Shown here: positions 1 to 48,444 of the stretch, piece after piece
Position numbering within the stretch: position 1 is the stretch's first letter
Layout of the letters: every line of letters starts with the position of its first letter
DNA from: Chloroflexota bacterium
GTDB taxonomy: Bacteria > Chloroflexota > Limnocylindria > Limnocylindrales > CSP1-4
Assembly: GCA_003250155.1 (NCBI GenBank)
Contig: QKHE01000090.1
Span: 1-48,444, forward strand
Direction: 5' to 3'
DNA: 48,444 nucleotides
Made by a program: the position numbers and the translations under genes
The notes under the pieces: generated by a model
Seen by the model: the letters and a program-made list of their open reading frames with translations, nothing else
Database searches by the model: none
Told to the model about the DNA's origin: nothing

Positions 1-2
1 CG

Positions 3-1199
3 GCCGATCATCTCCAGGCGACCGATCCCGATGGCACGCTGACGTTCGACGCTGACACCCCGGGGCTGGGCGACCTCGCGGCCGGGGACGTCCTGATCGT
101 CGAGGGCGTCGGGGTCCGCAAGGTTGCCGGCACGAGCACCGCCGGCGGCGCGCTGACGGTCACGACCAGCGAGGCGACGATCGCCGACGCCGTGAGGAAC
201 GGCAAGATCGGCTGGACCTATGACGTGGCCTGGGACAACCTGCCCGACGCGACCTACGAGGCGGCGATGGCCGAGCTCGGCCTGCGGCGCGATGGCGTCG
301 CCTCGATCGGCCGCCTCGACGGCGACACGCTGCGCCAGCTGGCCGTGCCGGGCGAGGTGTTGCGCTTCACCGGTAAGGTCCAGGGCTTCGACATCGAGTT
401 CAAGCTGACGCCGCACAAGGACAAGCTCGACGTGGAGCTGTCGGCGACGCGGGCAAACGTCCAGGTCAAGGCGGCCGGCTTCGTCAGCACGTTCAAGCAG
501 GAAACGGTCATGGAGTTCGAGGACGGCGTCGGGTCGTTCTTCGACACGAAGGTCAGCGGTCTGAAGGGCGAGGTGACGGTCACCTGGCACGCCTTCCAGG
601 TCAACGACCCGTCGCTCGACTCGAGCATCATGGCCCTCGAGCTGCCGTTCGGGGTCCCGATCCCGTTCATGGCCGGCCCGATCCCGATGACCCTCAACGT
701 CAAGGCCAACGTCCGGATCGTGCCCGAGCTCACGAGCGGCAACGCCTCGTCGGGCGGGTCGTGGAAGGTCACCTACGACAGCGACCAGGGATTCAACACC
801 AACGGTGGCGACCCGACGCCGGTGTCGACCCTGCGCAGCCTCGAGGCGGGCCTCGCCTCCGAGCCGACCGTGACGGCGGGCCTCGGCGTCACCGGCTTCG
901 GCGCCGGCTTCGAGTTCCCGCGCCTGGAGCTCCAGCTCGGCCATCCGGCGGTCAAGGGGTTCCTGAACACGTACGCGTTCGTGACGCTCAACACCTACGT
1001 CAACGGGCTGTGGACGCCGGGCACGACGTTGACCAGCGATATCCCGCCGTGCCAGCGCTCGTCGGCGGTCGTCAGCGCGGTCGCCGGCTACAAGCTGTCA
1101 GTGCTCGGCATGGCCGAGCTGTCCGACAACAAGCTGCTGTGGCAGAAGACGATCGACAAGTTCAAGGACGACAAGCCCTGCACGCTGACGGGTGACTGA
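3..1199 (+). CDS. Hypothetical beta-rich protein, probably secreted/surface; 5'-truncated by the window edge
   Basis: The frame of ORF 192..1199 is open back to position 3 (ADHLQATDPDGTLTFDADTPGLGDLAAGDVLIVEGVGVRKVAG...). Strong GC3 codon bias; Thr/Ser/Gly/Val-rich; two Cys near the C-terminus. No family recognised. Confidence 0.75.
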   Translation, partial: ADHLQATDPDGTLTFDADTPGLGDLAAGDVLIVEGVGVRKVAGTSTAGGALTVTTSEATIADAVRNGKIGWTYDVAWDNLPDATYEAAMAELGLRRDGVASIGRLDGDTLRQLAVPGEVLRFTGKVQGFDIEFKLTPHKDKLDVELSATRANVQVKAAGFVSTFKQETVMEFEDGVGSFFDTKVSGLKGEVTVTWHAFQVNDPSLDSSIMALELPFGVPIPFMAGPIPMTLNVKANVRIVPELTSGNASSGGSWKVTYDSDQGFNTNGGDPTPVSTLRSLEAGLASEPTVTAGLGVTGFGAGFEFPRLELQLGHPAVKGFLNTYAFVTLNTYVNGLWTPGTTLTSDIPPCQRSSAVVSAVAGYKLSVLGMAELSDNKLLWQKTIDKFKDDKPCTLTGD

Positions 1200-1253
1200 T
1201 CGTCGCCCGAGGGTGACGCCGGCGGGATCGGCGCCGGGCTACCATGAGCCCCC

Positions 1254-4200
1254 GTGGCCCTCGCGTCGAATGACTTCGTCCATCTCCATACGCACTCCGA
1301 GTTCAGCCTCCTCGACGGCCTCGGGCGGATCACGGACCTGGTCGACGAAGCGAGCACGAAGGGCTTCGACAGCCTTGCCCTGACCGACCACGGCGCCCTG
1401 TACGGCGCCGTCGCCTTCCACCAGGCTGCCAGCCAACGCGGCATCCGGCCGATCATCGGCGTCGAGACCTACGTCGCCCGCCGCTCGATGACCGACAAGG
1501 AGGGCAAGGCCGACGCGCAGCCCTTCCACCTCGTCCTGCTGGCGTCCGACCTGACCGGCTACCGGAACCTCTGCCGGCTTGTCAGCGACGCCCACATCGA
1601 CGGCTACTACTACAAGCCGCGGATCGATCGCGAGCACCTGGCGCGCTACAGCGAGGGCCTGATCGGCCTGTCGGCCTGTCTCAACGGCGAGGTCAGCCGG
1701 GCCCTCGAGGTCGAGGACTGGGACCTCGCGCGGACCGTCGCGGGCTCGTATGCCGACATCCTCGGCAGAGACCGCTTCTTCCTGGAGCTGCAGGACCACG
1801 GCCTGCCCGAGCAGCGACGGCTCAATGAGCAGCTGCTGCGCCTCGCGCCCGAGATGGACCTGCCGCTCGTGGTCACCAACGACCTCCACTATGTCCGCCG
1901 CGAGCAGCACGAGGCCCATGACGTCCTGCTATGCGTCGGAACGGCCTCCAACCTCGACACGCCCGGCCGCCTGAAGTTCGAGACGAACGACTTCTTCCTG
2001 AAGTCGGCGGCCGAGATGGCGGCCCTCTTCCCGGACCAGCCCGAGGCGATCGCCAACACGAAGCGAATCGCCGAGATGTGCCACGTCGAGCTGCCGCTCG
2101 GCCAGACCCGGATCCCGCACTTCCCGGTGCCCGACGGCGAGACGGTCGAGTCGTGGCTGCGGGCGGAGTGCGAGCGCGGCCTGGCGTGGCGCTATGGCGC
2201 GCCGACACCGGAGCTCCAGGCCCGCCTGGACTACGAGCTCGGCGTCATCACGTCGATGGGCTACGCCGGCTACTTCCTGATCGTCGCCGACTTCATCAAC
2301 TTCGCCCGGCAACAGGGGATCGCCACGACCTGCCGCGGCAGCGCCCCGGGTTCGATCGTCACCTACACCCTCGGCATCACGCCGGTCGACCCGATCGCCT
2401 ATGAGCTGCCGTTCGAGCGGTTCCTGAACCCCGACCGGGTCACGATGCCCGACATCGACGTCGATTTCCAGGACGACCGCCGTGACGAGGTCATCGCCTA
2501 CGTCGCCCGCAAGTACGGCCAGGACCACGTCGCCCAGATCATCACCTTCGGCACGATGCTCGCCCGGGCGGCGATCCGCGACGTGGGGCGTGTCCTGGGC
2601 CACAGCTACGGCGACGTCGACCGGATCGCCAAGGCCGTCCCGAACCAGCTCGGCATCAAGCTGCAGGAGGCGCTCGAGACGAGCCCCCAGCTGCGCGAGC
2701 AATACGACAGCGAGCCGGGCGTGAAGCGGATCATCGACTTCGCCGAGCAGCTCGAGGGTGTCGCCCGCAACGCCTCGACCCACGCTGCCGGCGTGGTCAT
2801 CAGCCGCGAGCCGCTGACCGAGCTCATGCCGCTCCAGAAGGCGACGAACTCGGACGCGCTCATGACCCAGTACGAGATGCACGCCATCGAGGCGCTTGGG
2901 CTGCTCAAGTTCGACTTCCTGGGCCTGTCGAACCTGACGATCCTGAAGCACGCCGTGGACGCGATCCGGGCCCATCGCGGCGTCGAGGTCGATCTCGAGA
3001 CGATCCCGCTCGACGATGCCAGGACGTTCGAGCTGCTCGCCTCCGGCGAGACGACCGGGGTGTTCCAGCTGGAGTCGGCGGGCATGCGGCGCTACGTTCG
3101 CGAGCTGCGGCCGACGAGCGTCTTCGACCTCGCGGCGATGGTCGCCCTGTACCGCCCCGGGCCGATGGACAACATCCCGGCCTACATCCGCCGCAAGCAT
3201 GGCCAGGAGCCGGTGACGTACCTCCACCCGCTGCTCGAGCCGTTCCTCGAGCGAACGTACGGGATCTTCGTCTACCAGGAGGACATCATGGCCGCCGCGA
3301 TCGCCCTCGGCGGCTTCACCGGCCCCGAGGCCGACACGCTCGGCTACGCCATTCGCAAGAAGAAGTCGACGGTCCTGCGGGCCCAGAAGGAGAAGTTCGT
3401 CACCCAGGCCGCCGAGCGTGGCGTCCCGCCGGCGGTCATCGACCAGGTCTTCGCGGCCTTCCAGCCGTTCGAGCGCTACGGCTTCAACAAGGCCCACGCG
3501 ACGTGCTACGGCCTGATCGCCTACCAGACCGCGTACCTGAAGGCGAACTACACGGTCGACTACATGGCGTCGGTCCTGTCGGCGTTCCGGGACAACGAGG
3601 AGAAGGTCGCCGCGGCCATCGCCGAGTGCCGCCGGCTGGGCATCGAGGTCCGGCCGCCGGACGTGATGAAGAGCGCGGTCGAGTTCACGGTCGAGGACGA
3701 GGCGATCCGCTTCGGGCTGCTGGCGGTGAAGAACGTCGGCCAGGGCGCGATCGAGTCGATCATCGCGGCCCGCGAGGCCGAGGGCCCGTTCCGGTCGCTC
3801 GGCGACTTCTGCCGCCGGATCGACCTCAGGCTCGCCAACCGCAAGGTCCTCGAGTCGCTGGCCAAGGTGGGGGCGCTGGCGGCGTTCGGGCATCACGCGC
3901 AGATCCTCGAGGGGCTCGAGGACGCCATGGCGGCCGGCCAGGCCGCGCAGCGCGACCTCGCCACCGGCCAGACCTCGCTCTTCGACGTGTCTGCCGCCGA
4001 CTCCCTGGTGCTGGAGCGGCCGCTGCCCGATGTCGGCGAGGCGCCCGTGCGCGAGCGGCTGCGCTGGGAGAAGGAGCTCCTCGGGCTGTACCTGTCCGAA
4101 CACCCGATGGGCGAGGTCGCCGATCGCGTCGCGGCGTTCGTGACGGCCTACTCCGGCGACCTGAAGGACGAATCGCTCGACGGCCAGCGGCTCGTCGTCT

Positions 4201-5180
4201 GCGGCATCGTCGTCGGCGCCCGGACCGTCATCACGCGGACCCGCTCGACCATGGCGGTCGTGACGCTCGAGGACGCGCAGGGATCGCTGGAGGTCGTCGT
4301 GTTCCCGCGGCTGTGGGAGCAGACCGGCCCGATCTGGCAGGACGGCGGGATCCTGCTCGTCGCCGGCCGGATCGATCACCGCGGCGAGGAGGTCTCGCTG
4401 CTGGCCGACGTCGTGGTCCCGTGGGACGAGGCGGTCGTCAACGGCCCGGAGGCGTTCGCCCGCGAGGTGGCCGGCGGCGATCGAGGACCGATGCGGCGGC
4501 GCCAGCCCGTGGCGGTCGGGCCGGGCGGCGACGGATCTGCCGGCGGAGGATCTAACGGCGGCACCGGCGGCTCGAACGGGGCCAATGGCAGCCGCTACCC
4601 GCCGGCCGCTCCATCACCGCGTGTCCCGGCGGCGGCCGGCGCCATGGCCCTTGGCCGCCGGCCGGACATCCCGTACGTCTCACCGCTTCGAGGCGGCGTC
4701 GTTCCCGAGGCCGGGCCGCTGGAGCTCCCGGGAGCCGGGGCCGCGACGCCTCCCGCGGCGTCGTTGCCGACGATCGCACCCGCCGAGCCGATCGCAACGC
4801 ACCAGGACGCGGCGGACGACCCGACGCTCGCCGACCACGACGTGGAGCCGGCGCTGCCCGACGAGGCACGCTCCCGCGTCGCGGCGGCGGCGGCGACGCA
4901 GACGGCACCGCTCGAGGTCGGCGACCCGTCCGACGTGCTCCACGTGCGCTTCGGCGGCGCCCCTGCCGCGCGGCTCGTGCTCGCCATGGAGACGTTCCGG
5001 CAGCTTGCCCGGGAGCGGCCCGGCGAGACGCGCGTCGTGGTCCACGTTCCGGCGCCGGGCGGTCACGCGCTGCCAATGGAGCTTCGGAGCGGGGTCGCCT
5101 ACGATTCCGAGCTGCTGGCCGAGATCCGCCGCCGACTCGGCGACGGCGTCGTGAAGCTGTCCGTCGCGCCACCGGGCTGA
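1254..5180 (+). CDS. dnaE: DNA polymerase III alpha subunit
   Basis: PHP domain (HLHTHSEFSLLDG, TDHG, NDLHY), RGSAPGS, catalytic MPDIDVDF, GLLKFDFLGL, YGFNKAH, clamp motif QTSLF, OB fold; long low-complexity linker before the C-terminal domain. Confidence 0.98.
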   Translation: MALASNDFVHLHTHSEFSLLDGLGRITDLVDEASTKGFDSLALTDHGALYGAVAFHQAASQRGIRPIIGVETYVARRSMTDKEGKADAQPFHLVLLASDLTGYRNLCRLVSDAHIDGYYYKPRIDREHLARYSEGLIGLSACLNGEVSRALEVEDWDLARTVAGSYADILGRDRFFLELQDHGLPEQRRLNEQLLRLAPEMDLPLVVTNDLHYVRREQHEAHDVLLCVGTASNLDTPGRLKFETNDFFLKSAAEMAALFPDQPEAIANTKRIAEMCHVELPLGQTRIPHFPVPDGETVESWLRAECERGLAWRYGAPTPELQARLDYELGVITSMGYAGYFLIVADFINFARQQGIATTCRGSAPGSIVTYTLGITPVDPIAYELPFERFLNPDRVTMPDIDVDFQDDRRDEVIAYVARKYGQDHVAQIITFGTMLARAAIRDVGRVLGHSYGDVDRIAKAVPNQLGIKLQEALETSPQLREQYDSEPGVKRIIDFAEQLEGVARNASTHAAGVVISREPLTELMPLQKATNSDALMTQYEMHAIEALGLLKFDFLGLSNLTILKHAVDAIRAHRGVEVDLETIPLDDARTFELLASGETTGVFQLESAGMRRYVRELRPTSVFDLAAMVALYRPGPMDNIPAYIRRKHGQEPVTYLHPLLEPFLERTYGIFVYQEDIMAAAIALGGFTGPEADTLGYAIRKKKSTVLRAQKEKFVTQAAERGVPPAVIDQVFAAFQPFERYGFNKAHATCYGLIAYQTAYLKANYTVDYMASVLSAFRDNEEKVAAAIAECRRLGIEVRPPDVMKSAVEFTVEDEAIRFGLLAVKNVGQGAIESIIAAREAEGPFRSLGDFCRRIDLRLANRKVLESLAKVGALAAFGHHAQILEGLEDAMAAGQAAQRDLATGQTSLFDVSAADSLVLERPLPDVGEAPVRERLRWEKELLGLYLSEHPMGEVADRVAAFVTAYSGDLKDESLDGQRLVVCGIVVGARTVITRTRSTMAVVTLEDAQGSLEVVVFPRLWEQTGPIWQDGGILLVAGRIDHRGEEVSLLADVVVPWDEAVVNGPEAFAREVAGGDRGPMRRRQPVAVGPGGDGSAGGGSNGGTGGSNGANGSRYPPAAPSPRVPAAAGAMALGRRPDIPYVSPLRGGVVPEAGPLELPGAGAATPPAASLPTIAPAEPIATHQDAADDPTLADHDVEPALPDEARSRVAAAAATQTAPLEVGDPSDVLHVRFGGAPAARLVLAMETFRQLARERPGETRVVVHVPAPGGHALPMELRSGVAYDSELLAEIRRRLGDGVVKLSVAPPG

Positions 5181-5209
5181 GGCGGCCCCGGATCGAGGGG
5201 GGAGGAACC

Positions 5210-5386
5210 GTGAAGGAGGTCACCTGCATCTGCGGCTGGACCTGCCGCGGAACCGAGGACGAGGTCGTCGCCCAGGTCATCGACCATGGCCGCGCGGCGC
5301 ATGGGATCGAGTCCACGCGCGACGAGATCCTGGCCATCGCGGTGGAGATCCCGATGCCGTCGCAGCCCGCCGGGGCCGGCGACTGA
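5210..5386 (+). CDS. Small DUF1059-like metal-binding protein (58 aa; not in ORF track)
   Basis: GGAGG SD at 5201-5205, GTG at 5210, TGA at 5384-5386. MKEVTCICGWTCRGTEDEVVAQVIDHGRAAHGIESTRDEILAIAVEIP... has the CxCG...EDE...HxxxxHG pattern of DUF1059. Confidence 0.8.
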   Translation: MKEVTCICGWTCRGTEDEVVAQVIDHGRAAHGIESTRDEILAIAVEIPMPSQPAGAGD

Positions 5387-5392
5387 CCCGCG

Positions 5393-5905
5393 ATGGCGCA
5401 GCTCGAGCCGCCCGTTGGCTCGACTCCGTGGTCGCCCGATTTCGTTGGCCAGCGCCTCGAGCTCCTGATGGTCCATCGTGCCGGTGGCGAGATTCGGGTG
5501 CTGCGTCCGGTGCACGCCGATGCGCTGCGCGTCGGCTGGGCGGTCGGTCGATCGGCGGACGAGATCCTGACCGAGCTGCTGGGGCGCTACGGCCTGGTCC
5601 CGCGCGTGCTGCATTCGACATCCTGGCGGCACGTGGACGACGAGGTCGTCCTGACCTACCTGGTCGTCGTCGACGGACCCGCCGATCCGGGTCCGCACCT
5701 CGTCGACGAGCCGGTCGGCCGGGCCGCGCTCGCACGGGGTGACGCGACCGCGGCGCCGGCCTCGATCGGGATCGCGCAGGTCCTGGAGCATGCGCTGCGC
5801 CACCTGTCGTGGTTGATTGCCGACGATGCCGCCGTCGGCGCGGCGCTCCCTGACTGGCGTCCGCTGCTCGAGCCGTACGTCCCCGAGCCGTTCCAGGCGC
5901 TCTAG
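5393..5905 (+). CDS. Hypothetical protein (HSTSWR motif), possibly degenerate NUDIX-like fold
   Basis: 170-aa ORF starting 6 nt after the DUF1059 stop; coding-like codon usage; motifs VLHSTSWR...VVLTYL and HALRHL. The fold is inference. Confidence 0.7.
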   Translation: MAQLEPPVGSTPWSPDFVGQRLELLMVHRAGGEIRVLRPVHADALRVGWAVGRSADEILTELLGRYGLVPRVLHSTSWRHVDDEVVLTYLVVVDGPADPGPHLVDEPVGRAALARGDATAAPASIGIAQVLEHALRHLSWLIADDAAVGAALPDWRPLLEPYVPEPFQAL

Positions 5906-5922
5906 CCGACCTTCGACGGCTG

Positions 5923-6390
5923 CTACCAGCGGCCGAACGCGGGATGCCCGGGGCCCACGGCGACGAAGGTCGCCCGGCCCGTGGCCGTGACGGTGCCGCC
6001 TGACTCGACCGTCGTCTCGACCGTTGCGCGGTCGTCCTGGAGATCGACGACCCGTCCGACCAGGCGAACAGGCTCACTCGACGGCGTTGGCCTTCGAAAT
6101 CGGATCGACAGCTCGGCGGTCACGGTCGACGGCGGGGTGGAGGAGCCGGAGCGGGCCATCAGGGCCGCGATCGCCGTCCAGTTCGAGTGGCAGTCGATCA
6201 CCGTGCCGAGGATGCCGCCGTTGACGAAGCCGTCGAATGCCTCGTGCTCGCGCCGTGCCTGCCACTCGGCGACGACCGTGCTTTCGTCCGCCTCGAAGCT
6301 CCGGATGCGAAGTCCCCGCTCGTTGGCCGGCCCGCACCCGAAGCACCGGCCGTCGGGCGCGAGGAGCTCCTGGAGGGATAGACCGTTCAT
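5923..6390 (-). CDS. PaaI-family (hotdog fold) thioesterase
   Basis: CFGCGPANERGL, GFVNGGILGTVIDCHS, TAELSIRFRRPTP. Start moved to the ATG at 6390 because the longer ORF runs through the tRNA and TAGACT lies 7 nt upstream of this ATG. Confidence 0.88.
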   Translation of the reverse strand: MNGLSLQELLAPDGRCFGCGPANERGLRIRSFEADESTVVAEWQARREHEAFDGFVNGGILGTVIDCHSNWTAIAALMARSGSSTPPSTVTAELSIRFRRPTPSSEPVRLVGRVVDLQDDRATVETTVESGGTVTATGRATFVAVGPGHPAFGRW

Positions 6391-6411
6391 CGCGGCGAGT
6401 CTAGGGAGGAG

Positions 6412-6497
6412 TGGTACCGGGGGAGGGATTCGAACCCTCAAGAGGTTGCCCTCAATGGTGTTTGAGACCATCGCGTATACCGTTCCGCCACCCCGGC
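6412..6497 (-). tRNA. tRNA-Leu(CAA), CCA encoded
   Basis: Reverse complement GCCGGGGTGGCGGAACGGTATACGCGATGGTCTCAAACACCATTGAGGGCAACCTCTTGAGGGTTCGAATCCCTCCCCCGGTACCA: acceptor stem, anticodon stem ATGGT/ACCAT with loop CTCAAAC, long variable arm, GGTTCGAATCC T-arm, discriminator A + CCA. Confidence 0.95.
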
Positions 6498-6551
6498 GCG
6501 CGACGAATCCTACCCGCCTGACGCCACGTCGTTCGCTATCGTTCCGACGCG

Positions 6552-7586
6552 ATGGCTGATCAGATCATGACCGTGCTCGGGCCGATCGAGCCCGAGGCGC
6601 TCGGGGTGACCCTGGCGCATGAGCACCTCGTGTTCGACCTGCGCTGCCTGTGGGAGGAGCCGCCACCGGAGCGGGCGTACCTGGTTGATGCCGAGCCGAC
6701 GCTCGAGAACCGCGGCGCGATGACCCGCGACGCGTATCACTCGAAAGTCAACCTCCATCTCGACGACCCGACGCTGGTCGAGGAAGACCTCTACCGCTAC
6801 AGGGCAGCCGGTGGGGCGTCGCTCATCGACCTGACGACCACCGGCCTGGCGCCGAACCCGGACGCCGCCGTCGCCCTGGCGCGCGCGACCGGCCTGCACG
6901 TCGTCGCCGGCGCCGGGTACTACCGGCGGCGCTGCCTTCCGGATGGCGTCGACGAGCTCTCCGAAGATGCCCTCGCCGAGGAACTGGAACGCGCCGTCCG
7001 CGAAGGGTTCCCGCGAACAACGGTCCGGGCCGGGATCCTCGGCGAGCTCGGCACCGCGACGCCGATCCAGCCGTTCGAGGAGCGCCAGCTGCGGGCGGCC
7101 GCGCGGGTCCAGCGGGCGACCGGCGTCGGGATCAACGTCCACCCCGCGATCTGGGGCCACGAGCACCTCCGGATCATCGACATCCTCGAGTCCGCCGGAG
7201 CCGACCTGTCACGCGTCGCCATCAGCCACTGCGACGAGCTCGTCGAGCCCGAGTGGCACGCGAAGATCGCCGAGCGCGGGGTCATGCTGTGCTTCGACAC
7301 ATTCGGCGCGGAGGGCGTGTCGGACAGCGACGGCTCGCAGGAGCCGCGCGACAGCCAACGCCTCGACTGCCTCCGCCGGCTGCTCGACGCCGGCCGGGCC
7401 GGCCAGCTGCTCCTGTCGCACGACGTCTGCACCCGCCTCCAGCTCCACCGCTACGGCGGCTGGGGCTATGACCACATCCTCGTGAGCATCGTGCCGGGCC
7501 TTCGACGCGGCGGCGTGCCGGACGACGACATCGACCGGATGCTCATCGACAACCCTCGGCGGCTGCTGGCGATGCCGGCGACCTGA
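6552..7586 (+). CDS. Phosphotriesterase-family (PHP/PTE-like) amidohydrolase
   Basis: IMTVLGPI, TLAHEHL, GILGELG (Glu in place of the carbamylated Lys), NVH, ISHCD, LLLSHD, DNPRRLL. Confidence 0.9.
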   Translation: MADQIMTVLGPIEPEALGVTLAHEHLVFDLRCLWEEPPPERAYLVDAEPTLENRGAMTRDAYHSKVNLHLDDPTLVEEDLYRYRAAGGASLIDLTTTGLAPNPDAAVALARATGLHVVAGAGYYRRRCLPDGVDELSEDALAEELERAVREGFPRTTVRAGILGELGTATPIQPFEERQLRAAARVQRATGVGINVHPAIWGHEHLRIIDILESAGADLSRVAISHCDELVEPEWHAKIAERGVMLCFDTFGAEGVSDSDGSQEPRDSQRLDCLRRLLDAGRAGQLLLSHDVCTRLQLHRYGGWGYDHILVSIVPGLRRGGVPDDDIDRMLIDNPRRLLAMPAT

Positions 7587-7594
7587 GGCGTTCC

Positions 7595-7623
7595 GGGAAC
7601 CTCGGCGGGCGGCGGTCCGTCTG
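7595..7623 (+). promoter_or_regulatory. Putative ECF-sigma promoter (GGAAC-N17-CGTC) upstream of the ECF sigma gene
   Basis: GGGAAC ctcggcgggcggcggtc CGTCTG; the same elements and spacing recur at 9156-9184; matches the general ECF -35 AAC / -10 CGT pattern. Confidence 0.7.
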
Positions 7624-7635
7624 CTCGGGGACCGA

Positions 7636-7644
7636 TGCTAGACT
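7636..7644 (+). promoter_or_regulatory. Extended -10 housekeeping promoter (TGcTAGACT) for the ECF sigma gene
   Basis: ATGCTAGACT at 7635-7644 is identical to the 10-mer before uvrB (18171-18180); GGAGG follows before GTG 7686. Confidence 0.55.
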
Positions 7645-7685
7645 CGCGCAGCCTCACCATCGCCGTCCGGAGGAAACCCCCGAGC

Positions 7686-8294
7686 GTGGAGGACCTTCGC
7701 GCGACGAGCGTCGCCGACGATCCCGTCCAGCGCCGTGACCTGATTCTGCTGGAGCGCGCCCGCGACGGCGACCTCGACGCGTTCAACGACCTGGTTGTCG
7801 TCTACCAGGACATGCTCTACGCGCTCGTCGTCCGGATGGTCCCGGACCGCGACCAGGCGTCGGACGCGGTCCAGGAGGCGTTCTTCAACGCCTACCGGAA
7901 CCTTGACGCGTTCCGCGGCGGCAGCGTGAAGTCGTGGCTGAGCCGGATCGCGATCAACGCGGCGATGGATACGCAGCGCTATCGCAAGCGGCGCCCGGCC
8001 GACCCCTACCCGGAGCTCGACGACGAGGCATGGCAGCCGCCCGCCGACGCCTCGGCCGACCCCGTTACGACGTCGCTCATGGCCGAGCGGCATCGCGCGC
8101 TCAACGCCGCGCTGGCCCGGATCACCGACGACCAGCGCGCGGCGATCGTGCTCTACGACGTCGAGGGCTATGACTACGCGGAGATCGCCGACATCACGGG
8201 GGTTTCGGTCGGCACGGTCAAGTCGCGAATCCACCGCGGCCGGCTTGCGCTGCGGGGGCTGCTCGTCGACCGGATGGACCTCTTTCGTGGCTGA
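7686..8294 (+). CDS. ECF sigma-70 family RNA polymerase sigma factor
   Basis: Region 2 (GDLDAFNDLV, DAVQEAFFNAYR, SWLSRIAIN) and region 4 (YDYAEIADITGVSVGTVKSRIHRGR). GTG 7686 is preferred over ATG 7635, which overlaps the -10. Confidence 0.93.
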   Translation: MEDLRATSVADDPVQRRDLILLERARDGDLDAFNDLVVVYQDMLYALVVRMVPDRDQASDAVQEAFFNAYRNLDAFRGGSVKSWLSRIAINAAMDTQRYRKRRPADPYPELDDEAWQPPADASADPVTTSLMAERHRALNAALARITDDQRAAIVLYDVEGYDYAEIADITGVSVGTVKSRIHRGRLALRGLLVDRMDLFRG

Positions 8295-9132
8295 TCAGCT
8301 CGAGCTGCCCGAGTTCGGCGGGGCCCCCGAGCCTGACGAGGCCGATGGGAATCACGAGCCCGACGAGCTCGCCGTGCCGGCCGCCGGTCAGACCGACCCC
8401 GCGCTCGGGGCCGCCGCCCGGCACGCGCTCCATGACGAGGAGCTGGTCGCGGCCTACGCGGCCGGTGCGCTGGAGGCCGAGGATCCCGAAGACGTCGCAC
8501 GGGCGCGGTCGCTCGTCGAGCGGTGTTCCGTGTGCCACGACCTGCACGCGGACCTCCTGGCGATCGCGTCGGCCCACCGGGCGACGGCCGCCATGGTCCT
8601 TGCCGCGTCGCGTGACTACCGGCTGAGCGAGGACGATGCGGAGCGGCTGCGGCCGGGCGTGGCGCTCGTTCGCGCGGCGCCGGAGGCAGCCGCCGCGGAG
8701 GCCGCCGCCGTGCAGCCAGCCGCGGCGGCTCCGGCCGGGGCGGCGGCGCTGCCCGGGGACGCCGTCGCGCCACGACGACCGGCCGGGCCGTCGCTTGTCG
8801 AGCGAATTCGGGCGATCTTCTGGCCGCTCACCCAGTCGCTGGGCGGCAGCCTCGTCGCGGCCGGCCTGGTGGGGATTGTCATCGCGTCCGCGAGTCTCGC
8901 GGCCGTGCCGGTCGGCACGCCGTCGTCACCCGCCTTCGGCACGCAGGAAGGTGGCAATCCGGCGCCGACGGGCGATGTCGCCCTGGTCACGGACGATCGA
9001 TCGAGCGGGTTCGGGGTCGGGCCGGCGACCCCCGACGTTCGAGTCGTGGCGATCGGCGTGTCGGGCGGTGCCGTGCTACTCGGGCTGGTGCTTCTGGTGC
9101 GATCGCGTCGTCGGGCTCGGGAATCGCTCTGA
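8287..9132 (+). CDS. Putative membrane anti-sigma factor 1 (ZAS-like)
   Basis: GTG overlaps the sigma 3' end (GTGGCTGA). RHALHDEELVAAYA...ERCSVCHDLHADLLA...RDYRLS; two hydrophobic segments and a basic C-tail. Confidence 0.75.
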   Translation: MADQLELPEFGGAPEPDEADGNHEPDELAVPAAGQTDPALGAAARHALHDEELVAAYAAGALEAEDPEDVARARSLVERCSVCHDLHADLLAIASAHRATAAMVLAASRDYRLSEDDAERLRPGVALVRAAPEAAAAEAAAVQPAAAAPAGAAALPGDAVAPRRPAGPSLVERIRAIFWPLTQSLGGSLVAAGLVGIVIASASLAAVPVGTPSSPAFGTQEGGNPAPTGDVALVTDDRSSGFGVGPATPDVRVVAIGVSGGAVLLGLVLLVRSRRRARESL

Positions 9133-9155
9133 ACGGCGAATCCCGAGCGCAGCAA

Positions 9156-9184
9156 GGGAACTGAAGTCGGCCCCGCACCGTCTG
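9156..9184 (+). promoter_or_regulatory. Second putative ECF-sigma promoter, 9 nt upstream of anti-sigma 2
   Basis: GGGAAC tgaagtcggccccgcac CGTCTG acggacgag ATG. Confidence 0.7.
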
Positions 9185-9193
9185 ACGGACGAG

Positions 9194-9898
9194 ATGCCCA
9201 GTTCCAGCGACCACCCATCCCACGATCCGGAGCTGATCGCGGCGCACGCCGGCGGCGATCTCGCAGGGGCGCAGCTCGTGCTCGCGAGCCGGCTGACTTC
9301 CTCGTGCGAGGATTGCGCTCGCCTGCACGCCGACCTGCTGGCGCTCGCCGCCGCGACCCGGTCATTGCCGGCGAACGCGACCGCACCACGCGATTACCGG
9401 CTCAGCACCGACCAGGCGGAACGGCTCCGGCGGGGCGGCCTCGTCCGGCGCCTCCTCCGTCCGTTCGCCAATCCGGCGTCGGGCGTTCGGCCGCTGGCCG
9501 TCACCTTCAGCGGTCTCGGAGCGATCGGTCTCGCGGTCGTCATGCTGGTGCCGCTTCTCGGTGCCTCGATGGCGTCGGCTCCGGTCCCGGCTGCCGGAGG
9601 CGACGGGTTCACGGCCGCAGGCGCCACCGCGGCGCCGGCGGAGCAGCCCGTGTTCGGCGTCCTGCCGGGGCCGACCGCAGGGACGGCCAGGGACCACGTC
9701 GAGGCGACGGCGCAGCCCGGCGAGGCCGATGCCGTCGATGAGAACGGGTCCGGCCAGGCGAGTGGTGGCAAGACCGCCTCGGCCACGGCGTCGGTCGGGA
9801 CGAATCCGTCCACGATCCTGCTGATCGCCTCGCTCGTGCTCCTGGCGACCGGGGTTGGGCTGCTCGCCCTTCGGATCCTCGCCCGCCGCGTCGCCTGA
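9194..9898 (+). CDS. Putative membrane anti-sigma factor 2 (paralog of the upstream gene)
   Basis: Start moved to ATG 9194. DHPSHDPELIAAHA...SSCEDCARLHADLLA...RDYRLSTDQAERLR; two TM segments and a basic tail. Confidence 0.75.
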   Translation: MPSSSDHPSHDPELIAAHAGGDLAGAQLVLASRLTSSCEDCARLHADLLALAAATRSLPANATAPRDYRLSTDQAERLRRGGLVRRLLRPFANPASGVRPLAVTFSGLGAIGLAVVMLVPLLGASMASAPVPAAGGDGFTAAGATAAPAEQPVFGVLPGPTAGTARDHVEATAQPGEADAVDENGSGQASGGKTASATASVGTNPSTILLIASLVLLATGVGLLALRILARRVA

Positions 9899-9995
9899 CC
9901 GGCGGCGCGCCGCGCCTCGGTACACTTCCCGTACGGCGATCCGCCGCTGACCTGCCTCTCGACCGGAGGCTCGAGGAGATCCCACGAGGCGGCCC

Positions 9996-12920
9996 ATGGC
10001 ACGCCTGATGCTGCTCGACGGGTTCGGGCTCGTCTATCGCGGATATTTCGCGCTCCCGCCACTGACGACGTCGAAGGGCGAGCTCGTCAACGGCGTCTTC
10101 GGCTTCTGCAGCATCGTCCTGCGCGGGATCGCCGACCTGAAGCCGGATTACGTCGCGGTCGCGTTCGACCTCGCCGGCCCGACCTTCCGCCACGAGCAGT
10201 ACGCCGAGTACAAGGCCACCCGGACGCGGATGCCGGACGACCTGGCCGCCCAGTTCCCGATGGTCCGCGAGGTCGTGAAGGCGCTGCGCTTCCCGGTCTA
10301 CGAGATGCAGGGCTACGAGGCCGACGACGTCATCGGGACCCTCGCCGTCCAGGCCGAGGCCGCCGACGTCGAGACGACGATCGTCAGCGTCGACCTCGAC
10401 ATGCTCCAGCTCGTGAGCGACAGGACGCGGCTCATGACGACGCGCTCCGGCGTCGAGAACACGGTCATCTACGACCCGGCGCGGATCGATGAGCGATTCG
10501 GGCTACGACCGGACCAGATGATCGACTACAAGGCCCTGAAGGGCGACCCGACCGACAACATCCCCGGCGTGCCGGGAGTCGGCGAGAAGACCGCGGCCAA
10601 GCTCGTCGCCCAGTTCGGGACCCTCGATGCCCTGTACGAGCGGATCGAGGAGGTGAAGCCGGACAAGCTGCGCGAGAAGCTGCGCGAGAATCGCGACGAC
10701 GTGTTTCGCGGCCGCCAGCTGACGACGATCGTCCGCGACCTGCCACTGGCGCTCGACCTCGATGCCGCGCGCCTCGGCGACTACGACCGCGACACGGTCA
10801 TCCGCCTGTTCCGCGAGTACGAGTTCCGGACGCTCATCGAACGGCTGCCGGCGATGTCCGGCGAGGATCCCGCGGCGAAGATCCAGGCGCTGCGCGAGGT
10901 CGCGACGAGCGGCTCGGTGCCTGCCGCCAAGGTCGGCTCCGATCGGCCGGCGGGCTGGGGCGGCGGACGGCCGATCCGGGCCGGCAGCCTCGGCGGCGAC
11001 GGCCTGCAGCTGTCGCTCGATTTCGACGCGGTCGGCGGCAGCGGCACGACCGCCGCGCCACGGCCGGCCGCCGGGGGGGCGAGCGAGCGGTTCGACGACC
11101 TGGCGACGGCGCTCGCCGCGACGATCGCCGATCCGACGCGGATCGGGATCGTCGACCTCGAGGGGGTCGGCGCGCTGGAGCCCTGGCTGGCGGAGCAGAA
11201 GGTCGTCGGCGCGGCGATCGCGTCCGACGATCCGCGCCCGCGCCGCGGCATCGCCCAGGCCTTCGCCGTCGCGGGCCGTGACGGCCGCGTCGTCGTCGCG
11301 GCCGGGTCGGAGGCGTCGAGCACGTTGCGGGCTGCGGTCGAGTCGCGCGAGATCCCGATCGTGGCCCACGAGGCGAAGCCGATCCTCGTCGCGCGGTTCG
11401 CGGCGGATCCCGCGGCCCCGGCAACGGCGGTCGAATTCGACACCCAGATCGCAGCCTACATCCTGAACGCCGCGCTGCGATCGCAGGCGATCGCCGACGT
11501 CGTGGCCGAGCGCCTCGACCTCGTGCTGCCGCCGCCCAAGGAGCTCGATCCCGTGCATCGCGCCGGGCTCGAGGCGCTGGCGGCGCTCGCCGTCCGCGAC
11601 GTGCTCGCCCGGTCCCTCGAAGAGGAGGGCCTCGAGCGGCTGTTCCGCGAGATCGAGCTGCCGCTCGTCCCGATCCTGGCCCGGATGGAGGCGGACGGGG
11701 TCGCCGTCGACCTCGAGGCGCTGGCCGCGCTCGATCGCGAGTTCGGCGCGGAGATCACGCGACTCGAGGAGGAGATCTACGGCGCCGTCGGCCACCAGTT
11801 CACGATCGGCTCTCCGAAGCAGCTCGGCGACATCCTGTTCGAGGAGCTCAAGCTGCCGAAAGGCAAGCGCACGAAGACCGGCTACTCGACCGATGCGTCG
11901 GTCCTCGAGGAGCTCGTCGGCGTCCATCCGGTCGTCCAGCCGATCCTCGACTGGCGGGTCTATACGAAGCTCCGCTCGACGTATGTCGAGGCGTTGCCGA
12001 CGCTGATCGCCGACGACGGCCGCGTCCACACGACCTTCCACCAGGCGGTCGCCGCGACCGGGCGGCTGTCGTCCTCCGACCCGAACCTCCAGAACATCCC
12101 GATCCGGACCCCGCTCGGGCGGCGCATCCGCAGCGCGTTCATCGCCGGCGCGCCGGACAGCGTGCTGGTGGCCGCGGACTACTCGCAGATCGAGCTGCGG
12201 ATCATCGCCCACGTGTCGGGCGACCAGCACCTCAAGGAGGCCTTCGAGCAGCAGCTGGACATCCACCGCGCCACCGCCGCGCGAGTCCTCCACAAGGCGC
12301 CCGACGACATCACCGCCGATGAGCGCTCGATGGCCAAGATGGTCAACTTCGGACTGGCCTACGGGATGAGCGACTACGGCCTGTCGACACGGGCCGGCAT
12401 CAGCCGCCAGGAGGCACAGGACTTCATCAACTCGTACTTCGCCGCCTACAGCGGCATCAGCTACTACATGCTCCACATCAAGGAGACGGCCCGTCGGCAG
12501 GGCTTCGTGACCACGCTGCTGGGCCGGAAGCGCCAGATCCCGGAGCTGCATGCCGCGATCCCGGCCCTGCGCGGGGCAGGGGAGCGGATGGCGATCAACA
12601 TGCCGATCCAGGGCACCGCGGCGGACATCGTGAAGATCGCGATGATCCGGCTCGCCGAGCGGCTGGCGGCGGATGGCTTCCGGGCCCGGATGCTGCTCCA
12701 GGTACACGACGAGCTGCTGCTCGAGGTGCCGCGCGACGAGGTCGACCGGCTCGTGCCGCTGCTGCGCGAGACGATGGAGGGCGCCCTGCCGCTCGATGTC
12801 CCGCTGACCGTCGATGTCAAGGTCGGGACCGACTGGGAGTCGATGGCGCCGGTCTCGCGCCGCGATGCCGCGCTGGCCGAGGCCGACGAGGCGCCGGCCG
12901 CGAGTCCAACCGGCGGTTGA
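9996..12920 (+). CDS. polA: DNA polymerase I
   Basis: 5'-3' exonuclease (LLDG, YKATR, YEADD, GDPTDNIPGVPGVGEKTA); polymerase motifs TGRLSS, ADYSQIELR, AKMVNFGLAYG, QVHDEL; 3'-5' exo region degenerate. Confidence 0.98.
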   Translation: MARLMLLDGFGLVYRGYFALPPLTTSKGELVNGVFGFCSIVLRGIADLKPDYVAVAFDLAGPTFRHEQYAEYKATRTRMPDDLAAQFPMVREVVKALRFPVYEMQGYEADDVIGTLAVQAEAADVETTIVSVDLDMLQLVSDRTRLMTTRSGVENTVIYDPARIDERFGLRPDQMIDYKALKGDPTDNIPGVPGVGEKTAAKLVAQFGTLDALYERIEEVKPDKLREKLRENRDDVFRGRQLTTIVRDLPLALDLDAARLGDYDRDTVIRLFREYEFRTLIERLPAMSGEDPAAKIQALREVATSGSVPAAKVGSDRPAGWGGGRPIRAGSLGGDGLQLSLDFDAVGGSGTTAAPRPAAGGASERFDDLATALAATIADPTRIGIVDLEGVGALEPWLAEQKVVGAAIASDDPRPRRGIAQAFAVAGRDGRVVVAAGSEASSTLRAAVESREIPIVAHEAKPILVARFAADPAAPATAVEFDTQIAAYILNAALRSQAIADVVAERLDLVLPPPKELDPVHRAGLEALAALAVRDVLARSLEEEGLERLFREIELPLVPILARMEADGVAVDLEALAALDREFGAEITRLEEEIYGAVGHQFTIGSPKQLGDILFEELKLPKGKRTKTGYSTDASVLEELVGVHPVVQPILDWRVYTKLRSTYVEALPTLIADDGRVHTTFHQAVAATGRLSSSDPNLQNIPIRTPLGRRIRSAFIAGAPDSVLVAADYSQIELRIIAHVSGDQHLKEAFEQQLDIHRATAARVLHKAPDDITADERSMAKMVNFGLAYGMSDYGLSTRAGISRQEAQDFINSYFAAYSGISYYMLHIKETARRQGFVTTLLGRKRQIPELHAAIPALRGAGERMAINMPIQGTAADIVKIAMIRLAERLAADGFRARMLLQVHDELLLEVPRDEVDRLVPLLRETMEGALPLDVPLTVDVKVGTDWESMAPVSRRDAALAEADEAPAASPTGG

Positions 12921-12921
12921 C

Positions 12922-13368
12922 GTGGGGACCACGGATCGCGCCCAGCCAGATTCGGTCAATGACCGCCCGGAGAACGCGGCGATTCTCGCTCGCCTCAGGG
13001 AGGCGGCCGAGCCGGCGACGTCGGCGTATCGGCTGGGCGAGTGGGAGCTGCACGCCCATCCGGACCTGTGCGAGCGCCTCGACGACGTCGCGCCGGACGG
13101 ACGCCGCGTCGAGGTGTACGGGCTTCCGGGCCGGGCAAGCCCCGGCGGTGTGCTGTACGCCGTCGCCCGTGGCACCAGCGGCATCCTGCTGCGGTTGCCG
13201 GCCGGCTCGGCACGCGACGCCGTCCTTGCGAACGGCGGCGCGGTCGCCACGGACATCGATTCGGACTGGGTACGAGCCGACGCCTGGCTGACCGATGTCC
13301 CGAGCGCGGCCGGCCGGGCGTTGCTCGCCGGGTGGGTGAAGGCGGCACGGAGCGCCGCAGATGCCTGA
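12922..13368 (+). CDS. Hypothetical protein between polA and mutM
   Basis: GTG 1 nt after the polA stop; stop overlaps the mutM start; motifs HPDLCERL, YGLP, YAVARGT..LLRLP. Start uncertain. Confidence 0.65.
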   Translation: MGTTDRAQPDSVNDRPENAAILARLREAAEPATSAYRLGEWELHAHPDLCERLDDVAPDGRRVEVYGLPGRASPGGVLYAVARGTSGILLRLPAGSARDAVLANGGAVATDIDSDWVRADAWLTDVPSAAGRALLAGWVKAARSAADA

Positions 13369-14413
13369 GCTGCCCGAGGTCGAAACCGTGGCCCGCGACC
13401 TTCGCGGGCTGGTCGTCGGGGCTCGGGTCAGCGGGGTCCGCGTCGGATGGCTTCGAACCCTCCGATCGGGCGACGTCGAGGCGTTCGAACGGGCGGTCGT
13501 CGGACGGACGATCGTCGAGACGTCGCGCCGGGCGAAGCTGGTCGTGCTCGAACTCGATGGCGGAGCCGGGCCGGACGGCGTCCCGATGCCGGATGACGGA
13601 CTCGTCATCACCATCCACCTGAAGATGACCGGCCAACTGTTCGTCGTTCGGGCCGGCGCCCCCGAGGACCCGTACATTCGACTGGTGCTGGCGTTCGAGG
13701 ACGGTCGCGAGCTGCGATTCCGGGACATCCGCAAGTTCGGGCGCATCGGGCTGGCGTGGCGCGACCCGGTCAGCGGCGATCTGCGCGGCGAGCTCGGCGG
13801 CGGTCGGACGTTCAAGGGCTTCGGGCCGGAACCGCTCGATCCCGGCTTCACGGCCCGGGCGTTCGCGCGACGGCTTCGGCTGCGGCGCGGCCGGCTGAAG
13901 CCGCTGCTGATGGACCAGTCATTCCTGGCCGGCGTCGGCAACATCTACGCCGACGAGGCGCTGTGGGCCGCGCGGCTCCATCCGCTGCGCTCGGCCGCAT
14001 CGCTGCGGCCGGGCCAGCCGTCGCGCCTGTACCGGGAGCTGCGGCGGATCCTCGGCGAGGCTGTCGAGCGGCGCGGCTCCTCGATCGACGACTACACCGC
14101 GCCCGAGGGCGATGGCGAGATGCAGGAGCGCCTGCTCGTGTACCAGCGCGCCGGCGAGCCGTGCCCGCGCTGCTCGCGTCCGCTCCGCCGGATCGTTGTC
14201 GGCGGCCGCTCGACGCATTTCTGCTCGTGGTGCCAGCGCCTGCCGCCGGCCGATCGTTCGGGCGCAGCGTCGATTCTCCGCTCGATGGAGCCGCGCCCGG
14301 GGCGGGCCGCCGCCGGCCCGCGGACCGGCCCGAGCTGGACGGAGCTGGGCGGCGCGACACGCCGGGCCGCGGCCACCCGCCGCGCCTTGGCCAGGGCGTC
14401 GCAGGCCGGCTGA
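13361..14413 (+). CDS. mutM: Formamidopyrimidine-DNA glycosylase (Fpg)
   Basis: MPELPEVET, HLKMTG, DIRKFG, H2TH LMDQSFLAGVGNIYADE, zinc finger CPRC...CSWCQ. Confidence 0.96.
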   Translation: MPELPEVETVARDLRGLVVGARVSGVRVGWLRTLRSGDVEAFERAVVGRTIVETSRRAKLVVLELDGGAGPDGVPMPDDGLVITIHLKMTGQLFVVRAGAPEDPYIRLVLAFEDGRELRFRDIRKFGRIGLAWRDPVSGDLRGELGGGRTFKGFGPEPLDPGFTARAFARRLRLRRGRLKPLLMDQSFLAGVGNIYADEALWAARLHPLRSAASLRPGQPSRLYRELRRILGEAVERRGSSIDDYTAPEGDGEMQERLLVYQRAGEPCPRCSRPLRRIVVGGRSTHFCSWCQRLPPADRSGAASILRSMEPRPGRAAAGPRTGPSWTELGGATRRAAATRRALARASQAG

Positions 14414-16434
14414 TGTCGATCCTGCGACTCGAGGGCATCGGCCGCGAGATCGGCGCCTTCGTCATCCTCGACCGGGTGACGGCGGCGATCGCCCTCGGCG
14501 AGCGCGTCGGCCTCGTCGGCCCGAATGGCGAGGGCAAGACGACCCTGCTGCGGATCGCGGCCGGGCTGGATGAGCCCGATCACGGCCGTGTGACGCGCAA
14601 GCGCGGCCTGTCGCTCGGCATGCTGGCCCAGGAGGCGCACCTCGACGAGGCCTTCATGGCCGCGCCCGATCTTCGCACCGCCGTCCACCACGGCGCCGCC
14701 GCGCTCGAGCGGATGGCGGCCGAGCTGGAGGCGATGGAGCACGCCGGGCACGCCGCCGAGCCGGCGTACGCCGAGCTCCAGCACCACTTCGAGGCGCTCG
14801 GCGGCTACTCGCTCGATCACCGCGTCGACGAGACGCTCTCCGGGCTCGGCTTCACGGCGGCCGACCTCGGGCGCGCGCCGAGCTCGCTGTCGGGCGGCGA
14901 GCAGACGCGCGCGGCCCTGGCACGCCTCGTCATCGCCGACCCGGACCTGCTGCTCCTCGACGAGCCGACAAATCATCTCGACCTGGCTGCGCTGGAGTGG
15001 CTGGAGGAGCGCCTGCGACGCCGCCGCGGCTCGCTCGTCGTGGCGTCTCACGACCGCGCCTTCCTCGACGCGACCGTGACCCGCATCTGGGAGCTGCGCG
15101 ACCGCCGGCTGACGATCTTCCGCGGCAACTACGCCGCCTACGCGCGGCAGCGCGAGGAGCGCGACGCGCTCGCGGCCAGGGACGCCGAGACGCACGACGC
15201 CCGGATCGAGCGGGAACGGGAGCTCGTCCAGACCTACCGGAGCCATCGAAAGATCACCAAGATGCACGAGCACGAGGCCCGCCTCGGGCGGCTGGAGGCA
15301 TCGCGACCGGATGCGCCGCGGGCCTCGCGACGGCTGCGCCTGCCCGGCCAGGCGCTCGCCGGCGACGGGCCGATGCGCTCCGGCGAGATCGTCGTCCGCC
15401 TCGACGACCTCGTCATCGGCTACCGCCGCGTCGACGCTGCCGCCGCACCCGTCGAGGTCGCCCGGGCGCCGTTCCTGCACGCCAGCCGGGGCCAGCGGAT
15501 CGGGATCGTCGGGCCCAACGGCGCCGGCAAGACGACCCTGCTGCGCACGATCGCCGGCGAGCTGCCGCTGCTCGACGGGGCGATCGCCTTCGGCACCGGC
15601 GTCCAGCTCGGCTACCTCGCCCAGCTGCGGGCCGCGGCGATCCCGGGCGCGACGGTCATCGAGGCGCTGCTCGAGACGATCCCGGTCACGTCCGGCGAGG
15701 CGCGCGGCTACCTCGCCCGGTTCCTGTTCCGGGGCGATGACGTGTTCAAGGAGGTCCGGCGGCTGTCGGGCGGCGAGCGGTCGCGGCTCGAGCTCGCGCT
15801 GTTCGGCGTCATGCCCTCGAACCTCTACCTCCTCGACGAGCCGACGAACCACCTCGACATCGTCGCCCGCGAGGCGATCGAGGCGTTCCTCGCCGAGACG
15901 CCGGCGACGATCCTCGTCGTGTCCCACGATCGTCGCTTCCTCGACACGGTCTGTGAGCGGCTGTGGGTCGTCGACGACGGGCTGGTCGTGCCGTTCGATG
16001 GCGGCTATCGATCGTGGCGCGAGGCGGTCGCCGGCGGCTGGACGGCTGGCGCCGCCGCGGAGCGAGAAGCGGCACGCTTGCGGACGAGCGCGGGGCGCCG
16101 GGCCACGCCGCCGACCACGGTCCGTCCCGCCGCCGATCCCGCCCCGGCGCCCGCGACCGGGAAGAACGGTCGGCAGCCGGCGAAACCCACGCCGAAAGCG
16201 GAGCCTCGGCGGCGGCTGTCCAAGGACGCCTACCGTCGCCAGCGCGAAGTGCTCGACGCCGAGCTGACCCGGCTCGGCCTCCGCAAGAACCACCTCGAGC
16301 TGGAGATGGCGAACCCCGCCGTCCAATCGAACTTCATCGAGCTGCGACGGGTGACGAGCGAGCTGGCGGACGTCGATGCGGCGCTGACCACGACCGAGGA
16401 AGCCTGGCTCCAGCTCGAGGAGCGTGCCCCGTGA
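14413..16434 (+). CDS. ABC-F family ATPase (Uup-like, C-terminal coiled coil)
   Basis: Start moved to the TGATG overlap with mutM. Two NBDs (GPNGEGKTT/LSGGE/LDEPTNHLD; GPNGAGKTT/LSGGE/LDEPTNHLD); no TM segments. Confidence 0.92.
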   Translation: MSILRLEGIGREIGAFVILDRVTAAIALGERVGLVGPNGEGKTTLLRIAAGLDEPDHGRVTRKRGLSLGMLAQEAHLDEAFMAAPDLRTAVHHGAAALERMAAELEAMEHAGHAAEPAYAELQHHFEALGGYSLDHRVDETLSGLGFTAADLGRAPSSLSGGEQTRAALARLVIADPDLLLLDEPTNHLDLAALEWLEERLRRRRGSLVVASHDRAFLDATVTRIWELRDRRLTIFRGNYAAYARQREERDALAARDAETHDARIERERELVQTYRSHRKITKMHEHEARLGRLEASRPDAPRASRRLRLPGQALAGDGPMRSGEIVVRLDDLVIGYRRVDAAAAPVEVARAPFLHASRGQRIGIVGPNGAGKTTLLRTIAGELPLLDGAIAFGTGVQLGYLAQLRAAAIPGATVIEALLETIPVTSGEARGYLARFLFRGDDVFKEVRRLSGGERSRLELALFGVMPSNLYLLDEPTNHLDIVAREAIEAFLAETPATILVVSHDRRFLDTVCERLWVVDDGLVVPFDGGYRSWREAVAGGWTAGAAAEREAARLRTSAGRRATPPTTVRPAADPAPAPATGKNGRQPAKPTPKAEPRRRLSKDAYRRQREVLDAELTRLGLRKNHLELEMANPAVQSNFIELRRVTSELADVDAALTTTEEAWLQLEERAP

Positions 16435-17069
16435 CCGACCTCGAGCGCGGCCGCCCCCGAACCGTGCGGATCGGCCTCAGTGGTCCGATCGGCTGCGGCA
16501 AGTCAACCGTCGCCGGCTGGCTCCGCGAGCTTGGCGCGACCGTCGTTGACGCCGACGTCGTGGCTCGCGAGGTGGTCGAACCGGGGGAGCCGGCACTGGA
16601 CGCCGTCATTGCGACCTTTGGGCCTGCGCTCCGCCGCCCGGACGGTTCGCTCGATCGGGCCGCTCTCGGGCGGATCGTGTTCGACGACCCCGAGGCGCTG
16701 ACCCGCCTCGAGGCGATCGTCCACCCCGCCGTCCGCCCCCGGGTCCTGGCCGCGATCGCCGCCGCAGAGGCGGCGGGCGCCCCGGCGGTCGTGATCGAAG
16801 CGATCAAGCTGGTCGAGGGCGGCCTGGCCCGGTTCTGCGACGAGGTCTGGCTCGTGACGTGCGACGCGGGTTCGCAGCGCGCGCGGCTCGCGGCCCGCGG
16901 CCTGTCATCCGAGGAGATCGAACGACGGTTGGCTGCCCAGGGCGACATCCGGGTCCGGCTCTCGCCGGCCGCGACTCGGGTCGTCGACACCTCCGGGACG
17001 ATCGCCGCGACGCGTTCATCCGTCGAGGCGGCGTGGCAGGATGCGCTGAGGCCGCACCGCGCGCGCTAG
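16431..17069 (+). CDS. coaE: Dephospho-CoA kinase
   Basis: GTGA overlap with the ABC-F stop. IGLSGPIGCGKST, DADVVAREVV, LDRAALGRIVF, LEAIVHPAV; conserved polA-mutM-coaE context. Confidence 0.95.
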   Translation: MTDLERGRPRTVRIGLSGPIGCGKSTVAGWLRELGATVVDADVVAREVVEPGEPALDAVIATFGPALRRPDGSLDRAALGRIVFDDPEALTRLEAIVHPAVRPRVLAAIAAAEAAGAPAVVIEAIKLVEGGLARFCDEVWLVTCDAGSQRARLAARGLSSEEIERRLAAQGDIRVRLSPAATRVVDTSGTIAATRSSVEAAWQDALRPHRAR

Positions 17070-17084
17070 GTTCTCCCGACGGGG

Positions 17085-17969
17085 CTACGAGGCGGGGCTG
17101 GCCTCGGGGGTCGGAGCGGGCGTCGGCGGCGGTGTCGGCGTGGCGACGGCCGGCTGCGGCGGGATCGACGCGCTGGGATCCGGGTAGACGGGCGGGAACG
17201 GCAGCCCGTACTTCTCGAGAATCCGCGAGGTCGTGGCGCCCAGGCTCCGGACATCGACGTAGCGGACGTCCTGGTCGGGCCGCAGGGCGGCGCTGAAGTT
17301 CACCTGCCCGCTGGCGAGCATGTGATTGATCTCCTCGGCGACCGTGAGCGACGTCCGGATCACGTACAGGCCGCCGGTCCGGGCCAGGATCAGCACGTCC
17401 TGGTACGTCACCTTCGTGGCGAAGTCCGAGTAGTAGCGGCCGAGCGGCTCCAGATCGTCGCGGACTGGGATCGTGGTCGTCATGAAGATGTCGATCGTCT
17501 GGCCCGCCTGGAGCAGGCCGCCGACGGCGCGGTCGTCCGGGATCGTGATCGAGACCGCCCGCCAGGCCTCCGAATCGGGCGCGACCGTCTCGTTCGGTCC
17601 GAGGATCGAGAAGCCCGAGCCGGATGCGGCCGAGGCGACCATGTTCGAGTAGAGCGGCTGGCCCGCGGTGACCGGGATCGCCAGGACCTTGCCGACGAGG
17701 GTGTTCGGGTCGGTCACGATGCCGGCCTGGGTGATCTCGTCCAGCGCGACCTCGCGCAGCTGGAGCTGCGACAGCTGGACCGGCGTCCGTGCCGGGATCG
17801 CGACCGCGGCCACGACGACCGCGACGCGCGGCACCTCGACCGCCCCCGCATTCTGCTGCGCCTGGCTGAGGAGGTAGAACGACGCGCCGCCGGCGACGAG
17901 CGCGAGGACGACGCCGGCCACGACGATGACCTTGCCGCGGCGGCTGGTGTCCTTGTACTCCATCTCCAT
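17085..17969 (-). CDS. cpaB: Flp/Tad pilus assembly protein CpaB/RcpC (SAF domain)
   Basis: N-terminal TM, VVVAAVAIPART SAF domain, RAVSITIPDDRAVGGLLQAGQTIDI; Pro/Thr tail. Start at ATG 17969 with GGAGG upstream. Confidence 0.8.
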   Translation of the reverse strand: MEMEYKDTSRRGKVIVVAGVVLALVAGGASFYLLSQAQQNAGAVEVPRVAVVVAAVAIPARTPVQLSQLQLREVALDEITQAGIVTDPNTLVGKVLAIPVTAGQPLYSNMVASAASGSGFSILGPNETVAPDSEAWRAVSITIPDDRAVGGLLQAGQTIDIFMTTTIPVRDDLEPLGRYYSDFATKVTYQDVLILARTGGLYVIRTSLTVAEEINHMLASGQVNFSAALRPDQDVRYVDVRSLGATTSRILEKYGLPFPPVYPDPSASIPPQPAVATPTPPPTPAPTPEASPAS

Positions 17970-18141
17970 GGGGTCGAGCGATCCTCCGGCGAGCTGTGGT
18001 GTGGCCTGTCTGCCCGTGGATGGGCGGACCGGGACACGCCCGGCGTGACGGGGGCAGTGTCGACACGGGGCACCGGTGTCGATATGGGCGGGTCGTACCA
18101 CGGCGGCGTTCCCAACGGTCCGGTCGGGCCGTCCGTAGGCC

Positions 18142-18157
18142 TCGAACGCCCGTTCGA
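18142..18157. promoter_or_regulatory. LexA (SOS) box upstream of uvrB
   Basis: Perfect TCGAAC-gccc-GTTCGA, the Gram-positive/Chloroflexota-type GAAC-N4-GTTC; overlaps the -35 position of the TAGACT (18175-18180) promoter. Confidence 0.85.
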
Positions 18158-18186
18158 AATCCCGATCGGAATGCTAGACTTCGGGC

Positions 18187-20592
18187 GTGCCAGACTTTCG
18201 CCTCGTCGCCCCGTTCGAGCCGACCGGCGACCAGCCCCAGGCCATCGAGCAGCTCGCCGACGGCGTCAAGCGCGGCCTGCGGCACCAGGTCCTGCTCGGC
18301 GCGACCGGCACCGGCAAGACGATGAGCATCGCCAAGGTCATCGAGGCCGTGAACCGGCCGACGCTCGTGCTGAGCCACAACAAGACCCTCGCCGCGCAGC
18401 TGTACGCCGAGTTCCGCGACTTCTTCCCCGACAACGCCGTCGAGTACTTCGTCAGCTACTTCGACTACTACCAGCCCGAGGCGTACCTGCCGCGGACGGA
18501 CACCTACATCGAGAAGGACTCCAGCCGCAACGACGAGATCGACCGGCTGCGGCACGCCGCGACGCACGCGCTGTTCGAGCGGCGCGACGTCATCGTCGTC
18601 GCCAGCGTCAGCTGCATCTACGGCATCGGCGCCCCGGTCGACTACGGCGCGACCGTGCTCCGACTGCGCCAGGGCGGCCAATATCGCCGCGACGGCGTGC
18701 TGCGCCAGCTCGTCGACCTCCAGTACCAGCGCAACGACACCGACCTGGCCCGGGCCCGGTTCCGCGTTCGCGGCGACACCCTCGAGTTCCAGCCCGCGTC
18801 GGAGGAGCGGCTCGTCCGCGTCGAGTTCTTCGGCGACGAGGTCGAGCGGATCACCGAGCTCGACCCGCTGACCGGCGAGCTCCTGACCGAGCGGAAGGAG
18901 GTCAACGTCTACCCGGCCAGCCACTACGTGACCCCGGCCGACAAGCTCCGCGCCGCGATCGTCGACATCGAGGCCGAAATGGAGGAGCGGGTCGGCGAGC
19001 TGGAGCGCGAGGGCCGCGACCTCGAGGGCGCGCGGCTGCGGCAGCGCACGACGTTCGACCTGGAGATGCTGCGCGAGCTCGGCTTCTGCTCCGGTGTCGA
19101 GAACTACTCGCGGCACCTGTCCCGCCGTGAGGCCGGTTCCCGCCCATGGACGCTGCTCGACTATTTCCCGCCCGACTGGCTGCTCGTCGTCGACGAGTCG
19201 CACATGACGATCCCCCAGGTCGTCGGGATGTACAAGAACGACCGGACCCGGAAGGAGATCCTCGTCGACTTCGGGTTCCGACTGCCGTCGGCGCTCGACA
19301 ACCGGCCGCTGACGTTCGAGGAGTTCGAGGGCCAGCTCAACCAGGCCGTCTACATGTCGGCGACGCCGGGGCCGTACGAGCTCGAGAAGGCCGAGCGGAT
19401 CGCCGAGCAGCTCGTCCGCCCGACGGGCATCGTCGACCCCCAGGTCAGCGTCCGGCCGACGGACGGCCAGATCGACGACCTGCTGGAGGAGATCAAGGTC
19501 CGCGTCGATCGTGGCGAACGGGCGATCGTGACAACGCTCACGAAACGCATGGCCGAGGACCTGACCGACTACCTCCGCGAGCTGGGCGTGAAGGTCCAGT
19601 ACCTGCACTCCGAGGTCGACACCCTCGAACGGGTCGCGATCCTGCGCGACCTGCGGCTCGGGGTCTTCGACGTGGTTGTCGGCATCAACCTGCTGCGCGA
19701 GGGCATCGACCTGCCCGAGGTGACCCTCGTGGCGATCCTCGACGCCGACAAGGAGGGCTTCCTGCGCAGCGCCTGGTCGCTGATCCAGATGATCGGCCGG
19801 GCGGCACGGAACGTCGGCGGCGAGGTCGTGATGTACGCCGACACGATCACCGAGTCGATGCGCGCCGCGATCGACGAGACGGATCGCCGGCGGTCGGTCC
19901 AGGACGCCTACAACCGAGAGCGGGGGATCGTGCCGGCGACCGTCATCAAGGGCATCCGGGACCTCAACGACCAGCTCCGGTCGGTCGCCGAATCGACCGT
20001 CGTCTACACCTCCGAGCGCGAGCAGCTGGCGGGGCGCCTGGCCGAGCTGGATCGCTCCAAGGTTGAATCGCTCCTCGCGCGGATGGAGGCGGAGATGCGG
20101 TCAGCCGCCAAGGAGCTCGAGTTCGAGCGGGCGGCCGCGCTGCGCGATGAGATCCAGGGGATCCGGCTGCGGGTCCTGGAGCAGGACCAGTCGGCGATCG
20201 TGGCCCGGGCGGCCGAGGCGGCCGCTTCCCATGCCGCCGCGGGAAGGGCGGCCCCCGCCTCGGAGGCGGAGCGGGCAGCGGGCGCCAGGACGACCGGCGG
20301 CCGCCGGGCCGACGTGCGGGCGCTCGTCGCCGGGACCGCCGACACGGACGCTCCCGGATCGGTGCTCGAGGTGTCGTCGGTGACCGTGCTGCCGGCGGGC
20401 GATGAGCCGATCGAGGGCGTCGACGGGCCGGCCGAGGGCACCGCCGCCGACTGGCTCCCCGGCATCCGCGACGAGCACGAGGACGAAGGCGGTTGGCAGG
20501 CGCGCTGGCTCGATCGGCCGACCTGGGATCGGACCGTCACACCGAACATCCGGCGCCGCCAGGGCACTCGCCCGCCGCGGCGGCGACGATGA
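18187..20592 (+). CDS. uvrB: Excinuclease ABC subunit B
   Basis: [31 protein letters not shown] beta-hairpin, [26 protein letters not shown] domain; long C-terminal extension. Confidence 0.98.
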
Positions 20593-20658
20593 CCATCGGG
20601 TGGCTTTCGTAGGCCTGACCGCCCGGTATCCTGCCGCCGAGCCAACGCTGGGAGGGCC

Positions 20659-22185
20659 ATGACACTGGGGCCGGCACGCGGTCGCTCCTTCGATCTCGTC
20701 TTCGTCGGCACGGTCATCGGGCTGACCGCGCTGAGCGCGGGCGCGATCGCCCTCGGCATGTCCGTCGAGAGCGGGGTCCTCGACGTCGCGATCAACACGA
20801 TCGGGGCGCTCGCCGGCGCCGGCGCCGCCGGCCTCGCCTGGACGCGGTTCTCCGAGTTCGGCGAGCGGCCGGCGGCGCTGGAGGCGTCGGCCTTCCTCGT
20901 CCTGCTCACGTCGCGGGGCATCCTGGTGATCCTGGCCATCGTCGGGCTCACCGGCCCGCTCGGGCTGTCGCTCGACGCCCCGCAGCAGTGGCCGCTCTAC
21001 GCCTGGAGCCTGGCCCGCGCGCTGACGGCGATCCTGCTGATCCTCGGTGCCTGGCAGGCGCTGCGGCCGTCCGACGCCCGGCCGCTGTCGTCGTGGGTCG
21101 TCGCCGCGGTCCCGACACTGGCGACCGTCGTCGCGATCGCGCTCCTGCCGGCGATCGAGAGCAGCCTCCCGACGATCCTCGACGAGGCAGGCTTCGCGGC
21201 CCTCCGTGGCGACCCCGGCGGCCAGTGGGGCATGACGTCCGTCGGGCTCGTGTTCCAGGCCGCGATCGCCGGCCTGTACCTGTGGGGCGCCGGCCTGCAC
21301 CGGCGGCTGTATCGGCGTGGCAACCGCCGCTACGCCGGCTATCTCTCGGTCGCCCTGATCGTGGCCGCCTTCAGCCAGCTCCACTGGGCGATCCTGCCGG
21401 GCATCTACGCGCCGGCCGTCGTGCCCGACGATCTCCTCCGTGCCGCGTTCTCGATCATCCTGCTGATCGGCATCGAGGCGCAGCTGCGATCGGACGTCCA
21501 GGCGCTGCGGCAGGCGAACATCCGGCTCGAGGAGCTGCGCCACGTCGAGATCCAGCGTGTCGCGCTGGAGACCCGGGCCCAGCTGGCCCGCGAGATCCAC
21601 GACGGGCTGGCCCAGGAGCTGTGGTTCGCGAAGCTGAAGGCCGGCCGGCTGTCGCAGGTCGACGACCTGCCGGGCGATGCCCGCGAGCTCGCCGGCGAGG
21701 TGACCGCGGCGGTCGATCGGGCGCTCGGCGATTCGCGCGTCGCGCTGACGGCGATCCGGGCCGGCCTCGACGGCGAGCTGCCGTTCGGCGGGTCGCTGGA
21801 GGCCTACGTCAGCGACTTCGGCGACCGGGCCGGCATCGAGGCGCGGTTCGAGGGCGCGGAGGACCTCCCGGTGCTCCGGCCGCGCGTCGGGGCCGAGGTC
21901 CTGCGCGTCATCGTGGAGGCGCTGGCGAACGTCTCCAAGCACGCGGGCGCCTCGCAGGTGGCCGTTCGCGCCCGGCGAATCGATTCGACGATCGAGATTG
22001 CCGTGACCGACAATGGCGCCGGGTTCGACGTCGCCGGCGTCGAGGAGACGAGGTACGGAATCAGGGGCATGCGCGAGCGAGCCGAGCTGATCGGTGGCGG
22101 ACTCGAGGTCACGAGCGCGCTCGGCGAGGGGACGACGGTGACGCTGACGGCGCCGTTCGACCCACCAGGGGAGCCGGCCCCATGA
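20659..22185 (+). CDS. Membrane sensor histidine kinase (HisKA_3, multi-TM input)
   Basis: About 7 hydrophobic segments; LAREIHDGLAQEL H-box, EALANVSKHA N-box, DNGAGF, GIRGMRERA; SD GGGAGGG. Confidence 0.92.
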   Translation: MTLGPARGRSFDLVFVGTVIGLTALSAGAIALGMSVESGVLDVAINTIGALAGAGAAGLAWTRFSEFGERPAALEASAFLVLLTSRGILVILAIVGLTGPLGLSLDAPQQWPLYAWSLARALTAILLILGAWQALRPSDARPLSSWVVAAVPTLATVVAIALLPAIESSLPTILDEAGFAALRGDPGGQWGMTSVGLVFQAAIAGLYLWGAGLHRRLYRRGNRRYAGYLSVALIVAAFSQLHWAILPGIYAPAVVPDDLLRAAFSIILLIGIEAQLRSDVQALRQANIRLEELRHVEIQRVALETRAQLAREIHDGLAQELWFAKLKAGRLSQVDDLPGDARELAGEVTAAVDRALGDSRVALTAIRAGLDGELPFGGSLEAYVSDFGDRAGIEARFEGAEDLPVLRPRVGAEVLRVIVEALANVSKHAGASQVAVRARRIDSTIEIAVTDNGAGFDVAGVEETRYGIRGMRERAELIGGGLEVTSALGEGTTVTLTAPFDPPGEPAP

Positions 22186-22838
22186 GCCCCACCGCGGTCA
22201 TGACCCGGATCCTGCTGGTCGAGGACCACGCCCTCGTCCGGTCGGCCGTCCGCCAGGCGATCAGCGCCAAGGACATCGAGGTCGTCGGCGAGAGCGCCAC
22301 GGGCGAGGACGCCATCCCGATGGCCCTCGAGCTGAAGCCGGACATCATCCTGATCGATATCGACCTGCCCGGGATGAGCGGCATCGACGTCGTCCGCGAG
22401 CTGGCCCCGCGGCTGCCCGAGACGAAGCTCGTGATGCTGACGGTCTCGTCGGCCCGCCGCGACCTCTTCGACGCGATCCGCCAGGGCGCGTCGGGCTATC
22501 TCACCAAGGACATGACGCCGGAGGCCCTGGTGCGCTCGATCCGCGGCGCCCGCGAGGGCGACCTGCCGATGCCCAGGCGGCTGGCGGCCGAGGTGATCGG
22601 CGAGCTCGCCCGCGGGCGGGCGGCGCCGGCCGGGGCCGGCGCCCACGGGCTCGAGCGGCTCACCGGCCGCGAGGCCGAGGTGCTTCGGATGATCTCGAAC
22701 GGGATGACCGACCGGGAGGCCGCCGACGCGCTCGGGATCTCGGTTCGGACCGTCGAGACGCACGTCAGCAACCTGCTGCACAAGCTCGGCGTGCGGAACC
22801 GTGCCGAGGCGTCGCGCCTCTACCGCGAGCGCGACTGA
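22182..22838 (+). CDS. NarL/LuxR-family response regulator
   Basis: ATGA overlap with the kinase stop (alternative start 22200). LLVEDH, DIDLPGMSG, GYLTKD, LTGREAEVL...ISVRTVETHVSNLLHKL. Confidence 0.93.
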   Translation: MSPTAVMTRILLVEDHALVRSAVRQAISAKDIEVVGESATGEDAIPMALELKPDIILIDIDLPGMSGIDVVRELAPRLPETKLVMLTVSSARRDLFDAIRQGASGYLTKDMTPEALVRSIRGAREGDLPMPRRLAAEVIGELARGRAAPAGAGAHGLERLTGREAEVLRMISNGMTDREAADALGISVRTVETHVSNLLHKLGVRNRAEASRLYRERD

Positions 22839-22862
22839 CGGACCCGGTGCGCGCGCGCATGG

Positions 22863-22883
22863 GCCCTGCGGGGGAGGCAGGGC
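22863..22883 (+). terminator. GC hairpin after the response regulator
   Basis: GCCCTGC-gggggag-GCAGGGC; no U-tract. Confidence 0.35.
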
Positions 22884-23030
22884 GGACGATCGGGCCGTAG
22901 CGGTCGGCGGCGACCTGGGGCGAAATCGACGCACACAGGCTCGTGCCCGCCGACTCATACCGGACTCGTGTCGTTGATCTGATCCACCCGGCGCGCACGA
23001 ACCATCGAGCTCCGTTCGGAGGGAGCCGGG

Positions 23031-24992
23031 ATGCGCGCTCGATACGCACGACGTTGGACCGCGGCGACGCTCGCCGCCGTGTTGCTCGCGTCGCTTGGCC
23101 TCGCGGGCCCCGTGGCCGCCGCCCAGGTCTATGGCATCAGCCAGCTGAGCCCGACCCCGGCGACGGTCGACTACAGCGACCTGGTGACGTTCCGCGGCGC
23201 CTACACCTGCGCGAACGGCAGCGATCCGGATCCGCTGTGCCCGACGACGACCCAGAACCACGTCGCGACGTTCGCGCTGCGGCCGGTTGGCGGCAGCGCG
23301 TTCACGACGGTCGCGACCGTGAGCACGAGCTTCCGCTTCACGACGAGCAGCGGCGGTTGTCCGGCGACCTGCTCGGTCAGCTTCTCGGTCGTCTGGAAGG
23401 CCGGCCGGGCGCCCGGCTCGATCAATGTCCCGGCGGGTGACTACGACGTCCGCCTGACGACCACGTTGAGCTCCGACGAAGTGATCCTGCCGGCGGCCCT
23501 GACGATCGACCACGAGGACACCACGACCACCTACACCGGCGGCCTGACGGGCGAGGCAGGCGCCAGCCTGACGCCGTCGGCGACGATTGCCGACGCGGAT
23601 CTCGGCATGTACGCCGGGACGAGCCTGTTCTTCCCGGACGTCAACTTCGGGGCATATAGCCCCGTCAGCTTCGCGCTCTACGACGCCTCGAACACGACCC
23701 TCATCGCCGGACCGGTGACGGCCTTCGTCGGCGGTGCCGGCGCGACCGTGGGGACGCCGAGCCTGACGCTGCCCGCGGCCGGGACCTACCAGCTTCGAAC
23801 GACCTATCCGGGCAACGACTTCTACCGGGCCAGCGAGGACCTCGACACCGTCACGGTCACGCCGTCGACGGCGAACACGCCGCCGACCCTCCAGCTCCCG
23901 GGCCCGCTCGGCGCGGAGGCGACCTCGCCTGCCGGCGCGCCAGTCAGCTTCAGCGCGACGGCGACCGACCTCGAGGACGACCCCGATCCGGCGACGACGT
24001 GCGACTGGGCCTCCGGCTCGACGTTTCCGCTCGGCACGACGACGGTCACCTGCGAGGCGACCGACGCGGATGGGGCGACGACGTCCGGCGCGTTCACCGT
24101 CACCGTCGCCGATACGACCGCCCCCGGTGTCGCCATCTCGACGGCCGAGTCCGCCGCCGCCAGCGGCTGGTACAACCTCGCCTCGAACGACGGCACGGCC
24201 GGCGTGACGGTCGACGTCTCGACCGCTGACCTGGTCGGCGTCACGGGCCTGTCCTGCACCGACGGCGGGGTCGACGTCGGCTCGCTGCCCGCAGGCGGCG
24301 GGTCGTTCGTCGTCGGCGATGGGCAGCATGACATCGTGTGCGCGGCCATCGACGCTGCCGGGAACGGCGGGTCCGCGAGCGCGACAGTCGACGTCGACCA
24401 GACGCCACCGACGGCCGTGGCCTTCCTTGGCGGCGGGCTGACCGACGGCGGCACGTACGACTTCTGGTTCGTCCCGGCCGGACCGGACGGCTGCACGGCC
24501 GACGATCCCACCTCGGGCCTCGCGTCGTGCGTGGTGAGCGGCTACTCGACGGACGTCGGCGGGCACGTCGTGAGTGCCACCGCGACTGACGTCGCCGGCA
24601 ACACGGCCGAAGCCTCGCTCGGGTACACGGTCAACCCGTGGACGCTGGCCTGGGTCGACGGGTCGCAAAGCGCCGGCGGCTCGCCGCATGCCGGCGGGTC
24701 GCCGTCCACGAAGGCGGGAACGCCGGTCCAGCTCCGCTTCGAGATCTTCGCGGGCGCGGCCGAAGTCGACTCCGTCGCGGCAGTCGTCGGGCTGACCCAG
24801 CGGCAGGTCGATTGCGGTGATGGAGCCGTCCTCGGGCCGACCTCGGCGGCGGACTCGCGCAGCCCGCTTCGGTTCGTCGGCGGCGAGTTCGCCTGGAGCT
24901 GGCTCGCGCCGCGGGCGTCGGATACCTGTTGGCTCGTCGCTGTCGAGACCGTCGACGGCTCCTCGCTCGTCACAACCCTCCAGGTCCGGTAA
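23031..24992 (+). CDS. Secreted multi-Ig-like protein with HYR domain and PxKF-like C-terminal domain
   Basis: Signal peptide (..GPVAAA|Q); HYR motif (VSFSATATD..D....TC...SGSTFPLGTTTVTC.ATD); DxTxP and ATDxAGN Ig repeats; KAGTPVQLRF; paired Cys. Confidence 0.82.
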   Translation: MRARYARRWTAATLAAVLLASLGLAGPVAAAQVYGISQLSPTPATVDYSDLVTFRGAYTCANGSDPDPLCPTTTQNHVATFALRPVGGSAFTTVATVSTSFRFTTSSGGCPATCSVSFSVVWKAGRAPGSINVPAGDYDVRLTTTLSSDEVILPAALTIDHEDTTTTYTGGLTGEAGASLTPSATIADADLGMYAGTSLFFPDVNFGAYSPVSFALYDASNTTLIAGPVTAFVGGAGATVGTPSLTLPAAGTYQLRTTYPGNDFYRASEDLDTVTVTPSTANTPPTLQLPGPLGAEATSPAGAPVSFSATATDLEDDPDPATTCDWASGSTFPLGTTTVTCEATDADGATTSGAFTVTVADTTAPGVAISTAESAAASGWYNLASNDGTAGVTVDVSTADLVGVTGLSCTDGGVDVGSLPAGGGSFVVGDGQHDIVCAAIDAAGNGGSASATVDVDQTPPTAVAFLGGGLTDGGTYDFWFVPAGPDGCTADDPTSGLASCVVSGYSTDVGGHVVSATATDVAGNTAEASLGYTVNPWTLAWVDGSQSAGGSPHAGGSPSTKAGTPVQLRFEIFAGAAEVDSVAAVVGLTQRQVDCGDGAVLGPTSAADSRSPLRFVGGEFAWSWLAPRASDTCWLVAVETVDGSSLVTTLQVR

Positions 24993-25100
24993 CCGTCCGT
25001 TCGGCGCGACTGCGCTCGTTGGCCCGTCTCGCGTACTCTGTCCGAAATCAGCGGCCGCGATCAGCACGCGGCCGATACGAGGAAGGAAGCGCAGACGGAC

Positions 25101-25349
25101 ATGCCGACATACATGGACATGCATGACATCCCGGGGGTGAAGGCCGAAGACGTCGTGGGCGCCCACGAGGCCGACGTCAAGGTCCAGGGCCAGTACGGCG
25201 TGAACTACAAGCACTACTGGGTCGACGAAGAGGCCGGCAAGGTCTTCTGCCTCGTCGACGCGCCCGACCGCGAGACCGCGACGCGTGTCCATCAGGAGGC
25301 CCATGGTCTCGTTGCCCATACCTTGTACGAGGTCGAGCAGGGCGCCTGA
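25101..25349 (+). CDS. DUF4242 (SCO4226-like) small metal-binding protein
   Basis: MPTYMDMH...AHEAD...YWVDEEAGKVFCLVDAPD...VHQEAHGL; GAGGAAGGA SD. Confidence 0.88.
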   Translation: MPTYMDMHDIPGVKAEDVVGAHEADVKVQGQYGVNYKHYWVDEEAGKVFCLVDAPDRETATRVHQEAHGLVAHTLYEVEQGA

Positions 25350-25427
25350 CCGCCGGCCCGACACCACCCGGGCGCGCGGCGAATCCGAGACGGCAGTGAT
25401 CTGACACTCGCCCGTTAGAGTGGGCGG

Positions 25428-26894
25428 ATGAGCGCCGACCCCGCGCCGTCCGCGCGACGCACGAAGCTCGTCTGCACCCTCGGGCCCTCGACGAGCGGCC
25501 GCGAGGCAGAGCTCGTGCAGGCCGGGATGGACGTCGCTCGCCTCAACCTCTCGCACGGCAGCGCCGCGTCGCTCGCCGCGGCGGCAGCCGCGACCCGCGA
25601 TGCCGCGCTGACCGACGATCGTGCGGTCGCCGTGCTGGCCGACCTCGCCGGCCCGAAGATCCGGACGGGCGAGGTGGAAGGCGGGGCGGTCGATCTGGCG
25701 CCGGGATCCTCGTTCGTGCTGTCGGACGCGGGACCCCGTGCCGGGCGAGACGGGGCTCGCGCCGGAACTGCCGCGCGGGTCGGGGTCCACTACCGCGGGC
25801 TCGCGCGAGACCTCCGCCCCGGCGACCGGGTCCTGCTCGGCGACGGGGCCGCGGAGCTCCGCGTCGTGCGGATTTCGGGCGACGACGTGCTGACCGAGGT
25901 CGTCCGCGGCGGCACGATCCGGTCCCGAACGGGCGTCAGCATCCCGTCCGACCGACGGTCCGGCGGTCCGCTCACGGCCAAGGACCGGGCCGACGTCCGA
26001 TCGCTCGGGGCGCTTGCGCCGGACTACGTCGCGCAGTCCTTCGTCCGGCGCCCGGAGGACGTCGCCGCGCTCAGGTCGCTGCTCGGCGACGACGGCCCGC
26101 CCATCGTGGCGAAGATCGAGACACGGCCGGCGATCGAGCGCTTCGACGCGATCCTGGATCTCGTCGACGGCGTGATGATCGCCCGCGGCGACCTGGGCGT
26201 GGAGCTGCCGTTCGAGGAGGTCCCGCTCGTCCAGAAGCAGCTCGTCCGTCGAGCCCTGGACCGCGGCGTCCCGACGATCGTGGCGACCCAGATGCTCGAG
26301 TCGATGATCTCGGCGCCGCGGCCGACGCGGGCGGAGGCCAGCGACGTCGCCAACGCCGTCTTCGACGGGGCGGACGCGATCATGCTCTCGGGCGAGACGG
26401 CGATCGGGCGGTTCCCGGCTCTCGCCGCGGCGGCCGCCGTGCGGATCGTCGAGGTCTGCGAATCGAAGGGTCGGGCGCACCTCCCATCGGGTGCGGCCCC
26501 GCGTCCCGGGGACGCAGCGGCGCTGGCTCTCGCCGCGGTCAGCCTGGCCGATGTGGAGCCGGACGTCGCGGCGATCGCCTGCTACACGCGGTCCGGCCGA
26601 ACCGCGCGCGAGCTGGCCTCGTTCCGCCCGACGGCCCCCATCCTGGCGTTCGCGTCGGATCCCTCGGTCGTGGCCCGGCTGGCGCTGGTGCACGGCGTCC
26701 GGCCCGCCGCTGCGAGGGCTCCGAAGCCCGACGGGGAGCAGATGCGGTTCCTGGCCGGGCTGGTGTCCGCATCCGGGAACCTGCCGGCCGGGGCGGCCGT
26801 GGTCCTCGTCGCATCGACGGCGGCGCCCGGCTCCGGCCCCAACGTCATCGACCTGCACCGGCTGCCTGTCCGGGGACGCTCGACCGACGACTGA
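25428..26894 (+). CDS. pyk: Pyruvate kinase
   Basis: [57 protein letters not shown]. Confidence 0.96.
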
Positions 26895-26907
26895 AACATC
26901 TGTTCGG
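26892..26907. promoter_or_regulatory. Probable LexA box upstream of uvrA (one core mismatch)
   Basis: TGAAAC-atct-GTTCGG overlaps the -35 position relative to TACACT (26924-26929), the same geometry as at uvrB. Confidence 0.7.
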
Positions 26908-26936
26908 TTTGAGCGTTTTCGCGTACACTGCGCGAC

Positions 26937-29900
26937 GTGCCCCAGGACAAGATCGTCGTTCGCGGAGCGCGCGAACACAACCTGAAGAACGTCACCGTCG
27001 AGTTCCCGCGGGATCGGCTGGTCGTGATCACCGGCCTCAGTGGCAGCGGCAAGTCGAGCCTCGCCTTCGACACGATCTACGCCGAGGGCCAGCGACGCTA
27101 CGTCGAAAGCCTCAGCGCCTACGCGCGGCAGTTCCTCGGCCAGATGGAGAAGCCGGACGTCGACCAGATCGACGGGCTCAGCCCGGCGATCTCGATCGAC
27201 CAGAAGGGCGCGTCGCGCAACCCGCGCAGCACCGTCGGCACGGTGACCGAGATCTACGACCACCTGCGACTGCTGTTCGCCCGAATCGGCCACCCGCACT
27301 GTCCCGTCTGTGGCCGGGAGATCGAGCGCCAGACCGTCCAACAGATCGTCGACCAGGTGCTCACGCTCCCCGAGGGCAGCCGGCTCCTCGTCCTCGGACC
27401 GCTGGTCAAGGATCGCAAGACCGAGGGCGACCGGATCTTCGAGGCGGCCCGTCGCCAGGGGTTCGTTCGCGTCCGCGTCGACGGCGAGACATACGACCTG
27501 GCCGAGGCGCCGACGCTGGACAAGTACAAGCGCCACACCATCGACGTGGTCGTCGATCGGTACGTCGTCCGCCGCGCCGAGGCGCCCGCGGACTGGGCCC
27601 GCGACGATCGCGGCCGGCCGATCGACCCGGCGACGGGCGAGGCGCTCGACGATCCTGACCGGCCCCGGCTCGCCGATTCGGTCGAGACGGCGCTCCGCCT
27701 CGGCGAGGGCGTCGTGCTTATCGCGCCGGCGGCCCGGGACGGTGAGGCGCCGCCGTTCGAGGAGCGACGCTACTCGGAGCGCTATTCGTGCCCCTACGAC
27801 GGGACGACGATCGATGAGCTGGAGCCGCGGAGCTTCAGCTTCAACTCGCCGCACGGCGCTTGCCCGACGTGCACCGGCCTCGGCACCCGCCTGGAGATCG
27901 ACCCGGGCCTGGTGATCCCGGACAAGGGCAAGAGCGTCCTGGCCGGCGCCGTCGTGCCGTGGTCCCGCATGCCGACCGACGCGAGCTGGCGGATGAAGAT
28001 CAGCGAGGCGATCTTCAGGGAGCACGGCTGGGACCCCGCCGCTCCGGTCCGCGATCTGCCGCCGGAGGCGGTGGAGTACCTGCTGTACGCCCCGCGCGAC
28101 GCCGAGCAGGTCGTCATCCGCTACCGCCACGAGCGCGGCGAGAACTCCTACAAGGCGAACTTCGAGGGCGCGGTCACGAACCTCGAGCGGCGCTACCGCG
28201 AGACCGACAGCGAGTACATCAAGACCGAGCTCGAGAAGTACATGGTCGAACGGCCCTGCCCGGCCTGCGGCGGGAAGCGCCTGCGGCCCGAGGCGCTGGC
28301 CGTAACCGTCGACGGCCGCGACATCAGCGGGGTCGCCGACCTCTCGATCACCGACGCCCTCGAGTGGGCGAACACGCTGCCCGACCGGGTCACGGAGCGC
28401 GAGCGAACGATCGCCTACCAGGTCCTCAAGGAGATCCGGGCGCGGCTCGGCTTCCTCGTCGACGTCGGGCTGGACTACCTGACCGTCAACCGCACCAGCC
28501 AGACCCTGTCGGGCGGGGAGGCCCAGCGCATCCGGCTGGCGACGCAGATCGGCACGACCCTGATGGGCTGCCTGTACATCCTCGACGAGCCATCCATCGG
28601 CCTCCACCAGCGCGACAACGCGAAGCTCATCGCGACCCTCACGCGGCTGCGCGATCTCGGCAACACGGTGCTGGTCGTGGAGCACGACGAGGAAACGATC
28701 CGAACGGCCGACTGGGTCATCGACATCGGGCCGGGGGCCGGCGAGCACGGCGGCGAGATCGTCGCCAACGGCCGGCTCGAGGCGATCCTCGGCGAGCCGC
28801 GCTCGATCACCGGCGCCTACCTGCGCGGTGATCGATCGGTGCCGCTGCCGGCCCGACGCCGCAAGGGCAACGGCAAGCGCCTCGTCGTTCGAGGCGCCCG
28901 CGAGCACAACCTCAAGGCCATCGACGTCGCGTTCCCGCTGGGGACGTTCGTCGCCGTCACGGGCGTCTCGGGCAGTGGCAAGAGCACCCTCGTGACCGAG
29001 GTCCTGTACCGCGCCTTGGCCCGCGACCTGTATGCCTCGCGGGCGACGGTCGGCGCCCACGCAACGATCGACGGCGTCGAGCTGGTTGACAAGGTCATCG
29101 AGATCGACCAGAGCCCGATCGGGCGAACGCCGCGTTCGAACCCTGCGACATACGTCGGGCTGTTCACGCCGATCCGCGAGCTGTTCGCGGCGACGCCCGA
29201 GGCGCGGGTCCGGGGCTACGGCCCCGGCCGCTTCAGCTTCAACGTCAAGGGCGGCCGCTGCGAGAACTGCAAGGGCGACGGGATCATCAAGATCGAGATG
29301 CAGTTCCTGCCCGACGTGTACGTCCCGTGCGAGGTCTGCAAAGGCGCCCGCTACAACCGCGAGGCGCTCGAGATCCACTACAAGGGCCGCTCGATCGCCG
29401 AGGTCCTCGAGATGACCGTCGAGGAGGCGCTCCAGTTCTTCTCGGCCGTGCCGAAGGTCCACGCCAAGCTCCAGACGCTCAACGACGTCGGGCTCGGCTA
29501 CATCCATCTCGGCCAGCCGGCGACGACGCTCTCGGGCGGCGAGGCCCAGCGGGTCAAGCTCTCGACCGAGCTGTCGCGGCGCGCCACGGGCAAGACGCTG
29601 TACGTCCTCGACGAGCCAACGACAGGGTTGCACTTCGCGGACGTGGAGAAGCTCCTGCAGGTCCTCCACCGGCTCGTCGAGACGGGCAACACGGTGGTCG
29701 TCATCGAGCACAACCTCGATGTGATCAAGACGGCCGACTGGATCATCGACCTGGGGCCCGAGGGGGGCGCCCGCGGCGGCGAGATCGTGGCCGAGGGGCC
29801 ACCCGAGGCGATCGCCCGCGCACGAAGGTCGGCGACCGGCGAGTATCTCGCCCGGGTCCTCCGGGGCGAGCCGCTCGTGCCGCTGTCGGATGTGACGTTC

Positions 29901-29978
29901 GCCGAAGCCGCGGGGCGCGTTCGAGCCGTGCCGCGGCCGTCGTCCGGCTCACGCCGGAAGGTCGCCGCCGCTCGCTGA
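26937..29978 (+). CDS. uvrA: Excinuclease ABC subunit A
   Basis: [37 protein letters not shown], two LSGGEAQR signatures, zinc fingers, GVSGSGKST. Confidence 0.98.
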
Positions 29979-29981
29979 CAA

Positions 29982-30006
29982 GCGGATCGCCCGAGAACCG
30001 ATCCGC
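29982..30006 (+). terminator. Hairpin directly after the uvrA stop
   Basis: GCGGATCG-cccgagaac-CGATCCGC, 8-bp perfect stem; weak U-tract. Confidence 0.5.
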
Positions 30007-30082
30007 CCGTTGCGGCGTACCTAACGGGAGAGGCTATCTCGGCCGCGCGCCAATGCCGCGGCGAGATCGGAAGGAGGACCAC

Positions 30083-30319
30083 ATGCGCCGATTTCGGTTG
30101 ACCCTGGCTCTCACCCTCGCGGCACTGCTCGGACTCGGCATCGCGGCCGGCCCCGTCGCCGCACACGGGCCATGCGACGACGTCAATGGCGACGGGTCGC
30201 CGTCGGGTTGGGAGTACGGTCGGTTCCACATCTCGTCCCATGCGCCGCATGGGATCGGCGTCGGCGCCCACAATCCGGGGACGCACCAGGGCTTCTCGCT
30301 CTGCCTCGGCGTGCACTGA
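30083..30319 (+). CDS. Small secreted His-rich protein (78 aa)
   Basis: AAGGAGG SD, ATG 30083, signal peptide MRRFRLTLALTLAALLGLGIAAGPVAA; mature HGPCDDVNGDGSPSGWEYGRFHISSHAPHGIGVGAHNPGTHQGFSLCLGVH. Confidence 0.85.
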   Translation: MRRFRLTLALTLAALLGLGIAAGPVAAHGPCDDVNGDGSPSGWEYGRFHISSHAPHGIGVGAHNPGTHQGFSLCLGVH

Positions 30320-30402
30320 CGGCGCACCCGATCGCGGCCGGAAGGCCGCCGCGTGACGGAGACCCCGGCGGCGTGGCCGCCGGGGTCTCGTACCATCGGC
30401 GG

Positions 30403-30729
30403 ATGGCGCTGTCGCGGTCTCCCGCCCGCCACGAAATCGGCGACGTCGACGCGGCCGGACTCGAGGCGGCCGTGGCCGCCGATCGCCTCCTGGCAGCGGC
30501 GCGAGACCGAGGCCTGGATCGCTGGATCCGCTACCTCGCGCCGCTGCCGGACCGCCTGCGTGACGATCCGCTTCGCGAGCTGAAGGCCGCCGCGCGGCTC
30601 GGTCGCGCCGCGTTCGGCCCGAAGGACTCGGTTCGCGACGCACTGCCCGCCGACGTGACCGAGCCGTTCCTCGACGCGATCGATCGGCTGCTCAAGGCGA
30701 TCGCGCGGTGGGAGTCGCACCGCGCCTGA
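30403..30729 (+). CDS. Hypothetical helical protein (108 aa)
   Basis: Start moved to ATG 30403, 6 nt after TACCAT; MALSRSPARHEIGD...GPKDSVRDALP...; coding-like codon use. Confidence 0.7.
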   Translation: MALSRSPARHEIGDVDAAGLEAAVAADRLLAAARDRGLDRWIRYLAPLPDRLRDDPLRELKAAARLGRAAFGPKDSVRDALPADVTEPFLDAIDRLLKAIARWESHRA

Positions 30730-30764
30730 GCGGCGCCGCCAGATCTGGCTGCCCGTCGGCGGAT

Positions 30765-31226
30765 CTACTTCCCGTACTTGAACGGGTAGACGACCCAGGC
30801 GTCGGTCGCGACGACGTGGTGATCCGGCTCGATCGCGACCCGCGAGTGGGTCGGCTTGTAGTGCAGAACCGCCGTCGTCGGGGAACCGCCGGCGAGCTGG
30901 ACCCGCTCGACGACGGCCGCGATCGTCGTCCCGGTGTCCCAGACCTCGTCGACGACCAGGACGCGCCGGCCGCGCAGGAGAGGATCGGCCGGGAACTGCA
31001 GGAACGTCGGCTGGTCGGCCGGCTGGCCGGTGTCGTCGTAGTAGGCGACGGCGGCAACGAGGATGTTCCGGAGGCCGAGGCGGTAGGCGAGCATTCCGGC
31101 CGGGACGAGCGCGCCGCGGGTGATGCACAGCACGACGTCGTAGTCGGAGCCGATCTGCCCTGCCAGCTCGGCCACGAGGGCGTCGAGGTCGTCCCACGCG
31201 ACGATCAGCCTGTCCGGTTCGGTCAC
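30765..31226 (-). CDS. Type I phosphoribosyltransferase (purine PRT-like)
   Basis: ITRGALVPA, PRPP loop VLVVDEVWDTGTT, WVVYP. Start at GTG 31226, 6 nt after TAGCCT. Confidence 0.9.
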   Translation of the reverse strand: MTEPDRLIVAWDDLDALVAELAGQIGSDYDVVLCITRGALVPAGMLAYRLGLRNILVAAVAYYDDTGQPADQPTFLQFPADPLLRGRRVLVVDEVWDTGTTIAAVVERVQLAGGSPTTAVLHYKPTHSRVAIEPDHHVVATDAWVVYPFKYGK

Positions 31227-31263
31227 GGCCACAGGCTAGCCCCTCGGTCGGCCGAGCTGGCCG

Positions 31264-31749
31264 TCAATACACGAACGGGACCAGTGCCCGCGTCCGGCGA
31301 CGGTACGCCTCGTAGCCCGGGTAGCGCTCGCCGAGCCACGCCTCCTCGCGGCGCCGCTTGAGATCCAGGATGACCGCCAGGAGCCCTGCCGCCGCGAGGC
31401 TGCCGACCCACGGGGCGATGAGCGCCAGCCCCAGCGAGCCGATGATCAGGCCGCCATAGATCGGGTGGCGCACGAGGCGGTATGGGCCGCCCTGCACGAG
31501 CGAGCCGTCCTGGCGCGGGTACGGCAGCGCCGCGAGCGCCCGGGCCCGACTGAGCGCGAGCAGGCCGCCGCCGGCCAGCAGCCCGCCGGCCACCAGGCCA
31601 CCGATGCCGGTGACCCGCAGCACGCCTCCCAGCCCATCGGCGGGTGGCGCCGGGGCAAGCCCCCAGGCCACGCCGATGAGGACGAACGCAGCGAATTGCA
31701 GGACGACCCAGCCTTCGCCGCGCCGACCGAGCGCCGGGATCGATGTCAT
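31264..31749 (-). CDS. Isoprenylcysteine carboxyl methyltransferase / PEMT-family membrane protein
   Basis: LVQGGPYRLVRHPIYGG, EEAWL..RYPGYEAYRRRT; TM segments. Start at ATG 31749 (ATGA overlap with the helicase stop). Confidence 0.88.
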   Translation of the reverse strand: MTSIPALGRRGEGWVVLQFAAFVLIGVAWGLAPAPPADGLGGVLRVTGIGGLVAGGLLAGGGLLALSRARALAALPYPRQDGSLVQGGPYRLVRHPIYGGLIIGSLGLALIAPWVGSLAAAGLLAVILDLKRRREEAWLGERYPGYEAYRRRTRALVPFVY

Positions 31750-33416
31750 GCCGGAAAGCGTACCGGGACGGCGCTCGGAAGCCCCAGCTCCTCCGGCGTG
31801 AACGCTTCCAGCAGGAACGGCGACGGCAGGCCCGGATCGAACGTCAGCGCCAGCGACCGTCGGGCGCGGGTCCAGGCGACGTAGGCAAGTCGACGCTCCT
31901 CCTCGAGCGCGCGGGCCGGCTCGGCCGCCTCGGCGACGGACCGCGCGCTCGGGAACCGCACCGCGTCGAGGCCGATGACCGCGACGTGGTCGAACTCGAG
32001 ACCCTTGGTGCCATGCGCCGTTGCGAGGGTGAGTCGCGCGTCCTCCCGCCGCAGCGCGGCGAGGCGATCGAGCGTCCAGCGGATTCCCGCCTCGAGGTCG
32101 GCGAGATCGCGGCAGCCGGCCGCCCACGCCAGGAGCGCCGTCGCGACCCGGCGTCGATCGGCGTCCTCGGCCGGCGGGTCGACCGTGGTGGGGTCCACCG
32201 GACCCGGCTCGGCCCCGATCCGCCCGAGCCGGACCAGCAGCGGCAGGTCGGCGTCTGTGCGGGCCGCCGCCGCCAGAAGTGGACTGACGTGCGGTGACTC
32301 CACCGGCAGGGCGAGCTCGGCCGCCCGGAACGGGATTCCCAGGCGAATCGCAGCCACCGCGACCGGCAACAGCTCGCGGTTCGTCCGGGCCAGGACAGCC
32401 CGCGTGGAGTCGTCCGCCGGCCAGGAGTTGAGGATCGCCGCCGCCACCTGGACGTCGTCCGCCGCCGAGGGCACGAGGACGAGGCGGCCCTCGGCGGCGG
32501 GCCCGGGGCGAACCACCTTCGCGAACCGTTCGCGGTTGTGCTCCACCAGCCGCACGGCACGCTCGAGCACGATGGCCGGGCAGCGGTAGTTCGTCTCCAG
32601 GTCCACCCGCCGCAGCCCGGGCAGCGCCTCGGCGGCGAGGTTCAACAGCCGGCGCACGTCGGCCAGGCGCCAGCCGTAGATGCTCTGGTCGTCATCGCCG
32701 ACGAGGAAGACGCGGTTCGATGGTGCCGCGAGCAGCAGCGCCATCCGGAGCTGGCTCCGATCGAGGTCCTGGGCCTCGTCCACGAGCAGGTGCCCACAGC
32801 GCTCGCGCCACCGCCGGAGCACGTCCCCGTCGCCCGAGAGCAGCCGCAGCGAGCGCGCCACGAGGTCGTCGAAGTCGAGGCCGCCGCGACGCTCGATCTC
32901 GCGCTCGTAGGCCGCGTAGGTCCGTGCGACGACGCCGGCCTCTGGGTCGGCCTCGATGGCGCGCGGATCGACGTCGAGGTCCAGCTTGAAGCGCGACATG
33001 AGCGTGTCGAGTCGCCGACGCTCGGCGGCATCCGCGTCGGGGCGGACCGCGCGCAGCAGCGCCTCGCGGTCGAGGAGCGGCTCGACCGGCCGCCCGGCGT
33101 CCCGCAGCACCTCCAGGCCGAGCGCGTGGAACGTCCGAACCCGGACGCCCGCTGCCAGTCGCTCGCCGAGCGGCGCCAGCGCCGCATCGAGCCGCTCACG
33201 GAGCTCCTCCGCGGCGCGCCGGTTGAACGTCAACGCGCAGATCGCCTCCGGCGCGACGCCCCGATCGACGAGCCAGGCGATCCGCGCGACCAGGGTCGAG
33301 GTCTTGCCCGAGCCGGCCGGCGCGACGCACAGCACCGGCCCATCCGGGGCGGTCGCGGCCCGTCGCTGGCCACCATCGAGGCGGGCGAGGCGCTCCGTGA
33401 CCGCGGGGTGTGTCAT
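31746..33416 (-). CDS. Compact UvrD/Rep/PcrA-family SF1 helicase (about 556 aa)
   Basis: APAGSGKT, LTFNRRAA, TFH, VDEAQD, VGDDDQSIYGWR, TNYR, TAHGTKGLEF, EERRLAYVAWTRA. Start uncertain (33416 or 33446). Confidence 0.9.
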   Translation of the reverse strand: MTHPAVTERLARLDGGQRRAATAPDGPVLCVAPAGSGKTSTLVARIAWLVDRGVAPEAICALTFNRRAAEELRERLDAALAPLGERLAAGVRVRTFHALGLEVLRDAGRPVEPLLDREALLRAVRPDADAAERRRLDTLMSRFKLDLDVDPRAIEADPEAGVVARTYAAYEREIERRGGLDFDDLVARSLRLLSGDGDVLRRWRERCGHLLVDEAQDLDRSQLRMALLLAAPSNRVFLVGDDDQSIYGWRLADVRRLLNLAAEALPGLRRVDLETNYRCPAIVLERAVRLVEHNRERFAKVVRPGPAAEGRLVLVPSAADDVQVAAAILNSWPADDSTRAVLARTNRELLPVAVAAIRLGIPFRAAELALPVESPHVSPLLAAAARTDADLPLLVRLGRIGAEPGPVDPTTVDPPAEDADRRRVATALLAWAAGCRDLADLEAGIRWTLDRLAALRREDARLTLATAHGTKGLEFDHVAVIGLDAVRFPSARSVAEAAEPARALEEERRLAYVAWTRARRSLALTFDPGLPSPFLLEAFTPEELGLPSAVPVRFPA

Positions 33417-33622
33417 CGTGCGAGTGTCGGGCTGGCGGCTCACCACCCGATTTGGTGCCGCTCGCTGATCGTGGCGTGGGCTGTATACGGTGCTCGCGTC
33501 CCGCTATCATCGGCCCCGGCCGGTCAGGCTCGTGGGTGGAGGCCACGGGACCCGCAGACACACCGCGCCTTTGATCACACAGGCTCGGGCGTCACGTACG
33601 GGCGCTCGCCACGGAGGAGTCC

Positions 33623-34678
33623 ATGGATCACAAGCGGCCGCTCGTCGGCCTCGCCATCACGGCGCTCTTCGTCGCTGCCTGCAGCGGCGATGGAGCGACC
33701 CCGTCCCCGTCAGCGGGGACGCCAACCAGCAACCCGACCACGAACCCGACCCCGACCGAAGATACCAGCATGAACTGGCCGGACCACATCGTCATCGGCT
33801 TCGTGCCGTCCCGTGATGCGGCGGCCCTGGTCGAGACCATCCAGCCGATCGCGGACTACCTGACCGCGCAGCTGGGGATCGACGTCGAAGGCTTCGTCTC
33901 GACCGACTACACCGGACTGGTCACCGCGATGGAGACCGGCCAGGCGCAGATCGGCGCGTTCAACCCGTACGGCATCCTGCAGGCCGTCGAGCGCGCCAAC
34001 GGCGAGTTCATCCTCCAGTCGGAGCGCTTCGGCAGCGGCACGTACCACACGCAGTTCATGACGAACAACCCGGATCGGTACTGCACGATCTCGCCGCCCG
34101 TCCAGAATGAGCGCGAGAGCTCGATCAACCCGGGCACGTTCCTCAACTGCAACGGCACCGAGCGCGGGCCAAGCGACACGCCCGAGGGTCCGATCGGCAC
34201 CGACACGATCGCCAACATCCCTGCCGGCACGACCGTGTCGTTCGTGACCGAGACCTCGTCGTCCGGGTACATCTTCCCGGCAACGGTCCTGATCACCAGC
34301 GGCATCGCGCTCGACAGCATCAACCCGCTGTTCGCCGGCGCCCACGACGCCTCGGCGATCGCCGTCTGTAACGGCGACGCGGAGGTCGGCGTGAGCTTCG
34401 ACGACGCCCGCTCCGAGGCCACGACGGAGTGCGACCTCGAGTCGAAGGTGGTCGTCTTCGCCTATGGCGGCGAGATTCCGAACGACGGGATCGTCGTCGC
34501 CGGTGACCTGCAGCCCAGCCTCAAGGCGGCGATCCACGACGCGCTGCTCGCCTACGCGGAGAGCGAGGCCGGCAACGAAGTCCTCCGCGCCGTGTACAAC
34601 ATCACCGCGTTCACCGAGCCGAATCTCGCGTCGCTCGACATCGTCCGGGCGGCAGCCGAGAATCTCGGACTCGACTAG
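33623..34678 (+). CDS. phnD: PhnD/PtxB-family ABC substrate-binding lipoprotein
   Basis: Lipobox LFVAAC, Pro/Thr linker, IGFVPS, STDY, TSSSGYIFP, AHD, IPNDG; SD GGAGGAG. Confidence 0.85.
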   Translation: MDHKRPLVGLAITALFVAACSGDGATPSPSAGTPTSNPTTNPTPTEDTSMNWPDHIVIGFVPSRDAAALVETIQPIADYLTAQLGIDVEGFVSTDYTGLVTAMETGQAQIGAFNPYGILQAVERANGEFILQSERFGSGTYHTQFMTNNPDRYCTISPPVQNERESSINPGTFLNCNGTERGPSDTPEGPIGTDTIANIPAGTTVSFVTETSSSGYIFPATVLITSGIALDSINPLFAGAHDASAIAVCNGDAEVGVSFDDARSEATTECDLESKVVVFAYGGEIPNDGIVVAGDLQPSLKAAIHDALLAYAESEAGNEVLRAVYNITAFTEPNLASLDIVRAAAENLGLD

Positions 34679-34690
34679 GACCGAGAGACG

Positions 34691-34722
34691 AGAGGGACGG
34701 GACCCATCGGGCCCGTCCCTCT
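34691..34722 (+). terminator. Intercistronic stem-loop between phnD and phnC
   Basis: AGAGGGACGGG / CCCGTCCCTCT 11-bp stem followed by TGGTTTCT; a common arrangement after binding-protein genes. Confidence 0.65.
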
Positions 34723-34735
34723 TGGTTTCTGACCC

Positions 34736-35512
34736 ATGATCGTCTTCGACCACGCCTCGGTGACCTACCCGGGGGGCGTCCATGCGCTGAAGGACATCTC
34801 GCTCGAGATCCCGGACGGCGAGATGATGGTCATCGTCGGCCTCTCGGGCGCGGGCAAGTCGACCCTCATCCGGGCGATCAACGGCCTCGTCCCGTTGACC
34901 GACGGTGACGTGATCGTCGACGGCGTGAGCGTTCGCAAGGCCAGTGGCGATCAGCTGCGCCGACTGCGCTCGAAGATCGGCATGATCTTCCAGACGTTCA
35001 ACCTCGTGAAGCGCACGAGCGTCCTCAACAATGTCCTGATGGGCCGGCTCCACACGACCGGCACCGCGCGGTCACTGTTCGGCTGGTACAAGCCGGCCGA
35101 CGTCGAGATCGCGATGCAGGCGCTCGAACGGGTCGACATCGTCGAGAAGGCCTACGTGCGGGCCGCCAACCTGTCGGGCGGCCAGCAGCAGCGGGTCGGC
35201 ATTGCCCGGGCGCTGGCCCAGGAGCCGACGATCATCCTCGCCGACGAGCCCGTCGCCAGCCTCGATCCGCCGACCAGCCACGTCGTGATGCGGGACCTCC
35301 AGCGGATCAACCGCGATCTCGGGATCACGACGATCGTGAACCTCCACTTCCTCGACCTGGCGAAGGTCTACTGCGAGCGGATCATCGGGCTCCGTGCCGG
35401 CGAGCTCGTCTACGACGGCACTGGCGCTCAGGCCGACGAGGGGGTGTTCCGCGACATCTACGGCCGCTCGCTCACGGCCGACGACCTTCTCGAGGCTCCA
35501 TCGCTCACATGA
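34736..35512 (+). CDS. phnC: Phosphonate-type ABC transporter ATPase
   Basis: GLSGAGKST, IFQTFNLV, NVLMGRL, LSGGQQQRV, ADEPVASLDP, VNLH. Confidence 0.93.
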   Translation: MIVFDHASVTYPGGVHALKDISLEIPDGEMMVIVGLSGAGKSTLIRAINGLVPLTDGDVIVDGVSVRKASGDQLRRLRSKIGMIFQTFNLVKRTSVLNNVLMGRLHTTGTARSLFGWYKPADVEIAMQALERVDIVEKAYVRAANLSGGQQQRVGIARALAQEPTIILADEPVASLDPPTSHVVMRDLQRINRDLGITTIVNLHFLDLAKVYCERIIGLRAGELVYDGTGAQADEGVFRDIYGRSLTADDLLEAPSLT

Positions 35513-36345
35513 CCGTGGCGGCAGGAGCCGAGAGCCGCCGGCCGGCCAAACCGCGCCCATCGCTCGCGATCCCGATCGGCCTCGTCACGTTCGCCGTCAT
35601 CACCTGGATCTCGGTCAGTCGCGAGTTCGGCATCGACCTCAACCTCGGCGAGCTCGCGGAGAACATCACCCGCGGCGCCCGGATCCTCGTGCGCGAGGAC
35701 ACCAACCCCGCGGACCGCGGCCTCCTCAACCCGAACTGGGTGTTCCTGACGGAGACGGCCGAGCCGATGCTCGAGACGTTCGCGATGGCGGTCCTCGCCT
35801 CGGTCATGGGCTGCGGGCTGGCGCTGCCGGTGTCGTTCCTCGTGTCCCGGGTGACGGCGCCCAACGGGCTGGTGCTGTCGATCGGTCGGGCCATCCTGAG
35901 CGTCATCCGCGCGATCCCCGACATCCTCTACGCCCTCCTCTTCGTCGCCGCCGTCGGCGTCGGACCGCTGCCGGGCATCCTGGCCCTGCTGTTCTTCAAC
36001 ATCGGGGTCACCGTGAAGCTGCTGTCCGAGACCGTGGACGGCGTCGATCCCGGTCCGATCGAGGCCGGCCGGGCGAGCGGCGCGACGGGCATGCAGACGA
36101 CGCGCTGGGCGGTCGTGCCTCAGATCCTGCCCAACTACGTCGCGTACTCGCTCTACGTGTTCGAGCTCAACATCCGTGCGTCCACCGTGCTCGGCATCGT
36201 CGGCGCCGGCGGCATCGGCCGGATGCTGTACCGCGAGTACGGCTTCTTCCACTGGAGCAACGTCTCGGTGATCATCGTCGAGCTGTTCGTCATGGTCTTC
36301 CTGATCGAGCTCGTCTCGATCTGGCTGCGGCGCCGGCTGGTATGA
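35509..36345 (+). CDS. phnE: Phosphonate-type ABC transporter permease
   Basis: RAIPD, GPLPGILAL, SETVDGVDPGPIEA, VVPQILP, FELNIRASTVLGIVGAGGIG. Confidence 0.92.
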   Translation: MTVAAGAESRRPAKPRPSLAIPIGLVTFAVITWISVSREFGIDLNLGELAENITRGARILVREDTNPADRGLLNPNWVFLTETAEPMLETFAMAVLASVMGCGLALPVSFLVSRVTAPNGLVLSIGRAILSVIRAIPDILYALLFVAAVGVGPLPGILALLFFNIGVTVKLLSETVDGVDPGPIEAGRASGATGMQTTRWAVVPQILPNYVAYSLYVFELNIRASTVLGIVGAGGIGRMLYREYGFFHWSNVSVIIVELFVMVFLIELVSIWLRRRLV

Positions 36346-37229
36346 ACGGGACGAACAACGCCGGACCGCCGCGCGAGAGCCGACCGCGCCGGCCATCGAA
36401 CGCGAAGCGCAACGTGGCGTTCATCTTCGCGCTGCTGGTCATCGTCGGCTCGGTGCTGTCGGTCGACATCAAGTACGAGCGCCTCGTCGACCTGCCGGCC
36501 GGGATCTGGCTGGTCGTCTACAAGATGTACTTCGAGCGCGGCCCCGACCTGAGCTACCTCGGCGTCTCGATCGAGCACATGGTCCAGTCGATCGAGATCG
36601 CCTGGGTCGGCACGATCATCGGCGCCGTGCTGTCGCTTCCGATCGGCTTCGTGGCCGCCAAGAACGTCTCGAGCGGCATCATCTCGAACGTCTTTCGCCA
36701 GGTGCTCAACGGCATCCGGGCGTTCCCCGAGCTGGTCCTGGCGGTGGCGATCTTCATCCCGATCGCGGGCCTCGGCCCGGTCGCCGGTGCGCTGGCGATC
36801 GGGATCCACTCCGTCGGCACGCTCGGCAAGCTGACCGCCGAGGTCGTCGAGGGCATCGATGCCGGTCCGGTCGAGGCGGCCCGCGCCTCGGGCGGGCGGT
36901 GGGTGCAGATCCAGCGCTGGGGGGTGCTGCCCCAGGTGCTGCCAGAGATCGTGGCGTTCTGGCTGTATCGCTTCGAGATCAACATCCGGGCCGCCGCGGT
37001 GCTCGGGGTCGTCGGCGCCGGCGGCATCGGCTTCATCGTCCAGCAGACGATCGTCTTCGGGCGCTTCCCGCTGGCCGGCACGGCGCTGCTGGTCGTCATC
37101 ATCGCCACGATCCTGGTCGATACGGTCTCGGGCTGGGTTCGGCGCCGGATCATCGAGGGGGTCGAGACGCGACGGATCGTCGACGCCGAGATCGAGCAGC
37201 CGGCGCTGGTCGACGGCAGCGCCGCCTGA
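36342..37229 (+). CDS. phnE: Second phosphonate-type ABC transporter permease
   Basis: Start moved to the ATGA overlap at 36342. RAFPE, GKLTAEVVEGID.GPVEA, LYRFEINIRAAAVLGVVGAGGIG. Confidence 0.92.
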   Translation: MNGTNNAGPPRESRPRRPSNAKRNVAFIFALLVIVGSVLSVDIKYERLVDLPAGIWLVVYKMYFERGPDLSYLGVSIEHMVQSIEIAWVGTIIGAVLSLPIGFVAAKNVSSGIISNVFRQVLNGIRAFPELVLAVAIFIPIAGLGPVAGALAIGIHSVGTLGKLTAEVVEGIDAGPVEAARASGGRWVQIQRWGVLPQVLPEIVAFWLYRFEINIRAAAVLGVVGAGGIGFIVQQTIVFGRFPLAGTALLVVIIATILVDTVSGWVRRRIIEGVETRRIVDAEIEQPALVDGSAA

Positions 37230-37235
37230 CGCCAA

Positions 37236-38195
37236 TCAGTCCGGGCCGCCCGCGGCTCGCGGCTGCCGAGCGCGCCGCCGGGCGCCGACGAGCGGCGCGA
37301 TCTGGACGATCGCCACGCCGACCGTCACGACCGCCAGGCCGAGGACCTGGCGCGCGTCGAGCGCCTCGCCGAGGAAGATCCAGGCCATGATCGCGACCAT
37401 GACCAGCAGGAGGTTGAGGATCGTGCTCGACTCGACCGCGGTCAGGACGCGCAGGGCTCGGTTGAAGAGGGTGAACGCGAAGGCCGTGTTGACCGCCGCC
37501 AGCCAGGCAATGATCGCCCAGCCGCGCCCGTCGAGGGACGGCCAGCCTTCGAGCGCCACGCCCGTCCCCAGCAGCGCCAGGCTGCCGATGACCATCGACA
37601 CCGAGGTCACGCCGACCGCGCCGCCGAGGCGGCCCTGCGCGTCGCGGTTCACGTCGCGGGCCATGTGCTGGCCGACGGTCGACGCGGCCGCGCAGACCAC
37701 GGCGCTGCCGAGCCCGAACCAGCCAGCCCCGCCGAGCTCGACCATGCCGAAGTAGAGGGCCGCGCCGGCGACGAGCAGCACGATCCCGCCAAGTTGGAGC
37801 GGCGATGCGCGCTCGGCGCCGCGCAGCCACGCAACCACCCCGATCCAGACCGGGATCGTCGCCAGGACGAGGCCGACGGTCGCCGCCGGGAGGACCGCCA
37901 GGGCCGCGAACTGGGTGCCCTGGGCGAGGGCATAGAAGACGACGCCGAGGATCAGCAGCCGGCGGCCGAGCGATCGATCGATGCCGGGTCCGTCGCGCCG
38001 GGCCGATCTGAGTGCCCGCCAGCCGAACGGCAGGAGCAGCGCCGCGGCCAGCGCGTAGCGCAGGCCGGCGAACGAGACCGGCTGCAGGTCGAGATCGTCA
38101 AGGCCGATTTTGATCAGGACCCAGGACGTCGCCCACAGGAATGTCACGAGGAGCGTCTGGGCGGCGGCCACGAGCCGAGCCTGCTCGGTCGCCAC
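37236..38195 (-). CDS. EamA/DMT-family transporter
   Basis: FLWATSWVLIK, FAGLRY, about 10 TM segments, IFLGEAL. Confidence 0.9.
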   Translation of the reverse strand: MATEQARLVAAAQTLLVTFLWATSWVLIKIGLDDLDLQPVSFAGLRYALAAALLLPFGWRALRSARRDGPGIDRSLGRRLLILGVVFYALAQGTQFAALAVLPAATVGLVLATIPVWIGVVAWLRGAERASPLQLGGIVLLVAGAALYFGMVELGGAGWFGLGSAVVCAAASTVGQHMARDVNRDAQGRLGGAVGVTSVSMVIGSLALLGTGVALEGWPSLDGRGWAIIAWLAAVNTAFAFTLFNRALRVLTAVESSTILNLLLVMVAIMAWIFLGEALDARQVLGLAVVTVGVAIVQIAPLVGARRRARQPRAAGGPD

Positions 38196-38220
38196 GGGGG
38201 ACGACTCGTCGGCCGTCGGC

Positions 38221-38970
38221 TCAGTCAGCGGTCGGTGTCGATCGGGTCGCCAGCGCGAGCGCGATCGCCTCCGCGAGCGTGCGAGCCACCGGCACGTCCG
38301 TTTCGGTCGCGGTTCCGTTGCGATCGAGCAGGATCGCGTCGAGCCCGGCCGAACGGGCGCCGAGGACGTCCGCCCGGTAGCTGTCGCCGATCATCACGGC
38401 GTCGGTCGGCGCCACGCCGGCCCGGGCGCAGGCGAGCAGGAAGAACTCCGGAGCCGGCTTCGCGAGCCCCTCGACGGCCGAGATGAGCAGCAGGTCGAGG
38501 AACGGCGTCAGCCCGGCCGCCCGCATGACATCGGCGAGGGCCGATCCGAAGTCGCTGATGACCGCGATCCGTGCCCGGGGCCGTCCCTCGCGCGAAGGGT
38601 GGCGCAGGACGAGCTCCAGGGCCGCGATCGTGTCCGGGTACGGCTGCCACGCGGTTTCCGAGAGGTGCGACGCGATGATCGCGTCGATCAGCTCGTGCTG
38701 GCGCTCGATGAAGCCGAGATGGTCGAGCATCAGGCCGTGGTACCGGCGCCAGGTGGCCTCGATGTCGGCATCGCTCGTCCAGGCGACGTTGCCGGGCTGG
38801 TGATACGTCTCCCAGAACCACGCGTCGGCGGCATCCCAGGCGCGGCGAATGTCGTCCGGGCCGACATCGTGCCCGTGCGCCTCGAGGACCTCGGCAAGGT
38901 TGTCGGCGATCGTCTGGCGGGGTTGGATCAGCGTGAAGCCGGCGTCGAAGCAGACGAGGTCGTGGAGCAC
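38221..38970 (-). CDS. HAD-superfamily hydrolase (subfamily IA)
   Basis: Motif I FDAGFTL, motif II ISD, motif III KPAPEFF, motif IV IGDSYRADV. Confidence 0.88.
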   Translation of the reverse strand: MLHDLVCFDAGFTLIQPRQTIADNLAEVLEAHGHDVGPDDIRRAWDAADAWFWETYHQPGNVAWTSDADIEATWRRYHGLMLDHLGFIERQHELIDAIIASHLSETAWQPYPDTIAALELVLRHPSREGRPRARIAVISDFGSALADVMRAAGLTPFLDLLLISAVEGLAKPAPEFFLLACARAGVAPTDAVMIGDSYRADVLGARSAGLDAILLDRNGTATETDVPVARTLAEAIALALATRSTPTAD

Positions 38971-39059
38971 GTCACGCCAACATAGCGGGCCGGGCGGGCG
39001 TCGTCACGCCGGATCCGCCGGTTCGACGGGCCGGGTCACGATCGGCGATGATCGGCGCG

Positions 39060-40112
39060 ATGGAGACCACGCCCGCGACCGCCCTCCGGCGCCGCGACCG
39101 GCTCGCGCGCGAGGCCGAGGAGGAGCGGCTGAGCCCGATCGCGACGCGCTCCTCGGCCAGCCGGGGACGGGTCCGCGAGGAGGCGCCGGACGAGTTCCGG
39201 ACCGCCTACGAGCGCGACCGGGATCGGATCATCCACGCCAAGGCGTTTCGCCGCCTCAAGCACAAGACGCAGGTCTTCCTCCATCCCGATGGCGACCACT
39301 TCATCACCCGCCTGACCCACACCCTCCAGGTGGCCCAGATCGCCCGCGCGCTGGCCGCGGCGCTCAGCCTCAACGAGCCGCTCGCCGAGACGATCGCGCT
39401 GGGTCACGACGTCGGCCACACGCCGTTCGGGCACACCGGCGAGGAGGCGCTGTCGCCGTACTTCCCGCCCGACGGCTGGCACCATGCCGCCCAGAGCGTC
39501 CGGGTCTTCGAGGTGCTCGAAGACCTGAACCTGAGCTGGGAGGTCCGCGACGGGATTCGGGCCCACTCCTGGCGGATCGAGCCGCCGCCCGCGACGCCGG
39601 AGGGCGCCTGCGTCCGCTATGCCGACCGCATCGCCTACCTGACCCACGACGCGCTCGACGCGATGCGGGCCGGCGTCCTGGCCGTGGACTCCTTCCCGCA
39701 CGCCGCGCTCGAGCGCTTCGGGCCGCCGGGCCGTGGCTGGATCGGCGAGATGATCGATTCGGTCGTCGAGCACTCGCTGCGGTCGGGCCGCGTCGAAATG
39801 GACGCGCCGACGCTGGCGGTCATGAACGACCTCCGGGCGTTCATGTTCGAACGCGTCTACCAGTCGGCCGAGCAGCGCCGCAAGCAGCGTGACGCGATCC
39901 GGGTCCTCCAGGACCTCATGGATCACCACATGGCCCACCCCGACGAGATCCCGAGCACGTTCCGCCAGCACGCCGCGCCGCTGACGGTCCAGGCGGCCGA
40001 CTACGTGGCCGGGATGACCGACCGCTACGCCCTCGCCGCCCATCACCGGATCAAGGGGCCGACCGCGGAGGCCACGGCGCTGCTCGCGGGCGTCGCGTCT
40101 GACGGCGACTGA
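39060..40112 (+). CDS. dgt: HD-domain dGTP triphosphohydrolase-like protein (short type)
   Basis: RDRDRIIHAKAFRRLKHKTQVF, TRLTHT, GHDVGHTPFGHTGE, ADRIAY, DYVAGMTDRYA. Start 39048 or 39060. Confidence 0.9.
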   Translation: METTPATALRRRDRLAREAEEERLSPIATRSSASRGRVREEAPDEFRTAYERDRDRIIHAKAFRRLKHKTQVFLHPDGDHFITRLTHTLQVAQIARALAAALSLNEPLAETIALGHDVGHTPFGHTGEEALSPYFPPDGWHHAAQSVRVFEVLEDLNLSWEVRDGIRAHSWRIEPPPATPEGACVRYADRIAYLTHDALDAMRAGVLAVDSFPHAALERFGPPGRGWIGEMIDSVVEHSLRSGRVEMDAPTLAVMNDLRAFMFERVYQSAEQRRKQRDAIRVLQDLMDHHMAHPDEIPSTFRQHAAPLTVQAADYVAGMTDRYALAAHHRIKGPTAEATALLAGVASDGD

Positions 40113-40324
40113 TCGCCCGGAGCGCCCGTGCCAGCGTGCCGGGCGTCGCGCCGACGAGCGGCCACACCGGAGAATCGCCGCCGCCGGGCTGTCTTCGCCC
40201 AGCGAGATGATTCGGGGTTATCAGGGGCGTACGGGCAGGGTATTCTGGGCCGGACCGTCGGGGTCGATCAGGCCCCACAGGCCGGGCCACGTCGTTCGTG
40301 CCCAACAACGTGGAGGAGGACCCC

Positions 40325-42055
40325 GTGCCCCTGACCAATACGTCGCGCGCGCGACGAAATCCCATGATCGCGGCGCTCGTCGTCGCGCTTGCGCTTCTGG
40401 TGCCGGCCGGAGTGGCTGCCGCACCGACAGTCCCGGGCCGCACGATCGACCTTCAGATCCTCGACGTCTCGGATTGGCACGGCCAGGTCGATCCCATCAG
40501 CGTCTTCGGTGTGGGTGATGTCGGTGGCGGCGCCGTGCTCAAAGCCTACTTCGATCAGGCACGTTCCGACTACCGCTACAACCTGACACTCACGGCCGGC
40601 GACGACGTTGGCGCGACGCCGCCGCTGTCGAACTATTTCGAGGACGTCCCGGCCATCCTGGCAGAGCGGATGATGGGCATCGAGGTCGGCACTCTCGGCA
40701 ACCACAACTTCGACTTCGGTCTTGAGCGGCTGCAAAGCCAGATCGACTTGGCGGGCTCTCCTGAGTCCTCGGTCCCGGGCACGCCGTTCAAGTACGTGAG
40801 CGCGAACCTCGAGAATCGCGATGACAACATCTCCGGCGTCGCCGACTATGCGATCTTCCGCTACGGCGGCGTCAAGGTGGCGGTCATCGGCGCAACGAAC
40901 GAGGAGGCGCCGTCGCTCAACTTCCCCGGGTCGATGGGCACGATGGTCCCGACCGACAGCGCGGCTGCCGTCATGGCCGCCAAGGCCGACGCCCGGAAGA
41001 AGGGTGCCAAGGTGTTCATCGCGATCACCCACAAGGGCGTCACGACCTTCAGCGGCGGTCAGCCACAGGGCGAGCTCATCGACTTCGCCAACGCCGTCTC
41101 CGGCTTCGATGTCATCTTCGGCGACCATACGGACATCCAGTTCTCCGGCATGGTCAACGGCCAGTACGTGGTCGAGAATCGTTCGAAGGGCCTGACCTTC
41201 TCGAAGACCGTCCTCACGATCAACCGCGGGACGGGTGACGTCCAGGGCATGTCCCATCAGTTTGTGACGCCCCTGGCGAGCGGGGTCACGCCCGACCCTG
41301 CCGTGCAGGCGATGCTGCAGCCGTACCGAGATCAGCTCGGGCCGATCTTCTCGACGATCGTCGGGGATGCGTCGGTCTTCATCCCCCGCGCGGACTCCTG
41401 CGGCGGCTCTACCGGTCGCCTCTGCGAATCCCTCATCGGCAACCTCATCACGGATGCGATGCGAGCGACCTACGGCACGCAGATCGCCCTGATGAACTCC
41501 GGGGGCATCCGCGCCAACCTGACGTGCCCGACGGTCGACAGCCCCACGGACTTCTGCCCGTCGTACACGCCGCCGCCGTATCCGATAACGCGCGGCCAGG
41601 TCAACACGGTGCTGCCGTTCGGGAACATCGGCGTCCGATTGACGCTCTCCGGCACGCAGCTGAAGGCGATGCTCGAGAACGCGGTGTTCGCCGCGCCAGC
41701 CGCCGATGGCCGGTTTGGGCAGGTCTCCGGCCTGTGCTTCGCGTTCGACATCCAGCAGGCCCCGGGCTCACGCGTCACCGGCGCCATCCTGCAGGCCGGT
41801 GACGGCACCTGTACGGGCGCGGCCGTCGACTTCACGGCGGCTGGTTCGTACACCTTCGCCACGAACGAGTTCGTGGCGGCCGGTGGCGACAGCTATCCGA
41901 TCCTGACCGGCTATGTCAGCTTCGGCTTCCTCGACCAGGATGTCTCGGACTGGCTGTCCGGTGCCGGTACGGTTTCGCCGGTCCTCCAGAGCCGAATCGT
42001 CTGTACCGACAGTGACCCCGGCAACGCGCCAGCGTGTCCGACCCCGCTGCCGTAG
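40325..42055 (+). CDS. Secreted 5'-nucleotidase / UshA-family metallophosphoesterase
   Basis: GGAGGAGG SD then GTG 40325; signal peptide; SDWHG, AGDD, GNHNFDFG, THKG, NSGGIRA, LPFGN, QVSG, GGDSY. Confidence 0.9.
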   Translation: MPLTNTSRARRNPMIAALVVALALLVPAGVAAAPTVPGRTIDLQILDVSDWHGQVDPISVFGVGDVGGGAVLKAYFDQARSDYRYNLTLTAGDDVGATPPLSNYFEDVPAILAERMMGIEVGTLGNHNFDFGLERLQSQIDLAGSPESSVPGTPFKYVSANLENRDDNISGVADYAIFRYGGVKVAVIGATNEEAPSLNFPGSMGTMVPTDSAAAVMAAKADARKKGAKVFIAITHKGVTTFSGGQPQGELIDFANAVSGFDVIFGDHTDIQFSGMVNGQYVVENRSKGLTFSKTVLTINRGTGDVQGMSHQFVTPLASGVTPDPAVQAMLQPYRDQLGPIFSTIVGDASVFIPRADSCGGSTGRLCESLIGNLITDAMRATYGTQIALMNSGGIRANLTCPTVDSPTDFCPSYTPPPYPITRGQVNTVLPFGNIGVRLTLSGTQLKAMLENAVFAAPAADGRFGQVSGLCFAFDIQQAPGSRVTGAILQAGDGTCTGAAVDFTAAGSYTFATNEFVAAGGDSYPILTGYVSFGFLDQDVSDWLSGAGTVSPVLQSRIVCTDSDPGNAPACPTPLP

Positions 42056-42078
42056 CGACGCATCAACCCGTCAGCGTG

Positions 42079-42105
42079 GAGGCCGGGCCCGTCGGGCCCG
42101 GCCTC
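42079..42105 (+). terminator. Intrinsic terminator-like hairpin after the nucleotidase
   Basis: GAGGCCGGGCCC-gtc-GGGCCCGGCCTC followed by TTCGATT. Confidence 0.7.
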
Positions 42106-42131
42106 TTCGATTCCTGGCCTACGATTCGCGT

Positions 42132-44102
42132 GTGACCCCAGCGCTCGAGGCGATCCTGCGCCGCCTGCCGACCCGCCCGGGCGTCTACCTGATGAAGGAC
42201 GCCGCCGGCCGGGTGATCTACGTCGGCAAGGCCCAGAACCTCCGCAACCGCGTTCGCAGCTACTGGCAGAAGGAGGCGCCGTCGATCGGTCAGCAGCTGG
42301 TCCGCTCCGCCGTCGACCGGATCGCCGACGTCGAGGTCACGATCACCGATTCGGTGTCCGAGGCGCTGCTCCTCGAGGGCAACCTGGTCAAGCGCTACCA
42401 GCCGCCGCTCAACGTCCGCTTGAAGGACGACAAGAGCTACCCGTACATCAAGATCACCTTGGCCGACGATTTCCCGCGGATCGAGCGGACGCGACGCCTG
42501 CCGAACGACGGCTCGCGCTACTTCGGGCCGTACGCCTCGGCGTCCAGCGTCGACGAGGCGATGAACCTCGTGCGCCGGCTGTTCCCGTTCCGGACCTGCA
42601 CGATCGAGATCCGCGACGGCGTCCGGGCCCTCCAGCGGCCCTGCCTGCTGTACCACATCAAGCGCTGCCAGGGGCCGTGCATCGAGGCCATCTCGAAGGA
42701 CGCCTACCGGGCCGACATCGAGCAGGTCGAGCTGTTCCTGGAGGGTCGCCAGGAATCACTGGTCCGGGCGCTGCGCGACGAGATGCGGCGCCAGTCCGAG
42801 CGCCAGGACTACGAGGCCGCGGCGGTATCACGCGACAAGATCCGGGCCATCGAACGGACGATGGAGAGCCAGAAGATGGCCGCCTTCGCGCGGACCGACC
42901 TCGATCTCGTCGGCTACGCCCGAAGCGACAACCAGGCGGCCGTGCAGCTGTTCGTCATCCGTGGCGGCAAGGCGCTCGGCCGCGATGTCTACCTCCTCGA
43001 CGCGCCGCGCGAGACGCCGGACGCGGAGGTCGTGTCCGGCTTCCTGCTGCAGTACTACGGCAGGGCGTCATCGATCCCGCCGGAGGTGGCGGTCCCGATC
43101 GCGCTCCCGGATGCCGAGGACCTTGAGCGGTTCCTCGCCGACCGACGCGGTGGGGTGGCCCTCGGCGGTGGGGCGGGGGAGACGGCGACGAGCCGCGTCG
43201 AGAACCTGACGGTTCCGCGGCCGGACGCGGTGCGGGTCACGCGCCGTCGCGCCCGGAGCGCGGGGGCACCCGCTCCCGTCCGGCTGGTCGTGCCGCAACG
43301 GGGTGAGCGGCGGCAGCTCGTGGCCCTCGCGACGCAGAACGCCGAGGAGACGCTCGCTCGCGAGCAGGCGCGCTGGCTGGCCGACCAGGGCAAGACGCTG
43401 GCTGCGCTGGAAGGGCTGGCCGAGGCGCTGGGCCTGCCGGGCATCCCGGCCCGCATCGAGTGCTATGACGTCTCGAACTTCCAGGGCGCCGAGACGGTCG
43501 CCTCGATGGTCGTCTTCGAGGACGGCAAGCCGCGCACGGGCGAGTACCGCCGCTTCCGGGTCCGAACGGTCGACGGTCCCAACGACGTCGCCTCGCACCG
43601 CGAGGTGCTGCGCCGTCGCTTCCGCGCCGCGCGGCCCGGCGACGAGGGCTCGGCCGAGGAGCGCCGTTGGGCGATGCCCGATCTCGTCCTGATCGACGGC
43701 GGCAAGCCGCAGGTGAGCGCTGCGAAGGGCGTCCTCGACGAGCTGGGACTGCACGACGTGCCGCTGGCCGGCATCGCCAAGGAGCGCGAGGAGCTGTTCG
43801 TCCCGGATCGCGCCGAGCCGATCGTGCTGCCGCCGACTTCGCCGGCGCTGTACCTCGTCCAGCGCGCCCGCGACGAGGCCCACCGCTTTGCGATCACCTA
43901 CCACCGTGACCTGCGCCGCAAGGCCTCGGTCCGCTCGAAGTTCGACGAGCTGCCGGGCGTCGGGCCACGGCGGCGGGGCGCACTGCTGCGCGTGTTCGGC
44001 TCGATGAAGCGGGTCCGCGAGGCGCCGGTCGAGCAGATCGCGGCCGTTCCCGGCATCGGCGCGGCCCTGGCCGCGCGCATCAAGGCCCACCTCGAGGCGT
44101 AG
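42132..44102 (+). CDS. uvrC: Excinuclease ABC subunit C
   Basis: GIY-YIG (PGVYLM..IYVGKA..LRNRVRSY), Cys cluster, UVR, RIECYDVSN, LIDGGK, RDEAHRFA, HhH. Start moved to GTG 42132, 6 nt after TACGAT. Confidence 0.97.
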   Translation: MTPALEAILRRLPTRPGVYLMKDAAGRVIYVGKAQNLRNRVRSYWQKEAPSIGQQLVRSAVDRIADVEVTITDSVSEALLLEGNLVKRYQPPLNVRLKDDKSYPYIKITLADDFPRIERTRRLPNDGSRYFGPYASASSVDEAMNLVRRLFPFRTCTIEIRDGVRALQRPCLLYHIKRCQGPCIEAISKDAYRADIEQVELFLEGRQESLVRALRDEMRRQSERQDYEAAAVSRDKIRAIERTMESQKMAAFARTDLDLVGYARSDNQAAVQLFVIRGGKALGRDVYLLDAPRETPDAEVVSGFLLQYYGRASSIPPEVAVPIALPDAEDLERFLADRRGGVALGGGAGETATSRVENLTVPRPDAVRVTRRRARSAGAPAPVRLVVPQRGERRQLVALATQNAEETLAREQARWLADQGKTLAALEGLAEALGLPGIPARIECYDVSNFQGAETVASMVVFEDGKPRTGEYRRFRVRTVDGPNDVASHREVLRRRFRAARPGDEGSAEERRWAMPDLVLIDGGKPQVSAAKGVLDELGLHDVPLAGIAKEREELFVPDRAEPIVLPPTSPALYLVQRARDEAHRFAITYHRDLRRKASVRSKFDELPGVGPRRRGALLRVFGSMKRVREAPVEQIAAVPGIGAALAARIKAHLEA

Positions 44103-44145
44103 CCCGCCCGGCGTTCACCGCAACGCGCCTGTATCATGCCGCCTC

Positions 44146-45534
44146 GTGCGCAGAGCCGGGCTTCTCTTCATCGCCGTCGTCGGCGTCCTCGCCCTCATCG
44201 TCGACTTCTGGCCGAACCTCAGCCTGCCGAGCTTCTCGCAGGACGGCGGCAATCGCCTGATCGAGACGAAGCTCGGCCTGGACCTGCAGGGTGGCCTGAA
44301 GGTCGAGTACCGCGTCGTGCCGACCGGCGACCGCAGCCCGACCCTTGCCGACACCGAGGTGGTCAAGCAGATCATCGAGCGGCGGGTGAACGCCCTCGGC
44401 GTGTCCGAGCCGGTCGTCCTGACCTCGGGCGACGACCGCATCGTCGTCGAGGTGCCCGGCGAAACCGACACCGACGCCGTTCGGCGGCTCGTCGGCCAGA
44501 CCGGCCTGCTCGAGTTCGTGCCGCTGCCGTCGAGCAGCTACGGGACCTCGTTCTCGCCCGGGCCGCAGCAGGCCGTCGAGGGCCAGCCGCTGCCGACGCA
44601 GGAGCAGCCGCTGTTCACCGGCACGGAGATCCAGAGCGCGAACGTCGGCAGCGACCAGCAGGGCCGCCGGACCGTCAACTTCGTCCTCAAGTCGAACGGC
44701 GCCCAGCTCTTCAGCGACTACACGGCGGCCCACGTCAACGAGTTCTTCGCCATCGTCCTCGACGATCGCGTCATCTCGGCGCCGTCCATCAACGGTCCGA
44801 TTCCCGGTGGCAACGTCCAGATCACCTCCGGCAACGCGATCGGTGGATTCCCGCGCGCGGAGGCCGAGAACCTCGTCAACGTGCTGCGCTTCGGCTCGCT
44901 GCCGTTCCCGGTCGAGGAGCTGGCATCCGACACGATCGACCCGACGCTCGGCGCCGAGTTCCTGGCCAAGAGCCTGTTCGCCGGCGGTATCGCGATCCTG
45001 CTGGTGATCCTGTTCATGCTGCTGCACTACCGGATGCCGGGGGCGATCGCCTCGTTCGCGCTCCTCTACTACACGATCCTCGTCCTGGCCCTGTTCCGGC
45101 TCATCCCGGTCACGCTGACCCTCGCCGGCATCGCCGGCTTCGTGCTCAGCGTCGGCATGGCCGTCGACGCCAACATCCTGATCTTCGAGCGCACCAAGGA
45201 GGAGCTGCGGCTCGGCAAGAGCCTGCCCCAGGCGATCGAAGCCGGCTTCGCCCGGGCCTGGAACTCGATCCTCGACTCGAATGTGTCGAGCCTGATCACC
45301 GCATCGATCCTGTTCCTGTTCGGCAGCTCGGTCATCCAGGGCTTCGCGCTGGTCCTGATCATCGGCGTCCTGACCTCGATGTTCACCGCGATCACGGTGA
45401 CCCGCCGCATCCTGCGGATCGTGGTCGGGCAGGGCTGGGCCCAGCGGGCATGGCTGTACGGCATCGCCGAGGGGGAGCTGACCGCGCGGCCCGGCCGCCG
45501 GATGGGCCTGCGGGGTGAGGCGCGCGGTGTTTGA
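44146..45534 (+). CDS. secD: Protein translocase subunit SecD
   Basis: KLGLDLQGG, RRVNALGVSEP, AIVLD, LRFGSLP, TLAGIAG, GMAVDANILIFER, DSN. Confidence 0.96.
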   Translation: MRRAGLLFIAVVGVLALIVDFWPNLSLPSFSQDGGNRLIETKLGLDLQGGLKVEYRVVPTGDRSPTLADTEVVKQIIERRVNALGVSEPVVLTSGDDRIVVEVPGETDTDAVRRLVGQTGLLEFVPLPSSSYGTSFSPGPQQAVEGQPLPTQEQPLFTGTEIQSANVGSDQQGRRTVNFVLKSNGAQLFSDYTAAHVNEFFAIVLDDRVISAPSINGPIPGGNVQITSGNAIGGFPRAEAENLVNVLRFGSLPFPVEELASDTIDPTLGAEFLAKSLFAGGIAILLVILFMLLHYRMPGAIASFALLYYTILVLALFRLIPVTLTLAGIAGFVLSVGMAVDANILIFERTKEELRLGKSLPQAIEAGFARAWNSILDSNVSSLITASILFLFGSSVIQGFALVLIIGVLTSMFTAITVTRRILRIVVGQGWAQRAWLYGIAEGELTARPGRRMGLRGEARGV

Positions 45535-46648
45535 CATCATCGGCAAGAAGCGCTGGTACTTCGCCTTCTCGCTGCTGGTCACGATCCCGGGCCTGCTGTT
45601 CATCCTGCTGACCCCCGCGAGCGGCGGCCAGGTCGGCCTGAAGTTCTCCATCGACTACACCGGCGGGACGGAGTGGTCGATCCGCTTCGAGGACCCGAAC
45701 GTCGCGGCGGACGAGGTCCAGGCCGCGCTCGTGGGACTGGGCCAGCCCGAGGCCGTCGTCACGCGAACCGGCCGCGGCTTCTTCGACATCCGGATGACGT
45801 CGCTCGACCTGCGCGAGATCCCGCCGGCCCCGGAGCCGACGGCGCTCCCCAGCCCGACCCCGTCCGCCCCGCCCGGGGCATCGCCATCGCCGACGCCCGA
45901 GCCGACCCCGACGCCCGAGCCGACGGCCACGCCGGAACCGACGCCCGCCGCGACGCCTGCCTTCCCCGGCGCCGACCCGCGGGTGCCGTCACAGGGCGAG
46001 ATCGGCGCCATCGCGCTCGGGCTCCAGGAGCAGTTCGGGCCGATCGTCGAGCAGGCCAAGCTCAGCTCGATCGGCGCCGTGGTCAGCTCCGACCTGATCC
46101 AGCAGGCGATCATCCTGATCTTCGTCGGCTCGATCGGCATCCTGCTGTGGATCACGGTCCGCTTCCGTGACGTCAAGTTCGGGGCGACGGCGCTCGTGGC
46201 GCTGCTTCACGACGTCATCGTCGTGATCGGCATCTTCGCGATCCTCGGCACCGTCTTCGGCGTCCAGATCGACGGCCTGTTCGTGACCGCGATGCTGACC
46301 GTCATCGGCTTCAGCGTCCATGACACGATCGTCGTCTTCGACCGCATCCGCGAGAACCGCGCGCGCCACGTCGGCGAGCCGTTCGCCGAGATCGTCAACC
46401 ACTCGATCCTGCAGACGTTCGGGCGCTCGATCACGACCAGCTTCACGGTCGTCCTGACCCTGACGGCGCTCCTGCTGTTCGGCGGCGAGGCCATCAACGA
46501 GTTCGTGCTGGCCCTGCTGATCGGCGTGATCTCGGGGACCTACTCGTCGATCTTCAACGCGTCCCCGCTCCTCGTCGTGTGGCAGGAGTGGGAGGACCGG
46601 CGACGGGGCCGGCTGCAGCCGCGGACCCGGCGCCGCCCGGCGACCTGA
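45527..46648 (+). CDS. secF: Protein translocase subunit SecF
   Basis: SIDYTGG, ALLHDV, LTVIGFSVHDTIVVFDRIREN, RSITTS, GTYSSIF. GTG 45527 overlaps the secD end. Confidence 0.96.
   Translation: MFDIIGKKRWYFAFSLLVTIPGLLFILLTPASGGQVGLKFSIDYTGGTEWSIRFEDPNVAADEVQAALVGLGQPEAVVTRTGRGFFDIRMTSLDLREIPPAPEPTALPSPTPSAPPGASPSPTPEPTPTPEPTATPEPTPAATPAFPGADPRVPSQGEIGAIALGLQEQFGPIVEQAKLSSIGAVVSSDLIQQAIILIFVGSIGILLWITVRFRDVKFGATALVALLHDVIVVIGIFAILGTVFGVQIDGLFVTAMLTVIGFSVHDTIVVFDRIRENRARHVGEPFAEIVNHSILQTFGRSITTSFTVVLTLTALLLFGGEAINEFVLALLIGVISGTYSSIFNASPLLVVWQEWEDRRRGRLQPRTRRRPAT
45820..45960 (+). repeat. Imperfect Pro-Thr/Pro-Glu coding repeats within secF
   Basis: CCGACGCCCGAG-like units encode PAPEPTALPSPTPSAPPGASPSPTPEPTPTPEPTATPEPTPAATP. 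Confidence 0.7.
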
Positions 46649-46690
46649 CCGCGTAAGCGGCGGTGCGACGCGCCGTGACATCCTGACGAG

Positions 46691-48444
46691 GTGCTCGCTC
46701 CGCGGACGCGCTGGCGCTTCCCAGAACCCATTCCGCTCGACGACGCCCTGATCGCGGCGGGCGCCCGACACGACCTCGGCGTCCGGGTGACGGCCCTCCT
46801 CGCGGCGCGCGGGGTGACCGATGCGGCCGCCCTCGAATCGTTCATCGGCGAGCCTCGGTCCGGGCTGCACGATCCGGCCTCGCTGCCCGACGCGGCGGTC
46901 TTCCGTGACCGGATCGTACGGGCCCGGGAGCGTGGCGAGCCGGTGCTGGCGTTCGGCGACTTCGACGCCGATGGGATCACCGGCCTGGCGATCCTGACGC
47001 TCAGCCTGCGCCGGCTCGGGGTAACGGTCGTGCCGTACGTCCCGTCGCGGCTGGACGAGGGCCACGGGCTGTCGCTGGCGGCCGTGGAGGCGGCATCGGC
47101 GGCGGGCGCCGGTGTCATCGTGACCGTCGACACCGGCACCTCGAGCGCCGCGGAGGTGGCCGCCGCCAACGAGCGCGGCATCGACGTGCTCGTGACCGAC
47201 CATCACCGCGTCCCGGCGACGCTCCCGCCAGCCTTGGCCATCGTGAACCCGCATCGCCCGGACGGCCGCTACCCCGAGCGGCGGCTGGCCGGCAGCGGCG
47301 TCGCGTTCACGCTCGCGCGACTCCTGCTCGGCGATGCCGCCCTCGCGTTCGTCGACCTGGCCGCGATCGGGACCGTCGCCGACCTCGCGCCGGTGCTCGG
47401 CGAGAACCGTGCGATCGTGCGGCTCGGCCTCGAGCGCATTCGAGCGGACCCACGGCCCGGGTTGCGGGCGCTGCTGGCGGCCGCCCGAATCGAGCCTGGG
47501 GACGTCGATCTCGAGACCCTCGCCTTCGCCGTCGCCCCGCGCCTGAACGCGGCCGGGCGGGTTGGCGAGGCGTTCGATGCCGCCGCCCTCCTGCTGGCCG
47601 ACGACCCGGTCGAGGCCGAGCGCCTCGCGGCGCGGCTCGAATCGGCAAACGCCACGCGTCGCGAGCTGATGCGGGACGCGATCGCCGCGGCGCGAACCTC
47701 GCCCGACGCCGTCGGCGACGCAGCGGCGACGATCGTCCGGGGCCCGTGGCCGGTCGGGATCGTGGGGCTCGTCGCGTCGCGGCTGGTGGAGGAGCGCGGC
47801 CGACCGGCGATCGTCGGCGCCGAGCTCGGGGCGGTGATCCGGGCGTCGTGTCGCAGCGACGGCCGGCTCCACCTCGCCGACACCCTGGCCGAGTGCGAGG
47901 ACCTGCTGCTGCGCCATGGCGGCCATGGCGGCGCTGCCGGGTTCGAGATCGCGACGGACCAGTGGCCGGTGTTCCGGGATCGCTTCCTGTCGCTCGTCGG
48001 CGAGCCTCCACCGGGCGACGTGACCCCCGAATCGACGATCGACGTCGCCGTCCCGGCGCTGGGTGTCGACTATGCCCTGCAGCGCGATCTCGCGCGGCTC
48101 GGGCCGTGCGGGATCGGCAACCCCGAGCCCCTCGTCGCCGTCCTGGGCCTCACGGTGATGCGGGTCCGGGAGGCCAACGGTGGCCACACGACACTCGTCC
48201 TGCGGCGGGAGCGGGACGTCCTTGACGGGGTCGCCTTCGGCTGGCCCGAGCTCGCCGCCATGGTGCGCGAGGGCGACCGGATCGACGTCGTCGGGGCGCT
48301 TCGGAGCCGGCGCTTCGGCGGCTTCGAATCACTCCAGCTGGAGATCCGGGACGCGGCGCCGTCGGGCTACCACGCCGAGGCCCGGGCAATCCTTGAGGGC
48401 CCGGTCGCCGTCGGGCCCGGCGTGTCGGGCGGGGCGCCGGCCCG
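46691..48444 (+). CDS. recJ: Single-stranded DNA exonuclease RecJ; 3'-truncated, not in ORF track
   Basis: Manual translation from GTG 46691: MLAPRTRWRF...LHDP...FGDFDADG, EGHGLS, TVDTG, TDHH, VNP, LAGSGVA, GTVADL..V.GENR, PRLNAAGR, GGHGGAAG, GNPEP. Follows secDF as is common. Confidence 0.93.
   Translation, partial: MLAPRTRWRFPEPIPLDDALIAAGARHDLGVRVTALLAARGVTDAAALESFIGEPRSGLHDPASLPDAAVFRDRIVRARERGEPVLAFGDFDADGITGLAILTLSLRRLGVTVVPYVPSRLDEGHGLSLAAVEAASAAGAGVIVTVDTGTSSAAEVAAANERGIDVLVTDHHRVPATLPPALAIVNPHRPDGRYPERRLAGSGVAFTLARLLLGDAALAFVDLAAIGTVADLAPVLGENRAIVRLGLERIRADPRPGLRALLAAARIEPGDVDLETLAFAVAPRLNAAGRVGEAFDAAALLLADDPVEAERLAARLESANATRRELMRDAIAAARTSPDAVGDAAATIVRGPWPVGIVGLVASRLVEERGRPAIVGAELGAVIRASCRSDGRLHLADTLAECEDLLLRHGGHGGAAGFEIATDQWPVFRDRFLSLVGEPPPGDVTPESTIDVAVPALGVDYALQRDLARLGPCGIGNPEPLVAVLGLTVMRVREANGGHTTLVLRRERDVLDGVAFGWPELAAMVREGDRIDVVGALRSRRFGGFESLQLEIRDAAPSGYHAEARAILEGPVAVGPGVSGGAPA

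Follow-up and report, generated by a model that had tools for sequence, protein, structure and literature searches.

The locus analysed here is an ECF sigma factor module that likely governs an envelope-stress response, with two predicted pools of anti-sigma factor. It lies in a window of 48,444 nucleotides, the whole stretch of DNA that was analysed, from a genome of 1.88 Mb that is 73% complete. The sigma gene is followed by genes for two anti-sigma-like proteins, AS1 and AS2 (Table 1), and polA is the gene downstream of the locus. Genes, motifs, their conservation and the three gene layouts described below were read directly from the sequence. The main comparison covers 80 orthologous Limnocylindrales loci, 76 of them untruncated, which share ancestry, so that the counts given are not independent. 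This comparison corresponds to the synteny check proposed in an earlier note on this DNA. A search of 122 genomes from the host's family detected the anti-sigma family in 116.

Table 1. Features of the locus in window coordinates
Feature	Position	Strand	Remarks
P1, predicted sigma-dependent autoregulatory promoter	7596..7621	+	-35 GGAAC 7596-7600, -10 CGTC 7618-7621
ECF sigma factor gene	7635..8294	+	219 aa long form, 202 aa short form
ATG and 17-codon in-frame N-terminal extension	7635..7685	+	predicted long sigma isoform from P1
Housekeeping extended -10 element TGCTAGACT	7636..7644	+	8 genome copies, 6 followed by a gene start
Shine-Dalgarno-like GGAGG and GTG (7686)	7669..7688	+	start of predicted short sigma isoform
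AS1, anti-sigma-like protein 1 (coupled copy)	8287..9132	+	GTG start, 281 aa
P2, predicted sigma-dependent promoter of AS2	9157..9182	+	-35 9157-9161, -10 9179-9182
AS2, anti-sigma-like protein 2 (feedback copy, ancestral type)	9194..9898	+	ATG start, 234 aa

Predicted promoters and starts of the sigma gene

The motif GGGAAC-N17-CGTCTG, which the earlier note had placed before the sigma gene and again 9 nt before the ATG of AS2, indeed starts at 7595 and 9156, and these are its sole two copies in the genome, against 0.18 expected. The looser GGAAC-N17-CGTC, proposed in the same note for a genome scan, occurs 40 times where about 48 would be expected, with no excess of this spacer over others, so that the motif counts only through positional conservation. 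P1, with a putative start site near 7630, precedes the sigma gene with a 17-nt spacer in 76 of the 80 loci; the spacer is 16 or 18 nt in three others, and one locus is truncated. P2, with a putative start site near 9191, is present in 74 of the 76 untruncated loci, the start codon lying 8-12 nt past CGTC, which agrees with the suggestion that AS2 has a near-leaderless sigma-type promoter of its own. P2 is also present in all nine tandem loci of other genera. Outside the family, 23 of 25 loci from across Chloroflexota have it at the 3' end of the sigma gene, and P1 was not seen upstream of sigma in any of the 25.

The housekeeping promoter element of the sigma gene noticed earlier is likewise in place (TGCTAGACT), and its start site would fall near 7651, that is, downstream of the ATG at 7635. 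ATGCTAGA is kept in 79 of 80 loci, even though only 0.3% of the Leu codons in the genome are CTA and no more than 0-2 of 79 rows use it at 14 Leu columns. The in-frame ATG inside this promoter had escaped the earlier note. Its A is invariant across the loci, whereas of 27 other sites with an extended -10 just 7 have it. P1 likely yields an N-terminally longer sigma factor as well. The extension keeps the reading frame of sigma in 77 of 79 loci (in the other two, a one-base shift within a homopolymer run breaks it), in 19 of 19 from a set of genomes partly overlapping the 79, and in 11 of 11 in other genera, a frame backed by only about three independent frame-keeping indels. Its codon score of -0.26 is intermediate between those of coding (0.40) and non-coding controls (-0.65). 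The start column of the short form holds a start codon in 79/79 loci (75 GTG, 3 TTG, 1 ATG), compared with GTG in 0-47 of about 79 loci at nine other Val columns; one relative, G016, carries GAG at this place. GAGG lies 12 nt from this start in 78 of 79 loci, a long distance for Shine-Dalgarno spacing. The sigma leader was also considered as a conserved RNA structure, a reading rejected because the consensus fold shows no compensatory changes among 47 distinct sequences.

Probable anti-sigma domains and gene layouts

AS1 and AS2 share the N-terminal block described in the earlier note (35 of 78 residues identical, E 4e-07; family profile-profile match probability 99.9). AS1 has H46, H49, C80 and C83, followed by two predicted TM helices with a 45-aa loop; AS2 has H7, H10, C38 and C41, all invariant in 25 aligned proteins and in alignments A1 and A4, TM helices at about 101-119 and 208-226, and an 84-aa loop rich in A, G, P, S and T. 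Two hydrophobic peaks are seen in both proteins and in most outgroup anti-sigma factors. The two genes have 71% DNA identity without an exact common run of 12 nt. By these measures the pair in the window is old, yet AS1 is intact and well modelled.

Structural models suggest that both N-terminal domains are likely class I anti-sigma domains, for which sigma inhibition is predicted. The class I domain models reach pLDDT 96-97 (residues 11-50), with 89.7 for the AS1 model, and a three-helix bundle with a fourth helix, encoded after an ECF gene, was found, although Z-scores of the top matches are only 4.3-5.9. For AS1, the fold matches are RslA (Z 5.4, rmsd 4.9, 61 aligned residues), RsiW, PupR and RskA, tied with the unrelated She4p (Z 5.3), and the best Foldseek match is ChrR at E>1. 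For AS2, anti-sigma domains account for seven of the top eight structural matches (Z 4.6-5.9), and profile matches include RslA (E 0.02), RsiW and DdvA. These fold matches are weak: no Foldseek E is below 0.001, all Z are below 6 and unrelated helical proteins follow just behind. Pfam gave no match for either protein of the window, and zf-HC2 was detected at E 0.1 or better in just 9 of 45 family members.

In fold and register AS2 is like the zinc-binding class I factors, H10, C38 and C41 aligning with H25, C54 and C57 of RslA. However, in contrast to RslA, RsiW and ChrR as presented in the available text of PMC4960319 and PMC7406223, the His of HxxxCxxC is missing: there is no His at -4 in any of 129 domains, nor in any of 206 database domains, whereas all 18 detected outgroup anti-sigma factors have it. 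A new His stands three residues ahead of the first ligand in 120 of the 129, so that HxxH...CxxC replaces HxxxCxxC. According to PMC7406223, as far as available, Hx3Cx2C is the standard rule for calling zinc binding in anti-sigma factors. Since HxxH...CxxC would be scored as non-zinc-binding by that rule and is missed by Pfam, such anti-sigma factors are probably under-annotated.

Among the relatives, anti-sigma domains are encoded by one gene in 27 loci, by two genes (the split layout) in 26 and by one fused two-domain gene in 23. P2 is present in 26/27, 26/26 and 22/23 of these, respectively, in the fused layout sitting inside the two-domain gene. An assembly artefact does not account for the fused form, as 86 of 120 database homologues among the matches listed have two domains; 80 of these 86 have a Met before the second domain. 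The GTG of AS1, which overlaps the sigma stop codon within GTGGCTGA, is kept in 80/80 loci. The Arg codon that forms it is CGT in 79/79, compared with 0-24 of 79 at 18 other Arg columns; judged by this codon choice, the coupled start is under selection at the DNA level, and the comparison supports the translational coupling of AS1 proposed earlier. In the 27 single-gene loci, the coupled GTG is in frame with the anti-sigma gene in six, opens an ORF of 5-23 codons in 20 and does neither in one; these short ORFs stop at TGA right after the CGTC of P2.

From its distribution, AS2 together with P2 is the ancestral core and AS1 a variable add-on. This amends the reading in the earlier note, of which the coupling of AS1 and the separate promoter of AS2 are supported by the comparison. 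The split layout requires seven changes on the sigma tree (built without L125), six of them forced by well-supported branches, and has therefore been gained or lost often. The anti-sigma domain tree, which excluded the truncated second domain of L083 as well as all domains no longer than 55 aa, has only 77 columns and 54 open forks, so that it cannot date the duplications.

Predicted regulon, circuit and alternative readings

With a start codon 8-11 nt after the motif, a spacer of 17 gave seven matches in the genome, five of them with a hydrophobic N-terminus; eight other spacers together gave seven matches, none hydrophobic. Conserved lipoprotein genes that are likely leaderless (META, Hint and serpin) have this promoter ahead of them, a regulon the earlier note had not noticed, and this points to envelope stress. 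The target promoters are conserved in 27/30, 16/18 and 21/22 homologous loci, and five relatives together yield 35 matches versus 8 and 5 at wrong spacers and 2 in reversed orientation. Two candidate targets were rejected: rseP, whose motif in the genome of the window has no conserved position in four relatives, and an ABC-ATPase match (C67) inside a coding region, a coding coincidence recurring in 5 of 30 loci. An RseP-type M50 protease is present in all five genomes searched; no PrsW was found with PF13367 in five genomes.

In the circuit that we propose as the likely one, transcription, binding, zinc binding and the trigger are the inferred parts. At rest, the housekeeping promoter would give a little sigma factor, in its short form, and ribosomes ending sigma would start AS1 at the overlapping GTG, so that AS1 may hold sigma at the membrane. 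Stress would inactivate the anti-sigma factors, probably by cleavage of the outside loop and then of the first helix. Free sigma would fire P1, giving more sigma, 17 residues longer and possibly short-lived like sigmaR'; it would also fire the leaderless lipoprotein genes, as well as P2, giving AS2 alone and shutting the response down.

The most serious competitor, itself improbable, is two-input sensing, in which AS1 and AS2 share a sigma-binding domain and read different signals through different loops, sigma integrating two stresses. In several lineages near-identical domains do carry different loops: DNA identity of the AS1 and AS2 domains is 98% in L097 and 95% in L099, and in six of nine tandem pairs of other genera the domains differ by one residue at most over 46 aa. 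Loops of AS1 are also consistently shorter (45-92 aa) than those of AS2 (81-123 aa). However, the loops are of low complexity, and their likeness within a paralog class does not exceed that between classes (0.22, 0.23, 0.21); in 22 of 23 fused loci the first domain comes without its own helix or membrane loop, and one gene suffices in 27 of 80. Given the fused form and the loop comparison, the second input suggested by the earlier note fits poorly as a general rule.

Less probable still is that AS2 is the sole working inhibitor, AS1 then being a repeatedly arisen duplicate, whether redundant, in decay or an accessory that does not bind. The frequent gain or loss of the split layout would suit this, as would a few broken AS1 genes and one clade in which AS1 domains are shortened (H-to-C gap 19-21 versus 27) and low-scoring; yet HxxH and CxxC are kept in all 26 split-type AS1 proteins, and both the intact AS1 of the old pair in the window and the selection on the coupled start speak against it.

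Twenty sigma genes (Sigma70_r2 matches) were found in the genome, with GGAAC-N16/17-CGTC upstream of this one only; one other has TGAAC-N17-CGTC upstream, and in the relative L263 the motif precedes a different ECF gene. That a different ECF sigma factor reads P1, P2 and the lipoprotein promoters, making the locus a downstream cascade step, is very improbable: the genome being incomplete, another sigma of equal specificity could be missing from it, and similar AAC/CGT promoters are read by many ECF groups (PMC7826278 supplement, available part), but the motif is attached to this sigma gene phylum-wide and GGAAC/GTC is the promoter listed there for the best-fitting group, ECF25.

Returning to the feedback circuit, we tentatively suggest, as a synthesis that may well prove too broad, that the family keeps one circuit but swaps its encoding: a single gene with a relay mini-ORF, gene-converted paralogs, or a fused gene with a one-domain isoform from an internal sigma-dependent promoter. 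To these would be added an unstable long sigma, a zinc site rewired to HxxH/CxxC and a regulon of leaderless lipoproteins, among them a protease inhibitor that would damp the proteolysis behind activation. All three promoter layouts and the three encodings of coupled and induced pools occur among relatives and are comparable by reporter. They represent a natural experiment on a question that, according to the available text of PMC12633294, has been modelled, namely the effects of upstream-only, downstream-only and dual feedback. The circuit and the regulon can also be read from the locus, and the sigma factor concerned may be a main one for envelope stress in the uncultured Limnocylindrales.

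Sigma group and comparison with known systems

The sigma protein matches PF04542 (52.2 bits) and PF08281 (68.7 bits), both above cut-off, with no sigma3 match in the Pfam domain search, as for ECF (group 4) factors. Compared with the group descriptions in the supplement of PMC7826278, cited here from its available part, it probably belongs to ECF25: that group has GGAAC (-35) and GTC (-10), a promoter not unique to it and predicted here by footprinting, and in its Chloroflexi members the +1 gene encodes an anti-sigma factor that combines two TM helices with a zinc-type domain, as here. The polA neighbour recalls ECF25s2. The studied ECF25 member is SigG-SapG of Nostoc punctiforme, SigG having a role in cell-wall stress. 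The zinc motif here differs from that of ECF25 anti-sigma factors in lacking the HxxxCxxC His, and the available ECF25 description was found to contain no second anti-sigma factor, internal promoter, fused form or sigma isoform. The tree of the nearest 50% clusters holds no named reference (10 clusters checked, without group names). The top NCBIfam match is SigM, at 139.8 bits below the model cut-off of 190; this score, Limnocylindrales rather than actinobacterial relatives and the downstream polA led us to reject ECF27 (SigM/SigT), described in the same supplement as confined to Actinobacteria, with trxB-trxA downstream, mviN upstream and a single-TM anti-sigma factor. In the literature that could be searched, mostly outside subscription journals, nothing turned up on this locus or on class I anti-sigma factors paired in tandem or by fusion.

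The predicted wiring follows the logic of E. coli rpoE-rseABC: dual promoters upstream and a sigma-type anti-sigma promoter downstream. The E. coli anti-sigma factor RseA has a single TM helix. In E. coli, a housekeeping and a self promoter upstream serve the whole operon, and rseAP3, a downstream sigma-only promoter of the anti-sigma gene, provides positive together with negative feedback; a single protein, expressed with a long, regulated leader, makes up both pools (PMC12633294 and PMC8595263, available text). By contrast, the predicted pools here are separate paralogs or separate isoforms, two in either case, which are near-leaderless and have two TM helices. In Sphingopyxis granuli, as far as the available text of PMC9303464 describes it, the NepR1/NepR2 paralogs of the EcfG system are alike in that one sets the resting state and the other is a sigma-induced limiter, but they are freed by PhyR partner switching and encoded apart, and it is the operonic copy that is induced; in the present locus two likely class I membrane proteins stand in tandem after sigma. 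Streptomyces coelicolor sigmaR/sigmaR' (PMC4921905, available text) is alike in that an upstream self promoter gives an extended sigma and a downstream promoter the short one. However, sigmaR' has 55 extra residues and was shown to be unstable, compared with 17 extra residues and possible instability here, and RsrA is a single soluble CHCC protein as opposed to two membrane proteins. The earlier note had named the system its best candidate for an undescribed one, but the wiring logic is known from rpoE-rseA and NepR1/NepR2 and the sigma factor probably falls within a described group; the two-paralog or fused encoding is a variant of an already known circuit.

The sigma locus and its two predicted promoters

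The arrangement of an ECF sigma gene followed by the anti-sigma-like paralogs AS1 and AS2 is real and conserved. The ORFs, together with 35 of 78 N-terminal residues common to AS1 and AS2, bear out the earlier note's description of two paralogs with a common N-terminal block, and the circuit that they would form can be read from sequence with fair confidence.

Features of the sigma locus and its neighbourhood (window coordinates)
Feature	Position	Strand	Remark
Phosphotriesterase-family gene	6552-7586		Upstream of sigma
ECF sigma factor ORF	7635-8294	+	ORF reading
Anti-sigma-like paralog 1 (AS1)	8287-9132	+	GTG start overlapping sigma stop
Anti-sigma-like paralog 2 (AS2)	9194-9898	+
polA	9996-12920		Downstream of sigma/AS genes; conserved across class
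mutM/fpg	13361-14413		Neighbour gene

For comparison we used the best 80 of 336 confirmed sigma loci, the nearest being mostly labelled Limnocylindrales/Limnocylindria or Chloroflexota. The anti-sigma profile matches 116/122 genomes of the window organism's family and 2/28 of the order's other family. A phosphotriesterase-family neighbour lies within 3 kb of sigma in just 2/80 loci. One assembly (G001), possibly a mixed bin, holds two differing copies of the sigma locus (L061 and L083), one of them fused-type. In the window, a thioesterase-like ORF (5923-6497, minus strand) shares positions 6412-6497 with tRNA-Leu(CAA); the true start of the ORF must therefore lie downstream of the one listed.

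The full motif, GGGAAC-N17-CGTCTG, has just two copies in the 1.88-Mb genome (73% complete; 0.18 copies expected), and both lie at this locus: before sigma (P1) and, just as had been claimed, before the second paralog (P2). The proposed genome-wide scan for the looser GGAAC-N17-CGTC revealed no enrichment (40 found vs ~48 expected); the case for a promoter therefore rests on conservation. P1 with its 17-nt spacer is found upstream of sigma in 76/80 loci (of the other four, three have a 16- or 18-nt spacer and the fourth is a truncated locus), and P2 in 74/76 untruncated loci, the chance of the motif being ~0.13% per 100 bp. Since the boxes were selected by pattern, their identity is a matter of construction and the weight lies on presence at a fixed position; spacer columns past the first vary (majority base 34-73% in the 80 loci). 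Among 20 sigmas found in the genome, only this one has the motif upstream. At P2 the gap from CGTC to the start codon is 8 nt for 19 of the single-gene loci and 10-12 nt for the split loci. A start codon sitting at the ninth base after CGTC suggests that transcription begins at that base; the AS2 leader would then be ~3 nt.

The sigma gene may have two starts. The proposed housekeeping promoter element, TGCTAGACT, looks genuine by conservation and genome context. Its transcript would start past ATG 7635 and be translated from GTG 7686, a column with a start codon in 79/79 loci (lost in genome G016). The P1 transcript would take in ATG 7635, 13 nt after CGTC. This ATG is in frame in 77/79 loci, where it lengthens the ORF by 51, 60 or 69 nt; the two out-of-frame loci have one surplus base in a homopolymer run. 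The A of the ATG is invariant, whereas other extended -10 sites have A in 7/27; the codon signal of the extension is intermediate. On balance, a long sigma isoform is probably made. That it is unstable, by analogy with sigmaR' (PMC4921905), is a tentative suggestion. In genus g3 (L209, L267-L271) P1 lies farther upstream. At L209 it leads into a short leaderless ORF; the stop codon of this ORF and the sigma ATG overlap, which may serve as a relay to the long start.

Three layouts and their history

The 80 loci comprise 27 with a single anti-sigma gene, 26 with two (split), 23 with one two-domain ORF containing P2 (fused) and 4 truncated; L062, tallied as split, resembles a fused gene that has been broken. 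Fused genes do exist and are not an artefact of these assemblies: two domains are present in 86 of the 120 database homologues listed (181 found), 80 with Met before the second domain. The GTG across the sigma stop is retained in 80/80 loci, and the Arg codon forming it is CGT in 79/79, versus 0-24 at 18 other Arg columns. In single-gene loci this GTG is in frame with the anti-sigma in 6/27; in 20/27 it opens a mini-ORF that ends just after P2's CGTC and leaves 5-8 nt to the anti-sigma start. The mini-ORF distances (23, 44, 47, 53, 65 and 68 nt) share one frame, the loci coming from few clades. With both GTG and P2 kept, every layout seems to allow the anti-sigma to be made both by coupling to sigma and from P2. 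Layout changes needed on the sigma tree number seven for split (six forced), six for single (five forced) and two for fused. P2 also precedes the second gene in 9/9 tandem loci of other genera, part of 15 picked for at least two matches.

Across the phylum, homologues at E 1e-35 or better occur in 59/151 genomes, and 30 loci were inspected. Outside the family, 23/25 loci carry the same motif at the 3' end of the sigma gene, before the downstream gene; in several, CGTC lies past the sigma stop codon, so the motif is not merely coding sequence. P1 is absent from all 25. A downstream anti-sigma is detectable in 18 of them, all 18 with canonical HxxxCxxC. Since outgroups have the P2 position and HxxxCxxC without P1, P2 and its anti-sigma appear ancestral; the derived features would be P1, the gene duplication and the change in the zinc motif. 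This reverses the earlier view of paralog 2 as the added gene.

Anti-sigma proteins and predicted targets

Pfam gave no match for AS1 or AS2. In structure models, both have an N-terminal bundle of helices predicted with confidence. Anti-sigma domains fill 7 of the 8 best structural rows for AS2 (RslA, Z 5.9, rmsd 4.2, 58 aligned; RsiW, Z 5.7; further rows PupR, MucA, RseA, RskA and ChrR), and the best Foldseek match is ChrR (51 columns at rmsd 1.3, E 0.27). AS1 matches the same families at Z 4.3-5.4, interspersed with unrelated helical proteins. Such modelled fold scores are each weak alone; gene position and profile matches to RslA, RsiW and DdvA add to the anti-sigma reading. All 129 domains compared have CxxC, 120 have HxxH and none has the canonical His. 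In the RslA register the place of this His is taken by Leu34 of AS2, and the ligand that likely replaces it at the predicted zinc site is H7. Two predicted TM helices flank a barely conserved A/G/P/S/T-rich loop. Paired genes with near-identical domains and divergent loops are seen at L097 and L099 and at six loci from other genera (L267-L272), though not in the window; at L097 and L099 the near-identity extends over the first helix. Gene conversion or, in some cases, assembly collapse would account for this.

Targets were sought as the motif with a gene start 8-11 nt after it. Spacer 17 yielded seven matches. Besides AS2 and one coding coincidence, these are five proteins with a hydrophobic N-terminus, and a lipobox is present in four of the five. 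Eight other spacers combined yielded seven, none hydrophobic. Five relatives gave 35 matches versus 8, 5 and 2 in controls; the 30 inspected included 21 with a hydrophobic N-terminus, 5 coding coincidences, 1 other ECF gene, 1 short ORF and 2 below threshold. This prevalence of hydrophobic N-termini points to an envelope function of the sigma. Among three targets tested, one keeps its promoter in 27/30 homologous loci and a second in 16/18 (two rows being one site); that of a META-domain lipoprotein is found in 7/22 with a 17-nt spacer and in another 14 with a 16-nt spacer.

Relaxing the -35 brings in a serpin and a Hint-domain lipoprotein. The serpin lipoprotein (PF00079; L288, G000:C40:16538-17860) follows GCAAC-N17-CGTC, its start 8 nt on; with its neighbour (17866-19194) it forms two tandem serpin-like genes. 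The promoter recurs in 3/8 relatives' best loci, and a different sigma might read this GCAAC variant. The Hint-domain lipoproteins, L287 (G000:C53:3312-4250) and L239, both above the PF13403 cut-off, and the similar L243, L255, L261 and L262, form a predicted recurrent leaderless target family. The secreted target L129 (G000:C121:14484-15038), whose mature part begins with Cys, had no meaningful Pfam match; it presumably resembles TIMP/NTR-type protease-inhibitor domains. Genes of its type stand in tandem pairs in several relatives.

Comparison with known systems

ECF27 membership was ruled out on taxon and gene context. For ECF25, PMC7826278 and its supplement describe a promoter of the GGAAC/GTC type, anti-sigmas with two TM helices and a zinc domain in Chloroflexi members, polA as a neighbour in one subgroup, and a part for SigG in cell-wall stress. 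Chloroflexi membership, the predicted promoter and two-TM anti-sigma and, for that subgroup, the polA neighbour are common to the group and to our sigma, which, matched against this description, likely belongs to ECF25.

The locus had been put forward as a candidate undescribed system, and this seems to hold for its encoding and not for its logic. Our search, thin on subscription papers, found no publication on class I anti-sigma pairs, whether tandem or fused, or on this locus; nor did we find in print the three interchangeable layouts, the predicted internal-promoter isoform and altered zinc site, the probable long sigma form or the predicted leaderless lipoprotein regulon. The regulatory logic is already known. 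E. coli rpoE-rseA has the same design of upstream and downstream promoters (PMC12633294, a preprint, and PMC8595263). Likewise, according to PMC9303464, NepR1 and NepR2 divide resting and induced roles between anti-sigma paralogs, a division shown there and predicted here.
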